Shown: in pieces, positions 1 through 64,000 of the stretch
Layout: every line of letters starts with the position of its first letter
Numbering within the stretch: position 1 is the first letter of the stretch
Assembly: GCA_018780265.1 (NCBI GenBank)
Contig: JADMJV010000021.1
Span: forward strand, 1-64,000
Source of the DNA: a bacterium
GTDB taxonomy: Bacteria > Vulcanimicrobiota > Xenobia > Xenobiales > JADMJV01
DNA: 64,000 bases
Reading direction: 5' to 3'
Translations under genes and position numbers: made by a program
The notes under the pieces: model-generated
Database searches by the model: none
What the model saw: the letters and a program-made list of their open reading frames with translations, nothing else
Told to the model about the DNA's origin: nothing

Positions 1-78
1 GATCTTTGCCGCGTAAACCTATGCATTATACGATCCGCGGAGTGTCAGACTAGCTGGCTGCGCTGGCTGCTGGTCGGT

Positions 79-549
79 GTGCTCTTTTGGAATGGCCCTG
101 CCCGGGCTGGCTCCGGACCGCCCGAACTGTTCCCAGAGGAATTTCCCAATCCCCCAGCACCTCCCGATGTGCAGACCGTGCAGGCCAGTGAGGACCGAAT
201 CCGCTCCGGCCAACTTCTCACCAGCGGGGGCCACCTTACCTCCTCCAACGGACGCTTTCAGTTTTTCGTCCAGGACGACGGAAACTGCGTCATCTATCGA
301 CTCTCCCCAAACCAGCGTCAGGCTCTGTGGAGCACCAATACCCGAGGCCAAAACTGCCGCCTGGCCCTCGACGCTCAGGGCCTTCTGCGACTCACGGACT
401 CCAGTGGCAGCACCCTGTGGCAGGCCGGCTCCAGCAAAGGTCCCGGGCAATACTACTTGCAGATGCAGGAGGACGGAAATCTGGTGCTCTACTTGCAGCA
501 AGGTCAATTGCTTACGCCCGAGTGGGCGTCGCAGAGCAGCCAAAAGTAA
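79..549 (+). CDS. Bulb-type (GNA-like, B-type) mannose-binding lectin domain protein. The 5' end is uncertain: the frame stays open to the window edge and the upstream residues look like a signal peptide.
   Basis: Two intact QxDxNxVxY lectin motifs ('QDDGNCVIY', 'QEDGNLVLY') with typical spacing. The annotated start is GTG. No in-frame stop lies between nt 1 and 79, and the upstream translation '...WLRWLLVGVLFWNGPARA' resembles a signal-peptide h-region with an AxA cleavage site. Confidence 0.6.
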   Translation: MLFWNGPARAGSGPPELFPEEFPNPPAPPDVQTVQASEDRIRSGQLLTSGGHLTSSNGRFQFFVQDDGNCVIYRLSPNQRQALWSTNTRGQNCRLALDAQGLLRLTDSSGSTLWQAGSSKGPGQYYLQMQEDGNLVLYLQQGQLLTPEWASQSSQK

Positions 550-650
550 AGGGTCACCCGGCCCCGCGGAGTCGGCTCCCCGGCAGCTTGCTATCCTTAA
601 ACGGTGGTTGGCTGGCGCACTTGAAGATCCGGCCTTGATGCGGCTCTGTT

Positions 651-1304
651 TCAGTGCGACTCGGGAAGCAGACGTAGGGTTAACCGGTCCAGCCACCCCT
701 GAAAAAACCGTGCAGTCTCCGTCACGTCCAGGCCCGGAACCTGGAAACGATCCCAATCGATCGACTGAAGAATCATCACCACACTTTCGGCGTTCACGCC
801 CCCGTCTTTCCGGTTTGCCAACTCGAGAGCCAGATCCGGGTCAAGGCCTCGCCTGGCCAGGAAATGCAGGTCAAAAAAGTCGCGAGGTTCGCTGCGACTT
901 ACAATGGCACAGACCTTGTTGACTGCAATCTCCTCTGGAGGGTCAATCCTCAATCCGTCGGAACGAGTGATCTTCGCTGGAAAAACCTGGGGAGCCAAAT
1001 CTTCCACAAAATCGACCAGGGTGGCCTCGTCCTGCCGCTGAATTCGATAGCGTCGGAAGTGAGGGGAGGTCACCAGCGCCACCGAAGTCAGACCCAACTT
1101 ATGGCAGCAATCATGAACCAGATCCGCCACTCTTTCAAAAGCCTCGTGACCGACAGTAAAGAGGTCGATGTCCTGGGTCGTCCTTGGAAGGCCGTAATAG
1201 CCACTCAAAGCACCACCACCCGTTAGAAAAAAATCCCCGGTTCGTTCAAACCAGGCGACCAGGAAATCGCTCTGCAGTGGAGAGAGCTTACTCGAGTCGT
1301 CCAT
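651..1304 (-). CDS. Nucleotidyltransferase of the AbiEii/AbiGii (DUF1814) toxin family (type IV toxin-antitoxin / abortive-infection-like).
   Basis: N-terminal 'FLTGGGALSGYYGLPRTTQDIDLF' matches the GGxAL...R.S.DIDxF nucleotidyltransferase signature of the AbiEii family. Length is about 217 aa. Confidence 0.55.
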   Translation of the reverse strand: MDDSSKLSPLQSDFLVAWFERTGDFFLTGGGALSGYYGLPRTTQDIDLFTVGHEAFERVADLVHDCCHKLGLTSVALVTSPHFRRYRIQRQDEATLVDFVEDLAPQVFPAKITRSDGLRIDPPEEIAVNKVCAIVSRSEPRDFFDLHFLARRGLDPDLALELANRKDGGVNAESVVMILQSIDWDRFQVPGLDVTETARFFQGWLDRLTLRLLPESH

Positions 1305-1587
1305 GTTTTCTCCAAACGCGCAGACAGTGCTCCCAGAAACTTCGTTTGCGGCCGAGATGGGGGGAAACTTTCGACCAATTCTGGGCCACCCAATCTGGCG
1401 TAAAGAAATGCCAGACGTCGCCTATGCGCGCTTCCCTTAAAATTCGCCCCGAGTATACCCAGCGCAAATATTCACCCTGCCCACCGGCCAGGATCCTCTT
1501 GAGTTGACCCAGAGTCATTTCTTCTGACCACAGAAAATAGGGACGAGCGTTATCGGCCGTCAGGTCGAGGGTGAGATCCGAATTCAT
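1288..1587 (-). CDS. Small hypothetical protein, putative cognate partner (antitoxin?) of the AbiEii-like gene; it overlaps the downstream gene by 17 nt.
   Basis: 99-aa ORF immediately upstream on the same strand with an overlapping stop/start. No recognisable motif, so the partner role is inferred from operon position only. Confidence 0.35.
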   Translation of the reverse strand: MNSDLTLDLTADNARPYFLWSEEMTLGQLKRILAGGQGEYLRWVYSGRILREARIGDVWHFFTPDWVAQNWSKVSPHLGRKRSFWEHCLRVWRKHGRLE

Positions 1588-2245
1588 TCAGCGATGACTT
1601 TCTCTGCTTTCATCCCGAGTCCCCTCATTCAGTCCGTCGCCTCAGGGGGAATCGGCTTCGCGAAGATGGTCGAGTAAGAGCAGGCGCCAGAGATAGGCGT
1701 GGGGGTCAGACTCGGCAGCGAGCGCCATTAGCGCTGGCAGAATTCCCGGCGGCTTCCACTGCTGCAAGAGTCTGTACCAGTGGACGCGTTGCCAGGGCTG
1801 AGAAAGGGTCAGGCCGCGCACCACCGCGTCCACGGCTCGGTTGGGGGCAGCAGGGGTAGCAACTGGCGGCACAAGTAGGCGCTGGCCAGTGGGGGTAAAT
1901 CCTGCGCAAGCAGGTTCGGCGCTTGCTGGCGAAGCCACCTTTGCCCCTCGGGCTGGCGCATTACGGGCGTCAGTTACGGGGCAGCCGTGGACTACCGAAT
2001 GGGTCGACTATATTTGGCGAAGGCTGAGATTGGCCGTGGCCTGGGCCTCTGTCCAAGCAGTGGAGGGATGGCGGCGTATCCGGGGCTATTGCTATGAGCG
2101 ACAATTCGACCGCACCCACGCAGTTGCGGATCTGCACAACGCCAGAAGCTCGTTTGAGAAGGTCATGGAATTGCAGCCCGGCCACCCGGTCGCCCGAATG
2201 TCACTGGAACGGTTGGCCACCAAGGGTCGCTGAGTTGGCGGTGGA

Positions 2246-2953
2246 CTACTCTTGCTCAGTCAGTTTCTGGATTTCGGTGGTAAAGGGGCCCAGATCTTGG
2301 TAGCCGGTCCAGGTCTTGAGCACTTTGCCTTTGGGGCCCAGCAAAATGGTGTAGGGGATTTTGTCGCCGTTGAAATAGCCGATGAAGTTTTTGTAGTTGG
2401 CAGATCGGGGTTGGTTGCAGTCTACGTAGATGACGGGGACGATCTCGCGCAGGTCCACCTGCACAACCACCGGCTTGAAGAGCTTGGAAGCGGGGGCCCA
2501 ATCGGCCCCGTAAAAGATCAGATGGCACTTTTTGGGATCGTAGCCGGTGTGCGCTTTGGGAATCAAGTTGAAGTCGATGGTACCGGCCTCGGGGTGGCGC
2601 ACCAGTCGCCCGCCGAGCAGGCCGGCCAGGTCCGACAGGTGCACCAATTTGCGCTCGGAGTCGTGGCGGTAGGCCACCTCTTTGCCGACTACATAGAGTT
2701 TCTTGGTGTGACCGGCCAGCACCGGAGTGGAGTCCCCCGGCTTCACTTTGACCACCCAGTTTCCTTCGATCTCCTCCAGGCTGTAACCCAGCACCCGGCT
2801 GAACTCCTGGATGTCTACCTCCAGGGATTTGACGTCGTGGGCCGAGCCGGTCAGATAACCATGGTACATCTTGTTGCGGACATAGAGTCGGTCGGCCCAG
2901 GCGGTCGAACTGAGGGCGGCCAGCAAAAGCCAAGCCAGGAACTGTTTTTGCAC
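2246..2953 (-). CDS. Secreted thioredoxin-like fold protein (TlpA/ResA-like) with a degenerate active site.
   Basis: Signal peptide 'MQKQFLAWLLLAALSSTAWA'. The TlpA-like core 'HLIFYGADWAPAS...IPYTILLGPKGKV' has APAS where CxxC is expected. Confidence 0.45.
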   Translation of the reverse strand: MQKQFLAWLLLAALSSTAWADRLYVRNKMYHGYLTGSAHDVKSLEVDIQEFSRVLGYSLEEIEGNWVVKVKPGDSTPVLAGHTKKLYVVGKEVAYRHDSERKLVHLSDLAGLLGGRLVRHPEAGTIDFNLIPKAHTGYDPKKCHLIFYGADWAPASKLFKPVVVQVDLREIVPVIYVDCNQPRSANYKNFIGYFNGDKIPYTILLGPKGKVLKTWTGYQDLGPFTTEIQKLTEQE

Positions 2954-2967
2954 GGGAGATCCTTTCC

Positions 2968-3504
2968 TTACGGGGCTATGATTCGCTGACGCGACTTGGG
3001 ATCCATATAGGACCAGAGGGCTTCGAAGGCGCCCTGGCGGATTTCCGCTGGAAGGCCTTCAAAAATGGTTCGCTGGGTGGCGTCCAGATGGGCTGCCTCG
3101 TAGACCCGAAAGCGCTGCAATTTAGAGAGTTTGGCCCATTGTGGGGCGAGCACTTTCGAGGTGGATTCGGATTGAGTGCCCCACGGTTTTTCGATGTGGG
3201 CGTAGAGGGCCACCTGGACCCGTTTTTCAGGAGTCAGCACCCCCCACAAAGTGTTTAGCATATTTTGCTTGATTTCGTCAGGGACGGCATCCGAGAAGGT
3301 CTGGCGCATCTCGGGGGCCAGTTGGAAGGCGTCCAGCAAGAATTGCCGCTGTTCGGGCTCGAGGGTTTTCCACTGGGGCGGTGGCATCTGAGCCTGAGCC
3401 GAAGCGGCCATCATGCTAACCAGCAGCCCCGCAGTGCAGGCAAATCGCCGGCCGCTGCGGAACGCCCGCGCATATGATTTCAGACCCCACCTGTAAAGCA
3501 GCAT
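2968..3504 (-). CDS. Secreted hypothetical protein built from repeated ~25-aa helical motifs (DUF3106-like).
   Basis: Signal-like N-terminus '...LLVSMMAASAQAQ'. Recurring 'L.PE.RQ...W..L.P' motifs appear at least 4 times. Confidence 0.4.
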   Translation of the reverse strand: MLLYRWGLKSYARAFRSGRRFACTAGLLVSMMAASAQAQMPPPQWKTLEPEQRQFLLDAFQLAPEMRQTFSDAVPDEIKQNMLNTLWGVLTPEKRVQVALYAHIEKPWGTQSESTSKVLAPQWAKLSKLQRFRVYEAAHLDATQRTIFEGLPAEIRQGAFEALWSYMDPKSRQRIIAP

Positions 3505-4814
3505 GCGAGTTTATTCGTCACCATCTGGAAGCAGACCCTGCCGGAACTCGTCAGGAATACGCCGAAATCCAGACGGAACTCAGCAAACGGGGGATCGTCT
3601 ATGAAGGCAAGCCCTTGCCTATTTGCATCGCTCCCGCTTTGTTTCACCTGGCTCAAATCAAGCCGATTCAAAACCAGATGCGCCGTCTGGTACGGGTGTT
3701 GGCCAAGATCGAGGCTCCGCTGCGCGAGACCGCCTGGCTGGATCGACTGGGCATCCATCGCAGCGAGCAGCAGTTGATCCAGTGGCCCACCCGGCTCAAG
3801 CCGGGCGGATATATCTCGCGTGTGGACGGATTTGTGGAATACCAGTCGGACGGTAGCCTGGGCTATCAGATTGTCGAGTTGAACGTGGATAGTCCGGGCG
3901 GGGCGGCCTTTATGGACGAGTCCTTTCGGTTGGTGCGCAGGACTTCTCTGTGGAAGCAATTTGTCAAGAAGTTTCCGGGTCGCTATATGGATACCGACTC
4001 GCGCGACCTCCCCTTGCTTTTGAAAGCCTGGGAGGATTGGGGAGGCAAACATAAGCCTCGCATTGCGGTGATCGATTGGATTACGGTCAATACCGCCAGT
4101 GAGTTTGAACTGCTCAAGCAGCGCTACAACCGACTGGGCTACGAAACCATTATTTGCGACCCACGCGAATTGGAATACCGTGACGGTAAATTGGTCGACT
4201 ACGATGGCCAGACCATCGACCTGGTGTATCGGCGCGTTTTGGTGGAGGATTTGCTGGCTCACGCCGAGGCAGCTCGCCCCTTTTTGCACGCCTATATGGA
4301 GGAAGCGGTTTGCGTGGTTAACTCGTTTGCCTGTAAGCCGCTGACCGTCAAGAGTCTGCTTTCCTGGGTTCATCGCAGCGAGTTTGAGAGTCTGCTCAAT
4401 TCCTCGGACCTGGCCTTCTTGCGATCTCTGGTTCCCTGGACCGCGGATGTGGTGGACGGGCCTATCCTGGAACGTCTGCGTCGCGACAGAGAACAGTTGA
4501 TTTTGAAGCCGGCCGACGGCTATGGCGGTCAAGGACTTTACCTGGGTTGGGAACTGGATGAACAGGCTTGGGAGCGCGGCATCGAGGAGGCTCTGCGGGA
4601 ACGCTACGTGGCCCAGCAGAGGGTGCACATTCCGCACTCAGAGTTTCCGGTGCCGCAGGAGCAAGGGTGGACCTTTGAGTCTTTCCGTATGGACTTTGAT
4701 CCCTACATGTTCGGTGCGGCCATGGCCGATCCGTTGGTGCGGGTGGCCCAGAGCGACATTCTCAATGTGAAAGCGGGGGCCCAGATAGCGGCCACCTGGG
4801 TACTCGATGAGTGA
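3474..4814 (+). CDS. ATP-grasp family amidoligase (glutathionylspermidine-synthase-like / circularly permuted ATP-grasp).
   Basis: 446 aa. C-terminal 'KPADGYGGQGLYLGWEL' and the overall layout resemble Gsp-synthase-type ATP-grasp proteins. Its stop overlaps the downstream start (GTGA). Confidence 0.5.
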   Translation: MISDPTCKAACEFIRHHLEADPAGTRQEYAEIQTELSKRGIVYEGKPLPICIAPALFHLAQIKPIQNQMRRLVRVLAKIEAPLRETAWLDRLGIHRSEQQLIQWPTRLKPGGYISRVDGFVEYQSDGSLGYQIVELNVDSPGGAAFMDESFRLVRRTSLWKQFVKKFPGRYMDTDSRDLPLLLKAWEDWGGKHKPRIAVIDWITVNTASEFELLKQRYNRLGYETIICDPRELEYRDGKLVDYDGQTIDLVYRRVLVEDLLAHAEAARPFLHAYMEEAVCVVNSFACKPLTVKSLLSWVHRSEFESLLNSSDLAFLRSLVPWTADVVDGPILERLRRDREQLILKPADGYGGQGLYLGWELDEQAWERGIEEALRERYVAQQRVHIPHSEFPVPQEQGWTFESFRMDFDPYMFGAAMADPLVRVAQSDILNVKAGAQIAATWVLDE

Positions 4815-5758
4815 AGTGGGCACAACTGCTCTTATTGTTTTGGCTCAGCGCAATCGGCTGGACCCAGCAACCGGCGGACGGGTTTGACCCTGCCAAAACC
4901 TGGGTGTTCGTAGTAGGGGTGTTGGAATGGCAGCGTTCTGATGTGTATCCCTCGTTTCCAAAGAGCAACCGGCGAGATACCCGCCTGGCTCTGGCCTATG
5001 GCAAATTGGGTGTGCCCTCGGGACAGATTTTTCTATTGCTGGATCGGGCCGCGACCGGACAGAACATCCACACCAGTTTTATGGAGATCCTGGCCAAGTC
5101 CCGGCCGGGGGACACCTTGATTCTCTATTATGCCGGTCACGGCTATCGCCAGGAGTCGGACCAGACTTTTTGGATGGTGCCCTATGATGGCTATGATGTG
5201 GACACCCTGTGGGGCTTGAAGGGGATCGAGAAAGACATCCGAGCTCACTTCAAGGGATCGCGGGTGTTGCTCTCGGCGGACTGTTGCCATTCAGGCTGTA
5301 TGTGGTTGGTGGTCGGCCGCAATGAAAGCGACATGGGGTTTTTGGCTTTGACTTCCTCCACTGCGCGGCTGAGCAGCACGGGCAACTGGACCTTTACTGA
5401 CTGTCTTCTCGATGCTCTGGGTGGAGACCCGCGCTGCGACGGCGACCAGGACGGCGTCATCACCCTGGGTGAGGTGGCCCGTCAGGTGGAGAAGGATATG
5501 CAGTTTGCGGAAGGCCAGCAGGCGGGAGGGACCGGTTCTGCAAGATTTCCCCTGGAGACTCGCTGGGTCAAGACCACTCACCCTTTGCGCTCCGGAGAGG
5601 GTCAGTTTGTGAGCGTTTTTGCCGATGGAGCTTATTGGAAAGCGCGAGTGGTAGAGCGGGGGGGGCAGGGGGTGCTTGTCCACTGGATGGGCCTGGCGCA
5701 GGATTACCCTGACGATTGGGTGTCTCCCTCGCGCGTCACTCCATGGGCGGGTCCGTAG
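4811..5758 (+). CDS. Secreted caspase-like cysteine peptidase (C14 family / metacaspase-like) with a C-terminal Tudor/SH3-like barrel domain.
   Basis: Signal peptide 'MKWAQLLLLFWLSAIGW'. Catalytic His 'LILYYAGHGY' and Cys 'SADCCHSG' motifs are present. C-terminal 'FVSVFADGAYWKARVVE...VLVHWMG' has an aromatic-cage-like pattern. Confidence 0.65.
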   Translation: MKWAQLLLLFWLSAIGWTQQPADGFDPAKTWVFVVGVLEWQRSDVYPSFPKSNRRDTRLALAYGKLGVPSGQIFLLLDRAATGQNIHTSFMEILAKSRPGDTLILYYAGHGYRQESDQTFWMVPYDGYDVDTLWGLKGIEKDIRAHFKGSRVLLSADCCHSGCMWLVVGRNESDMGFLALTSSTARLSSTGNWTFTDCLLDALGGDPRCDGDQDGVITLGEVARQVEKDMQFAEGQQAGGTGSARFPLETRWVKTTHPLRSGEGQFVSVFADGAYWKARVVERGGQGVLVHWMGLAQDYPDDWVSPSRVTPWAGP

Positions 5759-5835
5759 GGGCCTTTTGTGGCATTTTTCCTGCTTGCGCTTTTGTCAAGA
5801 GGGTTTCGCCTTTGGGGGCGGAAATCAGGCCGGCT

Positions 5836-6165
5836 ATGAAAACCATTGTTCGTTTGCTATTGGCCCTATCGCTGTTCGGATCGGCTCAGGCCGAATCCAT
5901 CCTGGACTGGATTTTCCCCCCCACCCGGATTGGCGGCACGGTGGGGTATGTTCAAACCAATCACTTTATGCTGGTCTCGCCGGACAATCAGTATCTGCGG
6001 GTGTTCTTGAAGCCCGGCCAGATTATGCCCAGTACTGTCGTTCCTGGAATGTATGTTACCGGCACTGTGACCGAGAACGAACAGCAGATGGTGATTCTCG
6101 AAACCCTGGATGGGGTTCTGTCTCCCAGCGGAGAACTGGTTCCGCTGACAGCGCCCAACCAGTAG
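5836..6165 (+). CDS. Small secreted hypothetical protein.
   Basis: ATG at 5836 begins 'MKTIVRLLLALSLFGSAQA' (signal peptide). The longer ORF from 5716 has no better start. Confidence 0.4.
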   Translation: MKTIVRLLLALSLFGSAQAESILDWIFPPTRIGGTVGYVQTNHFMLVSPDNQYLRVFLKPGQIMPSTVVPGMYVTGTVTENEQQMVILETLDGVLSPSGELVPLTAPNQ

Positions 6166-6186
6166 TAAGGCGGAGGTCCACACGAT

Positions 6187-7212
6187 ATGTCCACCTGGAA
6201 ACACACTCTGGCGCTGGGGTTGGCGATAAGCCCCTGGAGTTGGGCCGACCCGAAGCTCTCCGTTGACCTGAAAAAGGGCAGCGACAAGGTGGAAATTCGA
6301 TTTTCACAATCGGCTCCTTTCGAGACGGTTACCCAAAAGTGGCGGGAGAATCCTCATCGCCTGGAAATTACCGTTCCCAAGGTGGAATGGTCTGGCAAGG
6401 CTTCTAGCAATATTGACAAGGGCGTGCTGCAACGGGTTGAAATGAAACAGGGTCAAGGTTCGGTCACGGTGACCGTGCTTTCGTTGCAGAATCCTAAAAT
6501 GAGCTGGGTGAGCAGCGCCGACAGGAAGACCTGGACCTTGCGCATCGCCACCACTGAGATGGCAGCGTCTGCTGAACCGCCTCGTCTTCCCAACGCGGCC
6601 GCGGTCTCGGCTGCGCCCAAGTCTTTTGCTGACCTGGCCGTACAGACTTCCGGTAAGCCTGTGAGCGCCCCCCCACCCGTGCGGGTGCGACCCCCGGCGA
6701 CTCCGCCTTCGACCTCTAACGGAGTCGAGCAAAAACTGATCACCCTCAATCTGCAAAACAGAGATCTGCCTACGGCCATTCGAGAAATGGCGCGGGCGGC
6801 TGGTTTGGAAGCGGATATTGGCCCCGGCGTAGAGGGAAGCGTAACGGCATCGTTCACAGATACCCCTCTGGCTCGGGCTTTGACCAGCGTTTTGGGCAAG
6901 CAGGCCAGGCTTTATGAGTTCAAGATTGTGAATCATCGACTGCGCGTTTTTGCGGACGCGGATTCGGCTGGGACCACGCTGGTTACCAGCGCCCCAACTC
7001 AGGCGGGGACGCCCCGGAGCGTGAATCTGGTCAGTGACTACTTTCCGATTGTGGCCGACAAGCCCGTCAGTGAATTGGCTCAGGCTGTGCGGCGGGCTGT
7101 CACGGACGTTGAAGTGATTCAGGACGACCGCCTCAATGTGCTTTTTGTGCGTGGGGATGCTGCCGATATCGAGAAGGTGCGAAACCTGCTTCAAAAGGTT
7201 CTCGCCAAGTAG
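6187..7212 (+). CDS. AMIN-domain protein with a secretin-N (STN/NolW-like) domain and no secretin pore domain.
   Basis: N-terminal 'RLEITVPKVEWSG...VTVTVLSLQNP' looks like an AMIN domain. C-terminal 'LITLNLQNRDLPTAIREMARAAGL...SVTASFTDTPLARAL' looks like a secretin-N/STN domain. Signal peptide-like start. Confidence 0.45.
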   Translation: MSTWKHTLALGLAISPWSWADPKLSVDLKKGSDKVEIRFSQSAPFETVTQKWRENPHRLEITVPKVEWSGKASSNIDKGVLQRVEMKQGQGSVTVTVLSLQNPKMSWVSSADRKTWTLRIATTEMAASAEPPRLPNAAAVSAAPKSFADLAVQTSGKPVSAPPPVRVRPPATPPSTSNGVEQKLITLNLQNRDLPTAIREMARAAGLEADIGPGVEGSVTASFTDTPLARALTSVLGKQARLYEFKIVNHRLRVFADADSAGTTLVTSAPTQAGTPRSVNLVSDYFPIVADKPVSELAQAVRRAVTDVEVIQDDRLNVLFVRGDAADIEKVRNLLQKVLAK

Positions 7213-7243
7213 GACCGATTCGGTCAAACGCGAAAGGCCGCAC

Positions 7244-9220
7244 ATGACGAAGCGCCGAACGAGTCCATCCAAATCAGCCGCTGCCCCCAGCACAGAGTCT
7301 CAGCCAGTGGCAACGCTGGAAGATTTGCGCCACCTGGAGAAAGAATTCCCAGACCGCGCCGATGTCCAGTTTGATTTGGGTGTCGCCCTTGCCCGCCAGG
7401 GAGAGCAGGGGAAGGCCGCCAAGCACTGGCGGCGAGTGGTGGATATTGACCCGGGTCATTCGGCGGCTCGCTACTTCCTGGGGATGTACTATCTGGGGCA
7501 GGGCAAATTTCGCCAGGCGGCAGATCAATATCGCAAGGCACTCGAGCACCGCCCCGATGACCCCTATGCCCACAACAATCTTGGACTGGTATACGCGCGA
7601 CAGGCCCAATACGGTAAGGCTATTGAGTGCTGGGAGCGGGCCCTGCAACTGTCGCCGGACTACTCGCAGGCTTACTACAATCTGGGGTTGATGTATTCGC
7701 GCCTGGGTCAGTTAGAGCAGGCGGAGTCCTATTATTTGACGGCCCTGCAACTCAATGCGGATGATGTCTATGCTCACAACAACCTGGGCCAGGTCTACGC
7801 TCGTCAGAATCGTCTTGATGAGGCCGAGGGGTGCTTTCGGCGGGCCCTTGAACTCGACCGCACCGACCTTTACGCCCACAATAATCTGGGCAAACTGATG
7901 GAGCGCACCGAGCGAGTCGACCAGGCGCGTCGCGAGTTTGAACTGGCTTTGCAGATCGATTCTGGGGATGCCTACGCCCGCAACAACCTGGGTCGTATCA
8001 TGGCCAAGCAGGGTGATCAGAGCGGGGCAGTCACGCAATTTCGCGCTGTCCTTGAGGAGCATCCCGAAGATGCCGTGGCCTATCACAATTTAGGGCGAGT
8101 TCACGCCCAGCAAGGAATGTGGCAAGAGGCGGTGGGGTACTATAGCCGCGCGTTGGAATTGTCCCCCCATGACTCCTATGCTCGCAATAACCTGGGTAGG
8201 GCTCTGCTCAGCCTGGGTAGGGTGGAAGAAGCGGAGCAGGAGTTTCGGCGCAGCCTGGTTGCCGACGACCGGGACAGTTACGCCCTCAATAATCTGGGAC
8301 TGTGTTTGATTCGGTCGGGCCGGATGGGGGAGGCCGTCGAGGTGCTGGTGAGAGCGGTCGAGGTCGACCCGGGAGATGTGCTGGCTCGCAACAATCTTGG
8401 CTTCTCGCTGTCTTCGTTGGGACGCTACGAGGAGGCCATGGAGCATTTTGCCTACGCGGTCTCGCAGGACGAGCGCGACGCCTACGCGCTGACGCATTGG
8501 GGTCTGGCCCTGTCTCAGACCGGGCGTCTAGAAGAAGCGGGTCAACGTTTTGAGGCAGCGGTGGCGGCCGATCATCGGGATGTCTACGCTCTCAATCATC
8601 TGGGTTTGACTCGATATCAACTGGGTGAGGTGGACTCCGCGTTGGCGGCTTTTGATCAGGCTTTGGCGGCTGAACCCTGCGACGGATACACTCTGAGCAA
8701 CCTCGGTTTGGTTTTGACGGCCCTGGAACGATTTGAAGAAGCTGCGGGCCGCTTTGAGGCCGCCCTTCAGGCTGACCCCCGAGACGTCTATTCGCGCAAC
8801 AATCTGGGCATTGTGCTGGCTCGCTTGCGCCGGTTTGATGATGCGGTTCAGCAGTTGCAACAGGCGCTGGAGCAAATGCCGGATTACGCCGAAGGTCACT
8901 TTAATCTCGCACTGGCCCACTACGAGTTGCGCGAGTATCCCACGGCGGTGGTGCATTTTGAGAAAGCCCTGCAACTGGAGCCCGACCTGCTGGCTGCACG
9001 GGGCAACCTGGCGTTGACTTTGGCCCATCTGGGCGAGGTGGAGCAGAGTCGCCAGCAGTTGGCTCGCGTCAGGCTTTTGGCGGAAGCGCAGGGACAGCCC
9101 AACTATGCTGACGAGCTTTCCCACGAGGTGGACTCGGTGCTGGCCGTTCCTGCCGGGAAAAAATCTGCTCCAGCAAGCGTAGCTCCGAAGAAAACCGGGA
9201 AGAAGCCAAAAAAGAAATAG
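7244..9220 (+). CDS. TPR-repeat protein (at least 15 tandem TPR units) with a Lys-rich C-terminal tail.
   Basis: Repeated 'A..NNLG.....G...EA...+..AL...P....A..NLG' 34-aa units throughout. The ATG at 7244 avoids overlap with the upstream gene. Tail is 'KKTGKKPKKK'. Confidence 0.8.
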   Translation: MTKRRTSPSKSAAAPSTESQPVATLEDLRHLEKEFPDRADVQFDLGVALARQGEQGKAAKHWRRVVDIDPGHSAARYFLGMYYLGQGKFRQAADQYRKALEHRPDDPYAHNNLGLVYARQAQYGKAIECWERALQLSPDYSQAYYNLGLMYSRLGQLEQAESYYLTALQLNADDVYAHNNLGQVYARQNRLDEAEGCFRRALELDRTDLYAHNNLGKLMERTERVDQARREFELALQIDSGDAYARNNLGRIMAKQGDQSGAVTQFRAVLEEHPEDAVAYHNLGRVHAQQGMWQEAVGYYSRALELSPHDSYARNNLGRALLSLGRVEEAEQEFRRSLVADDRDSYALNNLGLCLIRSGRMGEAVEVLVRAVEVDPGDVLARNNLGFSLSSLGRYEEAMEHFAYAVSQDERDAYALTHWGLALSQTGRLEEAGQRFEAAVAADHRDVYALNHLGLTRYQLGEVDSALAAFDQALAAEPCDGYTLSNLGLVLTALERFEEAAGRFEAALQADPRDVYSRNNLGIVLARLRRFDDAVQQLQQALEQMPDYAEGHFNLALAHYELREYPTAVVHFEKALQLEPDLLAARGNLALTLAHLGEVEQSRQQLARVRLLAEAQGQPNYADELSHEVDSVLAVPAGKKSAPASVAPKKTGKKPKKK

Positions 9221-9242
9221 CGCCGGGCACCGCTCGGCGGCG

Positions 9243-10976
9243 GTGACCATGAAGCGCAATAAAGTCTTTCAGTTTCTCTCCTCGATCAAGTTGGCCGTCA
9301 TCTTGTTTGTGTTGTTCGCGGGGATTTTGGCCACGGCCACCTTCTACGAGTCTAGCTACGATACGCAGACGGCCCAGCATCTGGTCTACAAGAGTCCGTT
9401 CTTCGCCTTCTTCCTGGCCTTGTTTTTTGTCAACATCTTCTGTTCCACGGCCATTCGCTTCCCCTGGAAGAAAAAGCAGTTCGGTTTTGTGGTCACGCAT
9501 ACGGGCATTCTGGTGTTGCTGGCCGCCTCGGCGGTGACGATGGTGGCCGGTGTCGATGGTTCCATGATGATTCAGGAGGGGCAGACTTCCAGGCGGGTCA
9601 TGCTCAATGACCCGGTCTTTTTTGTGGGCAGGCCCAGTGAGAAGATGAAAGAGGTTCCGGCCGAATTTCGCTGGCGCCCACCCACTGAAGAGAAGCCGGC
9701 AGTGGTGCCTTTGAGTGAGGGGGTGACCGCCGAAGTCATTGAATATCTCCACCATTCCCGCCTGCACACTTACTTTCAGGAAGCTCCTCAGGGAGTGCCG
9801 GCCCTGGAGATGCGCATTTTCAATCCTCGGGTCGATCAGCGTCAGTGGTTGACGGCCGGCCGGGGCGACATCCAGTTGGGCCCTGCCAAGATCCGCCTGC
9901 TGCGGGCCAGCGACGATGCTCACCTGAAGACCTTGCTGGGGGCGGGTTCGAGCGAAAAAGGCGACTTGCAGTTGCTGGTGGCGGGCGAGCCCATTCAAAT
10001 CAAAATTTCCGAGCTGACTCCCGGCAAACCATTCCCGGCCGGCAAGTTTCAGGTTACTCTGAAGCGCCTGTTGCCGCACGCGGTTGTGGTCAAGAATCAG
10101 CTGGTTTCTCAGAGCGATGAACCGATCAATCCCTGTCTCGATCTGCGCATCAGCGATGATCAGGGAAACTGGCAGGAATGGCTGCTTTTTGCTCGACTGC
10201 CCGATCTCAACACCCGCACTGCGTCTCAGGGCAAGACTTTGCAGGCTCGTCTGCTCTACGTGTGGGACAGTCCCGGCAAGGAGCACGTGTTGACCTTTGT
10301 TGTGAATTCGGCTGGCAAGTTGTGGGCCAAGGTCGACCAGCGGCCGGCTGTGGCCGTGGAAGTCGGCAAGGCTCAGCCCACCGGCTGGATGAACTTGCAA
10401 TTTGAGGTCCAGAAGCTTTTTCCCAGGGCGGTCGAAGTGCGCGAATTTGTGGCCGTTGAGGTGGAAAAGGGCAATGAGCAGAACGCACCTCCGCCGGCCA
10501 TCAAGGTCCGCTTTCAGGGAGTCAAGGAAAGTCAGCCGGTATGGCTGGAGCGGGGCGATGTCCACCAGGTCAACACCGCCTCCGGGCAACCGCTGGTGGT
10601 GGGCTACGCCTACCGAACCATCGAGTTGGAGTTTCCGGTGCGGTTGAAGGACTTTCAGACGGTGATGGATCCGGGTACTAACAGTCCGGCGGCCTTCAAG
10701 AGTCAGGTGGAGGTGGAGGGCAAGGAATACTTGATTGAAATGAACGAGCCCATGGTTAAAGGGGGCTTCAAGTTCTTTCAAAGCAGCTATGCCGAGGTGC
10801 CTGGCCAACCTTCCACTTCTATCTTTACGGTTGCCAAAGACCCCGGCATTGGATTGAAATATTTGGGTTCGATTATGGTGGTATTGGGTATCGCCATCAT
10901 GTTTGCGACCAGGCCGTACAAAGTGGGGCTAAGTCGCCGAGTAGAGCGTCCTGACGAGGAGCCTATCTCAGATTGA
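9243..10976 (+). CDS. ccsB: Cytochrome c biogenesis protein CcsB/ResB (system II).
   Basis: N-terminal TM segments plus a large periplasmic domain with ResB-like length and hydropathy. It is translationally coupled (4-nt overlap) to ccsA. Confidence 0.75.
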   Translation: MTMKRNKVFQFLSSIKLAVILFVLFAGILATATFYESSYDTQTAQHLVYKSPFFAFFLALFFVNIFCSTAIRFPWKKKQFGFVVTHTGILVLLAASAVTMVAGVDGSMMIQEGQTSRRVMLNDPVFFVGRPSEKMKEVPAEFRWRPPTEEKPAVVPLSEGVTAEVIEYLHHSRLHTYFQEAPQGVPALEMRIFNPRVDQRQWLTAGRGDIQLGPAKIRLLRASDDAHLKTLLGAGSSEKGDLQLLVAGEPIQIKISELTPGKPFPAGKFQVTLKRLLPHAVVVKNQLVSQSDEPINPCLDLRISDDQGNWQEWLLFARLPDLNTRTASQGKTLQARLLYVWDSPGKEHVLTFVVNSAGKLWAKVDQRPAVAVEVGKAQPTGWMNLQFEVQKLFPRAVEVREFVAVEVEKGNEQNAPPPAIKVRFQGVKESQPVWLERGDVHQVNTASGQPLVVGYAYRTIELEFPVRLKDFQTVMDPGTNSPAAFKSQVEVEGKEYLIEMNEPMVKGGFKFFQSSYAEVPGQPSTSIFTVAKDPGIGLKYLGSIMVVLGIAIMFATRPYKVGLSRRVERPDEEPISD

Positions 10977-12625
10977 GGATGTCCATGAAGTCGCAGTTCC
11001 TTTTGCTAGCCTGGTTGTTCGCCCTGGTCTGTCCGGGGTTGGGTTGGGCCCAAGAAGCTCCTCCCGCCTACCTTGACCGATTTCGTCATCTGGCTGTGCA
11101 GCAGGGGGGGCGACTCAAGCCCTTTGACACTTTTGCTCTGGAGTCTGTGCGCTACATCACCGGCAAGGTCGAGTTTGAAAAACGCGACCCGGTAGTGACG
11201 ATGCTGCAATGGTGGGCCCTCAATGAGAAAGTCGTGGATCTTCCGGTCATCGAGTTTCGCAACAAAGAGTGGCTCAAGCGCCTGGGATTGTCGGTCGATC
11301 AGCGCTACTACAAAGCCAGCGAATTGAATAAGAATCCAGAACTCGTCAAGATTCGCGAGCAGCTTCACCAGTTGAAACCAGGCGATAAGGTGCCTCAGCG
11401 GCTGGTCCCTATCAGTGAACTGATTAGCAAAATGGCGACCCTGGAGATGTTGGCCCGGGGCGCCGACTGGTCGATGGTACCCTCGCCCCACGCTCTGACC
11501 GACCCCTGGGGAAGCCTGTATGACCTGGAAGGGGAGACTCCCCCCGAGTTGGGCGCGGCCAGGCAGGCCTCGGCCAGGTTTCGTGTGGCCTTGCAGCAGC
11601 ACACTGGCGAGGATGCGGCAGTCGGCGAACTGGCTCAATCGCTGCAGGCTCTGGGCCCCTATCCCGACCCTTCGGCCCTGGCCAGGGAAGTGCACTATAA
11701 CCATTTTCACCCCTTTCGCAAGGCCTGGATGCTTTATCTCTTCAGCCTGGTCTGTCTCTTTCTAACCACGCGTGGCACCTCGCTTTACTGGTTGGGTGTG
11801 GCCGGAGCGGCCGGCGGTTGGACGCTGCACGCCTATGGTTTTTACCTGCGCTGCAGCATCGGCGGACGCCCCCCTGTGACCAACATGTATGAGTCGGTCA
11901 TCTGGGTGGGTTTTGGCGCAGTAACTTTTGCCTTGATCTTCGAACTGCTCTATCGCGCCCGCAGCTATCTGATGGCGGCCTGTAGCGGGGCGGTTATTTG
12001 CCTGGCTTTGGCCGATCAGTTGCCGGCTGTGCTCGACCCCTCCATTCGCCCATTGATGCCCGTACTGCGCAGCAATTTTTGGCTGACCATTCACGTGCTC
12101 ACCATCACGCTGGGTTATGCCGCTTTTCTGCTCTCGATGGGATTGGGCCATATGGTGCTGTGGAAGCATCTGCGCGGACCTGACCAGAAAGAAGAGTTGA
12201 GTGCATTGCACCTGGCTCTTTATAAATCCATTCAGGTGGGTGTGATTTTGCTGGCGGCCGGAACCTTCTTGGGCGGCGTATGGGCTAACTATTCTTGGGG
12301 CCGCTTCTGGGGTTGGGACCCCAAGGAAGTGTGGGCTTTGATCGCTTTGCTTGGCTATCTGGCCATTCTCCATGCTCGCTTCACGGGCTGGGTTGGGCAT
12401 TTTGGTATCGCCTGTTGGTCGGTGCTGGCCTTCCAGGGAGTGCTTATGGCCTGGTATGGCGTAAACTTTGTGCTGGGGGCCGGACTTCACAGTTATGGTT
12501 TTGGCAACGGTGGAGTTCAATACGTGGCGGTTTACAGCGCTCTGGAAGTGTTGTTTGTGGCCTATACGGCCTGGAAAGTGAAAGGTCACCAGGTCGATCT
12601 GGCCGGTCGCGCGCCCCATCCTTGA
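10973..12625 (+). CDS. ccsA: Cytochrome c-type biogenesis protein CcsA with an N-terminal periplasmic extension.
   Basis: WWD/tryptophan-rich heme-handling motif 'WGRFWGWDPKEVWALIAL' and multiple TM helices in the C-terminal half. Signal peptide at the N-terminus. Confidence 0.8.
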   Translation: MRMSMKSQFLLLAWLFALVCPGLGWAQEAPPAYLDRFRHLAVQQGGRLKPFDTFALESVRYITGKVEFEKRDPVVTMLQWWALNEKVVDLPVIEFRNKEWLKRLGLSVDQRYYKASELNKNPELVKIREQLHQLKPGDKVPQRLVPISELISKMATLEMLARGADWSMVPSPHALTDPWGSLYDLEGETPPELGAARQASARFRVALQQHTGEDAAVGELAQSLQALGPYPDPSALAREVHYNHFHPFRKAWMLYLFSLVCLFLTTRGTSLYWLGVAGAAGGWTLHAYGFYLRCSIGGRPPVTNMYESVIWVGFGAVTFALIFELLYRARSYLMAACSGAVICLALADQLPAVLDPSIRPLMPVLRSNFWLTIHVLTITLGYAAFLLSMGLGHMVLWKHLRGPDQKEELSALHLALYKSIQVGVILLAAGTFLGGVWANYSWGRFWGWDPKEVWALIALLGYLAILHARFTGWVGHFGIACWSVLAFQGVLMAWYGVNFVLGAGLHSYGFGNGGVQYVAVYSALEVLFVAYTAWKVKGHQVDLAGRAPHP

Positions 12626-13479
12626 TGTCGGTGGCCCGATGCGTCGACTTTTGTCTGGATCAGCCTTTGCTTGGCAGCGCCCCTTTGAGTCACTGGGTGT
12701 TGGTTGTCGATCAGCCGCGCCCCTGGCAGTCGAAGATTCAACGCGGTTTGACCCTGCCCCCTGAGTGGCAGGCCATCAGCGACGCCTGGCGTGTGAGTGG
12801 GGAGCCTTTTAGCTTGTTGGCCCGGGCCAGCGACCGGGGCCAGTTTCACCTGTTTCGCTGGCAGGACGGGGTGGTCTGTCAGTTGGCCCATCCGGAGGCA
12901 GAGCCTCAACCGGTGACGCCCCGGTTGTTGGTGTGTACGCACGGCAGTCGGGATGCCTGCTGTGGCAGTCTGGGGGTGCGTCTGGCCCAGATCCTGCGGT
13001 CTGAGCACGAGGTATGGGAAGTGAGTCATCTGGGAGGGCATCGCTTTGCCCCCACCCTGTGGCACTTGCCCGGTTGGCGTCTCTATGGTCGATTGCCTCT
13101 GGACTCGAGCGTGGTTGAGGGCTGGAACGATCCTCGCTATCTGCGCGGCAATGCCGCCTACTCCCCTCAAATTCAGGTATTGGAAGAGCATCTGCGGCGA
13201 TTGAGGGGGCGGTGGCCGCTGTGGATCTGCGAGCACGAGAACGGTTTCCGGGTGCGCTGGCCATGCGGCCAGGAGGAGATGTGGGCTGCGACCCTGCTGA
13301 CGCATTCCCATCGGGGCCCCGTGAGCTGCCGTGACATCGCGCCAGGGATAAGCGAGCCCTACCTCAGTTACGAAGTGGCCGAATCGGAGTGTGTCGGGCT
13401 GCTGGACCCGGCCGGCAAATCTGAGCAACTTTCAACTTCTGAAGGGGTTCGCTGCCCGACCGGGAAAAGGCCCCCATGA
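12625..13479 (+). CDS. Sucrase/ferredoxin-like family protein (thioredoxin-like [2Fe-2S] fold).
   Basis: Motifs 'CTHGSRDACCGSLG' and 'SHLGGHRFAP' are present. The ATG at 12625 overlaps the ccsA stop (TGATG). The longer ORF from 12295 runs inside ccsA. Confidence 0.5.
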   Translation: MSVARCVDFCLDQPLLGSAPLSHWVLVVDQPRPWQSKIQRGLTLPPEWQAISDAWRVSGEPFSLLARASDRGQFHLFRWQDGVVCQLAHPEAEPQPVTPRLLVCTHGSRDACCGSLGVRLAQILRSEHEVWEVSHLGGHRFAPTLWHLPGWRLYGRLPLDSSVVEGWNDPRYLRGNAAYSPQIQVLEEHLRRLRGRWPLWICEHENGFRVRWPCGQEEMWAATLLTHSHRGPVSCRDIAPGISEPYLSYEVAESECVGLLDPAGKSEQLSTSEGVRCPTGKRPP

Positions 13480-13859
13480 GCAGTGCCGAGGGGATGACCA
13501 TGACCGAGCAAGACTATACCTTGTTGCGAACTCTGGTAGCTCTGGCCTGGGCCGACGGGTCGTTGGCCGCTGGCGAGCTGGAGTGGATCGAAAAGGTAAT
13601 GGAGCAACTGCAGGTTCCTGCTGAGCAGCGAACTCAATTGCTGAGCGCCGCTCCGCCCTTGCCTACCGAGTCCGAACTTCAAGGTGCGTTGCCCGAAGGT
13701 GATGATCGGGAGACTTTCCTGCGCTTCTTGCTCTCCGTCTCCTTAGAGGATGGCGAAACCACCCTGGACGAACTGAACCTTTTGAAGGACCTCAGCCATA
13801 AACTGGGGGTGTCTGGAGACGCTCTCGAGGAGATGCGTCAGAGCGTACTGGCCCCGTAG
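13476..13859 (+). CDS. TerB-like (tellurite-resistance TerB / DjlA N-domain-like) protein.
   Basis: 'LAWADGSLAAGELEWIEKV' and a second 'LEDGETTLDELNLLKDLSHKLG' repeat match the paired TerB motif. 4-nt overlap with the upstream gene. Confidence 0.5.
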   Translation: MSSAEGMTMTEQDYTLLRTLVALAWADGSLAAGELEWIEKVMEQLQVPAEQRTQLLSAAPPLPTESELQGALPEGDDRETFLRFLLSVSLEDGETTLDELNLLKDLSHKLGVSGDALEEMRQSVLAP

Positions 13860-13874
13860 CTCAACGGACCGGGG

Positions 13875-14261
13875 ATGAGCGACGAGGACGACGACTGGGA
13901 GGATTACGATGGCCTCGGGGACGAGGACGCGGATGGTCTGCCTCCTCAGGCGGGCGACGACGAGGTCGAGGTTGACCTGGATGAGCTTTGCGGACGTCTG
14001 TTGGCCAACTCTACCGGCCTGAGCTTCTTTGATACCTTTGTAAAGTTGGCTCTGGACTGGCTGGAGGACGAAGAAACCACCGAAAATTTGCGGGCTGCTA
14101 GTGAGCAACTCGAGCGGGACCTGCTCTCGCACTGGAGCCTGCAGGTGCCGGACTGGCTCGACGACGAGTTGGCCGATCTCAAGCAGGCCTTTGAAAAAGA
14201 GGATGGGGAGAAGGTGCTCTACATTCTCTTGCATATCCAAAAGAAACTGCGCGCCACTTGA
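13875..14261 (+). CDS. Highly acidic hypothetical protein.
   Basis: The N-terminus 'MSDEDDDWEDYDGLGDEDADG' is D/E-rich. Same strand, 4-nt overlap with the next gene. Confidence 0.4.
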   Translation: MSDEDDDWEDYDGLGDEDADGLPPQAGDDEVEVDLDELCGRLLANSTGLSFFDTFVKLALDWLEDEETTENLRAASEQLERDLLSHWSLQVPDWLDDELADLKQAFEKEDGEKVLYILLHIQKKLRAT

Positions 14262-15955
14262 GACGACTACTTGTGGGACTGGCCCTGGCCACGGCCGTGG
14301 CAGCCGAAACTCCGGACCAGCGGTTTTGCGCGATTGCCGATGACTTTTTGCAAGGCTACCTGCGCCTCAACCCCGAGGCCGCTACTACGCTGGGAGATCA
14401 TCGCTACGACGGGCGTTGGAGCGATGTGTCAGCAGCCGGCCTGTTGGAGAGTCAGCAGTTTCAGCGTCAACTTTTGTCTCGTTTGAAGGGACTCCAGGGC
14501 TCCACTCTCTGTCCCGAAAATACCGTGGACCGGGAAATTTTGGGGCAGCATCTACAGGGCCAACTGTGGGCACTGCGAGATTTGCGCGAGTGGCAATGGA
14601 ATCCGCTGCTCTATAATCCGGGTCCGGCGCTGTTTGCGATTGTGGCCCGAGATTACGCCCCCTTGCCCGAGCGGCTGGAGTCGTTGGCTCAGCGACTCGA
14701 CGCTCTCCCGGTTTACCTGGCTCAAGCCCGCACTCAATTGGACAACCCCCCGCTGCTGCATACGCAGACGGCCATTCAGCAAAATCAGGGCACGATCACC
14801 TTTGTTCAGAACGATCTGGAGCTATTTCTGAAGGACGCGCCCCAACTGCGCCCGCGCCTGGAAGCGGCTCAAAGGGTGGCTCTGGAGGCGCTTAAGGAAC
14901 ACGGTGCCTGGCTCGAGAACCATCTGCTACCGCGCTCCCACGGCGATTTTCGGCTGGGTCCCGTGAAATACCGGCGCAAACTATTGTATACTTTGGAGTC
15001 GTCGTTGACCGCCGAAGAGCTGAGTCGACGTGCTCAACTCGATTTGGAACAGACTCATCTGGAGATGGCCAGGGTGGCCAGACCTCTCTACGCCCGTCTG
15101 CTTCACTCCTCTGCGGAGGGACTGCCCGACGCCGAGGTGTGCCGGGCCGTGCTCAATCGCCTGGCTGATGATCGTCCGGATAGCAGCAACATTGTGCCGC
15201 TGGCTCGTCAGTCTTTGGAGCGAGCCACCGAGTTTGTGCGCCAGCACAAATTGGTGACTTTGCCCGTTGAGCCCTGTCAGATTATTGAGATGCCCGAGTT
15301 TAATCGGGGGGTGGCGATCGCTTACTGTGACTCGCCGGGCCCACTGGAAAAGGGCGGCACAACCTACTATGCCATCGCGCCCACTCCTTCGGATTGGGGC
15401 GCTCAGCGGGCCATCAGTTTCTATCGTGAGTACAACCATGCCATGCTCGACGATCTCACCGTTCATGAGGCTATGCCGGGTCATTTTCTGCAGCTGATGC
15501 ACGCCAATCGTTTTAAGGCGCCCACCCGCATTCGGGCCGTGCTTCAGAGTGGCACTTTCGTAGAAGGATGGGCAACTTACGCCGAGCAGGTGATGGCCGC
15601 AAACCAATATGGGGGGGCTGAGGTCAGGATGCAGCAGTTGAAGATGCGCCTTCGCTTGATTCTGAACGCATTGCTGGATCAGAAAGTTCACATGGGCAAC
15701 ATCAGCGAAGCCGAGGCGGTGGATTGGCTGATGCGAGAGGGATTTCAAGAGGAAGGCGAGGCCGCCGGAAAGTGGAAGCGCGCCTGCCTGACCAGTGCGC
15801 AACTCTCCACTTATTACCTGGGCAACTGCGAGGTCAACGATTTGGTGACCGCCTACCGCAAAGCTCACCCCACCGATAGCTTGCAGGTTGTTCATGACAA
15901 AATCCTGTCGTTTGGATCGCCGGCACCTTGCTACATTGCGCGACTGCTTAAGTAA
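14258..15955 (+). CDS. DUF885-family putative secreted metallopeptidase.
   Basis: Signal peptide 'MRRLLVGLALATAVAA'. Conserved 'HEAMPGHFLQ' (HExxPGH) motif is present. 565 aa. Confidence 0.55.
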   Translation: MRRLLVGLALATAVAAETPDQRFCAIADDFLQGYLRLNPEAATTLGDHRYDGRWSDVSAAGLLESQQFQRQLLSRLKGLQGSTLCPENTVDREILGQHLQGQLWALRDLREWQWNPLLYNPGPALFAIVARDYAPLPERLESLAQRLDALPVYLAQARTQLDNPPLLHTQTAIQQNQGTITFVQNDLELFLKDAPQLRPRLEAAQRVALEALKEHGAWLENHLLPRSHGDFRLGPVKYRRKLLYTLESSLTAEELSRRAQLDLEQTHLEMARVARPLYARLLHSSAEGLPDAEVCRAVLNRLADDRPDSSNIVPLARQSLERATEFVRQHKLVTLPVEPCQIIEMPEFNRGVAIAYCDSPGPLEKGGTTYYAIAPTPSDWGAQRAISFYREYNHAMLDDLTVHEAMPGHFLQLMHANRFKAPTRIRAVLQSGTFVEGWATYAEQVMAANQYGGAEVRMQQLKMRLRLILNALLDQKVHMGNISEAEAVDWLMREGFQEEGEAAGKWKRACLTSAQLSTYYLGNCEVNDLVTAYRKAHPTDSLQVVHDKILSFGSPAPCYIARLLK

Positions 15956-15994
15956 TAGTATCCATGGGAATCGAACAAGCGGAGGACTGAGAAC

Positions 15995-16216
15995 ATGGCA
16001 AAAATTGAAGTAGGCAAATTGACCCGGGTAGCCACCGTGGACGGTCGCGTTTACCTGGGACTGTTGACGGGCTACGCGGAGGTTTCCCAGGGCGAAGACA
16101 TGCTGGAGGAGATCTATCTCAGCGGTTGTGGCGATGTGCTGACTACGATTCAGATGAATAACGTCAAAGACATCGACCAGGGTCGAATCCACTTTGATTT
16201 CAATCCGCCCGATTAA
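15995..16216 (+). CDS. Small hypothetical protein (73 aa), possibly an Sm-like beta-barrel.
   Basis: GGAGGA Shine-Dalgarno 9 nt before the ATG. 'ATVDGRVYLGLLTGYAEV...MLEEIYL' weakly resembles an LSm fold pattern. Confidence 0.4.
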   Translation: MAKIEVGKLTRVATVDGRVYLGLLTGYAEVSQGEDMLEEIYLSGCGDVLTTIQMNNVKDIDQGRIHFDFNPPD

Positions 16217-16296
16217 GAGGGTCTCTTCACGGTTTCTTCACCTTCGCCGCAAGTTTATGCCGAACTTCGCTCTAACCTGTGCAACAGGAGGTGACC

Positions 16297-17640
16297 ATGT
16301 CCCAAGTAACCGGTCGAACTCGCTTTTTGCCCCCCTTCTTTATGATCGGCATGGCCCGGGATCCCCTGGGATTTTTAAGTGGACTGCACGAGCGTCACGG
16401 AAGTTTTGTGAGCGTACGCGCCGGGCGGCACGTCTACCCCTTGATCGAGCCGGAGTTGATCCGCGAAGTACTGGTTACCCAGGCTTCCAGCTTTGCCAAA
16501 GGGCGTGGCCTGGAAATGGCCAGACGTTTGCTGGGGAACGGCCTGCTCACGGCCAATGGAGAAGAGCACCTGCGTCAACGCAGATTGGTGCAACCGGCCT
16601 TCCACAGGCAACGTCTGCAGCGTTACGCCGAAGTAATGGGCGACGTCACCGCCGCCCGGCTCAGCCGCTGGCGGGACGGTCAATGCCTTTGCCTTTCTCG
16701 CGAGATGATGGCTACCACGCTGGAGATCATTACTCAGACCATGTTTGGAGAATCCATCGGCACCCGGGCTGAGGTGGTAGAGGAAGCGATGAATGAGGCC
16801 CTGGAGCGCTTTCAGGTGGGACTGCTTCCTTTGTTGCCGCTGCTAGAATTGCTACCGCTGCCTTCTAACCGTCGCTTTCAGAGCGCCAGGGAGCAACTGG
16901 ATGGGGTTATTTTGGACTTGATTAGAACCCGTCGGCAAAACCCGGAAGATCGCGGCGATTTGCTTTCGATGCTGCTGGCCGCCGTCGACGAGGGCCAGCA
17001 AATGTCTGACCAGCAACTGCGCGACGAGGCCATGACCATCTTTTTGGCCGGCCACGAGACCACCGCCAATGCGCTGGCCTGGACCTTTGCGCTGCTGGCT
17101 CAGCACCCGCAAGAGATGGTGCGAGTTCAGGCTGAGGTCGACCAGGTGTTGAATGGGCGTCTGCCAGGCTTTGCAGACCTGGAACGCCTGCCCGCTTGCA
17201 GACGAGCCCTGCAAGAGTCGATGCGTCTGCATCCGCCAGCCTGGATCATCGGTCGTCAGGCCACCGAGAAGGTGCAGATTGGCGGGGAGTGGCTGGAGCC
17301 AGGCAGTGTGGTGCTGATGACCACCTGGGCGGCCCATCGCCATGGCCGTTTTTTTCCTCAGCCAGAGCGCTTTTGGCCGGCTCGCTGGGCCGACTCGGAA
17401 TGGGAAAAGTCGTTGCCCAAGTTTGCCTATTTTCCCTTTGGTGGGGGAAATCGGGTCTGCATTGGCGAGCATTTTGCCCGCATGGAGGCTTTGCTGATAT
17501 TGGCCAGCGTCGTGCAAAGCTGGGACTTTCGGCTGTTGGCGGGACAGATGCCCAGCCCGGAGCCCCGCATAACCCTGCGTCTCAAGGGGGGGCTGCCTGT
17601 CCAACTGTGGCGCCGCCGCGGATTGGCCCAGGCCGTGTAA
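16297..17640 (+). CDS. Cytochrome P450 monooxygenase.
   Basis: Heme-binding loop 'FGGGNRVCIGEHFA', I-helix 'AGHETT', 'ESMRLHPP' (ExxR). AGGAGG Shine-Dalgarno 5 nt before the ATG at 16297. Confidence 0.85.
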   Translation: MSQVTGRTRFLPPFFMIGMARDPLGFLSGLHERHGSFVSVRAGRHVYPLIEPELIREVLVTQASSFAKGRGLEMARRLLGNGLLTANGEEHLRQRRLVQPAFHRQRLQRYAEVMGDVTAARLSRWRDGQCLCLSREMMATTLEIITQTMFGESIGTRAEVVEEAMNEALERFQVGLLPLLPLLELLPLPSNRRFQSAREQLDGVILDLIRTRRQNPEDRGDLLSMLLAAVDEGQQMSDQQLRDEAMTIFLAGHETTANALAWTFALLAQHPQEMVRVQAEVDQVLNGRLPGFADLERLPACRRALQESMRLHPPAWIIGRQATEKVQIGGEWLEPGSVVLMTTWAAHRHGRFFPQPERFWPARWADSEWEKSLPKFAYFPFGGGNRVCIGEHFARMEALLILASVVQSWDFRLLAGQMPSPEPRITLRLKGGLPVQLWRRRGLAQAV

Positions 17641-17706
17641 GTCCTTCGAGGAATCTGGGCGGGTGGCAGGAAGAGCCATGCACAGTAATTCCTTCAGGGG
17701 GTAGTT

Positions 17707-25453: not shown

Positions 25454-26746
25454 GTGGTTGCGGATCCAGTGGGGGATACTGAGTCCGTGGAGTATCAGGA
25501 CCGGCGGGTCGCCCAACGAGCCCAGGCACAGTTCCGTGTGCATTCACGGGAGTTGCTCTGGAGAAAAGGGATGGCAGGGATCGAGGCAAAGAAAGCCCCA
25601 ATGCTCTCTATGGCCACGCTGGGACTTCCCTCACGCACCCCGCTATCCAGCTTCAATAGCTGGGCTCTGTCCCTGGCCGCCCATCGCTCCGGCGAGATGG
25701 AGACGGCCGCCCTGGAGCAGGAGTTCGCCCGCCTGGCCCTGGAGATGAGCCAGATTTCGGCGGTATTCCGCAGCGAAGTGCGCTACCAGGAGCGCCAACC
25801 TCCCTGGGACCGTGTCCTGGATGCGGCGCTGGCCCAGTTGGAGCGCTGCGAAGATCTGTTTTATCTCCTCCAGGAAGCGGCTGGCCTAGGGGCCTGGGAG
25901 CAGATCGACCAGGCCCAGGTGGAGCGCCTGGGGGCAGCCCTGACCGCCCTTTTTGAGTCTTTCAAAGAAGTGAGTGCGCTCGAGAGTCAGCGCCCCCAAT
26001 TGGCCTCCTCGCCCTACGTTCACGAACTGCTGCGTTGCCTCCAGCTCCACCAGGGCGGGGGCCTGTCCCGAGAACTGGTGGAGGAACGACTGGCCTCGGT
26101 CTCTCAGCATTTTTTGCAGCTCCAGGCCCAACTGGAGAGCACCCCCCTGCGACTGCCGGCCGTAGACCAGTTGCTGGAAACTCTCGAAGTTCAGCAGATC
26201 GCCTTTGACGAGCTCTCCTCGGCACTCCAGTCGGGACACCCTGTGCCGGCCCGGCTTACGTATGTGCTGCGCGACTGTGCCGAGGAAGCCCGGGCCATCC
26301 ACCAGGAAATTCTCGATATGCAGGGCACCGATGCGGCCTGGTGCCTGGCCTGCGAAGGCATTGTAGTGGTCAACGCGGGGGTCTGCTCCGAGTGTGGGGC
26401 GGCGCTGGGCGGCGACCAGGTCGATCAGGGGGTTCTGGGTCTGGTGGAGTTGGCCAATCAGGCTTATCACCACAATCAGCCTCAGGATTGGGAGCTGCTT
26501 GAGACCCGAGTAGCCCAGTCTTTGAGCCAGCTCGGGGAGGTTTTGGCCAAGGCCCGCAGCCTGCCCCAGCCGCCGCCTCAGGTCGAGGCGGCCCTGAGCG
26601 GGCTGCAGCAGGTGTTGGTCGAAATTCAAGGCTGCGCCACTCAGCGCGACGGGGCCGGCCTGCGCGGCCACATTCTCGGCCTAGAACAGTCTTTGGCCGC
26701 CGCCCAGGAGGCTCAAAGCGAGGCCAGCAAGGAGATGTCCACGTGA
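25454..26746 (+). CDS. Hypothetical alpha-helical protein with an internal CxxC...CxxC zinc-ribbon. The start codon is uncertain.
   Basis: Contains 'CLACEGIVVVNAGVCSECGAALGG'. Its stop overlaps the rraA-like start by 4 nt. Confidence 0.4.
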   Translation: MVADPVGDTESVEYQDRRVAQRAQAQFRVHSRELLWRKGMAGIEAKKAPMLSMATLGLPSRTPLSSFNSWALSLAAHRSGEMETAALEQEFARLALEMSQISAVFRSEVRYQERQPPWDRVLDAALAQLERCEDLFYLLQEAAGLGAWEQIDQAQVERLGAALTALFESFKEVSALESQRPQLASSPYVHELLRCLQLHQGGGLSRELVEERLASVSQHFLQLQAQLESTPLRLPAVDQLLETLEVQQIAFDELSSALQSGHPVPARLTYVLRDCAEEARAIHQEILDMQGTDAAWCLACEGIVVVNAGVCSECGAALGGDQVDQGVLGLVELANQAYHHNQPQDWELLETRVAQSLSQLGEVLAKARSLPQPPPQVEAALSGLQQVLVEIQGCATQRDGAGLRGHILGLEQSLAAAQEAQSEASKEMST

Positions 26747-27225
26747 CCTTTACGACCGCCGATTTGTATGACGCCCACGAGCACGAAGTGCAGGTGGGCC
26801 AACCGGTATTTCACTGCTACGGGGGCCACAGCACCTTCTGCGGAGCCTGCGCCACCCTCAAAGTCTTCGAAGACAACTCGCTGGTACGCCAGGCTCTGGA
26901 GCAGCCCGGTCAGGGACGGGTGCTGGTGGTGGACGGAGGCGGTTCGCTGCAGTGCGCTCTGGTGGGTGATCAGCTGGCCCAACTGTCCATCGACAACGGC
27001 TGGGCCGGTCTGGTGGTCTACGGCTGCATCCGAGATTCGGTGGCCATGGCCACCATGCCGCTGGGCCTCAAGGCCTTGCAGACCAACCCCCGCAAGAGCG
27101 TGAAAAAGGGCCAGGGTGAGCGCGATGTCACGGTCAATTTCGCCGGCCTGACCATCGCGCCCGGCAATTTTCTCTACAGCGATCCGGATGGGATTTTGGT
27201 GGCCGAGTCCAAATTGGGGGGATAA
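26743..27225 (+). CDS. RraA-family protein (RNase E regulator / 4-hydroxy-4-methyl-2-oxoglutarate aldolase family).
   Basis: 'GQGRVLVVDGGGSLQCALVGDQLAQLSIDNGWAGLVVYGCIRDS' aligns closely with the RraA core. Confidence 0.75.
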   Translation: MTFTTADLYDAHEHEVQVGQPVFHCYGGHSTFCGACATLKVFEDNSLVRQALEQPGQGRVLVVDGGGSLQCALVGDQLAQLSIDNGWAGLVVYGCIRDSVAMATMPLGLKALQTNPRKSVKKGQGERDVTVNFAGLTIAPGNFLYSDPDGILVAESKLGG

Positions 27226-27287
27226 ATCGATGTCTCAATACCTGTCTTCAATTGAGCAGTTGCTGCAACGCGCCAATGGGCTTCGGC

Positions 27288-28259
27288 CTACTGGCCCTTG
27301 GCAAAGATCAGCTCGGAGTTGGGCAGGTCAAAAGTGACCGTGTAGCGCCGCAAAAAGTCCTGACCCAAGACTCCCTCGGCCAGAAGTTTGCGAAACACCA
27401 CCGTCGCTTTCTCCTGCGTCAGGGTGGGGTTATCCACCATCTCAATCTTGCCGAGGTGGGTGGCCCAGCTCCGAAATCGCAGGCCATTCTGATCGGTTGG
27501 TTCGGTCTCAGTAACATTGGTGCCGGTGGCGTCGACTTTGAGAGTGAACATCAACTTGGAGTCGAGCAACAGATTCTCGCATCCCGTGTTGACCTGGACC
27601 CAGGCCCGTGGGGGATCCGGGGCTCCTCCTCCGAAGGACGATAAAAAGCCCGCAATTCCCCCGGGATTGGGCGGGTCAGGAGCCCGCTCTTGCAGCGTCA
27701 GGGGCACCGAAGCTACCACATTTTCGTCCGAAAGTCTGCATTCCACTTTCAACCCGGCGGCCTTTCGTTTGGCCAAAGAGTCGGAGTCTTCCAGCACCAC
27801 TTTCTGGTTGGCATAGTCCAGGGTAAAGGGGTGATTTCGGAAAAAGGCCAGCGACAGGATCCCATCGACCTTGGTTTCCCCGTCATTGCCCACAAAGCAG
27901 CGGGGCTCCCCAATCACCACGTCTTGATCGGCTTCCTTCTGATTGCCCAAGGCCAGCGACGAGAGCCTGCCTTGGGCAAGATTCAGCTCGCCCCCCGTGA
28001 CCGGCCGGACTTTGTAGTTTGGGGTGGACTCTATCCCAAGCTTGCTGGCCAGTTGCGGACTGATAAGGTTGAACCCTAAGCCAGTATCCAGCAGGAATTC
28101 AGCCTCGATCGAGTCGGCCACCTTGACGGGCAGCAAAAGAGCCCGCTTCTTGCCAATCTTGAAGGGCACGCTGGGCACACTCGAGGGGGATTCGTCGGCC
28201 TGGACCAGGCCGGCTCCGGCCAAAATTCCAAGACCAATAAAGAAGAATAGATGTTTCAC
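27288..28259 (-). CDS. Secreted retropepsin-like (clan AA) aspartic protease domain protein.
   Basis: Signal peptide 'MKHLFFFIGLGILAGAGLVQA'. 'AEFLLDTGLGFNLISPQLASKLG' carries the D-T/S-G catalytic motif. Confidence 0.5.
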   Translation of the reverse strand: MKHLFFFIGLGILAGAGLVQADESPSSVPSVPFKIGKKRALLLPVKVADSIEAEFLLDTGLGFNLISPQLASKLGIESTPNYKVRPVTGGELNLAQGRLSSLALGNQKEADQDVVIGEPRCFVGNDGETKVDGILSLAFFRNHPFTLDYANQKVVLEDSDSLAKRKAAGLKVECRLSDENVVASVPLTLQERAPDPPNPGGIAGFLSSFGGGAPDPPRAWVQVNTGCENLLLDSKLMFTLKVDATGTNVTETEPTDQNGLRFRSWATHLGKIEMVDNPTLTQEKATVVFRKLLAEGVLGQDFLRRYTVTFDLPNSELIFAKGQ

Positions 28260-28337
28260 GCCCTTGCCTTCTGTCCAGGGTCAAGGCCACCTCCCCAGTA
28301 GTAGGGGAGGGGAGCCCCACCCGCGAACGCCCGCCAG

Positions 28338-29219
28338 GTGACCATTGAATGTAGCTCAATAAGCAATCCGCCCTTCGCCCTTTTGGAGTTTACGGGACCG
28401 GATCGCAACGAGTTTTTGCATCGTCTGCTCAGCAACGATCTGATGCTGCAGCCGGGTCAGGCCACCAGCGCCTACTACTTATCAGTTCTGGGCCGGCCGC
28501 TGGCTCAGTTCTGGGTTTTTCAGGATGTGCAGAGCAGTTGGCTGGTCTGTCCCGATTTGGTGGGCGAGGCCGGTTTGCATGAGCTGGACAAGATGCACTT
28601 TGGCGAGAAGCTGGCCATGTTCAACCGCACTCCCGACTGGCACGCCACCATGCTGGTGGGGCCCGGGCGCAGCGCCTGGTTGTCCCAGAAGCTGGGCCAA
28701 CCAGCCCCGTCCCGGTGGGGCCTGCAAAGTGGTCCCGAGCACCTGTGGTGCCGCTTCCCCTTGCTGGCCTCGGGCAGCGACCTGCTCTTTACGCGCCAGC
28801 CTCTTTCCACCGACCTGCCCGATCTCAGCGCCCGCTGGGAGTTAGAGCGCATTCAGGCCTGTCGTCCCTGGCCCACCGATTGGAGCGAGAAGACCCTGCT
28901 TCTTGAGGTGGCCGAAGAGAGCGACTATGTGGACGGCAAGGGCTGCTATCCGGGTCAGGAAGTGGTGGCGCGCACCCTCCATCGCGGCCATATCAATCGC
29001 CACATCTGCACCCTTACCGGCTCGCTGCCCCAGCCGGCGGCCGGCACCAGGCTCAAGTTGGGCGACAAGGAGGTAGGCTGGGTCAGCAGCTCTGCCGTCG
29101 ACCTGCAACAGGTCTATGCCATGGCTTTCTTGCGCCGCGAGGCCTGGGAGCCGGGCAGCCAGCTACAAAGAGAGGACGAGGGTAGCCTGATCGTGAGTCA
29201 CCCTCGCCGGGAGGCCTGA
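28338..29219 (+). CDS. ygfZ: YgfZ-type folate-binding protein (aminomethyltransferase-like; Fe-S cluster repair / tRNA modification).
   Basis: C-terminal '[26 protein letters not shown]' matches the YgfZ signature. Sits directly upstream of thyA. Confidence 0.65.
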
Positions 29220-29221
29220 AG

Positions 29222-30016
29222 ATGGAAGCCTATCTCAACTTACTGCGCGAGGTTCGCAGCCAGGGCGTGCTCAAGGAAGATCGCACCGGCACCGGCACGC
29301 TCAGTCTTTTTGGGCGCCAGATTCGCTTTGACCTCAGTCAGGGCTTCCCGGCCGTGACCACCAAAAAGCTGCACCTCAAGTCCATTCTTTACGAACTGCT
29401 CTGGTTTTTGCGGGGCGATACCAACATCGGCTGGCTGCGCCAACATGGAGTCAGCATTTGGGATGAATGGGCCGACGAGAAGGGCGATCTGGGCCGGGTT
29501 TACGGGGCCCAATGGCGCTCCTGGCGTTGTCCCGACGGTAGCACCCTGGACCAGATTCAGCAGGTGGTCCACTCTTTACGCCATAATCCCGACTCTCGTC
29601 GCCACCTGGTGAGTGCCTGGAATCCCGGCGAAATCGAGGAAATGGCTCTGCCCCCCTGCCATGCTTTTTTTCAGTTTTATGTGGCCCAGGGCCGGCTTTC
29701 GTGCCAACTCTATCAGCGCAGCGCCGACCTGTTTTTGGGAGTGCCCTTCAATATTGCCTCCTATGCGGCTCTCACGCTGATGATGGCCCAGGTGTGCGGC
29801 TATCAGCCGGGCGATTTTGTGCACACTTTTGGCGATGCCCACATCTACAACAATCACCTCGATCAGGTCGACCTGCAGCTCAGCCGTCAGCCCTTTGCTC
29901 TACCCACTCTCCACCTCAATCCAGATCGCCGCCAACTGGAAGAGTTCGTCTACGAGGATTTCACTCTGCACCACTATGAGCACCATCCCGCCATCAAGGC
30001 GCCGGTGGCCGTGTGA
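29222..30016 (+). CDS. thyA: Thymidylate synthase.
   Basis: Full-length ThyA with '[11 protein letters not shown]...', '[10 protein letters not shown]', '[12 protein letters not shown]' (catalytic Cys) and 'DAHIYNNH'. Confidence 0.9.
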
Positions 30017-30492
30017 TGCTGACCACCGTAGCTGCGCTTTCGCGCAATCGAGTGATCGGCCGTAACGGCCAACTTCCCTGGACGCTAGCCGGCGACATGC
30101 GGCACTTTCGCGAGACTACCCGCGATGGCGTCATTGTGATGGGTCGCACTACTTACGAGTCGATCGGCAGGCCTTTGCCCCATCGCCAAAACTGGGTGCT
30201 GACTCGCCAGCAAGACTGGCATGCCGAGGGTGTGCGCGTCTTTCACGGCCTGGAAGATCTGTTGGCGGCGGCCCAAGAGCATGCTCAGGTGTGGGTGATC
30301 GGCGGACAGCAGATCTACGAAATTCTTTTGCCCCATTGTCGGCGCCAGTGGCTTACCGAGATCGAGGCCGAGGTGGAGGGCGATACCTTCTATCCCGACT
30401 TTGACCCCACCGAATGGAATTTGATCAAAGATCGTGCCGGCCCTGAAGGGGAAGAATTCGCCTACCGTTTTTGCCTTTACGAGCGCAGATGA
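30013..30492 (+). CDS. folA: Dihydrofolate reductase.
   Basis: '[30 protein letters not shown]...[13 protein letters not shown]' is a DHFR signature. 4-nt overlap with thyA. Confidence 0.85.
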
Positions 30493-30905
30493 CGCTGCAA
30501 GTAGTCCTGCAGTAGCTTCTTCAGTTCGGGTTGGGCGGCCACTTCCGGGCATTTGGCCAGGGCGCTGTCGGCGCTCCATTGCTCCACCCGGGCCACGTGC
30601 TGCAGCACCATCAAAGCCGCCCGGGTGCCGCCTTTCGACATCACCACCACCGGCGATGGGCCGCGCAAAAACTCGCGACGCAACATGTCCATATCCTGCT
30701 CCGACCAGGAGGCCGCCGTGACCGGCAGGGACACGCGCTGGATGCCTTTCTCTTTTAAGCCTTCGGGTAGGGCGGCAATTTCATTGACCTTGCGCAGGTC
30801 GACCACCAGTTTGCTTTCGGGGGCCTCCTGGGTCATGGCCTGATCCAACCAGGCGCTGTCACAGGCCAGCAGCGACACTCCTCGACATTCCAACTGTAAA
30901 CGCAC
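30477..30905 (-). CDS. Hypothetical protein with a PTP/DUF442-like fold in which the expected nucleophile Cys is Ser.
   Basis: 'VVVMSKGGTRAALMV' resembles the C(X)5R P-loop with Cys replaced by Ser. It overlaps the folA 3' end convergently by 16 nt. Confidence 0.3.
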   Translation of the reverse strand: MRLQLECRGVSLLACDSAWLDQAMTQEAPESKLVVDLRKVNEIAALPEGLKEKGIQRVSLPVTAASWSEQDMDMLRREFLRGPSPVVVMSKGGTRAALMVLQHVARVEQWSADSALAKCPEVAAQPELKKLLQDYLQRHLRS

Positions 30906-30915
30906 GGCTCATCTC

Positions 30916-32898
30916 CTAGGGGTTTTGCGGCTTGGTTGAACCCGGAAAGAACATCTCCTGCATCTCTTTGCTTTGCACCGCCCCGGTGACCACGCCATCC
31001 AGGCTGCCCACGTCCAACTGGCTGAGGTCGATGGGGGCGGCAAAGAAGCGGTCGTGGAGGGCTTCGGCCAGCTTGGGAGCGGCTTCCTCGCCCTTCTTCA
31101 AGGGCTCCATCTCGGTCTGGGACAGCACGCTTTTGTCGGGCCCCAACAGGCGGGCCGACGACTTGTTGACCTCTACCCGAAAGGCGCCGTCCACCTCGCT
31201 AAAGCGGGGCGATCGGCGGCACATGCCGATGACGGCTTCGGCCACGGCCGATCCGTCGCTGGCAAAGCTGACCGGCAGCGGGATCTGCAGGTTGCGCATA
31301 AAACAGGGAGACTTCTCCATGACCTCTTGAATTAAGGGAAGGGCGCTCTTTTGGTCGCCAGCGGCTAGGTGCAGTTTGGCGGCCCGGGCCACCACCCGGG
31401 TGCGCAGCAGCACCTCGGAGGCGGGCAGGTCCTTGAGCACCTGCTCCAGCCGGCCCAGCGCCTCCTGGCGCCGCCCCGCCCGGGCCAGCGCTTCAAAGCG
31501 GATGGCGTTCAGGTAAGGCCGTTCCAGCTCCAGGGTTTCAAACTTTTTGGCCTCCAACTGGTCCAGGGCCGCCAGGGTGGTGCCCGGACCCAGCAGGGTG
31601 GCCAGTTCCAGGCGCACGTAGTTGGGGATCAGCACGGTGCCGGGGGCGTAGGCGTAGCGCAGGCAGCTGAGCGTGCGTCCGTGAGCCACCAGGCTGGAAG
31701 CCGCCTGCTGGCCTTTGAGGTAAGCTTGCCAGGCCAGGTCGCGCTGTTCCCAGAGCAGCTTCCACCAGGCTTTGCCCTTGGTCCAGACCATCTGCTCCTG
31801 AATGGCGTGACGGCGGGCATTGGCCGCCTCGCGAAAGACGATCATGTTGGCGGCCGCCCACTGGTCGCGTTGCACCGAGTCGCCGCCCTTGCGGTCGGGT
31901 CGCTCTACAAAGCCCTGAGCGATCTTGTAAGCCTCTTCGGTCATACCCAGCTGCAGAAAAATTTCGCAGGTCAACTGCTGGTTGGCGGCCCAACTCTGCT
32001 GAGCCAGGAAGGGCTCGGACTTAAAGGTCCACTGGTGGCATTTCTTCAGCGACGAGACGGCCTCGGCGTAGCGCCCCTGGCCCAGGTACAGGGTGGCCAG
32101 GTCCCACCAGGGGTTGGAAAAGGCGCCCGGGTCAAAATATTCGGTGGACTTGAGAAAGAGTCGCTCGGCCTCGTCAAACTCCAACAGGCAGGCGGCTGCC
32201 TCTCCGGCGTTGCGATAGTAGGTGACGGTCATTTCCCAGCCGTTGCGGTCAACCGACTCGAGCAGCTTGCCAAAAGCGCGTGCCCCGGCCTGCAGGTGGT
32301 CGGTCTCCATCTCCAGGGCGCCCAGCGAATTGAGCACCTGAGTCACGGCAAACTCGGATTCGCCGTCGCGCAAGGCCATGCGCAACTTCTCGCGGGCCTC
32401 CTGTTCGCGACCCAACTTCATCAGCGGCCAGCTGTAAAAGGCCTGAATGGCCGACAGGTGGCGGCCGTAATGGCTCCACAGTTTGTCCAGGCGGTCCCAG
32501 GTCTTGATCTGCTCTTCGTAGAGATCCATTTCGCCGGTGACCATGGCCTGTTCCAGGATGATCTTCTCCATCCATCCCCATGGGGCGCTATAGCTGGGCG
32601 GGTTGCCGTATTTTTTTTCAAACTTGAGCATGGCCTGCTCCAAATACCAATGGGAGCGCGGCAGGTCGCCCTCGGCGTGGTGGAGCACGTAACCCATAAA
32701 ATAATAGGTGCTGAAGAGGTCCTTGGTGGCCTCGTCGTTGAGCATCTTTTGGGCCAGCTCGCGCAGATGGACGTATTTCTTGCTCTCGATGGCCAGCAAG
32801 GCGGCAGCTTCCGAGGGGGTGGTGGTCATGGGCCCGTCAGCCAGCGCCAGCCCACCCAGGGCCAACAGCCAGACCAGCACCATCAGCCAGCGTTTCAT
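30916..32898 (-). CDS. Secreted TPR-like helical-repeat protein of the MoxR operon (BatC/BatE-like position).
   Basis: Signal peptide 'MKRWLMVLVWLLALGGLALA'. Its start codon overlaps the MoxR stop (ATGA). Helical-repeat composition throughout. Confidence 0.45.
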   Translation of the reverse strand: MKRWLMVLVWLLALGGLALADGPMTTTPSEAAALLAIESKKYVHLRELAQKMLNDEATKDLFSTYYFMGYVLHHAEGDLPRSHWYLEQAMLKFEKKYGNPPSYSAPWGWMEKIILEQAMVTGEMDLYEEQIKTWDRLDKLWSHYGRHLSAIQAFYSWPLMKLGREQEAREKLRMALRDGESEFAVTQVLNSLGALEMETDHLQAGARAFGKLLESVDRNGWEMTVTYYRNAGEAAACLLEFDEAERLFLKSTEYFDPGAFSNPWWDLATLYLGQGRYAEAVSSLKKCHQWTFKSEPFLAQQSWAANQQLTCEIFLQLGMTEEAYKIAQGFVERPDRKGGDSVQRDQWAAANMIVFREAANARRHAIQEQMVWTKGKAWWKLLWEQRDLAWQAYLKGQQAASSLVAHGRTLSCLRYAYAPGTVLIPNYVRLELATLLGPGTTLAALDQLEAKKFETLELERPYLNAIRFEALARAGRRQEALGRLEQVLKDLPASEVLLRTRVVARAAKLHLAAGDQKSALPLIQEVMEKSPCFMRNLQIPLPVSFASDGSAVAEAVIGMCRRSPRFSEVDGAFRVEVNKSSARLLGPDKSVLSQTEMEPLKKGEEAAPKLAEALHDRFFAAPIDLSQLDVGSLDGVVTGAVQSKEMQEMFFPGSTKPQNP

Positions 32899-33905
32899 CG
32901 CATGGTCGACCGCGACAGAGATTCCAGGGGCGCCTTGAGACACTTCTTCACAACTTCGCGCACGTCTTCCACGCCCGGAACCAGTTCCAGGCGGTGGGCA
33001 AAAACGTGGGGAGCCAGCGTGGACACGTCTTCGGGGGTCACAAAATCGCGCCCTTTCACAAAGGCCAGCGCCTGCAGAGCCGGTAGCAGCAGTACCAGGC
33101 TGCGCGTGGACACGCCCTGGGCCACCTGCGGCGACTGGCGCAAGGCTGTAGCCACGTCCACCAGGCTGTCCGACAGGCGCGGGTCGATGTAGACGTGTTC
33201 GTCCAAAATGTTGCGGGCCTCAATCAGGGCGTCGCGGGTCACCTTGGGGGCGTTATCCGGAGCCTGCTGACGGCGGTCGCGATAGGATCGCAGCACGTCC
33301 ACTTCGGCGCTGCGTTCGATGTAGTCCATGCGGATCTTAAAGAGAAAGCGGTCCAGTTGGGCCACCGGCAGGGGATAGGTGCCCACCTGGTCGCGCGGGT
33401 TTTGGGTGGCGATCACAAAAAACAGATCATCCAGCGGGTAGGTGTGATTGTCCACCGTGACTTGCTTTTCGGCCATGGCCTCCAGCAAGGCGGATTGCAC
33501 CTTGGGCGAGGTCCGGTTGATTTCGTCGGCCAACAATACGTGGGCGAAGATGGGACCCGGGCGAAAGTGAAACTGCTGGCTTTCGGGGTCAAAAACCGAC
33601 ACGCCGGTCACATCAGAGGGTAGCAGGTCGGGGGTAAACTGAACGCGCCGGAAGGGTTCGATAAATTCGGTGGGATTATTGTCTTCAAACGACTCTCCCA
33701 GGGCCTTGGCCAGGGTGGTCTTGCCGGAACCGGGATGATCTTCCAAAAGCACATGCCCGTCGGCCAGCAGGGCGATCAAAATCAGGTCGATCACCTCGTC
33801 GCGACCGCGCACGGCGAAGGTGAGACGATGGCGCAACTGCTCCACCACCTGTTTGGCGTGGGCCAATAATTCTTGACGGCTACTTGCAGAGACAGTTGAG
33901 CTCAC
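32895..33905 (-). CDS. MoxR-family AAA+ ATPase.
   Basis: Walker A 'GSGKTT', 'LLADEINRTSPKVQSALLEAMAEKQVTV', and MoxR length (336 aa). Confidence 0.85.
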   Translation of the reverse strand: MSSTVSASSRQELLAHAKQVVEQLRHRLTFAVRGRDEVIDLILIALLADGHVLLEDHPGSGKTTLAKALGESFEDNNPTEFIEPFRRVQFTPDLLPSDVTGVSVFDPESQQFHFRPGPIFAHVLLADEINRTSPKVQSALLEAMAEKQVTVDNHTYPLDDLFFVIATQNPRDQVGTYPLPVAQLDRFLFKIRMDYIERSAEVDVLRSYRDRRQQAPDNAPKVTRDALIEARNILDEHVYIDPRLSDSLVDVATALRQSPQVAQGVSTRSLVLLLPALQALAFVKGRDFVTPEDVSTLAPHVFAHRLELVPGVEDVREVVKKCLKAPLESLSRSTMR

Positions 33906-33930
33906 GAAAAAGACGGTCCTTCCTGATATC

Positions 33931-36150
33931 TCACTTGGAACTCCACCAAGAGAGGGGGTTGATAAAGCCCAGCAATCGGCGCCACAGGGAGTAGCGGCGG
34001 GCGATCTGCTGATGCAAACGTTCGCGCAGTTGCAAAAGTTCTTTGGCGGGCGGGGTCTTGCCCCCCATGGTGGCGGCCAGATGCCAGTAGGTGAGGGGCT
34101 CTAAGGCCTCCAGACCCAGGCGTCGCGCAAAGACCATGCGGTCTTCCCCAAAACTGCGCAGGGCGCCCACTTCGGCCAACTGGTCCTGACCCGATCGCAG
34201 GGCCGCCACCGGCAGGCGCTGACTGGAGCACCATAGGGGCTCGAAGCGACGGAAGAACTTATACAGATAGTTGGCCACGAAGGCGGCCAAAAAGCCCCAT
34301 TTGAGGATGCTCCAGGCGGCCAGCAGAAAAGCTCGAAAAAGCTGCTGTAGAGAACGCTTCTTGAACTTTTCCGCATCCTCGGGCGGGCCTTTCTGATCGC
34401 GGGCCAGTTCGCCCAACATGCGCTGCAGATTGGGGTCGGGCTGATCCATATCGCCGCCCTCATGTTTTTCGGGGCTGATGTCCAAAATCACCCAACCGGC
34501 CCCCTGCAGGTAGACCTCGGGCCAGGCGTGGGCCTCGCCACTGCGCAGCAAGATGGCCGTTCCGTTGCCGCGATTGCGAGCATCGGTGGCATAGCCGGCG
34601 CCCACCCGGCTGGGCACTCCCAGGGAACGAAACAGGTAGACGGCGGCGTGAGCCTGATGGACGCAGTAGCCGCGCTGATCCTCAAACAGGTAGTGGGCCA
34701 CCGGGTCGGGGTAGCCTTCGTGGCTGGCTCTCATGGTGTAGGTCATGGTCTGATCCATGTAAAGCTTGACGGCCACCGCCCGGGCAAAATCGGACTGTTG
34801 ATACTGAGGAGGCAGTTGGGCCGCGCAGCGCTCGGCCAACTCCTTGTATTTGGGGTTGTCGGGCAGGGCTGTATAGTGCTTCCAGGTTTTCTCGTCCCAA
34901 CTGGGGTCGCCCGACTTGAGGGGAAAGAGCTGGTCAAACCGGCAGCTGAGCACCAGCGACTTGCACTCGTAGGCGCGCACAAACTGGCTGGGGTTGGGGT
35001 TGTTGGCCGGTTCGGCGGTGCGCCCGTCCACCAGTGAAAAAGGTTTGGTGTGCCCCTTGATCATGGCTACTTTGGTGCCCAACTGGCGATGGTAGGGCGA
35101 GTTGAGCGGCACCGTGGATTGGATGGAGATGGGCTGGGTGGGAAAGCCCGGCAACATATCCTGATCGGTTTTTCCGGTGGTGTCGGCGACCAGTCGTTTG
35201 CCGTTGTATTGGCTGAAGGCGGTCTGGCGAAAATAGTAGTAGCCGTAGGGCGGATCGTAGTCGTCGCGCAGCAGCACCACGGCCACCGGTTCGGGCTTGG
35301 ATTTGTCTTCCTGAGGCTTCTCAAGAGGCATTTCCTCGGCCTCGGATCGGCCTCCGCCTTGCTCCTCATCCTTCTTGTCGGGCTTGCCGTCCTTGGGCTT
35401 GCCCTTGCCGCCCTCCCCCTGCTTGTTCTTGCCTTTCACTCCAAAGGGGTCGTGGATGTCAAAATCCAGCAGTTTGCGGTCGGGGACCACGGCGTAAAGC
35501 AGTCCGATGATCACAAACAATAACAGCATGTCAAACCAGGAGGCGCGCCGCGTCCGTCGCCCGTTTTGCAAGATGACCAGCAGCGCGGCGGCCACCGCCC
35601 CCAGCGCAAAGAGCACGGGGATGGGGTCAAGGTTTTGCGACCAGAGCGGGTCGACCAGAAAGTAAGGACGGTTGATAAATCCCTGGCGATGGGAGGCCAG
35701 CGGGCTGGCCAACAGCAGGGTGACGGAGAGAATTTCAGCGCTGATCAAAAACGGTTGGCGGCCGCTCAAAAAGCGCAGCATGGCCGTGGCGCACAAGGCC
35801 TTGCCTCCCCAGTTAAACCACTGCGAGGCGGTGAAAGCATTGGCCGCACCTAGAGCCGAGGCGGCCGCGTAGTTGTCGCAGAAAAGGCCGGCAGCCAGGG
35901 TGGTCATCAGGTAGGCTAGCAGGCCTCCGGCCAGCGCGGCCGGCATGCGCAGCGGGGTAGCCGCCAGGGCGCAGCCCACCAGGTAGCCCACGAAACCCCC
36001 CAGGGCCGCGATCAGGGCTGCCGAGGGCAGGCTTACAAAGAAGGTGGCCACGCAGGTGGCGCAGGCCCAGACCAGGGCCGAGGCCAATTCTCTGAAGCGA
36101 ACTCCCTTAACCAAGGCCCTTACCTCCCTGACTTTCATGGTAGCGCACAA
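33931..36150 (-). CDS. Transglutaminase-like (Cys-His-Asp) domain membrane protein.
   Basis: 'GYCVHQAHAAVYLFRSLGVPSRVGAGY' is the transglutaminase core. N-terminal TM helices. Lys/Glu-rich linker 'KGKNKQGEGGKGKPKDGKPDKKDEEQGGG'. Confidence 0.7.
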   Translation of the reverse strand: MCATMKVREVRALVKGVRFRELASALVWACATCVATFFVSLPSAALIAALGGFVGYLVGCALAATPLRMPAALAGGLLAYLMTTLAAGLFCDNYAAASALGAANAFTASQWFNWGGKALCATAMLRFLSGRQPFLISAEILSVTLLLASPLASHRQGFINRPYFLVDPLWSQNLDPIPVLFALGAVAAALLVILQNGRRTRRASWFDMLLLFVIIGLLYAVVPDRKLLDFDIHDPFGVKGKNKQGEGGKGKPKDGKPDKKDEEQGGGRSEAEEMPLEKPQEDKSKPEPVAVVLLRDDYDPPYGYYYFRQTAFSQYNGKRLVADTTGKTDQDMLPGFPTQPISIQSTVPLNSPYHRQLGTKVAMIKGHTKPFSLVDGRTAEPANNPNPSQFVRAYECKSLVLSCRFDQLFPLKSGDPSWDEKTWKHYTALPDNPKYKELAERCAAQLPPQYQQSDFARAVAVKLYMDQTMTYTMRASHEGYPDPVAHYLFEDQRGYCVHQAHAAVYLFRSLGVPSRVGAGYATDARNRGNGTAILLRSGEAHAWPEVYLQGAGWVILDISPEKHEGGDMDQPDPNLQRMLGELARDQKGPPEDAEKFKKRSLQQLFRAFLLAAWSILKWGFLAAFVANYLYKFFRRFEPLWCSSQRLPVAALRSGQDQLAEVGALRSFGEDRMVFARRLGLEALEPLTYWHLAATMGGKTPPAKELLQLRERLHQQIARRYSLWRRLLGFINPLSWWSSK

Positions 36151-37267
36151 AGCCGTGTTGAGCGGGATTGTACAACCAGCGATCTTTGCCTATGCCGGCC
36201 AAACGGTTTAAAACAGTTTCGGGTTCCCCGGGCCGTTCGGCCGGGGGAATGGAGATCACGTAGGGGCGAACTTTGTGCCACCAGGCCGGGCCCCGGCTCG
36301 AGAAGGTGGAGGGCACGTAGCCCGGGGCGGCCGCAAAGGTGACTTCGATGCCACGCTGGCTGGCCGCCTGACGCACTTTGTCCAGCCAGGGGCCGGGCAG
36401 GCTGGGCAGGCCCACCATGCAGCCATTGAAGCCGTCTTTGGCAGCCTGGTCCAAAAAGCTGCGCAGACCCACTTCTTCGCGACCCTGGGCCGACAGGTTG
36501 CCGGATCGGGCCAGGAAGGTCAGCGCTTCATCGGCTCTTTCGCAATATCCCTGGTTGCCATCCGCCCCAAATCGCCAGCCCGAACCCAACAGTCCGCTCT
36601 CCAAAATATTGCGCAGCAGGCCGGCGCAAAACTCGTCTTGAGGGCCGGCCACCAGGTAGGCGCAGGTGCGCGGGGTGGGGCTGATGGCTCGCTCGGGCTG
36701 GCGCACCATCAGTTTGCCGGTGCGCGCGTAGAGCTTCCAGAGCATCAGTTTGGGCGGATCTCCGGCCGAATACTGGCGCATGTCCACGCGATCGCCAATG
36801 GGCTCACCGCGCAGGTCGGAGACATCCTCGCCGCCATGAAAGCTGATCACAAAGGTGTTGCGATTGATGGGCTGAGGCTTGGGCAAGACCGCCAGTTGCA
36901 GTGACTGCTTGCGGCGCAGCTTGATGCTGGCAAAACCGAGCACATCGGCGATCTCAAATTCGCGCACCACTGACGTGATCAGGCAGCGCTGTTGAAAGGT
37001 AAACTCCTCGTAGGCCCCTTCAAAGTCTGATCCCCAGCTCACCTGCACGCGTTCCGGCTCGAGCCAGCGCCAGCTCACCTCGACCAGAGGTATCCAGGGA
37101 GGGCGTCGGGCCAGGGGCAGCCGGCCCGGCACGCCGGTCAGCAAAGGATTGAGTTCACCCGGCAGCAGTTCGACCAACGATTTCCACCAGCGGTGAGTGA
37201 CGTAGGCGGCGATGCAGACCAGCAAAATGTTGAGCAAGGCCACGGCTGTCAGCACCAGCGAGGCCAT
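36107..37267 (-). CDS. DUF58 protein (MoxR partner). An upstream non-ATG start is possible.
   Basis: Two N-terminal TM helices, then 'RQYSAGDPPKLMLWKLYARTGKLMVRQPE' (DUF58 signature). The annotated ORF extends to 37993, but only M at 37267 avoids running through the divergent gene. Confidence 0.6.
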   Translation of the reverse strand: MASLVLTAVALLNILLVCIAAYVTHRWWKSLVELLPGELNPLLTGVPGRLPLARRPPWIPLVEVSWRWLEPERVQVSWGSDFEGAYEEFTFQQRCLITSVVREFEIADVLGFASIKLRRKQSLQLAVLPKPQPINRNTFVISFHGGEDVSDLRGEPIGDRVDMRQYSAGDPPKLMLWKLYARTGKLMVRQPERAISPTPRTCAYLVAGPQDEFCAGLLRNILESGLLGSGWRFGADGNQGYCERADEALTFLARSGNLSAQGREEVGLRSFLDQAAKDGFNGCMVGLPSLPGPWLDKVRQAASQRGIEVTFAAAPGYVPSTFSSRGPAWWHKVRPYVISIPPAERPGEPETVLNRLAGIGKDRWLYNPAQHGFVRYHESQGGKGLG

Positions 37268-37570
37268 CAACAGGATCAAGTCTTGCTGGATCAGGCCGAA
37301 GTAAACTAACAAAAGGCCCGCCCCGCCCAATAAGAAAAAACCGTTTAACTTAAGGGGGAAAAGTCGGCGGACCTGGCCCAGGAAAGGGAGAATTTTGCCT
37401 TTCCACAGCGAAGGTTTAGGTGAAGTGTCTGACGGCACCTTGTTCGTTTCGTGCCAACCGCGCCGGATCCCCTGCCCAGGGCAGGGTTCGCCATATAAGG
37501 TGCGAATTTTATAGAGTAGCACTGAAGGTCTGGCCTGCGTAGCCAGCCATGTAGGAGGAGAAGAACACAT

Positions 37571-38551
37571 ATGATGTGGGCCATGATGGGCGTCGGAATG
37601 CTGTTCAACGCCATTCAAGGAAACTCTCAAGCCGCGCAAATGCGCGAAATGCAAGCATCTCAGCAAGCTGAAATGCAAAAAATGACCAAGAGCATGCAAC
37701 AGCAGCAGGCGGCCATGAACGAGACGCCGTTTAGTTCGATGTTGCAGATCCAGACCGGTCTGCCGGAGTATCCCGAAGAGAACTTTTCCAACCTGCAAAA
37801 TATGCAGTTGGGCCACATGGATGCTCGTCAGGCGTTTACCGAGCAACTGGACAACGACCTGCAGAACGCCAAGACGGCCTTTTTTCAAGACAACCACTAC
37901 GAGACCGAGCTCGGTGCCGACGGTCGTCATAAGGTGGCCCAGGGTGACGAAGGCAAGCCCAACGTGAAGCCCGGTGCCGAGGGTCAGGACCAAAAGTTAG
38001 CCCGTTTGACCTTTGAAGGGGAAAAGAAGGCCGAACTGACCGAGAAACACACCGCCCAAAAAGAGCAGTTCATCAATAAGGAACGCGAGAACTTCAAAGA
38101 GTTCCTGGCCATGAATCGGGAACGAATGGAGAATCCTTACGTTCACGGCGAGTTGCAGAAGATGGTGGTGGCCACCAAGAAAAAGTCCCTAGACCTGCAG
38201 CAAAATCACGAAGATGAGCGCTGGCGCGTGGACTTGCCCCCGGATGAGAAGATTGCCGCCAGGTTGGATTCGGGCCTCAAGCAACTGCGCGATATGGACC
38301 AAGAGCATGTGGAAGCCGAAGAAAACTCCCCCGACGCCAAAGAGTTGATGGAACACGACCAGAAGGTTGCCGCCATCCTCTATGACCACAAGAAGAATGC
38401 CCAGCAGGAGAAGTCGGACGAGAACTTCACCATGGACCCCCGCAAAATGATGGCCGCAGCTCAACAGCGCCGCGAACCCAAAGACGTGGGTCAGTCACTC
38501 CCCAGCTATCTGACCAACGCGATGTACGAACTGGGCGTCTACAGCGTCTAA
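37571..38551 (+). CDS. Gln/Glu/Lys-rich hypothetical protein with a short hydrophobic N-terminus.
   Basis: GGAGGAG Shine-Dalgarno before the ATG. 'MMWAMMGVGMLFNAIQG' followed by Q/E/K-rich helical sequence. Confidence 0.45.
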   Translation: MMWAMMGVGMLFNAIQGNSQAAQMREMQASQQAEMQKMTKSMQQQQAAMNETPFSSMLQIQTGLPEYPEENFSNLQNMQLGHMDARQAFTEQLDNDLQNAKTAFFQDNHYETELGADGRHKVAQGDEGKPNVKPGAEGQDQKLARLTFEGEKKAELTEKHTAQKEQFINKERENFKEFLAMNRERMENPYVHGELQKMVVATKKKSLDLQQNHEDERWRVDLPPDEKIAARLDSGLKQLRDMDQEHVEAEENSPDAKELMEHDQKVAAILYDHKKNAQQEKSDENFTMDPRKMMAAAQQRREPKDVGQSLPSYLTNAMYELGVYSV

Positions 38552-38568
38552 CCGAACCACTCGCAACG

Positions 38569-38597
38569 AAAAAAGGCGCGCCAGCGTCTTTTTTTTT
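38569..38597 (+). terminator. Rho-independent terminator (A6, GGCGC-gcca-GCGUC hairpin with one G.U, then T9) between convergent genes.
   Basis: Read from the sequence, 18 nt after the + gene stop. The A-tract upstream gives a weaker minus-strand reading too. Confidence 0.6.
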
Positions 38598-38637
38598 GCC
38601 CCCACAGGGCCTGTGCTAGCATCCGCTAACACCCGTG

Positions 38638-39153
38638 CTAGCATCCCCGGTCCCGCGAGTCACGCCATGGGGATCCCAGGATTTTTTGGGCCTGGCTTCG
38701 GAAGATGGCCCCCACCCTCAAGGCCTTGATGTCGCCCTCGGTCACCGTAATGTCGGGCAACCCCAAGAGCGTCCTGCGCGCCTTATCGTATTCCGTCTCG
38801 TGAGTGGGGCCGTTAAACTCCAACATGGCCCACGCCCCCTTCACCCCCTTGCGCAGCCAGATCAAGCCGTCCAATCGAAAGGTGCTGCGCAGACGCAAGC
38901 TGATCTGGGGCCAGGCTACAAATAGAATCCCTTCCGTCTGGCCATACAGTCCCGCCAGTCGGCGCTCACCCAACAACCTGTCCAGCCTATCCACCACCGG
39001 ATGCAGCCCAAAGCCGGCCTCGTGCGGATTGTAGATCTGGGGCCGGGCATTCAAGGCCGCCACCTGAAACCACCCGTAAGCTTCCAACGCCGACTCCGAT
39101 TCCATCTTGCCCATCATCCTGCTGGGTGCGACCATCGACTCCAAGTTTGCCAA
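38638..39153 (-). CDS. Hypothetical protein. It may be the C-terminal domain of the upstream HTH gene, split by a +1 frameshift.
   Basis: 171-aa ORF whose 5' 167 nt overlap the XRE ORF in a different frame. The only internal Met candidates still overlap. Confidence 0.3.
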   Translation of the reverse strand: MANLESMVAPSRMMGKMESESALEAYGWFQVAALNARPQIYNPHEAGFGLHPVVDRLDRLLGERRLAGLYGQTEGILFVAWPQISLRLRSTFRLDGLIWLRKGVKGAWAMLEFNGPTHETEYDKARRTLLGLPDITVTEGDIKALRVGAIFRSQAQKILGSPWRDSRDRGC

Positions 39154-39436
39154 TCCAATAGCCCCAGTTCCGCAGCGCCTTCTCCCACGGATCGCGATTG
39201 ACCAACTTCAACGGGTAGGGCGCGGTGAGGAACCATTTACGCAGTTGCTGGCCCGAAAACATGTCCAGCGCCGAAGGAATCGGCCCAAACGCAGCCAGCT
39301 CTTCAGCCACCTCTTCCGGTGGCAACGACAAGCCCGCCTCAATCTGACTCCAGCGCTGCCGGGATATGCCGCATTTGTCGGCCATCTGTTGCTGAGTCAG
39401 ACACCGCCTGACACGAATTTCTCTGAGCATCTCCAT
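38987..39436 (-). CDS. XRE-family helix-turn-helix transcriptional regulator.
   Basis: 'LTQQQMADKCGISRQRWSQIEAG' is an HTH_XRE motif. The C-terminal 50 aa are low-complexity 'GVDGRTQQDDGQDGIGVGVGS...', suggesting read-through into another frame. Confidence 0.55.
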   Translation of the reverse strand: MEMLREIRVRRCLTQQQMADKCGISRQRWSQIEAGLSLPPEEVAEELAAFGPIPSALDMFSGQQLRKWFLTAPYPLKLVNRDPWEKALRNWGYWIGKLGVDGRTQQDDGQDGIGVGVGSLRVVSGGGLECPAPDLQSARGRLWAASGGG

Positions 39437-39488
39437 GCCCAGACCTTACTTCATCCAGTACTACCAGATTTCTACAAACACTCCGCCG

Positions 39489-39513
39489 AAAAAAAAAGAC
39501 CCCGCGAGGGGCC
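39489..39513 (-). terminator. Rho-independent terminator for the subtilase gene.
   Basis: On the minus strand, GGCCCC-ucgc-GGGGUC followed by U9, 33 nt after the stop. Confidence 0.6.
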
Positions 39514-39545
39514 TTAACAAGAGGCTCATTTGAAACTTAGGGGCT

Positions 39546-41759
39546 TTAGCCGCCGGCGATGACGGCGTTGCCAAAACTGAAGCCGTCGCCCGTGACCGAG
39601 CCGTCCGAGGTGAGGCGGAAGCGGAACTGGATGTCCTGGCCATCGAACTTGGAGAGGTCGACGGTCTGGGACTTCCAGTCACTGCTGCCGGTGTAGCTGG
39701 CCTGGGGGGCCCAGGTCTGGCCGTCGCTGCTGACTTCCAGAGCGACCTTGTCATACTTGTTCTCGGTGGCCCACCTGGCGTCGAAGATCAGCTTGGAGCC
39801 GCTCAGGTTGGCCAGCGAAATCGACTTGCTGGTGATGGCGCTGTTGGCATTGTTGCCGTAGTCGCCACTGGGGCTGTCGGTCCATACTTTGCCGCGACCG
39901 GCCACTCCAACCTGACCCCAGTCGGTGGTGGTGAAGTTCTCCGGGCTGCCATTGTCTTCAAAGGCCAACTGGGCGGCGGGAACGACGGCGGAGGTGGTGA
40001 CCACTTCCGACGCCTGGCCCACTTTGTCGGTGGAACGCAGCGCGAAGAAGTAGGTCTTTTCCTGACCGCTCAACGGCACGTCCACCGCGTAGGACTCGGC
40101 CGAGCCGGGCTCGCCGGGGCGACCCACATTGACGACCGTGGCCTCTTCAAAGCTCACCTGACCCTGGCCAGGGGTGCCGTCCACTATCGGGCGGTCGCTG
40201 ACGCGAACCTGGTAGCGAGCCGCTTTGCCGCCCTCTGCGCCGTCGTCACCCGAGGCCACCCAGCCCAAGGTGACCTTACCGGCCTTGGCTTCGCTTACCG
40301 CAAAGCTGTTGGGAGTGCCCGGCGCACCAAAGTCGGGGGCCAGCGCCTTGGCGGCGTTGAGGCGGCCACCGGTGAGCACCTTGCCATTGAAGGCGGGTAC
40401 GTCGTCCACGCTGTTGAGCAGGCGGGCTTTGATCTCAGCATTGGTGATGCCTGGATACTGGGCCACAATCAGGCCGGCCACGCCAGACACGTGAGGAGTG
40501 GCCATCGAGGTGCCGTCAAGATTCTTGTATTTGTTGCCGGGTGCCGTCGAGTAGATGGCCACACCAGGGGCGGCCAAGTCTACCGTGGTGGCGCCGTAGT
40601 TGGAGAAGCTGGCCATACGCTCGTTGCGGTCGCTGGCAGCTACCGACACGATGTTGTCCAGGTCATAGGTGCAAGGATAGGTGGCCGAGGCATCGTTGTT
40701 GTTGGAGTCGTTGCCGGCGGCGATTAAGTGCAGAGCTGGCGAAGCCTCAAAGGCGTCCTTGAGGGCCTGGTTGTAGGGTCCGCCGCCCCACGAATTGGAC
40801 GTAAGGCGAGCGCCGTTATCGCTGGCAAACACGATGCCTTTGATGGCGTCGGCCAGGGTACCACCGCCGCTGTTGCTGAGGAATTTAATGGGCATGATGC
40901 TGGCTTCGTGGTTCACTCCATACACGCCATCGGTGCCGTTGCCGGCGATGGTCCCGTAGCAGTGAGTGCCGTGATAGTGGTCGTCCATGGGGTCGTGGCT
41001 GTCGTTGATGGCGTTGTAGCCATGGGTTCCATCCTGAGGATTGGTCCAGGCATTGCTGGCCAAAGTCTTGTGAGTGTAGTCGCCACCCGTGTCGATCACC
41101 GCGATCACGTTGTTGCGGTTACCATGGGTGATGCTCCAGGCTTCGGGAGCGTCGATGTCGGTGTCGACCTTGCCGCCGTTCTGGCCGGTGTTGTGCAGTC
41201 CCCACAGGTTGGGGCTCAGATTGGCCGGCAGATCCTGGGGGCCCTCGTCGGGCTGATTGTCCTGTCCCGGCTGGCCGGGCTGGACCGGCTGCTCCAGGGG
41301 AACTTCGCGGGTCACGGGGATCTGAATGCGGTCATTGGTGGCCGCGTAGGCCACGCGGGAGTCTTTGTTCATGGCCACCATCGCTTCGGCCGTGGTCATT
41401 CCCTCCGGCAGCGAGACGCGCAACAGATCGCCGTTAAAGGCTGCCGACATCTGGCCGCCCATCTTGATGCGCTCTTCCACTTTGGCGCCGTAGTCACCGG
41501 CAAAATCGCCCATCCCGCGCACATCCAGGCCCGGCTTGAGCTTGACCAGCACTTCGCCTTCCACGTGGTCGGCCAATTTGGGGGCCAAAGAGCGTGCTTC
41601 GCTGGCGGTGGCCGAAAGTACGTCGGCCAGTCGGAATTCCTGAGCGGGGCGAGAGTTGTTTTCGAGACGGTCGCCCGGTTGGTCCTTGACAGCCGCGCCG
41701 CTTAACAATTTTGAACCGGGTGCGGGGGCGCCGCCCTGGAAACGAATTTCGTTGATCAT
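39546..41759 (-). CDS. Secreted subtilisin-like serine protease (S8) with an N-terminal propeptide and C-terminal beta-rich domains.
   Basis: Catalytic triad motifs 'VIAVIDTGGD', 'HGTHCYGTIAG', 'GTSMATPHVSGVAGL'. AGGAGG Shine-Dalgarno before the start. Confidence 0.85.
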   Translation of the reverse strand: MINEIRFQGGAPAPGSKLLSGAAVKDQPGDRLENNSRPAQEFRLADVLSATASEARSLAPKLADHVEGEVLVKLKPGLDVRGMGDFAGDYGAKVEERIKMGGQMSAAFNGDLLRVSLPEGMTTAEAMVAMNKDSRVAYAATNDRIQIPVTREVPLEQPVQPGQPGQDNQPDEGPQDLPANLSPNLWGLHNTGQNGGKVDTDIDAPEAWSITHGNRNNVIAVIDTGGDYTHKTLASNAWTNPQDGTHGYNAINDSHDPMDDHYHGTHCYGTIAGNGTDGVYGVNHEASIMPIKFLSNSGGGTLADAIKGIVFASDNGARLTSNSWGGGPYNQALKDAFEASPALHLIAAGNDSNNNDASATYPCTYDLDNIVSVAASDRNERMASFSNYGATTVDLAAPGVAIYSTAPGNKYKNLDGTSMATPHVSGVAGLIVAQYPGITNAEIKARLLNSVDDVPAFNGKVLTGGRLNAAKALAPDFGAPGTPNSFAVSEAKAGKVTLGWVASGDDGAEGGKAARYQVRVSDRPIVDGTPGQGQVSFEEATVVNVGRPGEPGSAESYAVDVPLSGQEKTYFFALRSTDKVGQASEVVTTSAVVPAAQLAFEDNGSPENFTTTDWGQVGVAGRGKVWTDSPSGDYGNNANSAITSKSISLANLSGSKLIFDARWATENKYDKVALEVSSDGQTWAPQASYTGSSDWKSQTVDLSKFDGQDIQFRFRLTSDGSVTGDGFSFGNAVIAGG

Positions 41760-41919
41760 TTGAGCCTCCTGAGGTGTGTGGACCCCTCCTCAGCCGGGAG
41801 CGGTTCTCCGTCCCTTACGTTACGCGGTGAGGGCAACTGCATGTGTGAGGAAAATGTGAACGTATGCATAGATCTACCCGGCAAAGGGCCTCGCCGCCAG
41901 CTTGAGGAAGGCTGAGCTC

Positions 41920-44271
41920 ATGGCAGAACTGAAGCCCTCCAGAAGTCTGGGATTTGGCCTGGGTCTGGTCACCGGTGCCACGCTGGTGTTACAGACCGCT
42001 CTAACGCGCCTGTTTTCGGTGATCTTTCTCTACCATTTTGCACTGGTGGCCGTCTCCTCGGCCATGTTCGGAATGGCCGTGGGGGCCGTGCTGGTGCACT
42101 TGTGGCCGCGAGTTTTTCCGCAAGATCAGTCGCAACAACGAGCCGCAGACTGCGCCAGTTTCATGGGCCTGGCCACCGTGGTTGGACTGCTTGGCTGCCT
42201 CTACGTTCCCTTTGAACTTTCCACCAACGCCCTCGGCATCATGGGATTTCTGGCCTGGATGCTCTTTGTGGTCACGCCCTTTCTGTTCTCGGGACTGACC
42301 GTCTGCTTATGTCTGACTCGCTTTCCCCAGATCGTGGGAAAACTCTACGCCTTCGACCTGGCCGGGGCGGCTCTGGGCTGCCTGTTGGCGGCCGGCCTGC
42401 TCAATCACGTGGGACCTTACAACACCGTTTTGCTGGCCGCCTGGTTGGCTGCCATGGGTGGAGTGCTCATGTCCACTTCCACCGCTCGCCGGCGCCTGAC
42501 TGGTGCGGTAGCCGCGCTGCTCGGCCTGGTGCTGGTGGGCAACTTCTTCACCCACACCCTCAAAATCAAATACGTGCTGGGGCGCCCTTACGCCCCCAAA
42601 GACACTCGCTATGAGCTGTGGAACGCATTTTCTTACCTGTTTGTGAGCGCACCCCGCGACAAAATGATCCTCTGGGGTCCCGGAGACCGCTTCAAGCCCA
42701 GCCTCTTTAAGCCCGAATACATGTTGCTGCTCATGGACACCCGAGCGGCCACCCGCATGATTCGCTTCGACGGCGACTACAACGCCGTCAGCTGGCTCAA
42801 TTGGGACGTCATCAGCCTGGCCCACGACCTGCGTCCCACCGGACGGGTGCTGGTGATTGGCCCGGGTGGCGGCCGCGACATTCTGGCCGCCTTGATTCCC
42901 GCCAAGGGAAACCGCCTGGTTACCGGGGTCGAGATCAATCCTTTGACCCGCCACGTCGTCATGGACCTGGAGAAAGACTACAACGGCCTGAGCAAAGTCC
43001 CCGGAGTCAATTACGTCAACGATGAAGCCCGCAGTTGGCTGGCCCGCGATCCCAACCGCTATCAGGTGATCACCGTGCCCCTGGTGGACACCTGGGCCTC
43101 TACCTCAGCGGGCGCTTTTGCCCTCAGCGAAAACAGCCTCTACACCGTGGAGGCCTTTCGCCTCTACTTGCAACACCTGGAGGCGAGAGGGGTCTTGAGC
43201 GTCAGCCGCTGGTGGCATGCGGGCAGTATCGGCGAAACTCACCGATTGATGATCCTGGCAGCCGAAGCTTTACGCCAGCAAGGCATTTCTCAGCCCCGCC
43301 AACACCTTATTCTGGCCCTGGGCGCCGACGTGGTCAACCTGTTGGCCAGCCCCAGCCCCTTCACGCCAGAAGATGAGGCCAGCCTGCGCCAGGCCTGCGA
43401 ACAGCGCGGCTACCAGGTGTTGCTCAGCCCATCCCATTGCGCCGATCCTCGGCTGGAGAACTTTCTGGCTCACCCCGAACAGGCCAGCGGTTGGTTTGGC
43501 GACGTGCACCTGGACCTGTCGCCCACCACCGACAACCGCCCCTATTTCTTTCACAGTTTCTCGTTGCGCAATCTGTTTACGGGCAACCTCAAAACGGCTA
43601 CAGGTACCACCACATCCGAACGCGACGCCATGGTTATCCTGTCCTCGCTGGTGGTGGCTGTCACGGCCGTGGCTGTGGGCTTCTGGGTTTGGCCGGCGCG
43701 CGCCTGCACCGGGTCTCAGCGGGCCATGCTCACTTACTTCGCCTGCCTGGGCTTTGGATTCATGTATTTTGAGTCTGCCCAGTTGCAGCGTCTCAACCTG
43801 TTTTTGGGCTATCCCGTCTACTCTATCACTGTGGTGCTTTTCACCCTGTTGCTTTCTTCTTCACTGGGGTCGTGGTGGGCCGAAAAGCGCCTGCGCCTCA
43901 ACCAGTTTCCCACCGTCAAGGTGGCCCTGGTGCTGATCGGCTCGCTGCTGCTGGTCAACTTCCTTACCCTGCAGGCTCTGCACAGCCTGGCCGGGGCCAC
44001 CACCGCAGTCCGCATCGTGGTGGCCGGCCTGCTCATGTCCATGATGGGTCTGCCGCTGGGAACCATGTTCCCCTACGGCCTGCAACTGGCCCAAAAGGCC
44101 GAAGTCTCACTGGCCTGGTGCTGGGCCCTCAATGGGGCAGCCTCGGCGGCCGCCGCCGTCTATGCCATCGCTTTCTCGCTCAGCTACGGGATCGAATTTA
44201 CTTACTGGTTGAGTGTGCTCAGCTACCTGGTGGCTTTCGCCCTGATCTGGAAGCCCGCTAGTCGAGTTTGA
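41920..44271 (+). CDS. Polytopic membrane protein fused to a spermidine-synthase-like (PABS/AdoMet-MTase fold) domain.
   Basis: N- and C-terminal multi-TM regions flank 'RVLVIGPGGGRDILAAL' (GxGxG SAM-binding) and 'VTGVEINP'. GAGGAAGG Shine-Dalgarno before the ATG at 41920. Confidence 0.55.
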   Translation: MAELKPSRSLGFGLGLVTGATLVLQTALTRLFSVIFLYHFALVAVSSAMFGMAVGAVLVHLWPRVFPQDQSQQRAADCASFMGLATVVGLLGCLYVPFELSTNALGIMGFLAWMLFVVTPFLFSGLTVCLCLTRFPQIVGKLYAFDLAGAALGCLLAAGLLNHVGPYNTVLLAAWLAAMGGVLMSTSTARRRLTGAVAALLGLVLVGNFFTHTLKIKYVLGRPYAPKDTRYELWNAFSYLFVSAPRDKMILWGPGDRFKPSLFKPEYMLLLMDTRAATRMIRFDGDYNAVSWLNWDVISLAHDLRPTGRVLVIGPGGGRDILAALIPAKGNRLVTGVEINPLTRHVVMDLEKDYNGLSKVPGVNYVNDEARSWLARDPNRYQVITVPLVDTWASTSAGAFALSENSLYTVEAFRLYLQHLEARGVLSVSRWWHAGSIGETHRLMILAAEALRQQGISQPRQHLILALGADVVNLLASPSPFTPEDEASLRQACEQRGYQVLLSPSHCADPRLENFLAHPEQASGWFGDVHLDLSPTTDNRPYFFHSFSLRNLFTGNLKTATGTTTSERDAMVILSSLVVAVTAVAVGFWVWPARACTGSQRAMLTYFACLGFGFMYFESAQLQRLNLFLGYPVYSITVVLFTLLLSSSLGSWWAEKRLRLNQFPTVKVALVLIGSLLLVNFLTLQALHSLAGATTAVRIVVAGLLMSMMGLPLGTMFPYGLQLAQKAEVSLAWCWALNGAASAAAAVYAIAFSLSYGIEFTYWLSVLSYLVAFALIWKPASRV

Positions 44272-45394
44272 TCGAGCGCGACGACACCTTGGGCCCCACC
44301 TCGCCCGTGCTGGCGGCCACCGCCGGAGCCGCCTCCGCATGTTGACGGGCTGCCGCTGCAGCCGCCGCGGCGGCCGCTTCGGCTTTGTTGGCCGCATCGG
44401 CGTGCTGGTGAATGATCGACAGATACACCAGTCGCACCAGGTTGACCTGTTCGTCGCTGCGCATGCGGTTGCTGAAAAACTGCTTCAAACCCGACACCGT
44501 TCCCAGCACGCGCTGCCAGCCAGATTTTGGAGCGTGCTCCTGGGGGGCTTCGGTGGCAATGCCCACCACGTTATCGCATGCCTCCAGGCATAGCCCTTCC
44601 AGGGTGCCGGCGCTGTCCAGCGTAAGTTGCGCCGCCTGCATGGCGGCCAGTTTGTCGCCTTCGGGGGTCTCCACGCCGCGCTTGGGCGTGACCTCTACCT
44701 GGTGCCCCCAATACATGTTGTTGACGCGTCGCACCATCTCGCCCGAAGCCTCGTGGCTGATACCGCCGGCCACGGCGATGTCGCGCAGAAGTCGTTCTTC
44801 TTCAAAAGCCAGTCGTCCATCGGCCAGACTGATCACGGCCGCCAGGGTCACCGCCTGTTCGGCCCGCTCGGGAGATTTGCGCAACTGCTCCAGAGCCTGC
44901 TCCACTTCCGGCTGTTTGAGGCCCTCCAATCCCCATTCGGAACATTTCTGGCGCCATTGCTCGGTGAGTTTTTGGCGCGCGGAGCGCGAAGGCACCACCA
45001 GGCTGGCGGCCTTCTCCAGCAGACGCACCTTGGGCCCGATGGCATCGGCCGGACCGGCTGCAATCAAGACGCACGACACCCACCAGATCGGCCCCAGATA
45101 TTGAGCCGCGTCGTCGGCGATACGGATTCGCAGGGCGCGCTCCAACTCGTCGTTGTTGTCGTGACCGCTGCTGTCGATGCCCCAGTGCTGGGCCAGCCAT
45201 TGCAAAGAGGCCCACTCGATGGCGGCCGGATCGTGGCTGGAGCAGCCCACCGTTTTGCCTGCCCACTGAATGATCTGCGCGCGCATTTGCGCTTCGTCCA
45301 AGCCATCGCGATTTTTCGCGTGGGTGAGCTTGAGCAGTTCGCCTAGCTCGGCCTGTCTCATCAGTTGCAATCCCTCTAACATAGAGCCCTCCAA
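44258..45394 (-). CDS. Hypothetical protein with a TerB-like segment and a poly-Ala C-terminal tract.
   Basis: 'VISLADGRLAFEEERLLRDIAVAGGI' is TerB-like. C-terminal 'AEAAAAAAAAAARQ'. 29 nt downstream of the PduO-type gene on the same strand. Confidence 0.35.
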   Translation of the reverse strand: MEGSMLEGLQLMRQAELGELLKLTHAKNRDGLDEAQMRAQIIQWAGKTVGCSSHDPAAIEWASLQWLAQHWGIDSSGHDNNDELERALRIRIADDAAQYLGPIWWVSCVLIAAGPADAIGPKVRLLEKAASLVVPSRSARQKLTEQWRQKCSEWGLEGLKQPEVEQALEQLRKSPERAEQAVTLAAVISLADGRLAFEEERLLRDIAVAGGISHEASGEMVRRVNNMYWGHQVEVTPKRGVETPEGDKLAAMQAAQLTLDSAGTLEGLCLEACDNVVGIATEAPQEHAPKSGWQRVLGTVSGLKQFFSNRMRSDEQVNLVRLVYLSIIHQHADAANKAEAAAAAAAAAARQHAEAAPAVAASTGEVGPKVSSRSIKLD

Positions 45395-45423
45395 AAAACG
45401 ATTTTGGCAGATTCTCCGGCCCC

Positions 45424-45990
45424 CTACGGTTGCCTCTTCTTGCGTTGGGAAAAGAGCGCCAGGGTTTCCGGCTTATTCTGGCGACGATTGACCACCCGCG
45501 CCAGCACGAAAAGAAAGTCACTCAGACGATTCAGATAAATAATGGCCTGCCCATTCACTTCCTCTTGTTCGGCCAGGGCTACCACCGCCCGTTCGGCCCG
45601 CCGGGCTACCGTGCGGGCCAGATGCAGAGTGGCTCCGGCGCTGCCTCCGCCCGGCAAAACAAACTCCTCCAGGGGGGGGAGTTCGTCCATCAATCCCTCC
45701 ATGGACCGTTCCAAGTCGTCCACGTGGGTCGAACTGACGCGCGGCCCCTGCACTTTCATGGGAGCCGCCAGATCGGCGCCAACGGTAAACAACTGATGTT
45801 GAATATTCTCCAAAATCAGGCAGATCTGGTCGTCCTCCAGCCAGCCCACGGCCAACCCCAAGCACGAGTTCAACTCGTCCACTTCTCCGTAGCTATTGAC
45901 TCGCAGGGCGCTCTTGCTCACCCGGTCGCCGCCGATCAAAGCGGTTTTTCCATCATCCCCGGTGCGGGTTACCACCCGATTGATTCTCAT
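45424..45990 (-). CDS. PduO-type ATP:cob(I)alamin adenosyltransferase.
   Basis: 'MRINRVVTRTGDDGKTALIGGDRVSKSALRVNSYGEVDELNS' is a canonical PduO/MMAB N-terminus. Confidence 0.8.
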   Translation of the reverse strand: MRINRVVTRTGDDGKTALIGGDRVSKSALRVNSYGEVDELNSCLGLAVGWLEDDQICLILENIQHQLFTVGADLAAPMKVQGPRVSSTHVDDLERSMEGLMDELPPLEEFVLPGGGSAGATLHLARTVARRAERAVVALAEQEEVNGQAIIYLNRLSDFLFVLARVVNRRQNKPETLALFSQRKKRQP

Positions 45991-46016
45991 ACTGCCATCC
46001 CAACCTGAACGGATCT

Positions 46017-47762
46017 TTGCTGTGCATTGCTAATATTGCCCGGCAGGGTTCCCCCCAGGCATGTGCCAACTATTCCAACGTGTCGCAGTCTACCCTCTCG
46101 GCCGGCGCCGTATTTCACGAGCATTACCAAATTATCCGCGCAATTCGCAGCGGCGGTATGGGTGAAGTTTACCGCGCTATCGACAAGCGAACGGGTCTGG
46201 CCGTGGCCATCAAACGCATGCTGGTGGAGGCCTACGGAGATGGTGCCGACGAGAGCGCCCTTTACCAGGCCGCTCGCTTTGAAGAAGAGTGCAAATTGCT
46301 GCAAAATTTGCGCGTCCCCGGAGTTCCCACCTTCGTCGATTCCTTTTTAGACGGCGACCGCCGCGTCATCGTCATGGAGTTTATCGAAGGGGTCGATCTG
46401 GAAAAGCAGGTCATGGACCAGATCGGCCTGGCTGGCGCCGACCTGCCCGCCCTTCAAGCCGTGGAATATACCATTCAAGTGGCTAAGATTTTGGAGTACC
46501 TCCACGCCCACCGCCCTCGACCCATCATTCATCGCGACGTAAAACCCGCCAATATCATTGTGCGACACCAGGACAATGCCATCTACCTGGTCGACTTCGG
46601 GTTGGCCCGCGAGGTGGGCGGCAGCGCCTCCACCAAAACGGCCGTAGGCACGGTGGGTTACGCTCCCCTGGAGCAATATCGGGGCCGGCCCACCACCCGC
46701 ACCGACCAGTATTCGCTGGGCGTGACCCTGCACTTTATGTTGTCCGGTCAGCAGCCATTGCCTCTCCAGATCGAGCCACTGGACAAAATCAAGAAAGACC
46801 TGCCCCACGAGTTGTGCTGGGTGGTGCGCAAAGCCACCCAGCAGGAGCAAGAAGATCGCTTTGATTCGGTCTACGATTTCCGGCGCGAACTGGAAAAACT
46901 TGTGCCAGCCCTACAGCAGCATCAAAAGAACCAGGAGTTGCAGGACCAGGCAAAAGATCGCATTAGCTTGATGGGTCCCACCGAGGAGCTGACCCAGGAG
47001 GAGCGCCCCACCCAGCGCGTCAAGATCGAAGGCATTCATAAAGAGGCCGAAGACCCCATGAAGGATTTTGGCCTCTACCATCCCCTCCAAAACACCATCT
47101 CTTTGCAGTCCGATTTCCAACGTCAGGCCATGGCGGCCGAAAATCAGCAGCGCAAAGGCTCCGTTGATCTGGACCGACACGATCCGGGAAAAACCCACAA
47201 GATGATCTTGACTGTCAGTATCATTCTGTTGGTGGCCGGAATTTGCGCCCTCTACTTCCTAAATGGCCAACAGCAGCGGCAGATCGCAACCAGCGTGGCG
47301 GGTCCCAGGTATAAGGTCGTGGAAGCCCACGGATTTTATCGCAGCAGCGGTAAAGTGGGCCTGAATCGTGAAAAAATGGGGACCTTGGAGTATCTGCTCA
47401 GTTTTCCCCATCCGGCCAACGACGGATATCTGGCCACATTGCCCAAAGCGACTCGTCGGCTAACCTTTAGCAACCTGCCCGAGAATAATCCGGTGCCCTT
47501 TTTTGTGGCCACCCTGGACGAGCATGGTATTGTGGTCACCTCTAAGTGGCTCCAGGCCGACAAAGGGGGGTGGCGCGAGGCTCCCACTGCTTACAGGAAG
47601 GTTCACGTGGATTTTAACTCGCCCCTCGCGGCTCCGCCCTTTGGTGCGCAGGTCAAGACGACAGCCGCCTTGGACTGTACTAAAGCATCCTATGCGGTCA
47701 TCTTCCTGCTGCCTCAGCCTGCGCCGGAAAGCCTGATTTTCTACGAAGTTGGCTCCCTGTAA
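46017..47762 (+). CDS. Ser/Thr protein kinase with a C-terminal TM and extracellular region.
   Basis: 'GGMGEVYRA', 'AIKRM', 'HRDVKPANII', 'DFGLARE', 'GTVGYAPLEQ'. TM 'ILTVSIILLVAGICALYFL'. Confidence 0.8.
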   Translation: MLCIANIARQGSPQACANYSNVSQSTLSAGAVFHEHYQIIRAIRSGGMGEVYRAIDKRTGLAVAIKRMLVEAYGDGADESALYQAARFEEECKLLQNLRVPGVPTFVDSFLDGDRRVIVMEFIEGVDLEKQVMDQIGLAGADLPALQAVEYTIQVAKILEYLHAHRPRPIIHRDVKPANIIVRHQDNAIYLVDFGLAREVGGSASTKTAVGTVGYAPLEQYRGRPTTRTDQYSLGVTLHFMLSGQQPLPLQIEPLDKIKKDLPHELCWVVRKATQQEQEDRFDSVYDFRRELEKLVPALQQHQKNQELQDQAKDRISLMGPTEELTQEERPTQRVKIEGIHKEAEDPMKDFGLYHPLQNTISLQSDFQRQAMAAENQQRKGSVDLDRHDPGKTHKMILTVSIILLVAGICALYFLNGQQQRQIATSVAGPRYKVVEAHGFYRSSGKVGLNREKMGTLEYLLSFPHPANDGYLATLPKATRRLTFSNLPENNPVPFFVATLDEHGIVVTSKWLQADKGGWREAPTAYRKVHVDFNSPLAAPPFGAQVKTTAALDCTKASYAVIFLLPQPAPESLIFYEVGSL

Positions 47763-47764
47763 TT

Positions 47765-48205
47765 TTGGTGGCAGGGGTCGCAGGCGTTTCGACAAATGAA
47801 CCAGTCGTGGATCTAGACGCGGAAATGAAGCTTCCAGCTCTCCGGCAAACCGGAGCGCTGGCCGAGTACACCGAGTCGCCGGGCTCGGAGTTGATGGGGT
47901 TTCTGGCCTTTTTGCGCTCGGAACTGACCAAAGCCATTGAGATTTTGCGCGAAGAAACCGCAGAATTGCTGGATGACGGCGATGCTTTCGAGCGCATTCA
48001 AACCCTCAACCGGCTTCGTCAGCGCAAAAACCGATTGGAAGCCCACCTCATCAAAGAAATCCGTGAAGTTCGCGAATTGGCCCGGTCTCTTATGGGTACT
48101 TCCGACAAGGCCGTCGTAGCTACCATTAATAACGAGTGTAAGTCGGTCATCGAGTCGATCGGCGGGGGCCTGCGCGAGTTGATTCAGGAGTTCGGCGTAG
48201 ACTGA
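47765..48205 (+). CDS. Hypothetical protein immediately downstream of the kinase.
   Basis: Begins 3 nt after the kinase stop. Helical sequence, no motif recognised. Confidence 0.3.
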   Translation: MVAGVAGVSTNEPVVDLDAEMKLPALRQTGALAEYTESPGSELMGFLAFLRSELTKAIEILREETAELLDDGDAFERIQTLNRLRQRKNRLEAHLIKEIREVRELARSLMGTSDKAVVATINNECKSVIESIGGGLRELIQEFGVD

Positions 48206-49383
48206 AGCTGCTGGGCCTTTTGCTGGGCCTGGTTCATCAACTCCTCAGCCGCATGCAAACCCTCCAACTCCCGTTGACAGGCCCGCTGGTCCTGGTTGCC
48301 CAGGGCCTCCTTCAAAGCCAGCAGGGCCGTTTCAGTGGCGCAGGCTCCAGCCGTCATCATTTCTTTCAGTTCCTGATCTAAAGCCGCGTCTTTTTCCATC
48401 TGACGGCGGCCCTGGCTCAGTCGCTGGCGAAACTGGTCGAGCGCCGATTCGCAGCGGGACGTTTCGACTTCTCCCCGCAACCACTGTTCTAGCTGGCCTT
48501 CGACTTCGACAAAGCTTTGAAAACGCGGTTGGGCCTCCGGAGAGGGTGGGGCAGGCAGCGCGGAGACGGCGGGTAGGGGCAGGCGCGCCGAGCACGACCC
48601 GCATTGGGGACGGTCTCCGGGCTGCTGCTGCCCGCAACGGGGGCAGATCACCGGTGGGTAGAGCGATTGCATCAGGTTTTGATGGGCCACCGACATCGCT
48701 TCTACCCCTTTGAGCAGGTCTTCCAGTCGCTCCTCAATCTCCCAGCTATGTTGCATCCGCAGACTTTGCAAGGCGCGCTGCAGATTGCGACTGAAACTTG
48801 CCAACTGCACCGTGCACAGGTCCAGGGACTCGGCGACCGCGTCGTTTTCAGGTTGAACTTTGCCCAAGGCCTGCTCCAGTTGGCGGCACGCCTCCAGGCT
48901 TTTTTCCAGAACCAGCGAGGCTTTTTGATGAGAGATGGCACCGTCCAGTGTTTGGCGAAGGAGAAACTTCAGTTCGCCGGTCAGTCCCGGTCCGTAGCCC
49001 TGCTGCCACACCTCTTCCTGGGCTCGCAACTGGGCGCCCAGGGCCTGCAATTGGGTGATGGCCTGATGGACGCGCTGACAGCCCGTCTCCAGGTCTTCTT
49101 TGCGGCCTACTTCTAAAAAACTCTCCAGGCGACGGCCTCCACCACGGAATCTCTCAAACTCCTGATCAAACTGACTCTGGAGTTGGACCACCAAAGGCGT
49201 ACGGGGATAGAAGCGCAAGGAGTCACGGAATTGCTTTTCCAGGGCACGCCGAAAAGACTGTAGCTCGGCTACATGACGGGAAAACTGCAGACTCTCTTTC
49301 AGGTCGGGCTGACTGATCAGGGTTTGGGCAACCCTGAGCAATGCATCCACACCCGGCGAGCCGGTAGAATCCAGATCGATCAT
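48184..49383 (-). CDS. Coiled-coil hypothetical protein with a CPxCG zinc-ribbon.
   Basis: Contains 'ICPRCGQQQPGDRPQCGSCSA'. It lies 12 nt downstream of the Gly-rich small gene on the same strand. Confidence 0.4.
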   Translation of the reverse strand: MIDLDSTGSPGVDALLRVAQTLISQPDLKESLQFSRHVAELQSFRRALEKQFRDSLRFYPRTPLVVQLQSQFDQEFERFRGGGRRLESFLEVGRKEDLETGCQRVHQAITQLQALGAQLRAQEEVWQQGYGPGLTGELKFLLRQTLDGAISHQKASLVLEKSLEACRQLEQALGKVQPENDAVAESLDLCTVQLASFSRNLQRALQSLRMQHSWEIEERLEDLLKGVEAMSVAHQNLMQSLYPPVICPRCGQQQPGDRPQCGSCSARLPLPAVSALPAPPSPEAQPRFQSFVEVEGQLEQWLRGEVETSRCESALDQFRQRLSQGRRQMEKDAALDQELKEMMTAGACATETALLALKEALGNQDQRACQRELEGLHAAEELMNQAQQKAQQLQSTPNS

Positions 49384-49395
49384 AGTAGGGCTAAC

Positions 49396-49734
49396 TTAGA
49401 AGCACCAGGAGTTGTAACCGCCCCCGCCCAGGCTTGAACCCAAGCCCCAGCCAATGAACGACCCGATGGCGTTGCCAATCATGGCGCCGGGCGCCGCCCC
49501 CCAGAAACCGCCCAACCCAAAACCAGCCAGGCCCCCTAGCACGGTGCCAATGCCACTGCCCACCATACTGCCGGTGTAGCCGCCCATATAAGAGCCCATC
49601 GGGTTGTAGTAGCCGTAGCCCCCACACATATTGTTCATGTAGCCCATGCCGTAGGAGGGACAACAGCTCATCATGGGGCTGTAGCCCCAACTGTTACCGA
49701 TTCCCAGGCCACAACCATAACCACCTAGATACAT
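49396..49734 (-). CDS. Gly/Tyr/Met/Cys-rich small protein (112 aa) with a C-terminal glycine-zipper region.
   Basis: AAGGAG Shine-Dalgarno 7 nt before the ATG at 49734. The longer annotated ORF starts with unlikely sequence. 'MYLGGYGCGLGIGNSWGYSPMMSCCPSYGMGYMNNMCGGYGYYNPMGSYMGGY...GSGIGTVLGGLAGFGLGGFWGAAPGAMIGNAIGSFIGWGLGSSLGGGGYNSWCF'. Confidence 0.55.
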   Translation of the reverse strand: MYLGGYGCGLGIGNSWGYSPMMSCCPSYGMGYMNNMCGGYGYYNPMGSYMGGYTGSMVGSGIGTVLGGLAGFGLGGFWGAAPGAMIGNAIGSFIGWGLGSSLGGGGYNSWCF

Positions 49735-49814
49735 GGAATCACTCCTTGACTCTATTACCCGTTTACTATCCCACAGCTGGAGGCGAGGGGAAAGGCCTGA
49801 ATGTTTCCAGAATG

Positions 49815-50267
49815 TTACAGTGACGAATCCAACTCCATGATCCAACCCTCGGTAGGGTCTTTGAACCAATAGAGCATCATCTCTGGTTCTTTGATCTGAT
49901 CGCTATTCAGAATCTTCAGTACGGTCTTGATCTTCACGCGACCGCGCCGGCCGCTACTGTCGATGTCGGTTTTCAGGATCTCGTAGCGCATAATGTCGAG
50001 CTGTTCTGGCTTGACGGCAAACCACTGCTGGATTTTTTTAGGAATATTGGCCTTTTTGCGGTCCTCGGTCGAGTGGTAACTGGCGGCGTGCTGAAAGTCC
50101 TTGAAGCGCAGGTCCTCCATAAACTTCAGGGATTGCTGGGACAGGTGGTTACGGTCGGCGAGCGACCCCATCCCCTGCCCTTCGCCTCCCGAGCTGCGGT
50201 CTTTCAAAACCAGTAAAGTGAATGCAAGTGCGCCCAGCAGCAGAAATACCAGCAGGATTTTTTTCAT
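49815..50267 (-). CDS. N-terminally membrane-anchored/secreted hypothetical protein.
   Basis: Starts 'MKKILLVFLLLGALAFTLLVL'. Its start lies 1 nt after the ABC-2 permease stop. Confidence 0.4.
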   Translation of the reverse strand: MKKILLVFLLLGALAFTLLVLKDRSSGGEGQGMGSLADRNHLSQQSLKFMEDLRFKDFQHAASYHSTEDRKKANIPKKIQQWFAVKPEQLDIMRYEILKTDIDSSGRRGRVKIKTVLKILNSDQIKEPEMMLYWFKDPTEGWIMELDSSL

Positions 50268-50268
50268 G

Positions 50269-51012
50269 TCAGCAACTCGCCCGCCCGGCCCGCAGCCGCA
50301 GTAGAAAGTAGCTACCGGCCAGCAAAACCAGCGACAGCAACGAAACCATACTGGCCGATTGAAGCAAGGTGATGTAGGAGTAATCCACTTTGGTTACCTC
50401 TTTGAGTGCCTGGTAGGTCCAGGAAATAAACGAGAAGTCTTCGAGCCAGAGTACCAGGTTGCTGGCATGCTCGTGGGACAGCACCATCTCGGAAAAGACC
50501 ATCTGAGGGATCAGCACCAACACCACAGTGCCAACCGCCTTGTCCGAATTGGACATCAGGCACGAAATCAGCAATCCCAGACAGATGCCGCTGAGCGATG
50601 CCAGCCACAGGTAGAGAAAGTGCAGCGCCACAGGCCCGCCCAGGGGCACATAGAGATTGACCAGGTAGGCCAGGCAAAGGCATTGCACAAAGCTCAACAG
50701 TCCCAGCACCAGGCACTTGGATAGAAGATAGGGGCCTACCTGAACTCCCAGTCGGGCCTCGCGATCGAAGATCGCCTCCTCCTTCACCACCTCGCGACAG
50801 GCATTGGACGTGCCAAACCAGAGGGCTGAGAAGGCCAGCAAGTAGTAAAGAGAATTGGTGGCGGCATCCACATCGCGCCAGTTAAGCACCGCGAACAGAG
50901 CGATGGCCGGCGCCTGGATGAGCAGCAAAAAGGTGTTGCCGCGGTCAGCCAGGACGATTTCCAGGTAACGCTCACAGAGCACGTTGAGCTGTTCCCCACG
51001 GGTAGCTGCCAT
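50269..51012 (-). CDS. ABC-2 type transporter permease.
   Basis: Six predicted TM helices, ~247 aa, directly downstream of the ABC ATPase. Confidence 0.6.
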   Translation of the reverse strand: MAATRGEQLNVLCERYLEIVLADRGNTFLLLIQAPAIALFAVLNWRDVDAATNSLYYLLAFSALWFGTSNACREVVKEEAIFDREARLGVQVGPYLLSKCLVLGLLSFVQCLCLAYLVNLYVPLGGPVALHFLYLWLASLSGICLGLLISCLMSNSDKAVGTVVLVLIPQMVFSEMVLSHEHASNLVLWLEDFSFISWTYQALKEVTKVDYSYITLLQSASMVSLLSLVLLAGSYFLLRLRAGRASC

Positions 51013-51031
51013 CAGGGTTTCATTTCGACTT

Positions 51032-51832
51032 TCAGGAAGCTCGGCCTGCTACATAAGCTGCGTGCAGTGGGCTGGCCGCAAATCTCTGCATGCCCTGAAG
51101 GGGATCCTGTTGGGCCAGTGACTTATAGATCTGCATCAAAGTGGGCACTCCAAAGTAGGCTGCCGCCTGACCGGGTGGACCCAGGTAGATCAGGTGACCC
51201 TTTTGCAGCACCACCACCAGGTCCAGGGACTCCACGCTTTGCATCACGTGGGTGCTCATCACCAGCGTGCGCCCTCCCTGGCACAGACCTCGACAACTCA
51301 GCATAAAACTGTCTTCCAAAGCGGGGTCGAGTCCAGCCGTAGGTTCGTCAAGAAAGAGCACGGGAGGGTCCCCCATCAATTCAACGGCGATGCTGACCCG
51401 CTTACGCTGCCCGCCAGAGAGCCGATCGGTGCGCAGCGTACGACGCTCGCCCAACTCCAGCAAACCGATCACCTGATCCACCCGATTTGTCAGTTCGGTC
51501 CCCTTCAATCCCAGCAACCGTCCCGTATAATTCAGGGCGCGTTCCACTTTCAGGCTGCCATGGACGACATCGTCTTGGGGCACAAATCCCAGGCGGCGAC
51601 GTTCCTCGGTGCTGAGATCGGGAAAGGGTCTGCCGTTAAAGCTGACCTGCCCGCTCGAGGGGGCCTGCAGCCCGGCCAGGCAACGCAGCAAGGTTGACTT
51701 GCCACACCCGCTAGGTCCCAGCACCCCCACAAACTCGCCGGCCAGAAAGGACAGGTTGAGGGGTTGCAACAGGACCGTTCGGCCCACTTTGTAGCTCAAG
51801 CCTTGAGCGCTGATCGCAGCGGCCGTTCCCAT
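51032..51832 (-). CDS. ABC transporter ATP-binding protein.
   Basis: Walker A 'GPSGCGKST', signature 'LSGGQRKRVSIA', Walker B 'LFLDEPT'. Start chosen at M (51832) about 10 aa before the NBD. The ORF to 52093 would overlap the divergent gene's promoter region. Confidence 0.8.
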   Translation of the reverse strand: MGTAAAISAQGLSYKVGRTVLLQPLNLSFLAGEFVGVLGPSGCGKSTLLRCLAGLQAPSSGQVSFNGRPFPDLSTEERRRLGFVPQDDVVHGSLKVERALNYTGRLLGLKGTELTNRVDQVIGLLELGERRTLRTDRLSGGQRKRVSIAVELMGDPPVLFLDEPTAGLDPALEDSFMLSCRGLCQGGRTLVMSTHVMQSVESLDLVVVLQKGHLIYLGPPGQAAAYFGVPTLMQIYKSLAQQDPLQGMQRFAASPLHAAYVAGRAS

Positions 51833-51893
51833 AGGCCACAGTCCTTCTCTGCTGGCGGAGGGTAAGCCTCCGGGTAGAGAGAACACCCCGCCT

Positions 51894-52559
51894 ATGAAAA
51901 AACCACTGGGCACAGCCCTTTTGTTAGCCGTGCTGGCCGGCACCGCCCAGGCAGGGGACATCACCGGCACAATCACCCTCGGTTCGGCACCCGGCGCTCG
52001 CAAGCAGGGCCAAACTCGCGCCAAGTATGATGACAAAGACCATTCTGGCGACCAGGTCCCTAACTCGGAAAGCGAAGTCGAGAATGTGGTCATCTACCTG
52101 GAAGGCAAGGGGCTAAAATGCACCCCGGTGACCAAGATGGGCTCGGGCAACACCTTTGACCAGAAAAACAAAGAGTTTCTCCCCCACGTGTTGCCCATTG
52201 CTAAGGGCTCGAAAGTATTTTTCAAAAACAAAGATCCCTTTCCCCATCACGTTTATTCCGTATCCAATCCCGGCAATTTCGAGATTATGAAGCATGGCAG
52301 CACGGTGCGCAGCCACGATTTTGACGGCAGCGGCGAGGTTGAAATCTTCTGCGGAATCCACACCAAAATGAACGCCTATCTGCTGGTGGTCGATACTGAC
52401 TACTTTTGCAAACCCGGAGCCGACGGAAAGTATCGCCTGGGGGCGGTGCCTGCCGGCGACTATGCCCTGATGGTCTGGCACCCCCGGTTGCCCAAGCCGG
52501 AAAAACGTATGATTACCGTGCCGGCCTCGGGTCCCCTCAAATTGGACCTCAAACTCTAG
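51894..52559 (+). CDS. Secreted cupredoxin-like (type-1 copper site-like) protein.
   Basis: Signal peptide 'MKKPLGTALLLAVLAGTAQA'. 'FPHHVY' and 'FCGIHTKM' suggest His...Cys-x2-His-x2-Met ligands. Confidence 0.4.
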   Translation: MKKPLGTALLLAVLAGTAQAGDITGTITLGSAPGARKQGQTRAKYDDKDHSGDQVPNSESEVENVVIYLEGKGLKCTPVTKMGSGNTFDQKNKEFLPHVLPIAKGSKVFFKNKDPFPHHVYSVSNPGNFEIMKHGSTVRSHDFDGSGEVEIFCGIHTKMNAYLLVVDTDYFCKPGADGKYRLGAVPAGDYALMVWHPRLPKPEKRMITVPASGPLKLDLKL

Positions 52560-52562
52560 CCC

Positions 52563-54422
52563 ATGCGGCTGCGCACCTGGCTGCTGTTGCTCTTTGGGTC
52601 TTTGCTGGTGTGCACCGGCATCGCTCTGAGTAGCCTTGCTCAATATCAGGCTCGCGTCAATCTGCGCCTTTCGGTTCAGCAGCAACTCGAGAAGGGGGCT
52701 CGCGTCACCTACGAGCGCAACGACCTCACCACCTTGAGAGTGCTTGGCTATCGCATTACCGACAGCCCCTCCTGGCACGAATACCGGGCTGTTTTTGTGA
52801 CCCTCAACGGTCCTTACCAAACATTGTTGGAAGGGTCGACCCCGGACAAATTGCTCCAGCAACTGGGCACGGCCAGCGTGGACGACGGCAAGCCCTGGAC
52901 CTCGTCCGAATTCAACCCCGAAAGCAAGGGGCGCAATGCCGATTACTACGCCTGTTGGCAGGCATTGCAGGGATTGATGCGAGACACCGGTGTGACTCTG
53001 TTCGAGGAATCCGAAGGCTCGCTGCAGTTGCTGATTCTCACCGATAAGGTGGGCACGCCCTTTCTGGAGATGCACACCAGCCCGCAGGGGACAAATCCCT
53101 CCGCCGAGGACAGTTGGGCCGCTCCTCAGCTGGGCAACGACCTGCGTGACCTGCTCAAGAAGAACTCGTCAGCCGCCGAGGAGGGCTATCTGCGTCACAG
53201 CGACGGCATGGTCTATCTGGTGCGCGTTCAACCTTTTTCTTCGGGCGGCCAGTTGGTGTTAGGCAGGCGCCTCGACCAGCGCTTCGAGGAACGTCTCGAA
53301 CGCCAGTCGCCGGGGGGGGAATTTCGGGTCTCCGACGCCTCCAGCGCGGCCGATTTGAAAGGCCAGCCGTTGCGCAATCCGCCCTACCTGGACCATTTCG
53401 AACCTCTACCTCAGATCGGAAAGCCGTCCCAGACCGTCTCCCATCTCTGGGAGTTTCGCTCACTCAATTCGATCGAGGCCTATCTGCGCAAGTTGACTCA
53501 AGGCATTGCCAGTTTGGGACTGGGCGCGCTGGCGGTGGGTCTGTTGGGCATCTCCCTGGCCACCCGCTCGGTCTCCACCCAGATCGGCCGCCTTTCGAGG
53601 CGAATGAATGAGGTGGGCAGCGGTACTCTGGGCGAGGATCTGCCTCCAGCCGGGCCCCTCGAGGTGCGCCAGGCCACCGAATCTTTCAATCAGATGGTGC
53701 ATCAATTGCGCCAAAAAGAGATGTTGGCCAAGATGGTGCCCAAGCAGGCCCGCGAGGCCATTGAGCAGGATCAAACTCAAGGCGGCAGGGTGGTGGCGCG
53801 GCGCATTCGCACCACCATTTTATTCTCCGATATTCGCGGCTTTACCAACCTCTCCGAGCGCTTGCCTCCCACCGAGGTCATGAAGTTGCTGGACATCTAT
53901 CTGTCCAAGATGACCACCATTATCGAAGACCATGGCGGGGACGTCAACGAATACATCGGCGACGCCATTCTGGCCGACTTCGAAGACAAGCCCGAGGCGC
54001 CCGGAGCCGAGCGGGCTGTGCGCGCTTGCTGGCAGATGCTGCAAGCCCTGGAAGATTTGCGCAAACAAGGGCTGCACCCCGAGCTACAAACACTGCGTCA
54101 GGGCTTGGGTTTGCACACCGGCGAACTGGTCAAAGGCGAGGTAGGCGCTGCTCATCGTTCCAAGTTCGCCCTCATCGGCGACACCGTCAATCTGGCCGCC
54201 CGCATTCAAGACCGTTCCCGCGACGGCAAGCACACGGGCATTTTGCTCAGCCAGGAATCGCGCCAGGATGTGTCGACTTTCGAGGTCGCACTGTTCGGCG
54301 ATGAGTCGTTTAAGGGGAAGACGGGTCTGATCCGCGTCTGGGAAATTGTCCGCCCTTGTTGCGACGCTCCAGAAACAGGCGCACCAGGCGGCGCCGATAA
54401 GGCCCCCACTGGGCCGGGCTAA
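52563..54422 (+). CDS. Membrane-bound class III adenylate/guanylate cyclase with a periplasmic sensor and HAMP domain.
   Basis: 'TILFSDIRGFTNLSE...NEYIGDAILADF...GLHTGELVKGEVGA...FALIGDTVNLAARIQ' is a CHD signature. An N-terminal TM, the periplasmic domain and a second TM precede it. Confidence 0.8.
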   Translation: MRLRTWLLLLFGSLLVCTGIALSSLAQYQARVNLRLSVQQQLEKGARVTYERNDLTTLRVLGYRITDSPSWHEYRAVFVTLNGPYQTLLEGSTPDKLLQQLGTASVDDGKPWTSSEFNPESKGRNADYYACWQALQGLMRDTGVTLFEESEGSLQLLILTDKVGTPFLEMHTSPQGTNPSAEDSWAAPQLGNDLRDLLKKNSSAAEEGYLRHSDGMVYLVRVQPFSSGGQLVLGRRLDQRFEERLERQSPGGEFRVSDASSAADLKGQPLRNPPYLDHFEPLPQIGKPSQTVSHLWEFRSLNSIEAYLRKLTQGIASLGLGALAVGLLGISLATRSVSTQIGRLSRRMNEVGSGTLGEDLPPAGPLEVRQATESFNQMVHQLRQKEMLAKMVPKQAREAIEQDQTQGGRVVARRIRTTILFSDIRGFTNLSERLPPTEVMKLLDIYLSKMTTIIEDHGGDVNEYIGDAILADFEDKPEAPGAERAVRACWQMLQALEDLRKQGLHPELQTLRQGLGLHTGELVKGEVGAAHRSKFALIGDTVNLAARIQDRSRDGKHTGILLSQESRQDVSTFEVALFGDESFKGKTGLIRVWEIVRPCCDAPETGAPGGADKAPTGPG

Positions 54423-54744
54423 GCTGCTCTTTGCATTCGAAAATCTGGTCCACGCTCAGACTTTGGCGCTCTTTTTCTAGCTCCAAAATTTCGCCGAGCT
54501 TGCTTTTCACGGCTTCTTTCTCGGTGTTGTCCTGTTGCAGCAGTTGGGCCAACTCCACTCGGCGGGCTTCCAGCTTGATCTGAACATCTTGCACTCGCCC
54601 CTGAAAACGGCTCTGGATGGTGCGCAAAGCGCGCCTTTGTTTGGGACTCAAGTCCAGGGCCGGTTCGTCCTCGGGTTGGGCCCACAGGGGCGTCAGCCAG
54701 AAGCCCGCCAGCATCAGCCCGATCACGCCACGACGCCACATCAA
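54310..54744 (-). CDS. Periplasmic LTXXQ-motif (Spy/CpxP-like) stress protein.
   Basis: Signal peptide, then 'LSPKQRRAL' and 'LSPAQW' LTxxQ-like motifs. Last gene of the ECF sigma operon. Confidence 0.5.
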   Translation of the reverse strand: MMWRRGVIGLMLAGFWLTPLWAQPEDEPALDLSPKQRRALRTIQSRFQGRVQDVQIKLEARRVELAQLLQQDNTEKEAVKSKLGEILELEKERQSLSVDQIFECKEQLSPAQWGPYRRRLVRLFLERRNKGGQFPRRGSDPSSP

Positions 54745-55263
54745 TCAGTGACCCTCCAGGGTTTCGTCCAGGGCCAGTTCAGAGCAGGCCAGGTAGTCAT
54801 CGCTCAGATGACCCAAAGGCAACGACTCATCCAACGGCTCCTCCTGGGCCAGCGCATCGACACTGGGGATCACCTCAAAGTCGACGTCCCATTCTGGCAC
54901 CGGAGCAGCCGCCACCACAGCCGGCGCGGGTGTGGTGGCTGGAGGGGTGGAAAACAGATTGACGACCAGGACCAGCCCTGCTGCCACGGCCACTCCCCCG
55001 ATCCAACGCCGCCACACCGACCACAAAGTGCGCGAGGGAGCCGGCTCCAAACGAATCTTTTCCCACACTTTGGCTCGAAAGAGTGGACCGGGCTCCATCT
55101 CAGGCAGTTGCCCGAGCAGCTCCCAGCTTGCCTGCAACTCTTTCCACTCCACAGCACATCCAGCGCATTGGCCCAGATGTTCCTCCAGGCTCAGCAGGCG
55201 GGGCTCTTCGAGCACACCGTCGAGTCGCTCACTCATCCATTCTTGGGCTTGCTGACACTTCAC
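54745..55263 (-). CDS. Anti-sigma factor (zf-HC2, single TM).
   Basis: 'HLGQCAGCAVEW' (H-x3-C-x2-C) and TM 'IGGVAVAAGLVLVVNLF'. 4-nt overlap with the sigma gene. Confidence 0.6.
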   Translation of the reverse strand: MKCQQAQEWMSERLDGVLEEPRLLSLEEHLGQCAGCAVEWKELQASWELLGQLPEMEPGPLFRAKVWEKIRLEPAPSRTLWSVWRRWIGGVAVAAGLVLVVNLFSTPPATTPAPAVVAAAPVPEWDVDFEVIPSVDALAQEEPLDESLPLGHLSDDYLACSELALDETLEGH

Positions 55264-55928
55264 AGGTCAACTCCTTCCGCCAACAGGGGCTCAAGCCTCT
55301 TCTTCAAGGCCAGGCGAGCCCGATGCAGTTTGGCTTTCACGGCCGACACGGTTTGGCGCGTCAGTTGGGCCAACTCGTCGTAGCCCAGGTTTTGAAATCG
55401 TTGCAAGATCAGTAGTTCTCTCTGTTCATCCGAGAGGGTCGAAATGGCCGCCTGCACCTGGGCGGCCGTTTCCTGGCTCTGCAGCATGGCCTCGGCACCA
55501 ACCTCTGGATCGGGCACGTCCCATGTCGCTTCGGGATCGTTGGGTCGACTGTCCAGACTCTGGGTGCGACGTCGCTGATTCTTCTCGCGCGCGTTGCGGC
55601 ACAAATTCAGGGTGATTTGGTAAAGGTAGGTGAAGAATTTGGCGCGAGGCTCATAGCGCGGGGCAGCCCGATAGACGCGCAAAAAGACTTCCTGGGCCAG
55701 ATCCTCGGCATTTTCAGCATCGCCCGTAAAGCGAAAGACAAGGTTAACCACCGTTCGCTGGTACTTGTCCATCAGACGGTTGAAGGCCTCCGCGTCGCCG
55801 GCTTTCACCCGCAGCATGAGGTCAACGTCCTCGTCCACGTGAGATCCCTCCAGCCGTAAGGCGGCCGGAGCCGCATTCTGTGCCTGTTTCAACCTATGCC
55901 CGAAAGGGTGGGTAAGGACCCAATTCAT
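55260..55928 (-). CDS. ECF (sigma-70 family, group 4) RNA polymerase sigma factor.
   Basis: Region 2 'LAQEVFLRVYRAAPRYEP...FFTYLYQITLNLCRN' and region 4 'LSDEQRELLILQRFQNLGYDELAQLTRQTVSAVKAKLHRAR'. Confidence 0.85.
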   Translation of the reverse strand: MNWVLTHPFGHRLKQAQNAAPAALRLEGSHVDEDVDLMLRVKAGDAEAFNRLMDKYQRTVVNLVFRFTGDAENAEDLAQEVFLRVYRAAPRYEPRAKFFTYLYQITLNLCRNAREKNQRRRTQSLDSRPNDPEATWDVPDPEVGAEAMLQSQETAAQVQAAISTLSDEQRELLILQRFQNLGYDELAQLTRQTVSAVKAKLHRARLALKKRLEPLLAEGVDL

Positions 55929-56162
55929 AAGGCTGCCTCCAACTCTTTAGGGTTCAACCCTCAGGCCGGACCAAAGTTGCGGCTATGCCAAAGTTTTTAG
56001 TTCGTGTAGATTCCGCTCAGCGTGTCAGTGACAGTCAACCCATAGGTGAAAGCCGTAGCCTGAGACGCTTGCGAGCCACTGGGATTGGTTTCCATCGCAA
56101 TGTACCTCCGTTCCCACTACTTATATGCGCGGGCTACCGAGGGGATATGAACATGATGTTGC

Positions 56163-56441
56163 TTAGCCGGGAAACATGATCTCGTCGACTTCTTCGTGAG
56201 GCGCCGGTACCACGTGAACGGCAAAAATGGTACCGACCTTGCGGGCCGCTTCCGCGGCCGCGTCGACGGCCGCCTGCACGGCGCCCACGTCTCCGCGCAC
56301 GTGAATGGACACCAGCCCTCCATCCACCGAGGCGTACTTGACAATCTTGACGTTGGCCGTCTTGACGGCCGCATCGGCGGCTTCTACGGCTCCGATAAAG
56401 CCCATCGTTTCAATCATACCTAATGCTTGCCTGGAACCCAT
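56163..56441 (-). CDS. Bacterial microcompartment shell protein, BMC-H (PduA/EutM/CcmK-type).
   Basis: 'ALGMIETMGFIGAVEAADAAVKTANVKIVKYASVDGGLVSIHVRGDVGAVQAAVDAAAEAARKVGTIFAVHVVPAPHEEVDEI' is a canonical BMC domain. AGGAGGT Shine-Dalgarno before the ATG at 56441. Confidence 0.8.
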   Translation of the reverse strand: MGSRQALGMIETMGFIGAVEAADAAVKTANVKIVKYASVDGGLVSIHVRGDVGAVQAAVDAAAEAARKVGTIFAVHVVPAPHEEVDEIMFPG

Positions 56442-56442
56442 C

Positions 56443-56494
56443 GGAACCTCCTGAGACTGAATCCCTGTGCGTTCCCCTTCAGGATTCAGGTTCC
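56443..56494. promoter_or_regulatory. Imperfect inverted repeat (GGAACC/GGTTCC flanking CTGAATCC/GGATTCAG) in the divergent BMC-H / decarboxylase intergenic region. It overlaps the BMC-H ribosome-binding site.
   Basis: Arms at 56443-48/56489-94 and 56457-64/56482-89. On the BMC-H mRNA this would place the AGGAGG Shine-Dalgarno partly in a stem. Confidence 0.4.
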
Positions 56495-56537
56495 TTCCCA
56501 ACAGGAGCCGATCCCATGCAGCCGAGAACCCTCCGCC

Positions 56538-57869
56538 ATGTTTACCTCGCAATCGGGTTTGGAGCTGCTCCAAGAAGCTCTACAGCATCTAGATCAGGGA
56601 TTTGCCCACCTACCCGAGGCCCAGGTAGCGCTGGAGCAAGAGCGACTTCGTCCCATTTTGCTCGAGGTCGCTCAGCGCATGCGCGACAACTATCCCTACG
56701 CACACCCGCTCTACGCGGGTCAGATGCTCAAGCCGCCCCACCCCATAGCGCGCCTGGCTTACGCCCTGGCCCAGTTTGTCAATCCCAACAACCACGCCCT
56801 GGACGGCGGGCGGGCCAGTTCTGAACTGGAAAAAGAAGCGGTGGCCGAGATCGCTCAAATGTTGGGCTGGTCGACTCACCTGGGTCACCTCACCAGCGGT
56901 GGCACTTTTGCCAATCTGGAAGGTCTCTGGATTGCCGGTCGCCTTCACCCGGGGCGGCGCATTTTAGCCTCGGAACAGGCTCATTACACCCATCAGCGCA
57001 TCTGCTCGGTCTTGCAGATCCCTTTTACGGCGGTGGCCAGCGACGAGCAGGCCCGCATGGATGTGGCCGCCCTGCGCCACCACCTGGAGCAAGGAGATGT
57101 GGGCACGGTGGTGGTCACCTTGGGCACTTCCTCGGTGGGGGCGGTCGACCCGCTCGAGCAGATACTGCCCCTGGCCCGGCAGCACGGCGCCCGAGTCCAC
57201 GTGGATGCGGCCTATGGCGGCTATTTTCGGTTGGCCACTCAGCTCCATCCAACCGCAGCGGCGGCTTTCGCGGCCGTGCCCGGGGTCGACTCCCTGGCCA
57301 TCGACCCCCACAAACACGGACTTCAGCCCTATGGGTGTGGCTGTATTCTCTTCCGTGACCCGGCCGTGGGCCACTTCTACAGGCACGATTCGCCCTACAC
57401 CTATTTCAGTTCCGACCAGTTGCACCTGGGCGAAATCAGCCTGGAATGCTCGCGAGCCGGGGCCAGCGCGGTGGCTCTGTGGGCCACTCAGCGAATGATG
57501 CCCCTGGTGGTGGGCGGAGAACTGGGGAGCCGCCTCGACCTGGGCCTGGCCGCCGCTCAGGACCTCTATGCCTGGCTCCGGCAAAGGCCCCAACATTGGC
57601 AGACCCTCTACGCGCCGTCTCTGGACATCGTCGTCTGGGCACCGCAGGGAACCAGCGCCAGCCAGGTTTCAGACCACTCCCAGCAGATTTTCGAGCGGGC
57701 CGCTCAGCTCGACCTTCATCTGGCCCTCACTCAGGTCAGCGACCGCCGCGTCTGGCCCCAGCTCAACTGGGATCAGCCACGCCTCACCTGCCTGCGCAGT
57801 TGCCTGATGAAGCCCGAACACCAACAGTGGCTGCCGGAAATCTGCCGTCGCCTCGAGTCAGCCCTCTAA
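56538..57869 (+). CDS. PLP-dependent amino-acid decarboxylase (group II; GAD/tyrosine-decarboxylase-like).
   Basis: 'LTSGGTFANLEGLWIA', 'SLAIDPHKHGLQPYGCGCILFRD' (PLP-binding Lys). ATG at 56538. Confidence 0.7.
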   Translation: MFTSQSGLELLQEALQHLDQGFAHLPEAQVALEQERLRPILLEVAQRMRDNYPYAHPLYAGQMLKPPHPIARLAYALAQFVNPNNHALDGGRASSELEKEAVAEIAQMLGWSTHLGHLTSGGTFANLEGLWIAGRLHPGRRILASEQAHYTHQRICSVLQIPFTAVASDEQARMDVAALRHHLEQGDVGTVVVTLGTSSVGAVDPLEQILPLARQHGARVHVDAAYGGYFRLATQLHPTAAAAFAAVPGVDSLAIDPHKHGLQPYGCGCILFRDPAVGHFYRHDSPYTYFSSDQLHLGEISLECSRAGASAVALWATQRMMPLVVGGELGSRLDLGLAAAQDLYAWLRQRPQHWQTLYAPSLDIVVWAPQGTSASQVSDHSQQIFERAAQLDLHLALTQVSDRRVWPQLNWDQPRLTCLRSCLMKPEHQQWLPEICRRLESAL

Positions 57870-58144
57870 TCAAGGGCGGGCATCTCCCCGACCACCAAAC
57901 CCCCGGCCATGGCCGGCTAACCAGGAGATGTGTCCGCCTTGAGAAGCATAACTCTATCTAGGCAAGACCCACTTTGCTCAAGTGTGAGCAATATCTCGCC
58001 CACTCTCCTCAAGATCTGTCGCGTGCGTGTATCGGCGGGGGCGGCAATGGGCCAGCCCAGTGTCGGGGCTGTCGCTGTTTGAGGTGTTGCACCCAACTGC
58101 TGTTGGGAGGCCAAATTCCTACCCCCGAAAAATCCGCGAGAGAG

Positions 58145-58759
58145 CTACCGCAGCCGGCAGCCAGAAGGCCTGCGGCCCAACCCAAAAATTGACGTCGCCT
58201 CGTTCAGGTTCGTGTTTGACTTCAAATATTTGTCCTCGATACCCTCTGGAGCTAGTTGGGCTTGAATGTGTCGTGACATGGCCCTGGGTATTACAAAGTA
58301 GGCCTTGTTCCGGCCGGGAATGGTGGTTTCCAGGGCGCACCGGTCGGGACTGAAAAGGATAACGTCGGTTCGAATTTCGTGATGAATCAGAATGGCGTAG
58401 ACGGGGCGAAACAAACTGGGGGGAAAGGTGCCTTCCCGGCAATGTTCCCAAAATGCCAGTTGCAGACTGTTGAGCAGAGGTCCCTGGTTCACCTGGGGCG
58501 CGAATACGGGCCCCATCGAGGGCCAGCCCATTCGCTGAGGACGTTCCTCGGAGCCTGGACCCTGGCCAAGAACTTCCACGCTGATGGCTTTGGGGTGTTC
58601 GAGCAGGGCTTGAGCCGCCTGGCGAGCTTTGAGGTCACCCATCGCCTGCAAGTCGAAGCGCCACAAATAGCCGGCAATGGAAGCCGCCAACATCAGGGTC
58701 AGAGCCAGAACGCATCCGCTGCGGGCCGGTCCTCGCAATCTTCCATCAGTCAGACTCAT
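58145..58759 (-). CDS. Membrane-anchored hypothetical protein.
   Basis: N-terminal TM 'CVLALTLMLAASIAGYLW'. No motif recognised. Confidence 0.3.
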   Translation of the reverse strand: MSLTDGRLRGPARSGCVLALTLMLAASIAGYLWRFDLQAMGDLKARQAAQALLEHPKAISVEVLGQGPGSEERPQRMGWPSMGPVFAPQVNQGPLLNSLQLAFWEHCREGTFPPSLFRPVYAILIHHEIRTDVILFSPDRCALETTIPGRNKAYFVIPRAMSRHIQAQLAPEGIEDKYLKSNTNLNEATSIFGLGRRPSGCRLR

Positions 58760-59281
58760 AGCGAAGTTTCCAGGTATTGAAGACCACTACCAGTCCGCCC
58801 ATGAGCCCGACAAGGTAGGACGCAAGGTGAGCGAAAGCGTCAAAGAAAAAGCCGTCCCAGATTTCTGGGGGAATGCGATCGGTTTTCTGAGTCACGTGCA
58901 AAAATCCGAGGTGCGACAGAGTCATACCCAGCAAACCTGCGATGAGGGCGCAGAGGCCCACGATTTTGAGCAGTGCCCCAACCTGGGCAGTATCTGGCGG
59001 GCGGTCCGCCCGGAACGACTCCCCACTCGTGCCGCCAGCGCCAGCAGCACCCCCGAAATCAACCCCACCCACCAGTTGGCCAGCACTCCCCATATTAGAG
59101 CCATTACCACCGGTTCTTTGCTCGGGAACACCCATGGGTGGGCGACGGTAAAATATTGGACGCACATATGGGCGGTGACCAGGTCGTGGACGATTCCGTA
59201 AAAGGTGGAGCACAGTATGCACATCACTACAATACGAATGCCTTCCATCTTGGTAGGGTTCGGGCCCAGGTCCCGTCTCAC
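58746..59281 (-). pseudogene. Membrane protein split across two overlapping frames (apparent frameshift near 59000-59040).
   Basis: The 58922..59281 frame encodes TM-like 'MEGIRIVVMCILCSTFYGIVHDLVTAHMCVQYFTVAHPWVF...LANWWVGLISGVLLALAAR' and then degenerates. The 58746..59222 frame takes over with TM-like 'LLKIVGLCALIAGLLGMTLSHLGFL...LVGLMGGLVVVF'. Confidence 0.3.
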
Positions 59282-59763
59282 CTATTGCAGGGGAAACCAG
59301 GGGACCAGGGTATCTCCACTCCCACGCAACCTACCATCACCACCAGCTTGCGGCGCCCCCAAGAAATTCCGTGTATGATCATCTGTTCCGGCACCAGTCG
59401 GCTGGTTGTCATCGGCGGGGACTCTCGGGCGAAAGCATCATTCATACCACCAACACCGCAACCGGCCAGAAAATCACCCTGTCGATCCCCGAACAGGCCG
59501 AGATGTGGAAGCACCCGTGGGGGTTCGCTTCGATCTCAATCCCCAGGTGAGCGAGCAGGTGCGCAGCTGCGCAGACGAGCATGAAATCAGCATGGACGGA
59601 AAAACCATCCGCTATCACATTGTGCCGCGCGGCAATCTCTTCGACTACTGTCAAATCGCCCCGCAGCTCATGACTCCCGAGCTGTGCGCCTGCTCATGCA
59701 CGGCGCCGCTCCGGTTCCGCCCGGCCATAGCTTTATGATCGAGGTGCCCGAGGACGAGAAGAG

Positions 59764-60453
59764 GTGAGCGAAGGGGTCAACGTCAGCCGCAGTCAGAGCC
59801 TCGCTGATGGACCCCAGAGTCACCCTGTTCCTGGATATTTTTTGGCCGGTGCCCTCTCCTTTGGCGGCCTGGCGGCGGTTCTATCCTCGTTGCATAACAA
59901 TGTCGTCAGCCACCACCATCTGACCAGCGAGCAGGTGTTTAACCGCACCTACTCTCTGGCCGTGGCTGCACCAGGACCCAACGCCATTTTCCTCAGTCTG
60001 CTGGGATATCAACTGGCCGGCCCGTGGGGGGCGCTGCTGGCTTCGGTGGCCCGGGCGATTCCCACCATTACTTTGCTCTACTTCATCGGCGCCACCGGTT
60101 CTTCGCAGGCCCCGGACTGGCTCAAGAAAACTCGCCAGGCTCTGGTGCCGGTGATCGCCGGACTGCTGGTGGCGGGCGCTCTGGCAACCTCCAAAAGCTT
60201 CCTCTGGCCCACCCGCCAGTGGGCTCTAACCCTGACCGCTCTTGCCGTGTTGCTGCTTCGTCCCAAGTGGAACCCCATCTGGACGGTGGCCGCCTGCTCT
60301 GCGGCCCTTGCCCTAACCCCCGGCCCGCTTCACTTTGATCCCCCGGCCGGCCAGCAACGCTTCGATGCGCTCGCGATGGTCGCCTTGAATTTCCAGCGTT
60401 CCGTCTTTCACGCAACCGCCCGTGCCACACAGTTGCTGCAGCTCTTTCAATAG
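59764..60453 (+). CDS. Chromate-transporter family (short ChrA-like) membrane protein. The 3' end is uncertain.
   Basis: GTG start. 'FLAGALSFGGLAAVLSSL' is ChrA-like. The last ~45 codons overlap yciH convergently and look non-protein-like. Confidence 0.45.
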   Translation: MSEGVNVSRSQSLADGPQSHPVPGYFLAGALSFGGLAAVLSSLHNNVVSHHHLTSEQVFNRTYSLAVAAPGPNAIFLSLLGYQLAGPWGALLASVARAIPTITLLYFIGATGSSQAPDWLKKTRQALVPVIAGLLVAGALATSKSFLWPTRQWALTLTALAVLLLRPKWNPIWTVAACSAALALTPGPLHFDPPAGQQRFDALAMVALNFQRSVFHATARATQLLQLFQ

Positions 60454-60639
60454 CTCCTTTTGTTGGGCCGGCGCCATAGCCAGTTCAAAAAGCACCACGG
60501 TGGCCTTGCCCCGGCGTTTTTCCAGCCTCATTTTGACCACCTTCGGAGGGGGTCCGCTGACCTGGGACCGGGCACAGCGGCAGGGCAAATGCTTACAGCG
60601 CGAGCACCAGGCGGGGTCGGTCGAGTAGGACAGTTCCAT
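60313..60639 (-). CDS. yciH: Translation initiation factor SUI1/eIF1-family protein YciH.
   Basis: 'RRGKATVVLFEL...LKELQQLCGTGGCVKDGTLEIQGDHRERIEALLAGRGIKVKRAGG' closely matches E. coli YciH. Cys-rich N-terminus. Confidence 0.8.
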   Translation of the reverse strand: MELSYSTDPAWCSRCKHLPCRCARSQVSGPPPKVVKMRLEKRRGKATVVLFELAMAPAQQKELLKELQQLCGTGGCVKDGTLEIQGDHRERIEALLAGRGIKVKRAGG

Positions 60640-60651
60640 CGTGGGTCAGTT

Positions 60652-63090
60652 CTAGGGCTGGCCCTGAACTACCCTCTCGCAAGCACGCAGTTCACCGCTC
60701 AACCAGCCAAAGCAGCCAATCCCCAGTTCGGGCTGCTGGGCAATCGACTTGTGAAGCACTTCCTGGCGCACGCTCAGCAAGCGCAGCGGGCCCTGACTGC
60801 TTAAATCGGAGCGTGCCGGCAGGTTACCGATCAGTTCCACTCCACCATAAAAGTGATGCAAACCCTGGCTCAGGCAGCCCTGCAATAGCACAAAGCCGCG
60901 CCGCAAAGTTTGGCCCCGGCTCCAGAGCAGGGTAGGGGAGGCAAAGCGCTCTTCCAGCAGGCTGGCCCGCAAAGGCTCCAGGCGATCCAACTCCAGGGCC
61001 GAGAAAGGGGCACAGGCGCGCAGGGCGAGTAAGTGTTCCATTTTGCGCAGGGCCACCGGGGAGGCCGACGAGTGAACCATCAGGGCGGCCCAGCGCACCC
61101 ATGGGTCGGCCGAATGCAGGGCCCACTTGAGCACTTCGTCGAGGCCGGCGGGCAGGTGCAAGCTCTCCTGGAGCAGGCGTTGGCGGTCTTCGGGGGAGTT
61201 GGGCTCAAGCAAAGTCACAAATTGTTGGGCCACACTGCGGTCGCCCAGATTGGAGAGCACTTCCAGGGCGTTGGCGCTGCGGCCTCCGTGAGCGGCCACG
61301 GCCAGACGCACCGTGTCGACCAACTCTTCCCCTTCTAACCAGCGCAGGGCCACAAAAGCCAGTCGCTGGTGGCGGGTGGCTTCCTGATGCAGAGCCTCGG
61401 CCAGAAAACGTCGCGGAAGGTGGCTGTTGTCGGCGAATTTTTGAGCGGCCAACCAGGCCAGTCCAGCCCTCTTCACGCGGGCGCCAAACTCTGCTTGCAA
61501 CAGCGACTTTCCCCATGGGGTGGAACTGGTTCCCAAAGCCTCCAGGGCAGCCTCTACGGTGCTGGCCTGGTCGGAATAAAGATAACCCTGAGCGGCTCTC
61601 ACTCCGGCCTGGCCGGCTTTTCCCAGGCGGCGGGCCGCCCCCAGTCGCAAGGCGCGCTGGCCCGAGCCCAGCGCCTCTCCCAGGATATGCAGGGCCAGGG
61701 GATCGGGATGCTGAGCCAGTTGGTTGAGCGCCTCCAGACTGTGTTCTGGGTCATTCAAAGCGGCCTGCAACCGGCTTAAGGGCCAGCCGCTCTGCTGCGG
61801 CAGATGGGTCAGGTCTTGGGCCAGATTGTCCCGCTGCAGCCTTAGTCCCTCGCCCTGCAGTTCTCCCACCAAGGTGGCCAGATAGTTTTTCCCGGCCCAC
61901 AACGCTCCGGCTACATAGATGCAGGCCAAACCCACCCCAATCGTGCAGATTCGCTCAGGCTTGAGCCAGCTTTGCAACAGCAGCAGCAAGATGGCCACAC
62001 TGGCCTGAGCGCCGGCCAGGACCATACCGTCCAGAAATGCCCGCACATAGCCGCGCACCCTGACGGGTATGGCGTTGTAGAGCAGGTTGCGCACCGGCGT
62101 GGCCAGACAGTCCTGAAAAGTGCGCCGACAAACCCACAGCACTACCGCCGGCACCAGTGTGAAACGACTGGTGAGCAGCAACAACCCCCCCAACATGAGG
62201 AGGGGGTGGAGCCAGTTGGCCCGAGCCACGCCCATCACCGCCACCAGACGGGGCGTGATCAGAGTTCCTACGAAGAGCTCGGCCAGGTTGGTGGATGCCA
62301 CCAGAAATCCCAAAAAGGTGGCCAGATCCTGACTGCGCGGAAAGTTGCGCGCGAACACCTGGGAGAAGAGATACTGGCTGGTTCCCTGGCACAGCACCAT
62401 GCCCACCAACAGCAGGGTTAAGGCCCGGGCCATGGCGCTGCCACGGATGTAGCGCAGCACCGCTCCATTTCTTTGTTGACTTCGCCGCACCGGCCCACCT
62501 GCCGGTCGCCAACTGGCCAGCGGAGCGCGGTGCAGACGCAGCCACAGCAAAGCCAACAGGTTGGCGCCACCCCACACCAGCAGCCAGCCGCTGGGGTCGA
62601 TAAAGCGCGCCCCCACAGCCACCGACAGGCCACCCAACAACTCTCCGCAAGTGGCCCCCACCGACAGCAGCGGAAAGAGTCGCTTGCTGGAATAAGTATC
62701 GATACACTCGCCGGCCAGCCCGAACACCTCCGTGCCCAGCACGCAAAAACTGGCTCCATAGAAGGCAAAAAGAGGCAGGCTCAGCCACTCGATGCCTCCC
62801 TGCAGTCCCGCGAAGGCTGCCAGCAGCGTCAGGCTGGTGGCCATCAACGTTCCGGCCAGCAGTCGGTAGTTGCAAGAAACACTCAACAAGGCCGCATAGC
62901 TCAGCGAACCCAGCAAGGTAAAAGAGGAGGTCAACAACAGGGCCAGGGGCAGGTAGCGCACTCCTAATTTGGACAACAACAAGGTTTCGGTGACGGCCAG
63001 GGCGATGGCCAGGCCCGTCCAGATCAGCACGATCTCCACCACGAAAAATCGCAATTTGGGGATTTCGTGCTTACGAACGCTGGCTAGCAC
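60652..63090 (-). CDS. MFS/TLC-like (ATP/ADP-translocase-like) polytopic transporter domain fused to HEAT-like repeats and a C-terminal cyclic-nucleotide-binding-like domain.
   Basis: About 430 aa of 11-12 TM helices, then Ala/Leu-rich HEAT-like repeats ('LGSGQRALRLGAARRLGKAGQ'), then 'FVLLQGCLSQ...GGVELIGNLP...LSVRQEVL' cNMP-binding-like. Confidence 0.45.
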   Translation of the reverse strand: MLASVRKHEIPKLRFFVVEIVLIWTGLAIALAVTETLLLSKLGVRYLPLALLLTSSFTLLGSLSYAALLSVSCNYRLLAGTLMATSLTLLAAFAGLQGGIEWLSLPLFAFYGASFCVLGTEVFGLAGECIDTYSSKRLFPLLSVGATCGELLGGLSVAVGARFIDPSGWLLVWGGANLLALLWLRLHRAPLASWRPAGGPVRRSQQRNGAVLRYIRGSAMARALTLLLVGMVLCQGTSQYLFSQVFARNFPRSQDLATFLGFLVASTNLAELFVGTLITPRLVAVMGVARANWLHPLLMLGGLLLLTSRFTLVPAVVLWVCRRTFQDCLATPVRNLLYNAIPVRVRGYVRAFLDGMVLAGAQASVAILLLLLQSWLKPERICTIGVGLACIYVAGALWAGKNYLATLVGELQGEGLRLQRDNLAQDLTHLPQQSGWPLSRLQAALNDPEHSLEALNQLAQHPDPLALHILGEALGSGQRALRLGAARRLGKAGQAGVRAAQGYLYSDQASTVEAALEALGTSSTPWGKSLLQAEFGARVKRAGLAWLAAQKFADNSHLPRRFLAEALHQEATRHQRLAFVALRWLEGEELVDTVRLAVAAHGGRSANALEVLSNLGDRSVAQQFVTLLEPNSPEDRQRLLQESLHLPAGLDEVLKWALHSADPWVRWAALMVHSSASPVALRKMEHLLALRACAPFSALELDRLEPLRASLLEERFASPTLLWSRGQTLRRGFVLLQGCLSQGLHHFYGGVELIGNLPARSDLSSQGPLRLLSVRQEVLHKSIAQQPELGIGCFGWLSGELRACERVVQGQP

Positions 63091-64000: not shown

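What the first reader, a model, noticed from the sequence alone, without database searches (positions are those of the whole stretch)
3474..5758. Translationally coupled ATP-grasp amidoligase and secreted caspase-like protease with a Tudor/SH3-like tail
Seen in sequence: the ATP-grasp ORF's stop overlaps the GTG start (GTGA) of a signal-peptide-bearing C14 caspase-like protein with intact His ('YYAGHG') and Cys ('DCCHSG') motifs and a C-terminal aromatic-cage-like barrel. Established knowledge: Gsp-synthase-like or circularly permuted ATP-grasp enzymes ligate amino or peptide groups, and they are repeatedly found in operons with peptidases that process the same peptide substrate (peptide-tagging or modification systems). 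Bacterial caspase-like proteins are often effectors in conflict or programmed-death systems. Inference: this is a possible ligase-protease pair acting on a periplasmic or secreted peptide substrate.
Basis: partly seen in the sequence, partly recalled or inferred. Interest (0 to 1): 0.55.

Follow-up and report, generated by a model that had tools for sequence, protein, structure and literature searches.

The report
Ligase and secreted caspase share operon
Two real, intact genes, a cytoplasmic glutathione-synthetase-like ATP-grasp ligase and an exported caspase-like protease with a chromo/Tudor-type tail, overlap by four bases, but they are neighbours in only one narrow bacterial lineage, so this looks like an ordinary operon insertion rather than a dedicated ligase-protease system.

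Summary
ORF 3474-4814 is a circularly permuted ATP-grasp ligase. ORF 4811-5758 starts at a GTG inside GTGA and encodes a protein with a hydrophobic signal-like N-terminus, a C14 caspase fold and an intact His110/Cys159 dyad. It also carries an EF-hand-type loop and a C-terminal chromo-barrel (Tudor-knot-like) domain.

The inferred shared-substrate pair is not supported.
- Of 79 species-level loci encoding the ATP-grasp, one also has the caspase.
- Of 80 metagenomic loci encoding the caspase family, only the four closest have the ATP-grasp.
- The pair occurs in one Vulcanimicrobiota (Eremiobacterota) lineage, where the junction is always tight.
- Other members of the phylum have ATP-grasp -> small secreted protein -> Secretin_N-like -> TPR -> ResB -> CcsA without a caspase. 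They often have an S66 LD-carboxypeptidase directly upstream.
- More distant homologues sit in an esterase/ATP-grasp/GCS2/M29 operon.
- The ligase has no export signal and the caspase does.

The secreted caspase plus chromo-like architecture is already published (PMC5906684). My verdict is new members of known families in a lineage-specific gene order, of low interest. A peptidase-swap reading remains a low-probability possibility.

The parts
3474..4814 (+). Cytoplasmic circularly permuted ATP-grasp amide ligase (446 aa), CP_ATPgrasp_2-type with a glutathione-synthetase/GspS-like fold
   Evidence: ORF. PF14403 at 30.5 bits, E 2.4e-7, and 26 of 28 homologues hit PF14403. Profile match to 3n6x at E 7e-8. 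AF2 pLDDT 90.3, with Foldseek top hits glutathione synthetase, 3n6x, Cp1B, YgiC/YjfC and GspS. No hydrophobic N-terminus.
4503..4535 (+). ATP-grasp core motif LKPADGYGGQG (aa 344-354), including invariant K345, P346, D348, G351 and G354
   Evidence: These columns are invariant in the 28-sequence alignment A3. E135, N137, R116, D118, R253, R254, K288, K293 and Q381 are also invariant. NCBIfam glutathione synthetase models match this stretch locally.
4811..4814 (+). GTGA start/stop overlap between the two genes
   Evidence: Sequence. Junctions are equally tight in all eight pair-clade loci: 4- or 8-nt overlaps or a 3-nt gap.
4811..5758 (+). Exported C14 caspase-like cysteine peptidase with a C-terminal chromo-like domain (315 aa)
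   Evidence: ORF. PF00656 at 25.9 bits, above the 21.4 cut-off. AF2 pLDDT 93, with Foldseek hits to MALT1, metacaspase and legumain. 437 homologous clusters.
4811..4870 (+). Signal-peptide-like N-terminus (aa 1-20, MKWAQLLLLFWLSAIGWTQQ)
   Evidence: Hydrophobic N-termini occur in all 31 aligned homologues and in every pair-clade orthologue. The published architecture also has a signal peptide. No dedicated predictor was run.
5138..5140 (+). Catalytic His110 codon (YYAGHG)
   Evidence: Invariant in alignment A2 and aligned to the metacaspase-4 SGHG motif.
5285..5287 (+). Catalytic Cys159 codon (ADCCHSG)
   Evidence: Invariant in A2 and aligned to the metacaspase-4 DSCHSG motif.
5438..5473 (+). 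EF-hand-type Ca2+-binding loop DGDQDGVITLGE (aa 210-221) inside the caspase domain
   Evidence: Loop positions 1 (D) and 12 (E) are invariant, and 3 (D/N), 5 (D), 6 (G) and 8 (I/V/L) are conserved in 31 homologues. Homologue P0178 gives a weak EF-hand_5 hit.
5594..5746 (+). C-terminal chromo-barrel / Tudor-knot-like domain (aa 262-312)
   Evidence: Five-strand barrel in the AF2 model. Tail profile A4 matches EAF3/MRG15/MRG2/MBT/SETDB1-Tudor at E 4e-7 to 1e-3. Homologues pass the Agenet and Tudor-knot cut-offs, while the window's tail alone scores E 0.087.
5836..6165 (+). Small secreted protein (109 aa), part of the phylum-conserved downstream block
   Evidence: Homologues follow the ATP-grasp directly in caspase-free loci L004, L015, L016, L017, L018 and L021. 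No Pfam hit.
6187..7212 (+). Secretin_N-like periplasmic protein (341 aa)
   Evidence: PF03958 at 27.3 bits against a cut-off of 28.2. Conserved downstream in L010, L016, L017 and L018.
7241..9220 (+). TPR protein with a CcmH/CycH-type TPR match
   Evidence: TPR families, plus PF23914 at 113 bits. Syntenic in L004, L010, L017, L018 and L021.
9243..12625 (+). ResB (9243-10976) and CcsA (10973-12625), System II cytochrome c biogenesis, at the end of the co-directional array
   Evidence: PF05140 and PF01578. The only terminator-like hairpin lying between genes of this + strand array is 12627-12648, just after CcsA.
2246..3504 (-). Two divergently transcribed periplasmic-type genes: a 178-aa repeat protein (2968-3504) and a 235-aa thioredoxin-like protein (2246-2953). 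They occupy the position held by S66 in related lineages.
   Evidence: ORFs. Conserved upstream in pair-clade loci L010, L089 and L090, and ORFs of similar size and orientation sit at the same position in L170 and L172 (homology not checked). Only weak family hits.

Best explanation
The two genes are co-transcribed, and probably translationally coupled, at the head of a seven-gene co-directional array: ATP-grasp, caspase, small secreted protein, Secretin_N-like protein, CcmH-like TPR protein, ResB, CcsA. They most likely do not share a substrate.

The first product is a cytoplasmic amide-bond ligase with the glutathione-synthetase/GspS-type permuted ATP-grasp fold. By analogy with every characterised enzyme of this fold, it uses ATP to join an amine to the carboxylate of a small peptide or acid (inferred; substrate unknown).

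The second is a Sec-exported clan-CD cysteine peptidase with a His110/Cys159 dyad. I infer that it is Ca2+-modulated through an embedded EF-hand loop. I also infer that its chromo-barrel tail tethers it to a peptide ligand in the cell wall, periplasm or extracellular matrix, where it cleaves proteins or peptides. This is the function already proposed for this published architecture.

The adjacency arose when the caspase gene was inserted between the ATP-grasp and a downstream block that is conserved across the phylum. What the junction gives is co-expression, not a pathway.
For: The pairing is limited to one lineage.
- 1 of 79 species loci with the ATP-grasp has the caspase (L010, 79% identity).
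- 4 of 80 caspase-family loci have the ATP-grasp, and all four are the closest relatives (L089-L092). None of the other 76 has it (48 of the 80 loci have at least 1.5 kb of upstream sequence).
- Look-ups at 42-58% ATP-grasp identity show no caspase (P0025, P0036, P0067, P0021); the P0016 contig (64%) ends about 240 nt after the gene, so its downstream is unknown. Look-ups at 41-48% caspase identity show no ATP-grasp (P0140, P0145, P0192).

The caspase looks like an insertion.
- Caspase-free relatives keep ATP-grasp -> small secreted -> SecN-like -> TPR -> ResB -> CcsA (L004, L015-L018, L021).

The ATP-grasp has other, older partners.
- S66 LD-carboxypeptidase lies directly upstream in 7 Vulcanimicrobiota loci.
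- Homologues at 30-39% identity sit in an esterase / 321-aa protein / CP_ATPgrasp_2 / GCS2 / M29 operon.
- All those hydrolase partners lack signal peptides.

The compartments differ.
- The caspase has a hydrophobic N-terminus in every orthologue and the ligase has none.

The caspase family has no conserved neighbour (at most 10 of 83 loci share any one). The secreted caspase plus chromo-like architecture and its proposed role are published (PMC5906684). Both enzymes look active, with invariant catalytic residues and confident folds. No terminator-like site beyond chance lies inside the array, and one lies just after CcsA.
Against: Within its lineage the tight junction survives while the caspase diverges to about 50% identity and the ATP-grasp to about 72%. 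This holds in eight loci: the window, L010, L089-L092, L170 and L172. That is longer retention than expected for a purely accidental neighbour.

The ATP-grasp family recurrently sits beside hydrolases (S66, esterase, M29), so a ligase-hydrolase theme exists, and the caspase clade is the one that lacks S66 next door.

Co-transcription, export, and both enzyme activities are inferred, not measured. Whole genomes were not available to test co-occurrence.
Confidence: 0.6

Rival explanations
1. This is a true ligase-peptidase module. The ATP-grasp builds or extends a peptide or peptide conjugate that ends up outside the cytoplasm, and the exported caspase-chromo protein recognises and cleaves it. 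In this lineage the caspase would have replaced the S66 peptidase as the hydrolytic partner.
For: The junction stays tight across eight loci despite caspase divergence to about 50%. The ATP-grasp family is repeatedly next to hydrolases (S66, esterase, M29). S66 is absent from the whole 64-kb window and from the upstream side in pair-clade loci. S66 and the chromo-like domains are both linked, by known function and by published prediction respectively, to cell-wall peptides.
Against: The adjacency is absent from 78 of 79 ATP-grasp loci and 76 of 80 caspase loci. The ligase is cytoplasmic and the caspase exported. All other hydrolase partners are cytoplasmic. No transporter or precursor-peptide gene lies in the array. 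Several ATP-grasp loci in the phylum have no peptidase neighbour at all (L008, L011, L012, L019).
Confidence: 0.2
2. The caspase belongs functionally with the downstream envelope and cytochrome c biogenesis genes rather than with the ATP-grasp, for example by processing or quality-controlling periplasmic proteins of that block.
For: All downstream products are exported or membrane proteins in one co-directional array with gaps of 78 nt or less. The caspase was inserted exactly at the cytoplasmic/periplasmic boundary of the array.
Against: The downstream block exists unchanged without the caspase in six related loci. The wider caspase family is never found beside ResB/CcsA.
Confidence: 0.1
3. 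The caspase is an effector of a conflict or programmed-death system, with the ATP-grasp as its modifier or regulator.
For: PADLOC's generic caspase model matches at 39 bits. NCBIfam caspase_w_EACC1 gives a partial match at 43.9 bits. An AbiEii toxin gene lies 2 kb upstream.
Against: The EACC1-type score is far below its cut-off of 140. No NTPase, sensor or effector-associated partner is present. The ATP-grasp matches no PADLOC model. The protein is exported and has a matrix- or peptide-binding tail. AbiEii is on the other strand, separated by several genes, and absent from related loci.
Confidence: 0.04
4. The ATP-grasp synthesises a small-molecule inhibitor or regulator of the neighbouring cysteine protease, following the logic of the fungal E-64 ligase Cp1B.
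For: Cp1B is among the structural neighbours of the ATP-grasp model (E 1e-14, TM 0.66). It makes a cysteine protease inhibitor (PMC12568646).
Against: The similarity is at fold level only (15% identity) and is shared with glutathione synthetases. No epoxysuccinate-forming oxygenase or second amide-forming enzyme is nearby. E-64 targets papain-like proteases, not clan CD (from my own knowledge, not taken from the paper). The ligase is conserved in many genomes that lack the caspase.
Confidence: 0.02

Closest known systems
Secreted bacterial caspase-like peptidase fused to chromo-like (Tudor-knot/Agenet) domains, described by Kaur, Iyer, Subramanian and Aravind 2018 (PMC5906684)
   Same: It has a signal-type N-terminus, a caspase domain with a His/Cys dyad, and a C-terminal chromo-barrel. 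Homologues at 36-43% identity in Planctomycetota and Acidobacteriota (Pyrinomonadaceae) score above the Pfam cut-offs for Agenet and Tudor-knot.
   Different: The window's protein has one chromo-like domain, whereas many relatives have two. One aromatic position is lost (GL in place of G-W/Y/F). The host phylum (Vulcanimicrobiota) is not among those listed in the paper. An embedded EF-hand loop and the family-specific NRRD and STGNWTF motifs are not taken from that paper.
Pfam CP_ATPgrasp_2 (PF14403) / CP_ATPgrasp_1 (PF04174; structure 3n6x)
   Same: The permuted ATP-grasp fold is shared. The profile match to 3n6x spans residues 45-445. Homologues at 30-39% identity sit in an esterase / ATP-grasp / GCS2 / M29 operon, which from memory I take to be the context given for PF14403.
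   Different: The window's own score is 1.5 bits below the Pfam cut-off. The canonical operon partners are absent here. The Vulcanimicrobiota subfamily has S66 and a cytochrome c biogenesis block as neighbours instead.
Eukaryotic-type glutathione synthetase, GspS/trypanothione synthetase, and E. coli YgiC/YjfC peptide-spermidine ligases
   Same: These are the best structural matches (E 1e-18 to 1e-11, TM 0.5-0.7). The E-x-N and Lys/Arg nucleotide and Mg motifs are conserved. The expected chemistry is the same: carboxylate plus amine, driven by ATP.
   Different: Identity is only 12-18%. GSP_synth is not matched by the window protein and is matched by only 2 of 28 homologues. There is no amidase domain. 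The substrate is unknown.
Metacaspases, orthocaspases and MALT1 paracaspase (MEROPS C14B)
   Same: The caspase-haemoglobinase fold, the GHG and D-x-C-H-S-G motifs, and an Asp two residues before the catalytic Cys, as in Arg/Lys-specific relatives.
   Different: It is exported. It has no p10 or prodomain of the eukaryotic types. The Ca2+ site, if real, is an EF-hand loop rather than the metacaspase site. Specificity was not tested.

Membership tests
CP_ATPgrasp_2 (PF14403) | Pfam HMM score at or above the gathering cut-off (32 bits) | tested here: inconclusive
   The window protein scores 30.5 bits, E 2.4e-7. 26 of 28 aligned homologues match at E<=1e-3. The identical database protein P0001 carries a precomputed PF14403 hit.
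CP_ATPgrasp_2 (PF14403) | Circularly permuted ATP-grasp fold (glutathione synthetase / 3n6x type) | tested here: met
   AF2 pLDDT 90.3. Foldseek gives 3n6x at TM 0.70 and human GS at E 1.4e-18. The profile matches 3n6x at E 7e-8.
CP_ATPgrasp_2 (PF14403) | Conserved nucleotide- and Mg-binding residues | tested here: met
   E135, N137, R116, D118, R253, R254, K288, K293, K345, D348 and Q381 are invariant in 28 sequences. Assigning roles to them by analogy with human GS (E144, N146, K305, K364) rests on memory and was not tested.
CP_ATPgrasp_2 (PF14403) | Operon with a GCS2-like ligase and alpha/beta-hydrolase or metallopeptidase genes | tested here: not met
   This context is present in 37-57 of the 79 loci, all among those at 30-39% identity. 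It is absent from the window and from all Vulcanimicrobiota loci except for an esterase in L001.
Glutathionylspermidine synthase (PF03738 GSP_synth) | HMM match to the family | tested here: not met
   The window protein has no hit, and only 2 of 28 homologues hit weakly (E 8.8e-5).
Peptidase C14 (caspase/metacaspase/orthocaspase) | Pfam PF00656 score above the cut-off | tested here: met
   25.9 bits against a cut-off of 21.4.
Peptidase C14 (caspase/metacaspase/orthocaspase) | Catalytic His-Cys dyad in the GHG and DxCHSG contexts | tested here: met
   H110 and C159 are invariant in 31 homologues and aligned to the metacaspase-4 motifs.
Peptidase C14 (caspase/metacaspase/orthocaspase) | Caspase-haemoglobinase fold | tested here: met
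   Foldseek matches MALT1, metacaspase-9, Yca1, legumain and GSU0716 at E 6e-10 to 1e-6.
Peptidase C14 (caspase/metacaspase/orthocaspase) | Proteolytic activity and P1 specificity | not testable with these tools
   This needs an enzyme assay.
Secreted caspase + bacterial chromo-like domain architecture (PMC5906684) | N-terminal signal peptide | tested here: inconclusive
   A Lys-containing n-region followed by a 14-residue hydrophobic stretch, conserved in all orthologues. No SignalP-type predictor was available.
Secreted caspase + bacterial chromo-like domain architecture (PMC5906684) | C-terminal chromo-like SH3-fold barrel homologous to Tudor-knot/Agenet | tested here: met
   The tail profile matches EAF3/MRG chromo barrels at E 4e-7. 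Homologues pass the Agenet and Tudor-knot cut-offs. The AF2 model shows a five-strand barrel.
Secreted caspase + bacterial chromo-like domain architecture (PMC5906684) | Aromatic cage for modified amino groups | tested here: inconclusive
   Y275, W276, W292, Y299 and W303 are present. The G-W/Y/F position is Leu in the window's clade. Cage geometry was not examined.
Caspase-based conflict systems (e.g. EACC1-associated caspases) | Family-specific HMM above the cut-off and a linked sensor, NTPase or adaptor gene | tested here: not met
   caspase_w_EACC1 scores 43.9 bits against a cut-off of 140. PADLOC gives only a generic caspase hit, and no neighbour matches a defence model apart from an unrelated AbiEii.
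Dedicated ATP-grasp ligase + peptidase peptide-modification operon | The gene pair is conserved across divergent lineages | tested here: not met
   1 of 79 ATP-grasp loci and 4 of 80 caspase loci carry the pair, all in one clade.
Dedicated ATP-grasp ligase + peptidase peptide-modification operon | Both enzymes work in the same compartment, or a precursor or exporter gene is present | tested here: not met
   The ligase has no export signal and the caspase has one. No small precursor ORF or transporter lies in the array.

The most novel reading that the evidence does not exclude
Peptidase swap around a conserved ligase. In Vulcanimicrobiota the glutathione-synthetase-like ATP-grasp ancestrally works with a cytoplasmic S66 LD-carboxypeptidase on a cell-wall-type peptide or peptide conjugate. 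In the window's lineage S66 was replaced by an exported caspase-chromo peptidase. That would move the hydrolytic step to the periplasm, with the chromo-like barrel recognising the ligase-made modification. It would be the first functional link between a permuted ATP-grasp and a bacterial caspase, and would give a ligand for bacterial chromo-like domains.
Probability: 0.08. Interest if true: 0.55.

Novelty: new member of a known kind. Interest (0 to 1): 0.22.

Why it matters
If the ordinary reading is right, it matters mainly as a caution. A 4-nt start/stop overlap and two suggestive domain names do not make a system, and neighbourhood surveys in both directions settled that here.

The work has three smaller useful results.
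- It extends the published secreted caspase plus chromo-like architecture to Vulcanimicrobiota/Eremiobacterota.
- It flags a conserved EF-hand loop and family signatures (NRRD, STGNWTF) that could guide biochemical study of these uncharacterised exported caspases.
- It records a phylum-wide S66-ATP-grasp pairing that is a better candidate for a real ligase-peptidase module than the pair originally flagged.

Tried and rejected
- Small precursor ORF upstream (2968-3504). The region is a conserved 178-aa minus-strand gene. The 70-aa plus-strand ORF 3265-3477 is its antisense shadow.
- Codon-position substitution count between the window and L010 for that gene. It was invalid because of a one-codon indel, so I dropped it.
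- Promoter and terminator scan. Counts were at chance level, and only the hairpin after CcsA is well placed.
- PADLOC and NCBIfam searches for defence systems found no system.
- Single-sequence PDB search was too weak (E 0.15 and 0.035), so I replaced it with profile and fold searches.
- Literature searches for 'circularly permuted ATP-grasp' and for ATP-grasp plus caspase-like neighbourhoods found no description of this pairing. The original amidoligase paper (Iyer et al. 2009) is not in the searchable library, so statements about it rest on memory.
- The Cp1B/E-64 inhibitor analogy was considered and rejected as fold-level similarity only.
- I did not use the third homologue search, the representative-library search, or the viral collections, because they were not needed to reach the verdict.

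Full report
**1. Observation**

The window contains ORF 3474..4814 (+, 446 aa, ATG) and ORF 4811..5758 (+, 315 aa, GTG). The junction reads GAT GAG TGA with GTG at 4811, so start and stop share GTGA. The preceding codon in the caspase frame is a stop. GTG 4811 is therefore the only start that preserves the hydrophobic N-terminus MKWAQLLLLFWLSAIGW. GC content is even (0.55-0.61) across the region, with no compositional island.

**2. The ligase**

- Pfam gives CP_ATPgrasp_2 at 30.5 bits (cut-off 32, E 2.4e-7) and a weaker CP_ATPgrasp_1 hit.
- 26 of 28 aligned homologues hit CP_ATPgrasp_2, 16 hit CP_ATPgrasp_1, and only 2 hit GSP_synth.
- A family profile matches the CP_ATPgrasp_1 structure 3n6x over residues 45-445 (E 7e-8).
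- The AlphaFold model (pLDDT 90.3) is closest to eukaryotic-type glutathione and homoglutathione synthetases, 3n6x (TM 0.70), the E-64 ligase Cp1B, YgiC/YjfC and GspS.
- Sixty-one columns are invariant across 33-100% identity. They include E135, N137, R116, D118, R253, R254, K288, K293, K345 and Q381.

The enzyme looks active. It has no N-terminal hydrophobic segment, so I take it to be cytoplasmic.

**3. The protease**

- Peptidase_C14 scores 25.9 bits against a cut-off of 21.4.
- The model (pLDDT 93.0) matches MALT1, metacaspases, legumain and GSU0716.
- H110 and C159 are invariant in 31 homologues, as are the family-specific NRRD and STGNWTF motifs.
- Residues 210-221 (DGDQDGVITLGE) fit the EF-hand loop consensus, and the key positions are conserved family-wide.
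- A profile of residues 262-312 matches EAF3/MRG15/MRG2 chromo barrels, MBT and SETDB1 Tudor domains (best E 4e-7).
- Homologues in Planctomycetota and Pyrinomonadaceae pass the Agenet and Tudor-knot cut-offs. The window's tail alone scores only E 0.087.

This architecture, with a signal peptide, a caspase-like peptidase and chromo-like domain(s), is described in PMC5906684 as one of the commonest contexts of secreted bacterial chromo-like domains. That paper predicts binding of peptides in peptidoglycan or the extracellular matrix.

**4. Is the pairing conserved?**

From the ATP-grasp side, a scan of one genome per species found at least 578 relatives in many phyla. Of the 79 best loci, only L010 (79% identity) also encodes the caspase.

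From the caspase side, only the four closest of 80 metagenomic loci (L089-L092, 50-72% identity) have the ATP-grasp upstream. None of the other 76 do, and 48 of the 80 loci have at least 1.5 kb of upstream sequence.

Individual look-ups agree.
- ATP-grasp homologues at 42-58% identity have no caspase. The contig of the 64% homologue ends just downstream of the gene, so it is uninformative.
- Caspases at 41-48% identity have no ATP-grasp. This includes two Vulcanimicrobiota loci with a different conserved PLD/DUF1328 context.
- The pair is present at 72% ATP-grasp / 51% caspase identity (L170), and again in L172, where the caspase is 52% identical.

In all eight pair-clade loci the junction is a 4- or 8-nt overlap or a 3-nt gap. 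The wider caspase family has no conserved neighbour.

**5. What the ATP-grasp is linked to elsewhere**

Homologues at 30-39% identity (Chloroflexota, Dormibacterota, Acidobacteriota and others) sit in an operon of five genes: an esterase (PF00756), a 321-aa protein with no Pfam hit, CP_ATPgrasp_2, GCS2 (PF04107) and sometimes M29.

Within Vulcanimicrobiota, seven loci have an intact S66 LD-carboxypeptidase directly upstream on the same strand (L004, L013, L014, L015, L017, L018, L021).

The order ATP-grasp -> ~100-aa secreted protein -> Secretin_N-like -> TPR -> ResB -> CcsA is kept from 41% to 100% identity. The window's clade differs in two ways.
- The caspase is inserted between the ATP-grasp and the small secreted protein.
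- S66 is replaced upstream by two divergent periplasmic-type genes. No S66 is detectable anywhere in the 64-kb window.

**6. Mechanism**

I conclude that the two genes are co-expressed, and probably translationally coupled, but act separately. One is a cytoplasmic amide ligase of unknown small-peptide or metabolite substrate. The other is an exported, probably Ca2+-modulated cysteine peptidase tethered by its chromo barrel to an extracytoplasmic peptide ligand.

What is shown: the ORFs, the folds, the conserved catalytic residues, and the phyletic pattern of adjacency. What is inferred: export, the activities, the substrates and co-transcription. I found no terminator-like site beyond chance inside the array, and one lies right after CcsA.

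**7. Rivals**

A true ligase-peptidase module (confidence 0.2) is kept alive by two things. The junction is retained while the caspase diverges to about 50%, and the ATP-grasp recurrently sits next to hydrolases. It is weakened by the compartment mismatch, by the absence of a precursor or exporter gene, and by ATP-grasp loci that have no peptidase neighbour at all.

A link of the caspase to the downstream envelope and cytochrome c block (0.1), a conflict or programmed-death role (0.04) and an E-64-like inhibitor logic (0.02) are less likely.

**8. Novelty and score**

Both proteins are new members of known families. The caspase-chromo architecture is published, and the adjacency is a lineage-specific gene order. 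Interest is low (0.22). The S66-ATP-grasp pairing and the EF-hand loop in this caspase family are the most useful by-products.

Noticed in passing
L004 5075-5959; L018 4900-5739; L013 4190-5137; L014 5048-5995; L015 4953-5954; L017 about 5000-5950; L021 about 2879-3736: In seven Vulcanimicrobiota loci an intact Peptidase_S66 (LD-carboxypeptidase) gene lies directly upstream of the ATP-grasp orthologue or paralogue on the same strand. This is a better-conserved ligase-peptidase pair than the one flagged, and its function is unknown.
   Followed up: partly
window 5438-5473 (caspase aa 210-221): A canonical EF-hand Ca2+-binding loop (DGDQDGVITLGE) is embedded in the caspase domain and conserved across 31 homologues from several phyla. 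The family-specific invariant motifs NRRD (aa 53-56) and STGNWTF (aa 189-195) were also seen.
   Followed up: partly
L022-L088 (e.g. L062 3962-5674, L044 3029-4162, L029 8335-9363): Distant ATP-grasp homologues sit in a conserved operon of esterase, a 321-aa protein with no Pfam hit, CP_ATPgrasp_2, GCS2 and M29 peptidase. The 321-aa partner is found in 57 of 79 loci and is uncharacterised.
   Followed up: partly
window 79-549 (+): A 156-aa ORF has a bulb-type D-mannose-binding lectin match (B_lectin, 29.8 bits against a cut-off of 32.4) and two QxDxNxVxY-like motifs.
   Followed up: no
window 651-1304 (-) and 1288-1587 (-): An AbiEii-family nucleotidyltransferase toxin gene (Pfam 63 bits, several PADLOC AbiEii models). 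The overlapping upstream 99-aa ORF has no family match and could be its antitoxin partner.
   Followed up: no
window 5836-12625 (+): A co-directional block of a small secreted protein, a Secretin_N-like protein, a TPR protein with a CcmH/CycH-type match (113 bits), ResB and CcsA. It is conserved downstream of the ATP-grasp across the phylum. Why a cytoplasmic glutathione-synthetase-like ligase heads a System II cytochrome c biogenesis array is unexplained.
   Followed up: partly
L006 and L173 (caspase at 6001-6975 and 4001-4930): A second Vulcanimicrobiota lineage of the caspase-chromo protein (45-48% identity) has its own conserved context of PLD-like phospholipase, DUF1328 and an unknown gene. 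It shows no link to an ATP-grasp.
   Followed up: no
window 3474-3504: The annotated starts of the ATP-grasp (+) and the divergent 178-aa ORF (-) overlap by 31 nt. The same overlap appears in L010 and L089, so one of the two start codons is probably mis-assigned, or the promoters are embedded in coding sequence.
   Followed up: no

Follow-up and report, generated by a model that had tools for sequence, protein, structure and literature searches.

Across the loci compared here, gene order indicates that the constant partner of a small glycine-rich protein gene is the zinc-ribbon gene directly downstream, not the ABC transporter genes upstream. Because of this constancy, we read the glycine-rich protein as membrane-embedded rather than as an exported bacteriocin. 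At slightly less than even confidence, we propose that it is a self-associating inner-membrane protein with a helical-hairpin glycine zipper that works with a cytoplasmic zinc-ribbon partner, the pair being distinct from the ABC module. As parts of this explanation, the glycine-rich and zinc-ribbon genes would form a real functional unit, and the ATPase, permease and 150-aa genes would make up a module of their own, of wider distribution, that simply adjoins the pair in this clade.

The locus lies in the 64-kb stretch of DNA that was analyzed (the window; Table 1). All five co-directional minus-strand genes that a first-pass annotation had placed at 48184-51832 are present as open reading frames. 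From the ATPase to the zinc-ribbon gene they are separated by 19, 1, 80 and 12 nt, so that the range of 12-80 nt first given for the gaps holds for three junctions and fails at the one of 1 nt. The AAGGAG ribosome-binding site ascribed to the glycine-rich gene is indeed there, 7 nt before its ATG. The ATPase frame stays open to 52093, beyond the ATG at 51832, which we prefer as the start because homologues are 254-286 aa long and an ATG is present at that point. On the plus strand, the 3' end of a convergent gene overlaps the zinc-ribbon gene by 22 nt; this gene is present and overlapping in L001, L003, L004, L005, L006 and L008 (50-86% identity), and its product has no family or PDB match.

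Table 1. Features of the locus, with window coordinates
Feature	Coordinates	Strand	Basis
ABC transporter ATPase, 266 aa from ATG at 51832	51032-51832	minus	PF00005, E=3e-31 (Pfam)
ABC-2 type permease, 247 aa	50269-51012	minus	PF01061 (ABC2_membrane), E=8e-19 (Pfam)
150-aa protein with N-terminal hydrophobic anchor or signal	49815-50267	minus	part of ABC-2 module
80-nt spacer 5' of the glycine-rich gene	49735-49814	minus	conserved blocks, candidate promoter
Glycine-rich Gly/Tyr/Met/Cys ORF, 112 aa	49396-49734	minus	translation; orthologues at same position
Glycine-rich protein residues 1-44, variable low-complexity segment	49603-49734	minus	AlphaFold2 pLDDT and alignment
Glycine-rich protein residues 45-103, glycine zipper	49426-49602	minus	period-4 Gly and AlphaFold2 hairpin
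Zinc-ribbon partner, 399 aa	48184-49383	minus	helical model and Cys motif
Candidate zinc ribbon CPRC-x10-CGSC, partner residues 247-264	48592-48645	minus	four Cys nearly invariant in 27 homologues
Convergent helical protein, ~126 aa	47825-48205	plus	conserved neighbor in close clade

By its pattern of substitution, the 112-aa reading frame is a real gene under purifying selection: dN/dS is 0.06-0.10 in close pairs of relatives, of all frames this one alone stays open throughout the 10 loci tested, and it has the highest GC3. The earlier impression of a genuine small glycine-zipper protein with the look of an expressed gene is upheld. Orthologues occupy the same position in L001, L003-L008, L012 and L013, and others were found in the distant loci L009, L010, L016 and L017. 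The C-terminal zipper of the protein is conserved, whereas its N-terminus varies. The family comprises about 10 clusters among 1.84 billion representatives, and all of its named sources are Eremiobacterota/Vulcanimicrobiota. On this sequence evidence, the glycine-rich proteins are a small, previously uncatalogued family restricted to that phylum. The expectation that database homology was unlikely was right in that Pfam and NCBIfam hold no family for the protein, but it missed the small dedicated family that does exist.

The window copy contains no D, E, K, R or H, and charged residues number 0-8 per ~100 residues across the family. Glycine makes up 32.1% (36/112), less than the >35% first reported, and the quoted C-terminal stretch of 46 residues is letter-exact. 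Glycine recurs at strict period 4 in 15 consecutive repeats, (Gxxx)15, from G47 to G103, and in runs of 11-15 repeats in most family members. This pattern is far beyond chance: no such run arose in 20,000 composition-preserving shuffles of the window protein, and the result was the same for almost all family members (1/20,000 for L004).

In an AlphaFold2 model built from six sequences, the zipper is predicted to form a two-helix hairpin (residues 45-75 and 77-103, pLDDT 66-78), in which the invariant W78 and W96, 18 residues apart, lie either side of helix 2. The preceding ~44 residues (pLDDT <50) are modeled as a disordered Gly/Tyr/Met/Cys segment, which differs among relatives in length and sequence, carries GM, GF and GL repeats, and terminates in a near-invariant MCGGYG with M36-C37-G38 invariant. 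By a simple Hessa-scale sum, the zipper helices are marginal for membrane insertion (+2.3 to +6 kcal/mol); the window zipper scores +3.8 kcal/mol, compared with -2.6 to +4.8 for transmembrane segments of neighboring proteins. Where Arg or His is found in family members, it lies before helix 1 or after helix 2, and under the positive-inside rule an N-in/C-in topology of the hairpin would therefore fit. The glycine run passes unbroken across the predicted turn between the helices, a pattern that would also fit an origin by tandem repeats or an assembly other than a hairpin, amyloid for instance.

The partner is confidently modeled as all-helical. Stacked four-helix bundles span residues 10-241; beyond them come the candidate C4 zinc ribbon and a linker that is Pro-rich and disordered, and residues 289-394 make up a further four-helix bundle at the C-terminus. 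No hydrophobic segment was found in it, and its sequence reads as that of a soluble cytoplasmic protein. Among the 27 homologues, profile matches were obtained to DZR_2 in 23, DZR in 16 and Zn_Ribbon_1 in 15; the best DZR_2 match has E=2.4e-5, and the window protein scores a sub-threshold 20.1 bits against a cut-off of 27. In all loci the glycine-rich gene has the zinc-ribbon gene directly 3' of it, even in four distant ones where identity is 24%; the two are spaced anywhere between a 7-nt overlap and a 137-nt gap. From gene adjacency alone we infer that the two proteins may interact physically.

Gene content across loci indicates that the five-gene "operon" is two separable modules. The pair occurs without any ABC genes in the distant L010, L016 and L017, where the neighbors are unrelated and divergent, and the low-GC contigs L014 and L015 carry the ATPase, permease and 150-aa genes but not the pair. 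On these grounds, we rejected co-occurrence as an argument that the glycine-rich protein is a substrate or subunit of the ABC-2 transporter. Co-occurrence is confined to the window's own clade, in which the pair is always co-oriented with the ABC module and 70-130 nt behind it, so that a functional link specific to this clade is possible. Over all the loci compared, the ABC-2 genes are not constant companions of the glycine-rich gene. Within the ABC module, the permease has a weak likeness to TIGR00955, an ABCG-like pigment-precursor permease family. The 150-aa protein (54-81% identity across loci) has a strongly hydrophobic N-terminal stretch (-2.6 kcal/mol), after which comes a domain of ~120 aa that is highly conserved; the protein has no match in Pfam, NCBIfam or PDB.

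The spacer between the modules contains the conserved blocks TGGAAAC, CCTTTCC, TGGGATAGT (49765-49773) and AAGGAG (49742-49747), which are kept across L001-L008 despite saturation at synonymous positions. A promoter-like motif, TGGGATAnT, is conserved 5' of the glycine-rich gene and recurs as TGGGATAcT in L010, where the upstream gene differs. The spacer has no match in Rfam and is probably an internal promoter from which the pair is expressed.

Under the explanation we prefer, the zipper hairpin would insert into the cytoplasmic membrane with both ends cytoplasmic, and hairpins would pack laterally, copy to copy, through their glycine faces, like the 2TM glycine-zipper domains of SlyB-type proteins. 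The zinc-ribbon protein, whose gene lies downstream and is often translationally coupled, would bind the cytoplasmic parts, and the pair, probably driven by its own promoter, probably serves a housekeeping or membrane-homeostasis role and not antagonism. A more speculative extension, which we regard as a long shot, is that charge-free Tyr/Phe/Met-Gly tails, borne on (Gxxx)15 rings or sheets within the inner membrane, form a gel- or condensate-like patch at the cytoplasmic face that the partner organizes or regulates. The N-terminal low-complexity domain is reminiscent of FUS and FG-nucleoporin sequences, and such a patch would be a self-assembling bacterial scaffold, anchored in the membrane and specific to the phylum, of which no counterpart has been described.

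The surroundings of the locus bear on whether the pair serves antagonism. The same chromosomal neighborhood, with ECF sigma, anti-sigma, Spy-like protein, cyclase, kinase and PduO-type adenosyltransferase genes, is found in relatives whose zinc-ribbon protein is 36-93% identical. No viral or plasmid relatives of the locus and no mobile context were found, and PADLOC returned no match for proteins 2-7, the glycine-rich protein and its partner included, with only generic P-loop matches for the ATPase. Synteny across such divergence, together with the lack of viral or plasmid relatives and of defense matches, points to vertical inheritance, unlike bacteriocin islands. It is unlikely that the glycine-rich protein is a self-contained membrane-depolarizing toxin that the zinc-ribbon protein restrains or sets off, in the manner of toxin-antitoxin, abortive-infection or T7SS-toxin-like systems. 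A tight two-gene cassette that is invariant in different contexts in distant relatives would suit such a toxin, as would the precedent of the T7SS glycine-zipper toxins TelE and EsxX, which depolarize membranes, EsxX being paired with an immunity protein in the cytoplasm (PMC10434224, PMC12744356). However, the glycine-rich gene has one copy in the 64-kb window within a housekeeping neighborhood conserved across a broad clade, is absent from phages and plasmids and has a low dN/dS, and a 400-aa multi-bundle partner is atypical of an antitoxin.

It is quite unlikely that the glycine-rich protein is an accessory subunit or regulator of the adjoining ABC-2 transporter in this clade, coupling the pump to the zinc-ribbon protein. 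The gene of such a subunit would be expected to lie always close to the ABC-2/150-aa module and in its orientation, as the glycine-rich gene does in at least 8 loci whose partners are 36-93% identical, but the modules are independent elsewhere, and the largest gap of the cluster, with its conserved promoter-like element, parts them. A role in metal handling, in which a Met/Cys/His-bearing membrane protein binds or buffers soft metals such as Cu(I) in a metal/envelope-stress region, appears very unlikely. Family members contain 4-18% Met and 1-9% Cys with the near-invariant MCG, several have C-terminal tails rich in His or Cys, and among the genes nearby in this clade are those for a cupredoxin-like protein, a Metal_resist (Spy/ZraP-like) protein and an ECF sigma/anti-sigma pair. 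Yet only a single Cys is conserved, the C-terminal Cys and His vary, no known metal-binding motif is present in the protein, and the metal-related neighbors are absent in L010, L016 and L017.

Least credible is the original proposal that the ABC transporter serves an exported toxin, bacteriocin-like or structural peptide, whether secreted or surface-retained (bacteriocin, microcin or Cdz-like) and with the ABC-2 genes as exporter or as LanFEG-like self-immunity pump. In its favor, CdzC/CdzD and some class II bacteriocins typically have glycine zippers (PMC5380434), the gene stands 80 nt behind the ABC-2 module in the window and is co-oriented with that module in all close relatives, and there is a very weak match to MccV (E=9.2). 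This reading nevertheless goes unsupported because the modules are separable, the transporter is a plain one, the locus has no leader peptide, C39 peptidase or HlyD- or TolC-type partner, inheritance appears vertical, and a zipper core under strong purifying selection with a variable N-terminus is the opposite of the leader/core pattern of secreted peptides. In addition, as the phylum is diderm (PMC9758169), an exported product could cross the outer membrane only with further components.

The glycine-rich protein resembles several known systems in part. CdzC and CdzD, the contact-dependent glycine-zipper bacteriocins of Caulobacter (PMC5380434), are likewise small (~85-110 aa), very hydrophobic, aggregation-prone and encoded beside ABC transporter genes. 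Cdz-like loci, however, contain type I secretion genes (an ABC exporter with TM and peptidase-like domains and a membrane-fusion protein), whereas no HlyD or OEP family was found in the flanking genes here, the adjacent transporter being ABC_tran plus ABC2_membrane only. Neither a patchy, island-like distribution nor an obvious small membrane immunity gene, as in bacteriocin loci, was found. The first-pass annotation had noted no signal peptide or double-glycine leader, and direct reading agrees; the family sequences have none of the cleavable double-glycine or RTX-like leaders of Cdz-like and class II bacteriocins and microcins, and the N-terminal 35-45 residues, the most variable part, lack a charged/hydrophobic leader pattern. 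TelE and EsxX share a glycine-zipper segment predicted to act in membranes and a gene beside that of a cytoplasmic binding protein, but in their case the zipper is the C-terminal domain of a large LXG protein that Firmicutes secrete, and the present locus has no LXG domain, T7SS, or mobile or polymorphic context. Low-complexity domains of the Tyr/Gly or Phe/Gly type and the SMN "YG-box" glycine zipper (PMC8287954) are further points of comparison: the start of helix 1, YMGGYTGSMVG, and the GY/GF/GM repeats of the N-terminus look like the YG-zipper and sticker-spacer sequences through which oligomerization is driven; this likeness is one of composition and motif only, those proteins being eukaryotic and soluble.

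The 2TM glycine-zipper proteins (SlyB, YfgH, OsmB, YiaD; PF05433, PF13488, PF13441) also carry GxxxG repeats over two adjacent hairpin helices, and lateral self-association is predicted for them as for the glycine-rich protein, whose 15 period-4 glycines span the two modeled helices. Profile scores stay below threshold: the window protein reaches 7 bits against PF13488 (Gly-zipper_Omp; cut-off 25) and has no glycine-zipper match at E<=0.1 in a general Pfam search, and the best E values among six family members are 0.0038 for PF13488, 0.034 for PF13441 (Gly-zipper_YMGG) and 0.31 for PF05433 (Rick_17kDa_Anti). In a fold search, SlyB (7ojf) appeared at rank 3, non-significantly. Direct reading found no lipoprotein signal (Sec/Lol, lipobox) in the family: basic n-region and hydrophobic h-region are both missing, and Met or Tyr stands before the conserved Cys (xMCG), where a lipobox would have G/A/S; with neither signal peptide nor lipobox, the protein is thus unlikely to be an outer-membrane lipoprotein. 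SlyB-type proteins have a role in envelope stress (bioRxiv 10.64898/2025.12.22.696046); genes of an envelope-stress type lie near the glycine-rich locus. The glycine-rich protein differs from the SlyB type in that its zipper runs on without interruption for far longer (15 repeats), its low-complexity N-terminal domain carries no charge, and its gene has a zinc-ribbon partner gene as an obligatory companion.

The best-supported description of the locus is a phylum-restricted two-gene unit, in which a charge-free small protein, predicted to join a (Gxxx)15 helical-hairpin zipper to a low-complexity N-terminal tail, is paired with a putatively cytoplasmic four-helix-bundle/zinc-ribbon partner. 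All five of the co-directional minus-strand genes that the first-pass annotation placed at 48184-51832 were recovered by ORF calling, including the Pfam-matched ABC ATPase and ABC-2 permease, and the AAGGAG ribosome-binding site of the Gly-rich gene is present 7 nt 5' of its ATG. The intergenic gaps are, in order, 19, 1, 80, and 12 nt, of which the 1-nt gap alone departs from the range of 12-80 nt first described, and glycine makes up 32.1% of the 112-aa protein instead of the >35% originally estimated. The ATPase frame is open up to 52093, and the ATG at 51832 chosen earlier fits as its start because homologues are 254-286 aa long.

Features of the window considered in this part of the analysis
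Feature	Position	Strand	Remarks
ABC ATPase	51032-51832	-	Pfam ABC_tran, E=3e-31
ABC-2 permease	50269-51012	-	Pfam ABC2_membrane, E=8e-19
150-aa protein	49815-50267	-	Strongly hydrophobic segment at N-terminus
112-aa Gly-rich protein	49396-49734	-	ORF calling
399-aa helical zinc-ribbon protein	48184-49383	-	CxxC...CxxC; Pfam DZR_2, sub-threshold
TGGGATA(G/C/T)T block	49765-49773		TGGGATAGT
99-aa alternative-frame ORF	49391-49690		Overlaps Gly-rich gene
Convergent ~126-aa helical protein	47825-48205	+	Stop region overlaps 3' end of zinc-ribbon gene by 22 nt
Divergent intergenic region	51833-51893		~61 nt between starts of ABC ATPase and cupredoxin-like genes
Cupredoxin-like/CarboxypepD_reg gene	51894-52559		Divergent from ABC ATPase gene
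HAMP adenylate/guanylate cyclase gene	52563-54422		Comes after cupredoxin-like gene
ECF sigma factor, zf-HC2 anti-sigma, Metal_resist (Spy/ZraP-like) triad	54310-55928	-
Gly/Met/Pro-rich low-complexity ORF	21569-22141	+	167-190 aa; likely start near 21638
203-aa ORF	22594-23205	+	Terminal glycine-zipper-like hairpin (VGLVLVGVAGALGGMPGSLGYALAGSAWPGLVTAGGAAVGMAYYKTRPW)
789-aa polytopic membrane protein	41902-44271	+	Soluble domain in centre; no Pfam family at E<=0.001

The Gly-rich ORF is a real gene. Each related locus recovered (L001, L003-L008, L012, and L013) has an orthologue at the equivalent position, close pairs have pairwise Nei-Gojobori dN/dS ratios of 0.06-0.10 (dS ~0.6-1.0), and its frame is the sole one open in 10 of 10 loci tested, with the highest GC3 in high-GC loci. 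The overlapping alternative-frame ORF was dismissed as an incidental product of Gly codons, not consistently open in relatives, and it appears as a protein (P0002) solely in one frameshifted Logan contig (L002; SRR28161539_604113). There, at 360-712, indels split the Gly-rich gene into 38-aa and 79-aa calls, the second in the alternative frame, probably through an error of assembly or sequencing, unless the gene there is a pseudogene.

Relatives of the Gly-rich protein are few. A word-indexed homology search with the single sequence returned two, one of them the frameshifted contig, and a profile search returned six. When 1.84 billion cluster representatives were searched exhaustively with an HMM, 85 matched at E<=1e-3, about ten of which are true small relatives (P0039-P0042, P0049, P0069, and P0096); most of the matches are unrelated or spurious VGS/VGD-repeat proteins. 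Where a source is named for the pair, it is "Candidatus Eremiobacterota", "Vulcanimicrobiota bacterium", or "Xenobiales", and of 185,579 species-representative genomes just two, each a Vulcanimicrobiota or EREM bin, matched the conserved motifs. Searches of IMG/VR viral contigs and PLSDB plasmids yielded no relatives. The Gly-rich proteins, with their obligate zinc-ribbon partner, constitute a previously uncatalogued small-protein family from a phylum almost without experimental biology.

The protein first singled out as unusual proves statistically extreme. Glycine recurs at every fourth position from G47 to G103, giving 15 consecutive repeats (11-15 in most family members), and among 20,000 composition-preserving shuffles per protein this run was matched in none, except once for the L004 relative. 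Asp, Glu, Lys, Arg, and His are all absent from the 112-aa protein. The family is an extreme case in which a glycine zipper is joined to a low-complexity domain free of charge. From an alignment of six sequences, AlphaFold2 predicts residues 1-44 to be disordered (pLDDT below 50) and places two helices at 45-75 and 77-103 (pLDDT 66-78). Twelve of the period-4 glycines (positions 55-99) are invariant across the family, as are an MCG(G/P) motif and the tryptophans W78 and W96, 18 residues apart around helix 2. The N-terminal 35-45 residues are free to vary in length and sequence among relatives, as GY/GC, GF/GL, or GM repeats, while staying uncharged and rich in Gly, aromatic residues, and Met.

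Relatives carry few Arg or His residues, and these precede helix 1 or follow helix 2, which by the positive-inside rule suggests that both termini are cytoplasmic. Simple Hessa-scale sums for the zipper helices (+2.3 to +6 kcal/mol) fall near the +3.0 to +4.8 kcal/mol of weaker transmembrane segments in the adjacent permease but far from the -2.6 to -0.8 kcal/mol of strong segments, so membrane insertion is plausible but not assured. Neither the Gly-rich nor the 150-aa protein gave anything above threshold in Pfam, NCBIfam, PADLOC, or PDB-sequence searches, and Foldseek on the low-confidence Gly-rich model returned no significant match, with SlyB at E=1.2.

Two other ORFs in the window, neither with a Pfam family, have related features. 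The Gly/Met/Pro-rich ORF carries a GPGGPGGPGGPGG run and a basic KKMRKLMKQMQRLM helix with few charges elsewhere, and the 203-aa ORF ends in a zipper-like hairpin; this genome may encode several unrelated glycine-zipper proteins.

The zinc-ribbon partner is modeled confidently by AlphaFold2 (27 sequences; mean pLDDT 87), with stacked helical bundles predicted at residues 10-241, a small zinc ribbon at ~244-267, a disordered Pro-rich linker at 274-283, and a C-terminal four-helix bundle at 289-394. Most homologues match zinc-ribbon profiles; PDB sequence searches were empty. Because it lacks a hydrophobic segment, the protein is predicted to be cytoplasmic.

Comparison of gene neighborhoods separates this pair from the ABC genes. 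With the zinc-ribbon protein as query, 35 homologues (36-93% identity) were recovered, and the five-gene order seen in the window is kept in L003, L004, L005, L006, and L008, as well as in L013 and the P0039 contig, both truncated either inside the zinc-ribbon gene or immediately ahead of it. The wider neighborhood is likewise preserved on the longer contigs, with the ECF sigma factor, zf-HC2 anti-sigma, Metal_resist, HAMP cyclase, and cupredoxin-like genes on one side and the convergent ~130-aa gene, a Ser/Thr kinase, and a PduO-type adenosyltransferase on the other. In the distant relatives L010/P0096 (Vulcanimicrobiota), L016/P0049, and L017/P0042, a zinc-ribbon homologue (BLASTP 24% identity, E=1e-15; hhalign probabilities 98.8-99.2%) directly follows the Gly-rich gene, and upstream lies an unrelated divergent gene (adenosyltransferase, argS, or outer-membrane-factor-like protein). 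L009/P0069 also has the pair, on a contig too short for upstream context. Conversely, querying metagenomes with the 150-aa protein turned up two contigs of low GC, L014 and L015 (29-34% GC; 47-52% identity), that carry ABC ATPase, ABC-2 permease, and 149-aa genes without either member of the pair; in L014, rpsF-ssb-rpsR come next. Because each set occurs without the other, the invariant unit is the Gly-rich and zinc-ribbon genes, and gene order points to the ABC-2/150-aa genes being an independent module that is merely upstream of the pair in the window's clade. The ABC-2 transporter operon proposed earlier holds as a gene order among close relatives and separates into two modules beyond them.

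Several features of the surroundings are conserved in their own right. The three-gene ABC-2 module itself recurs in the unrelated low-GC lineage, where its ~149-aa anchored protein belongs to no described family. The divergent spacing between the ATPase and cupredoxin-like genes is 60-62 nt in L003, L004, and L008. In L003, L004, and the P0039 contig the sigma/anti-sigma/Metal_resist triad retains its synteny with the ABC-2 cluster, and in L005 it is directly divergent from the ATPase gene, hinting that regulation here may be tied to envelope or metal stress. The convergent ~126-aa protein (50-86% identity) and its 22-nt overlap are kept in L001, L003-L006, and L008; it matched no family or structure above threshold in Pfam, NCBIfam, PADLOC, or PDB-sequence searches.

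The 80-nt spacer 5' of the Gly-rich gene, the largest gap in the cluster, probably holds an internal promoter for the pair, judging from its conservation. Its blocks TGGAAAC, CCTTTCC, and TGGGATA(G/C/T)T are conserved across loci with saturated synonymous sites, and the last, which resembles an extended -10 element (TGn + GATAnT), also precedes the Gly-rich gene in L010 despite a different upstream neighbour. The spacer has no Rfam match, and neither the simple, generic sigma-70 promoter scan, which did not call the TGGGATA site, nor the terminator scan rose above background. A sigma-54 or ECF-type promoter was rejected because motif spacing, judged by eye, is not conserved.

What might the pair do? 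One alternative is a glycine-zipper toxin with a cytoplasmic neutraliser, motivated by T7SS glycine-zipper toxins that come with cytoplasmic immunity proteins (PMC10434224, PMC12744356); the negative PADLOC result and the stably chromosomal locus argue against it. The ABC-exported bacteriocin-like peptide suggested in the first-pass annotation is not supported: besides the two-module arrangement, its nearest analogue, Caulobacter CdzC/CdzD, depends on type I secretion machinery, on a leader peptide, and on an immunity protein, and has a patchy distribution (PMC5380434), and none of these features is found here. Moreover, because the phylum's sole cultured member is diderm (PMC9758169), getting the Gly-rich protein out of the cell would require components not seen at the locus. 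The tempting step from a Gly-rich peptide beside ABC genes to a bacteriocin is thereby corrected. RiPP-precursor and lipoprotein readings were rejected, the first because the N-terminus is variable, not conserved, and no modifying enzymes are encoded nearby, the second for the absence of a lipobox.

We favor, at a little under an even chance for the whole, a membrane assembly in which the Gly-rich hairpin would sit in the inner membrane, self-associate through its glycine faces, and be bound by the zinc-ribbon partner, the pair perhaps serving a constitutive or stress-related membrane role. In structure the hairpin comes closest to SlyB, YfgH, and OsmB, with their two-transmembrane glycine-zipper domains; of these, SlyB oligomerises laterally into rings within membranes during envelope stress, and YfgH is predicted to assemble in a similar way (bioRxiv 10.64898/2025.12.22.696046). 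The similarity is weak, with Pfam scores below threshold and a non-significant SlyB fold match, and the lipoprotein signal that defines SlyB-type proteins is absent here. If the pair does not form such an assembly, the Gly-rich protein stays lineage-specific and of modest general impact. If it does, this concrete, testable two-gene unit would extend the SlyB-type glycine-zipper principle to inner-membrane proteins that are not lipoproteins.

Follow-up and report, generated by a model that had tools for sequence, protein, structure and literature searches.

The lone BMC-H gene and its clade

The window, that is, the whole 64-kb stretch of DNA that was analysed, carries on its minus strand an orphan BMC-H gene (56163-56441) that encodes a protein of 92 aa and is preceded by a Shine-Dalgarno AGGAGG (56448-56453, minus strand), read from the sequence 6 nt 5' of the ATG at 56441. 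The gene is transcribed toward an operon of the same strand that comprises an ECF sigma factor (55260-55928; Sigma70_r2, r4_2 and Sigma70_ECF domains), a membrane anti-sigma factor with one transmembrane helix and the zinc motif HLGQCAGC (54745-55263; zf-HC2, E=2.8e-8) and, at position +2 of sigma, a secreted PF13801 protein that is CpxP/Spy/ZraP-like and of the LTXXQ type (54310-54744; Metal_resist, E=2.3e-12). On its other side it diverges from a group II PLP-dependent decarboxylase (56538-57869, plus strand; PF00282, E=5e-26), whose ATG at 56538 lies 97 bp from that of BMC-H. These coding regions, domains, distances and the ribosome-binding site agree with an earlier, sequence-only reading of the same DNA. 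That reading had also described a 234-bp spacer separating BMC-H from sigma; the distance from the BMC-H stop is correct, but the spacer is not empty, as it holds a conserved micro-ORF, missed at the time, a conserved promoter-like element and an ECF-type promoter.

The BMC-H protein covers positions 1-75 of the 75 of the PF00936 profile (E=1.4e-24 in a Pfam profile search), and the closest PDB chains are the EutM-like 4axj and PduA 3ngk (E ~1e-27 to 1e-28). It aligns end to end with 4axj, 3ngk and 5djb, and thus has a single domain of non-permuted topology. Basal BMC-H proteins have KAAN and (P/A)RPH in common (Sutter 2021, PMC8217296). The former, an edge motif that includes K26 and N29 of PduA, is present in the window protein as KTAN; at the latter, the inter-hexamer motif that contains PduA R79, the protein reads VPAPH, with Ala for Arg. 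Its earlier description as a textbook BMC-H therefore stands for the complete PF00936 domain, but not for the arginine of the inter-hexamer motif.

This replacement is a property of a whole group. The best 120 homologs of the protein form a distinct BMC-H clade in which the K..N edge is kept and the (P/A)RPH arginine is replaced (PAPH/PAPV), the signature being A24, S44, H46, Q55 and A79 in PduA numbering. The edge lysine is conserved in 99% of the clade and the asparagine in 86%, and 94% of 118 members have Ala at the R79 position, where the BMC-H of 80 canonical metagenome loci nearly all have RP; these control loci come from a metagenome scan with a BMC-H query, and the matches listed were VIPRPH BMC-H only, of 50-67% identity. 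All NCBI-named Eremiobacterota among the best 120 homologs fall in the Arg79-less clade, and this PAP(H/V) subfamily appears to be specific to Eremiobacterota (Vulcanimicrobiota).

The gene is also devoid of shell partners. Neither a BMC-P gene nor a second BMC domain was found in the whole window when all six frames were searched with our own BMC-P and BMC HMMs, which bears out the earlier claim that no other shell gene lies nearby; the accompanying claim on encapsulated aldehyde dehydrogenase also holds, neither this enzyme nor PTAC appearing among the Pfam matches listed for the window ORFs (25 of 53 families, in one survey). Aldehyde dehydrogenase, PTAC and PduV/EutP are not seen beside BMC-H, whose neighbours are the decarboxylase, the micro-ORF and the sigma module. 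Together with 28 relatives, the window makes up a set of 29 sequences (~14 distinct loci, 471 kb), each of which contains exactly one BMC domain, and our HMMs gave no BMC-P match at E<=10 in any of them. As a positive control for detection, BMC-P is carried by 39 of the 80 canonical BMC-H loci. Among the 17 canonical control loci of at least 17 kb, 13 have extra shell genes and four are likewise single-H loci without BMC-P.

The window locus thus has neither BMC-P nor further shell paralogs with cargo in one place, and it does have the arrangement by which satellite loci are recognised, a shell gene with no BMC-associated genes adjacent. It has to be considered, then, whether the gene is an ordinary satellite or FRAG-type gene, encoding a specialised facet component that tunes a shell, as proposed for CcmK3/K4, while BMC-P and the other shell and cargo genes sit elsewhere in the genome. 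A satellite locus by definition needs a main locus, with a minimum of one BMC-H plus one BMC-P, in the same genome (Axen 2014, PMC4207490; Sutter 2021, PMC8217296), and such a locus, or a dispersed, FRAG-like BMC-P, may lie beyond the 64-kb window searched. Satellite and FRAG arrangements are common, and shell genes of FRAG type can be spread over as many as six places in a genome (PMC8217296); the window protein shares 55-60% identity with bona fide shell proteins, and the four single-H control loci point the same way. We nevertheless regard this explanation as rather unlikely, although it survives better than any other rival considered here. The entire clade, to which all the NCBI-named Eremiobacterota sequences noted above belong, lacks the interface arginine common to basal facet BMC-H, and a second shell gene occurs in none of the ~14 distinct loci. 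In the supplementary text of the 2021 BMC catalog (18 files), as far as that text goes, the string 'Eremiobacter' was not found, whereas other phylum names are present; the description of V. alpinum makes no mention of microcompartments; and a literature search on microcompartments or carboxysomes in Eremiobacterota, or on BMC-H with sigma factors, returned nothing relevant.

The ECF sigma module and the 234-bp gap

The sigma operon has the layout of ECF281/ECF290 (formerly ECF20), namely a sigma factor limited to regions 2 and 4, followed at +1 by a zinc anti-sigma and at +2 by a PF13801 protein. Both groups have been linked to heavy-metal stress (Casas-Pastor 2021, PMC7826278). Adjacency of BMC-H to an orthologous module was found in most of the lineages sampled, in ten locus groups (the window, L007, L086, L084/85, L167, L176/177, L172, L173/174, L175 and L183/184), across which BMC-H is 62-100% identical and the sigma factors of the other loci are 51-72% identical to that of the window. 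Sigma, anti-sigma and the +2 protein are orthologous between loci; the H-x3-C-x2-C motif of the anti-sigma is conserved in L084, L172 and L175, and the PF13801 protein is again found at +2 in L084, L086, L167 and L176. The adjacency is retained in either of two gene orders and where other genes have been inserted. The suggestion of the sequence-only reading that BMC-H is tied to envelope-stress control is accordingly supported by comparative genomics. The sigma module was absent near BMC-H in L004-L006, L168-171, L180-182 and L178/179; in L168-171 and L180-182 the gene is accompanied instead by histidine kinase, response regulator and caspase genes.

Since synteny around BMC-H is broad throughout the phylum, the adjacency could be inherited rather than selected, with the function of BMC-H unrelated or decaying and the block slowly rearranging. 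ABC_tran, ABC2_membrane, a 150-aa protein, HAMP-cyclase and CarboxypepD_reg are also syntenic across loci, and three lineages have BMC-H without the sigma module. Neutral synteny is, however, improbable in our estimation: BMC-H has kept its adjacency even where, as in L167/L176, it lies at the opposite end of the operon from its place in the window, the association persists with one or two inserted genes (L084, L086), and the gene is under strong purifying selection, the 62-100% identity being accompanied by fixed signature residues.

Within the gap, the micro-ORF (55997-56095, minus strand) encodes 32 aa, METNPSGSQASQATAFTYGLTVTDTLSGIYTN, and has orthologs of 24-33 aa in L004, L005, L007, L086, L167 and L176/177, its distribution being that among the loci compared here. 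The C-terminal motif of the micro-protein is (V/A)(F/Y)T(N/Y)GL-x5-(F/L)(S/G)G(V/I)Y. All five invariant residues are encoded by two to three synonymous codons across the orthologs, so that the sequence is under selection at the protein level. The micro-ORF has no Pfam, NCBIfam or Rfam match, no Rfam family was found at E<=1 in 55700-56700, and terminator-like hairpins lie 3' of its stop codon in relatives. A mycofactocin-like (…GVY) or PqqA-like precursor was considered and rejected, since the Tyr is followed by further residues and the vicinity has no conserved maturase.

Upstream of the micro-ORF lies a promoter-like element (56121-56160, minus strand) composed of AACA-N3-TGTTCA, 21 nt and TATAA, the 40-nt architecture of which is identical in the window, L004, L005, L007, L086 and L167. 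Its palindrome AACA-N3-TGTTC was examined as a repeated operator and discarded, as the exact sequence AACANNNTGTTC occurs a single time in the window, at this element, and is not enriched. The second element, GCAACT, 17 nt and TTGAACC (55951-55980, minus strand), is an ECF-type promoter conserved 5' of sigma: the motif G(G/C/A)AAC(C/T)-N17/18-TT(C/G/A)(A/G)A precedes the sigma gene in the window, L007, L084, L086, L172 and L173, with a variant in L175, and 10 matches were counted in 265 kb against 2.7 +/- 1.3 expected. Such a promoter was not found 5' of BMC-H or of the micro-ORF in the window; only in L172 does an exact copy precede BMC-H. A scan of 55800-56700 for sigma-70 promoters and intrinsic terminators found none. 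On the strength of motif conservation, the sigma operon is shown to have its own predicted ECF-type promoter between BMC-H and sigma, and the micro-ORF a separate, conserved putative one.

The divergent decarboxylase and the shared intergenic region

The decarboxylase scores under every NCBIfam equivalog cut-off, and its orthologs, 55-64% identical and of the same length, are found in many phyla without BMC-H. In the genome collection, BMC-H adjoins the gene in 4 of 80 decarboxylase loci; the 76 orthologous loci in other phyla have none. Only one subclade, made up of the window, L004-L007 and L086, has the pairing; the decarboxylase is missing beside BMC-H in L167, L176, L084, L172-175 and L183. 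That BMC-H encapsulates or scaffolds this enzyme, as the sequence-only reading had proposed, is very unlikely. The divergent pair is indeed conserved in the subclade and the N-terminal helix looks amphipathic (LELLQEALQHL), but the same helix and C terminus occur in orthologs of Chloroflexota, Desulfobacterota, Bacteroidota, Planctomycetota and Thiobacillus without BMC-H. L167/L176, whose BMC-H is 79-81% identical, do not have the pairing, nor do any of the deeper lineages; the decarboxylase of L086 is called as two ORFs, and no BMC-P is present that would close a shell. Both termini are collinear with those of 12 orthologs, nine of them from other phyla without BMC-H, and the window enzyme is the shortest of the set; an added encapsulation peptide, which would be a terminal amphipathic extension absent from orthologs without BMC-H, is therefore not seen, nor is the conserved co-occurrence with shell genes expected of a cargo enzyme. 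Judged from these comparisons, the synteny is lineage-restricted and the decarboxylase is best regarded as a neighbour by descent, not as cargo. Loss of the tiling arginine, the absence of nearby shell genes and the fact that the usual neighbour is a stress sigma module indicate that the lone BMC-H probably does not serve as the shell of an organelle for the decarboxylase.

The intergenic region contains, as the earlier reading had pointed out, an inverted repeat (56444-56495), with perfect 8-bp inner arms CTGAATCC/GGATTCAG (56457-56464/56482-56489) and outer GGAACC/GGTTCC, which was judged fortuitous. Its proposed pairing across the Shine-Dalgarno is only partly right: the Shine-Dalgarno lies in a bulge, being 43-66% unpaired in a transcript limited to the repeat arms, and it is mostly paired only when the transcript starts at least ~65 nt upstream, a long leader leaving it ~83% paired. 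That pairing, the perfect flanked stem and the scarcity of 8-bp short-loop repeats (~2-3% of 96-nt tiles) could be taken to favour an operator or translational switch of BMC-H, a role we consider highly improbable because, besides the bulged position of the Shine-Dalgarno, folding of the 5'UTR, proposed earlier as a check, showed the leader to be no more stable than shuffled sequences (z = +0.08, -0.82 and -1.60 in three frames, not significant), no equivalent structure was found in the four orthologous leaders L004-L007 (z = +0.84 to +1.57), their alignment with the window revealed neither conserved hairpin arms nor covariation, and the conserved GGAAGGAAC element, with which one of the arms coincides, is kept by relatives without its complement. 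An RBS-sequestering hairpin would be stabler than chance and conserved or covarying; the one over this ribosome-binding site is incidental.

When aligned, the intergenic sequences of the window and L004-L007 prove to have diverged except for the conserved blocks GGAAGGAA(C/A) (56490-56498) and, after 14 nt, GGAA(C/A/T)G (56469-56477), which together form an element at 56469-56498 on the minus strand. The element keeps a constant distance from the BMC-H start and a varying one from the decarboxylase start, and it is present in L086 too. Located ~57 nt before the start codon, GGAAGGAA(C/A)...GGAA(C/A/T)G may possibly be a promoter or operator of BMC-H.

Proposed role and comparison with known systems

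BMC shell proteins are taken to have organelle building as their purpose, and a locus counts in microcompartment surveys only if BMC-H and BMC-P occur together, so that lineages with BMC-H only fall outside the catalogs. We tentatively propose, with a probability of about 0.4, that the window gene encodes a stand-alone BMC-H that has been repurposed outside a conventional microcompartment and works with the neighbouring envelope- or metal-stress module of ECF sigma, zinc anti-sigma and CpxP-like protein. Within the window subclade it may also work with the co-conserved micro-protein of 24-33 aa. BMC-H would be transcribed from its own promoter and, without pentamers or tiling arginine, would close no shell, acting instead as free hexamers or open assemblies. 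In the stress response these might function as a scaffold, buffer or binding platform, the micro-protein and the cytoplasmic anti-sigma domain being candidate partners for binding. As the neighbouring sigma module looks metal-related, a metal site formed by H46 and pore D39 was also considered; the co-varying M24A, T44S, I/M46H and K55Q are equally consistent with core repacking.

A broader and slightly less probable proposal is that the Eremiobacterota BMC protein has left microcompartments altogether, as a single-copy, pentamer-less hexamer without the tiling arginine that takes part in an ECF-sigma-controlled envelope/metal-stress response, in one class with the 24-33-aa micro-protein. If true, this would give the BMC fold a non-organelle function that an entire phylum conserves: a phylum-wide BMC-H under purifying selection, linked to a sigma factor and without nearby pentamers, cargo or tiling residue, would point to a second life of the fold. 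The Eremiobacterota BMC-H would also provide a concrete case in which the role of orphan shell genes can be studied. For a phylum that is almost uncultured, the locus contributes an ECF promoter motif and a conserved micro-protein gene that had not been annotated before.

Similarly to the basal BMC-H of the PduA / EutM / HO-5815 type, the window protein has one non-permuted PF00936 domain of ~90 aa; it is 55-60% identical to the solved structures of this type and keeps the edge K26 and N29 (KTAN), the RGDVGAV core and the G-G pore loop. It differs from them in the Ala at R79 of (P/A)RPH, in the clade-fixed changes M24A, T44S, I/M46H, K55Q and G34K/N, in a pore loop that reads V-D-G-G, and in having no BMC-P, BMC-T or cargo genes nearby. 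Like satellite loci (e.g. CcmK3/K4) and dispersed FRAG-type genes, the window shell gene stands alone, away from enzymes, and it may resemble them in being regulated separately; unlike in those systems, its clade lacks the standard residues. The sigma module resembles the ECF20-derived groups ECF281/ECF290 in its anti-sigma at +1, in the PF13801 'heavy-metal resistance' protein at +2 and in a GGAAC-type -35 promoter upstream of sigma, a likeness of layout. It departs from the ECF groups of PMC7826278, the main text of which records a BMC-domain gene in no group's conserved neighbourhood, in having such a gene as its neighbour.

A distinct BMC-H without shell partners nearby

The BMC-H gene, which encodes a microcompartment hexamer shell protein of 92 aa, lies at 56163-56441 on the reverse strand, with an AGGAGG Shine-Dalgarno read in the sequence 6 bases 5' of the ATG, and its product matches PF00936 over the whole domain (E=1.4e-24). 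Downstream on the same strand are the genes of an ECF sigma factor (55260-55928), a membrane anti-sigma with a zf-HC2 domain and an H-x3-C-x2-C zinc motif (54745-55263), and a secreted CpxP/Spy/ZraP-like PF13801 protein (54310-54744), together the sigma module; on the opposite strand, with its start at 56538, is the gene of a group II PLP-dependent decarboxylase of 443 aa (PF00282, E=5e-26). ORF reading and Pfam matches confirmed the coordinates of the earlier, sequence-only reading, including the 97 bp between the decarboxylase start and BMC-H. Proteins from four Vulcanimicrobiota (Eremiobacterota, WPS-2) MAGs share 74-78% identity with the decarboxylase, which places the window in that phylum or very near it. 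The reading that we favour, at a probability of roughly 0.4, is that of a stand-alone, repurposed BMC-H working with an ECF20-like stress module and, in the window's subclade, with a micro-protein.

The protein had been called a textbook BMC-H, which is correct only in part: the full PF00936 match and KTAN are there, but VPAPH stands in place of (P/A)RPH, so that the arginine equivalent to PduA R79 is an alanine, and further substitutions are nearly fixed in its clade. The nearest solved structures by sequence comparison are EutM-like 4axj, PduA and HO-5815 (E about 1e-23 to 1e-28). The best 120 matches from a 5.8-billion-protein database, 61-100% identical to the window BMC-H, form one clade except for two; 94% of clade members have Ala at the R79-equivalent position, and M24A, T44S, I/M46H (99% His), K55Q and G34K/N are further near-fixed differences from canonical BMC-H. 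The R79 contrast is circular in one comparison, because the canonical set was chosen there for PRPH; other canonical loci show it independently. Judged by its sequence, the window protein represents a BMC-H type of its own.

Two HMMs, one built from the 120 homologs and the other from 35 sequences of BMC-P (the pentamer vertex protein) out of canonical BMC loci, were run on six-frame translations. The 64-kb window holds exactly one BMC domain, and BMC-P is absent from it at a cut-off as loose as E<=10, which bears out the claim that no other shell gene lies nearby; 28 related sequences (471 kb in total) likewise hold one BMC domain each and no BMC-P. As controls, 39 of 80 canonical BMC-H loci yielded a BMC-P, and 13 of the 17 canonical loci spanning 17 kb or more yielded extra shell genes. 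When the larger ORFs of the window were scanned against Pfam, neither an aldehyde dehydrogenase nor PTAC was among the matches listed. The main competing explanation, an ordinary satellite or FRAG-type shell gene with partners elsewhere in the genome, is somewhat less probable than a repurposed BMC-H. The NCBI-named Eremiobacterota proteins among the best 120 homologs all fall in the non-standard clade, the 18 supplementary files that accompany the 2021 BMC catalog do not, in the text searched, contain the string 'Eremiobacter', and the description of V. alpinum, the sole cultured member, does not mention microcompartments; this evidence on the rest of the genome speaks weakly against a main BMC locus.

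Elsewhere in the window, 36 kb from BMC-H, an 814-aa ORF (17707-20151, forward strand) matches the Major Vault Protein (MVP) shoulder domain over the full length of the model (PF11978, E=1.8e-24) and also has a vault repeat (PF17795). Its product aligns with the stretch from about residue 467 to 787 in eukaryotic MVP structures (E about 3e-13); eukaryotic MVP forms cages, and the ORF encodes a bacterial homolog of it.

The sigma module and the spacer

Genomic contexts were examined for 12 clade proteins, the window's included, plus four genome loci. The ECF sigma factors are orthologous (51-72% identical), as are the zinc anti-sigma and the CpxP-like +2 protein. The order BMC-H, micro-ORF, sigma is found in the window and locus L007; the module also adjoins BMC-H in L086 with two inserted genes, and in L084/85, where a single gene is inserted and the place of the decarboxylase upstream is taken by an FMN dehydrogenase. 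In L172, L173/174, L175 and L183/184, 84-92 nt separate BMC-H from the sigma gene downstream of it, and in L167 and L176/177 it sits at the opposite operon end (sigma, anti-sigma, PF13801, BMC-H, micro-ORF). The module was not found within 10 kb of BMC-H in L004-L006, L168-171, L180-182 and L178/179. From the distribution over loci and gene orders, the link of BMC-H to the sigma module is deep and outlasts rearrangement, and that to the decarboxylase is shallow. The proposed tie to the stress operon is upheld to the extent that the adjacency recurs across lineages and orders; an ABC transporter pair, a HAMP-cyclase and a CarboxypepD_reg protein are syntenic too, however, and part of the signal may therefore be plain inheritance. 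That the whole adjacency is inherited and not functional we consider improbable. Literature searches returned no report of BMC proteins in Eremiobacterota or of a BMC-H/sigma link, and the ECF classification paper (PMC7826278) does not mention a BMC domain in its main text.

Several neighbours deserve description. In the lineage of L168-171 and L180-182, some of them from TARA marine samples (L180-182 are marine), BMC-H comes after a conserved series of genes for a histidine kinase, a response regulator, a hypothetical protein, a caspase-like Peptidase_C14 and a protein of 163 aa; opposite it stands a type II secretion/type IV pilus gene (T2SSF). This context differs from the sigma-module loci and is equally devoid of shell genes. 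The BMC-H P0040 of L183/L184 bears the NCBI label 'Victivallales bacterium', and its neighbours (LMWPc, FAD oxidoreductase, 524-aa protein, BMC-H, ECF sigma) are those of Eremiobacterota L172-L175; this short contig has probably been binned wrongly. A Gly/Tyr/Met-rich low-complexity ORF of the window (49396-49869, reverse strand; …GYGCGLGIGNSWGY…GGYGYYNPMGSYMGGY…), 112 aa as called in L001, is flanked by an ABC-2 permease cluster and the gene of a hypothetical protein of 399 aa; its place in L086, L167 and L176 is taken by ORFs of 100-117 aa, and no Pfam match is recorded for any of these ORFs.

The 234 bp between BMC-H and the sigma gene, correctly measured in the sequence-only reading, are not empty. 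Right after the BMC-H stop is a 40-nt promoter-like element (56121-56160, reverse strand; AACA-N3-TGTTCA, 21 nt, TATAA) of identical architecture in six loci. It is followed by an unannotated micro-ORF of 32 aa preceded by GGAGG (55997-56095, reverse strand), with orthologs of 24-33 aa in L004, L005, L007, L086, L167 and L176/177 that share the C-terminal motif (V/A)(F/Y)T(N/Y)GL-x5-(F/L)(S/G)G(V/I)Y. Five residues are invariant in six sequences, each with two or three synonymous codons, a pattern from which conservation at the protein level is deduced. Hairpins lie 3' of the stop codon in the relatives. The micro-ORF remains by BMC-H in L004 and L005, where the sigma module is gone, and stands directly ahead of the sigma gene in L086; it has no match in Pfam, NCBIfam or Rfam and was not seen in deeper lineages among the loci compared.

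Between micro-ORF and sigma gene, GCAACT, 17 nt, TTGAACC (55951-55980, reverse strand) looks like an autoregulated ECF promoter, and with such a promoter of its own the sigma operon would be independent of BMC-H read-through. In six loci (window, L007, L084, L086, L172, L173) the motif G(G/C/A)AAC(C/T)-N17/18-TT(C/G/A)(A/G)A precedes the sigma gene, with 10 matches observed against 2.7 +/- 1.3 expected in 265 kb; L175 has a variant, and only L172 has the motif ahead of BMC-H. The -35-like AACTTTGG occurs twice in the window, 17 nt apart (55971-55978, 55988-55995), so that tandem promoters are possible.

The decarboxylase and the BMC-H leader

The decarboxylase had been suggested as BMC-H cargo. 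Among the loci compared it adjoins BMC-H only in the window, L004-L007 and L086, and 76 of 80 decarboxylase loci from the genome collection belong to other phyla and have no BMC-H. The enzyme scores under all NCBIfam equivalog cut-offs, and among solved structures its closest relatives are group II decarboxylases that differ in specificity. Its N-terminal helix and C terminus are collinear, residue by residue, with those of orthologs lacking a BMC-H neighbour (from Chloroflexota, Desulfobacterota, Bacteroidota, Planctomycetota and Thiobacillus), of which set it is the shortest; with no encapsulation peptide added, a cargo role is unsupported and highly improbable. In L086 the ortholog by BMC-H (8565-9898) is split by the gene calls into two ORFs, of 328 and 116 aa, summing to full length, either a frameshift/pseudogene or an assembly error.

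The inverted repeat over the BMC-H leader is present, but folding energies are indistinguishable from dinucleotide shuffles (z = -1.60, -0.82 and +0.08 for 118, 108 and 71 nt), the Shine-Dalgarno sits in a bulge, and four orthologous leaders, diverged and differing in length by more than 100 nt, fold worse than shuffles and offer no counterpart, so that a hairpin switch has hardly any likelihood left. The Shine-Dalgarno is 34-57% paired in the repeat arms alone, and strong occlusion (83% paired) requires an additional upstream CUCCUG. Orthologous leaders do conserve GGAAGGAA(C/A), 14 nt, GGAA(C/A/T)G, always equally far from the BMC-H start; this element, to which one arm of the proposed outer stem belongs, may be a promoter or operator of BMC-H.

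Relation to known systems

A repurposed, stand-alone BMC-H would build no closed shell; its hexamer could serve as a scaffold, form a sheet or tube, or offer a platform to which the micro-protein or the anti-sigma domain binds. Basal shell BMC-H, which share KAAN and (P/A)RPH (Sutter 2021, PMC8217296), are of the same fold family, but the window protein lacks the (P/A)RPH arginine and its gene has no co-located shell genes. Judged from the locus alone, it resembles a satellite BMC locus, a class defined by a main locus elsewhere in the same genome. The sigma module, with anti-sigma at +1 and PF13801 at +2, shares its gene layout with ECF281 and ECF290, groups that the ECF classification (PMC7826278) links to heavy-metal stress.
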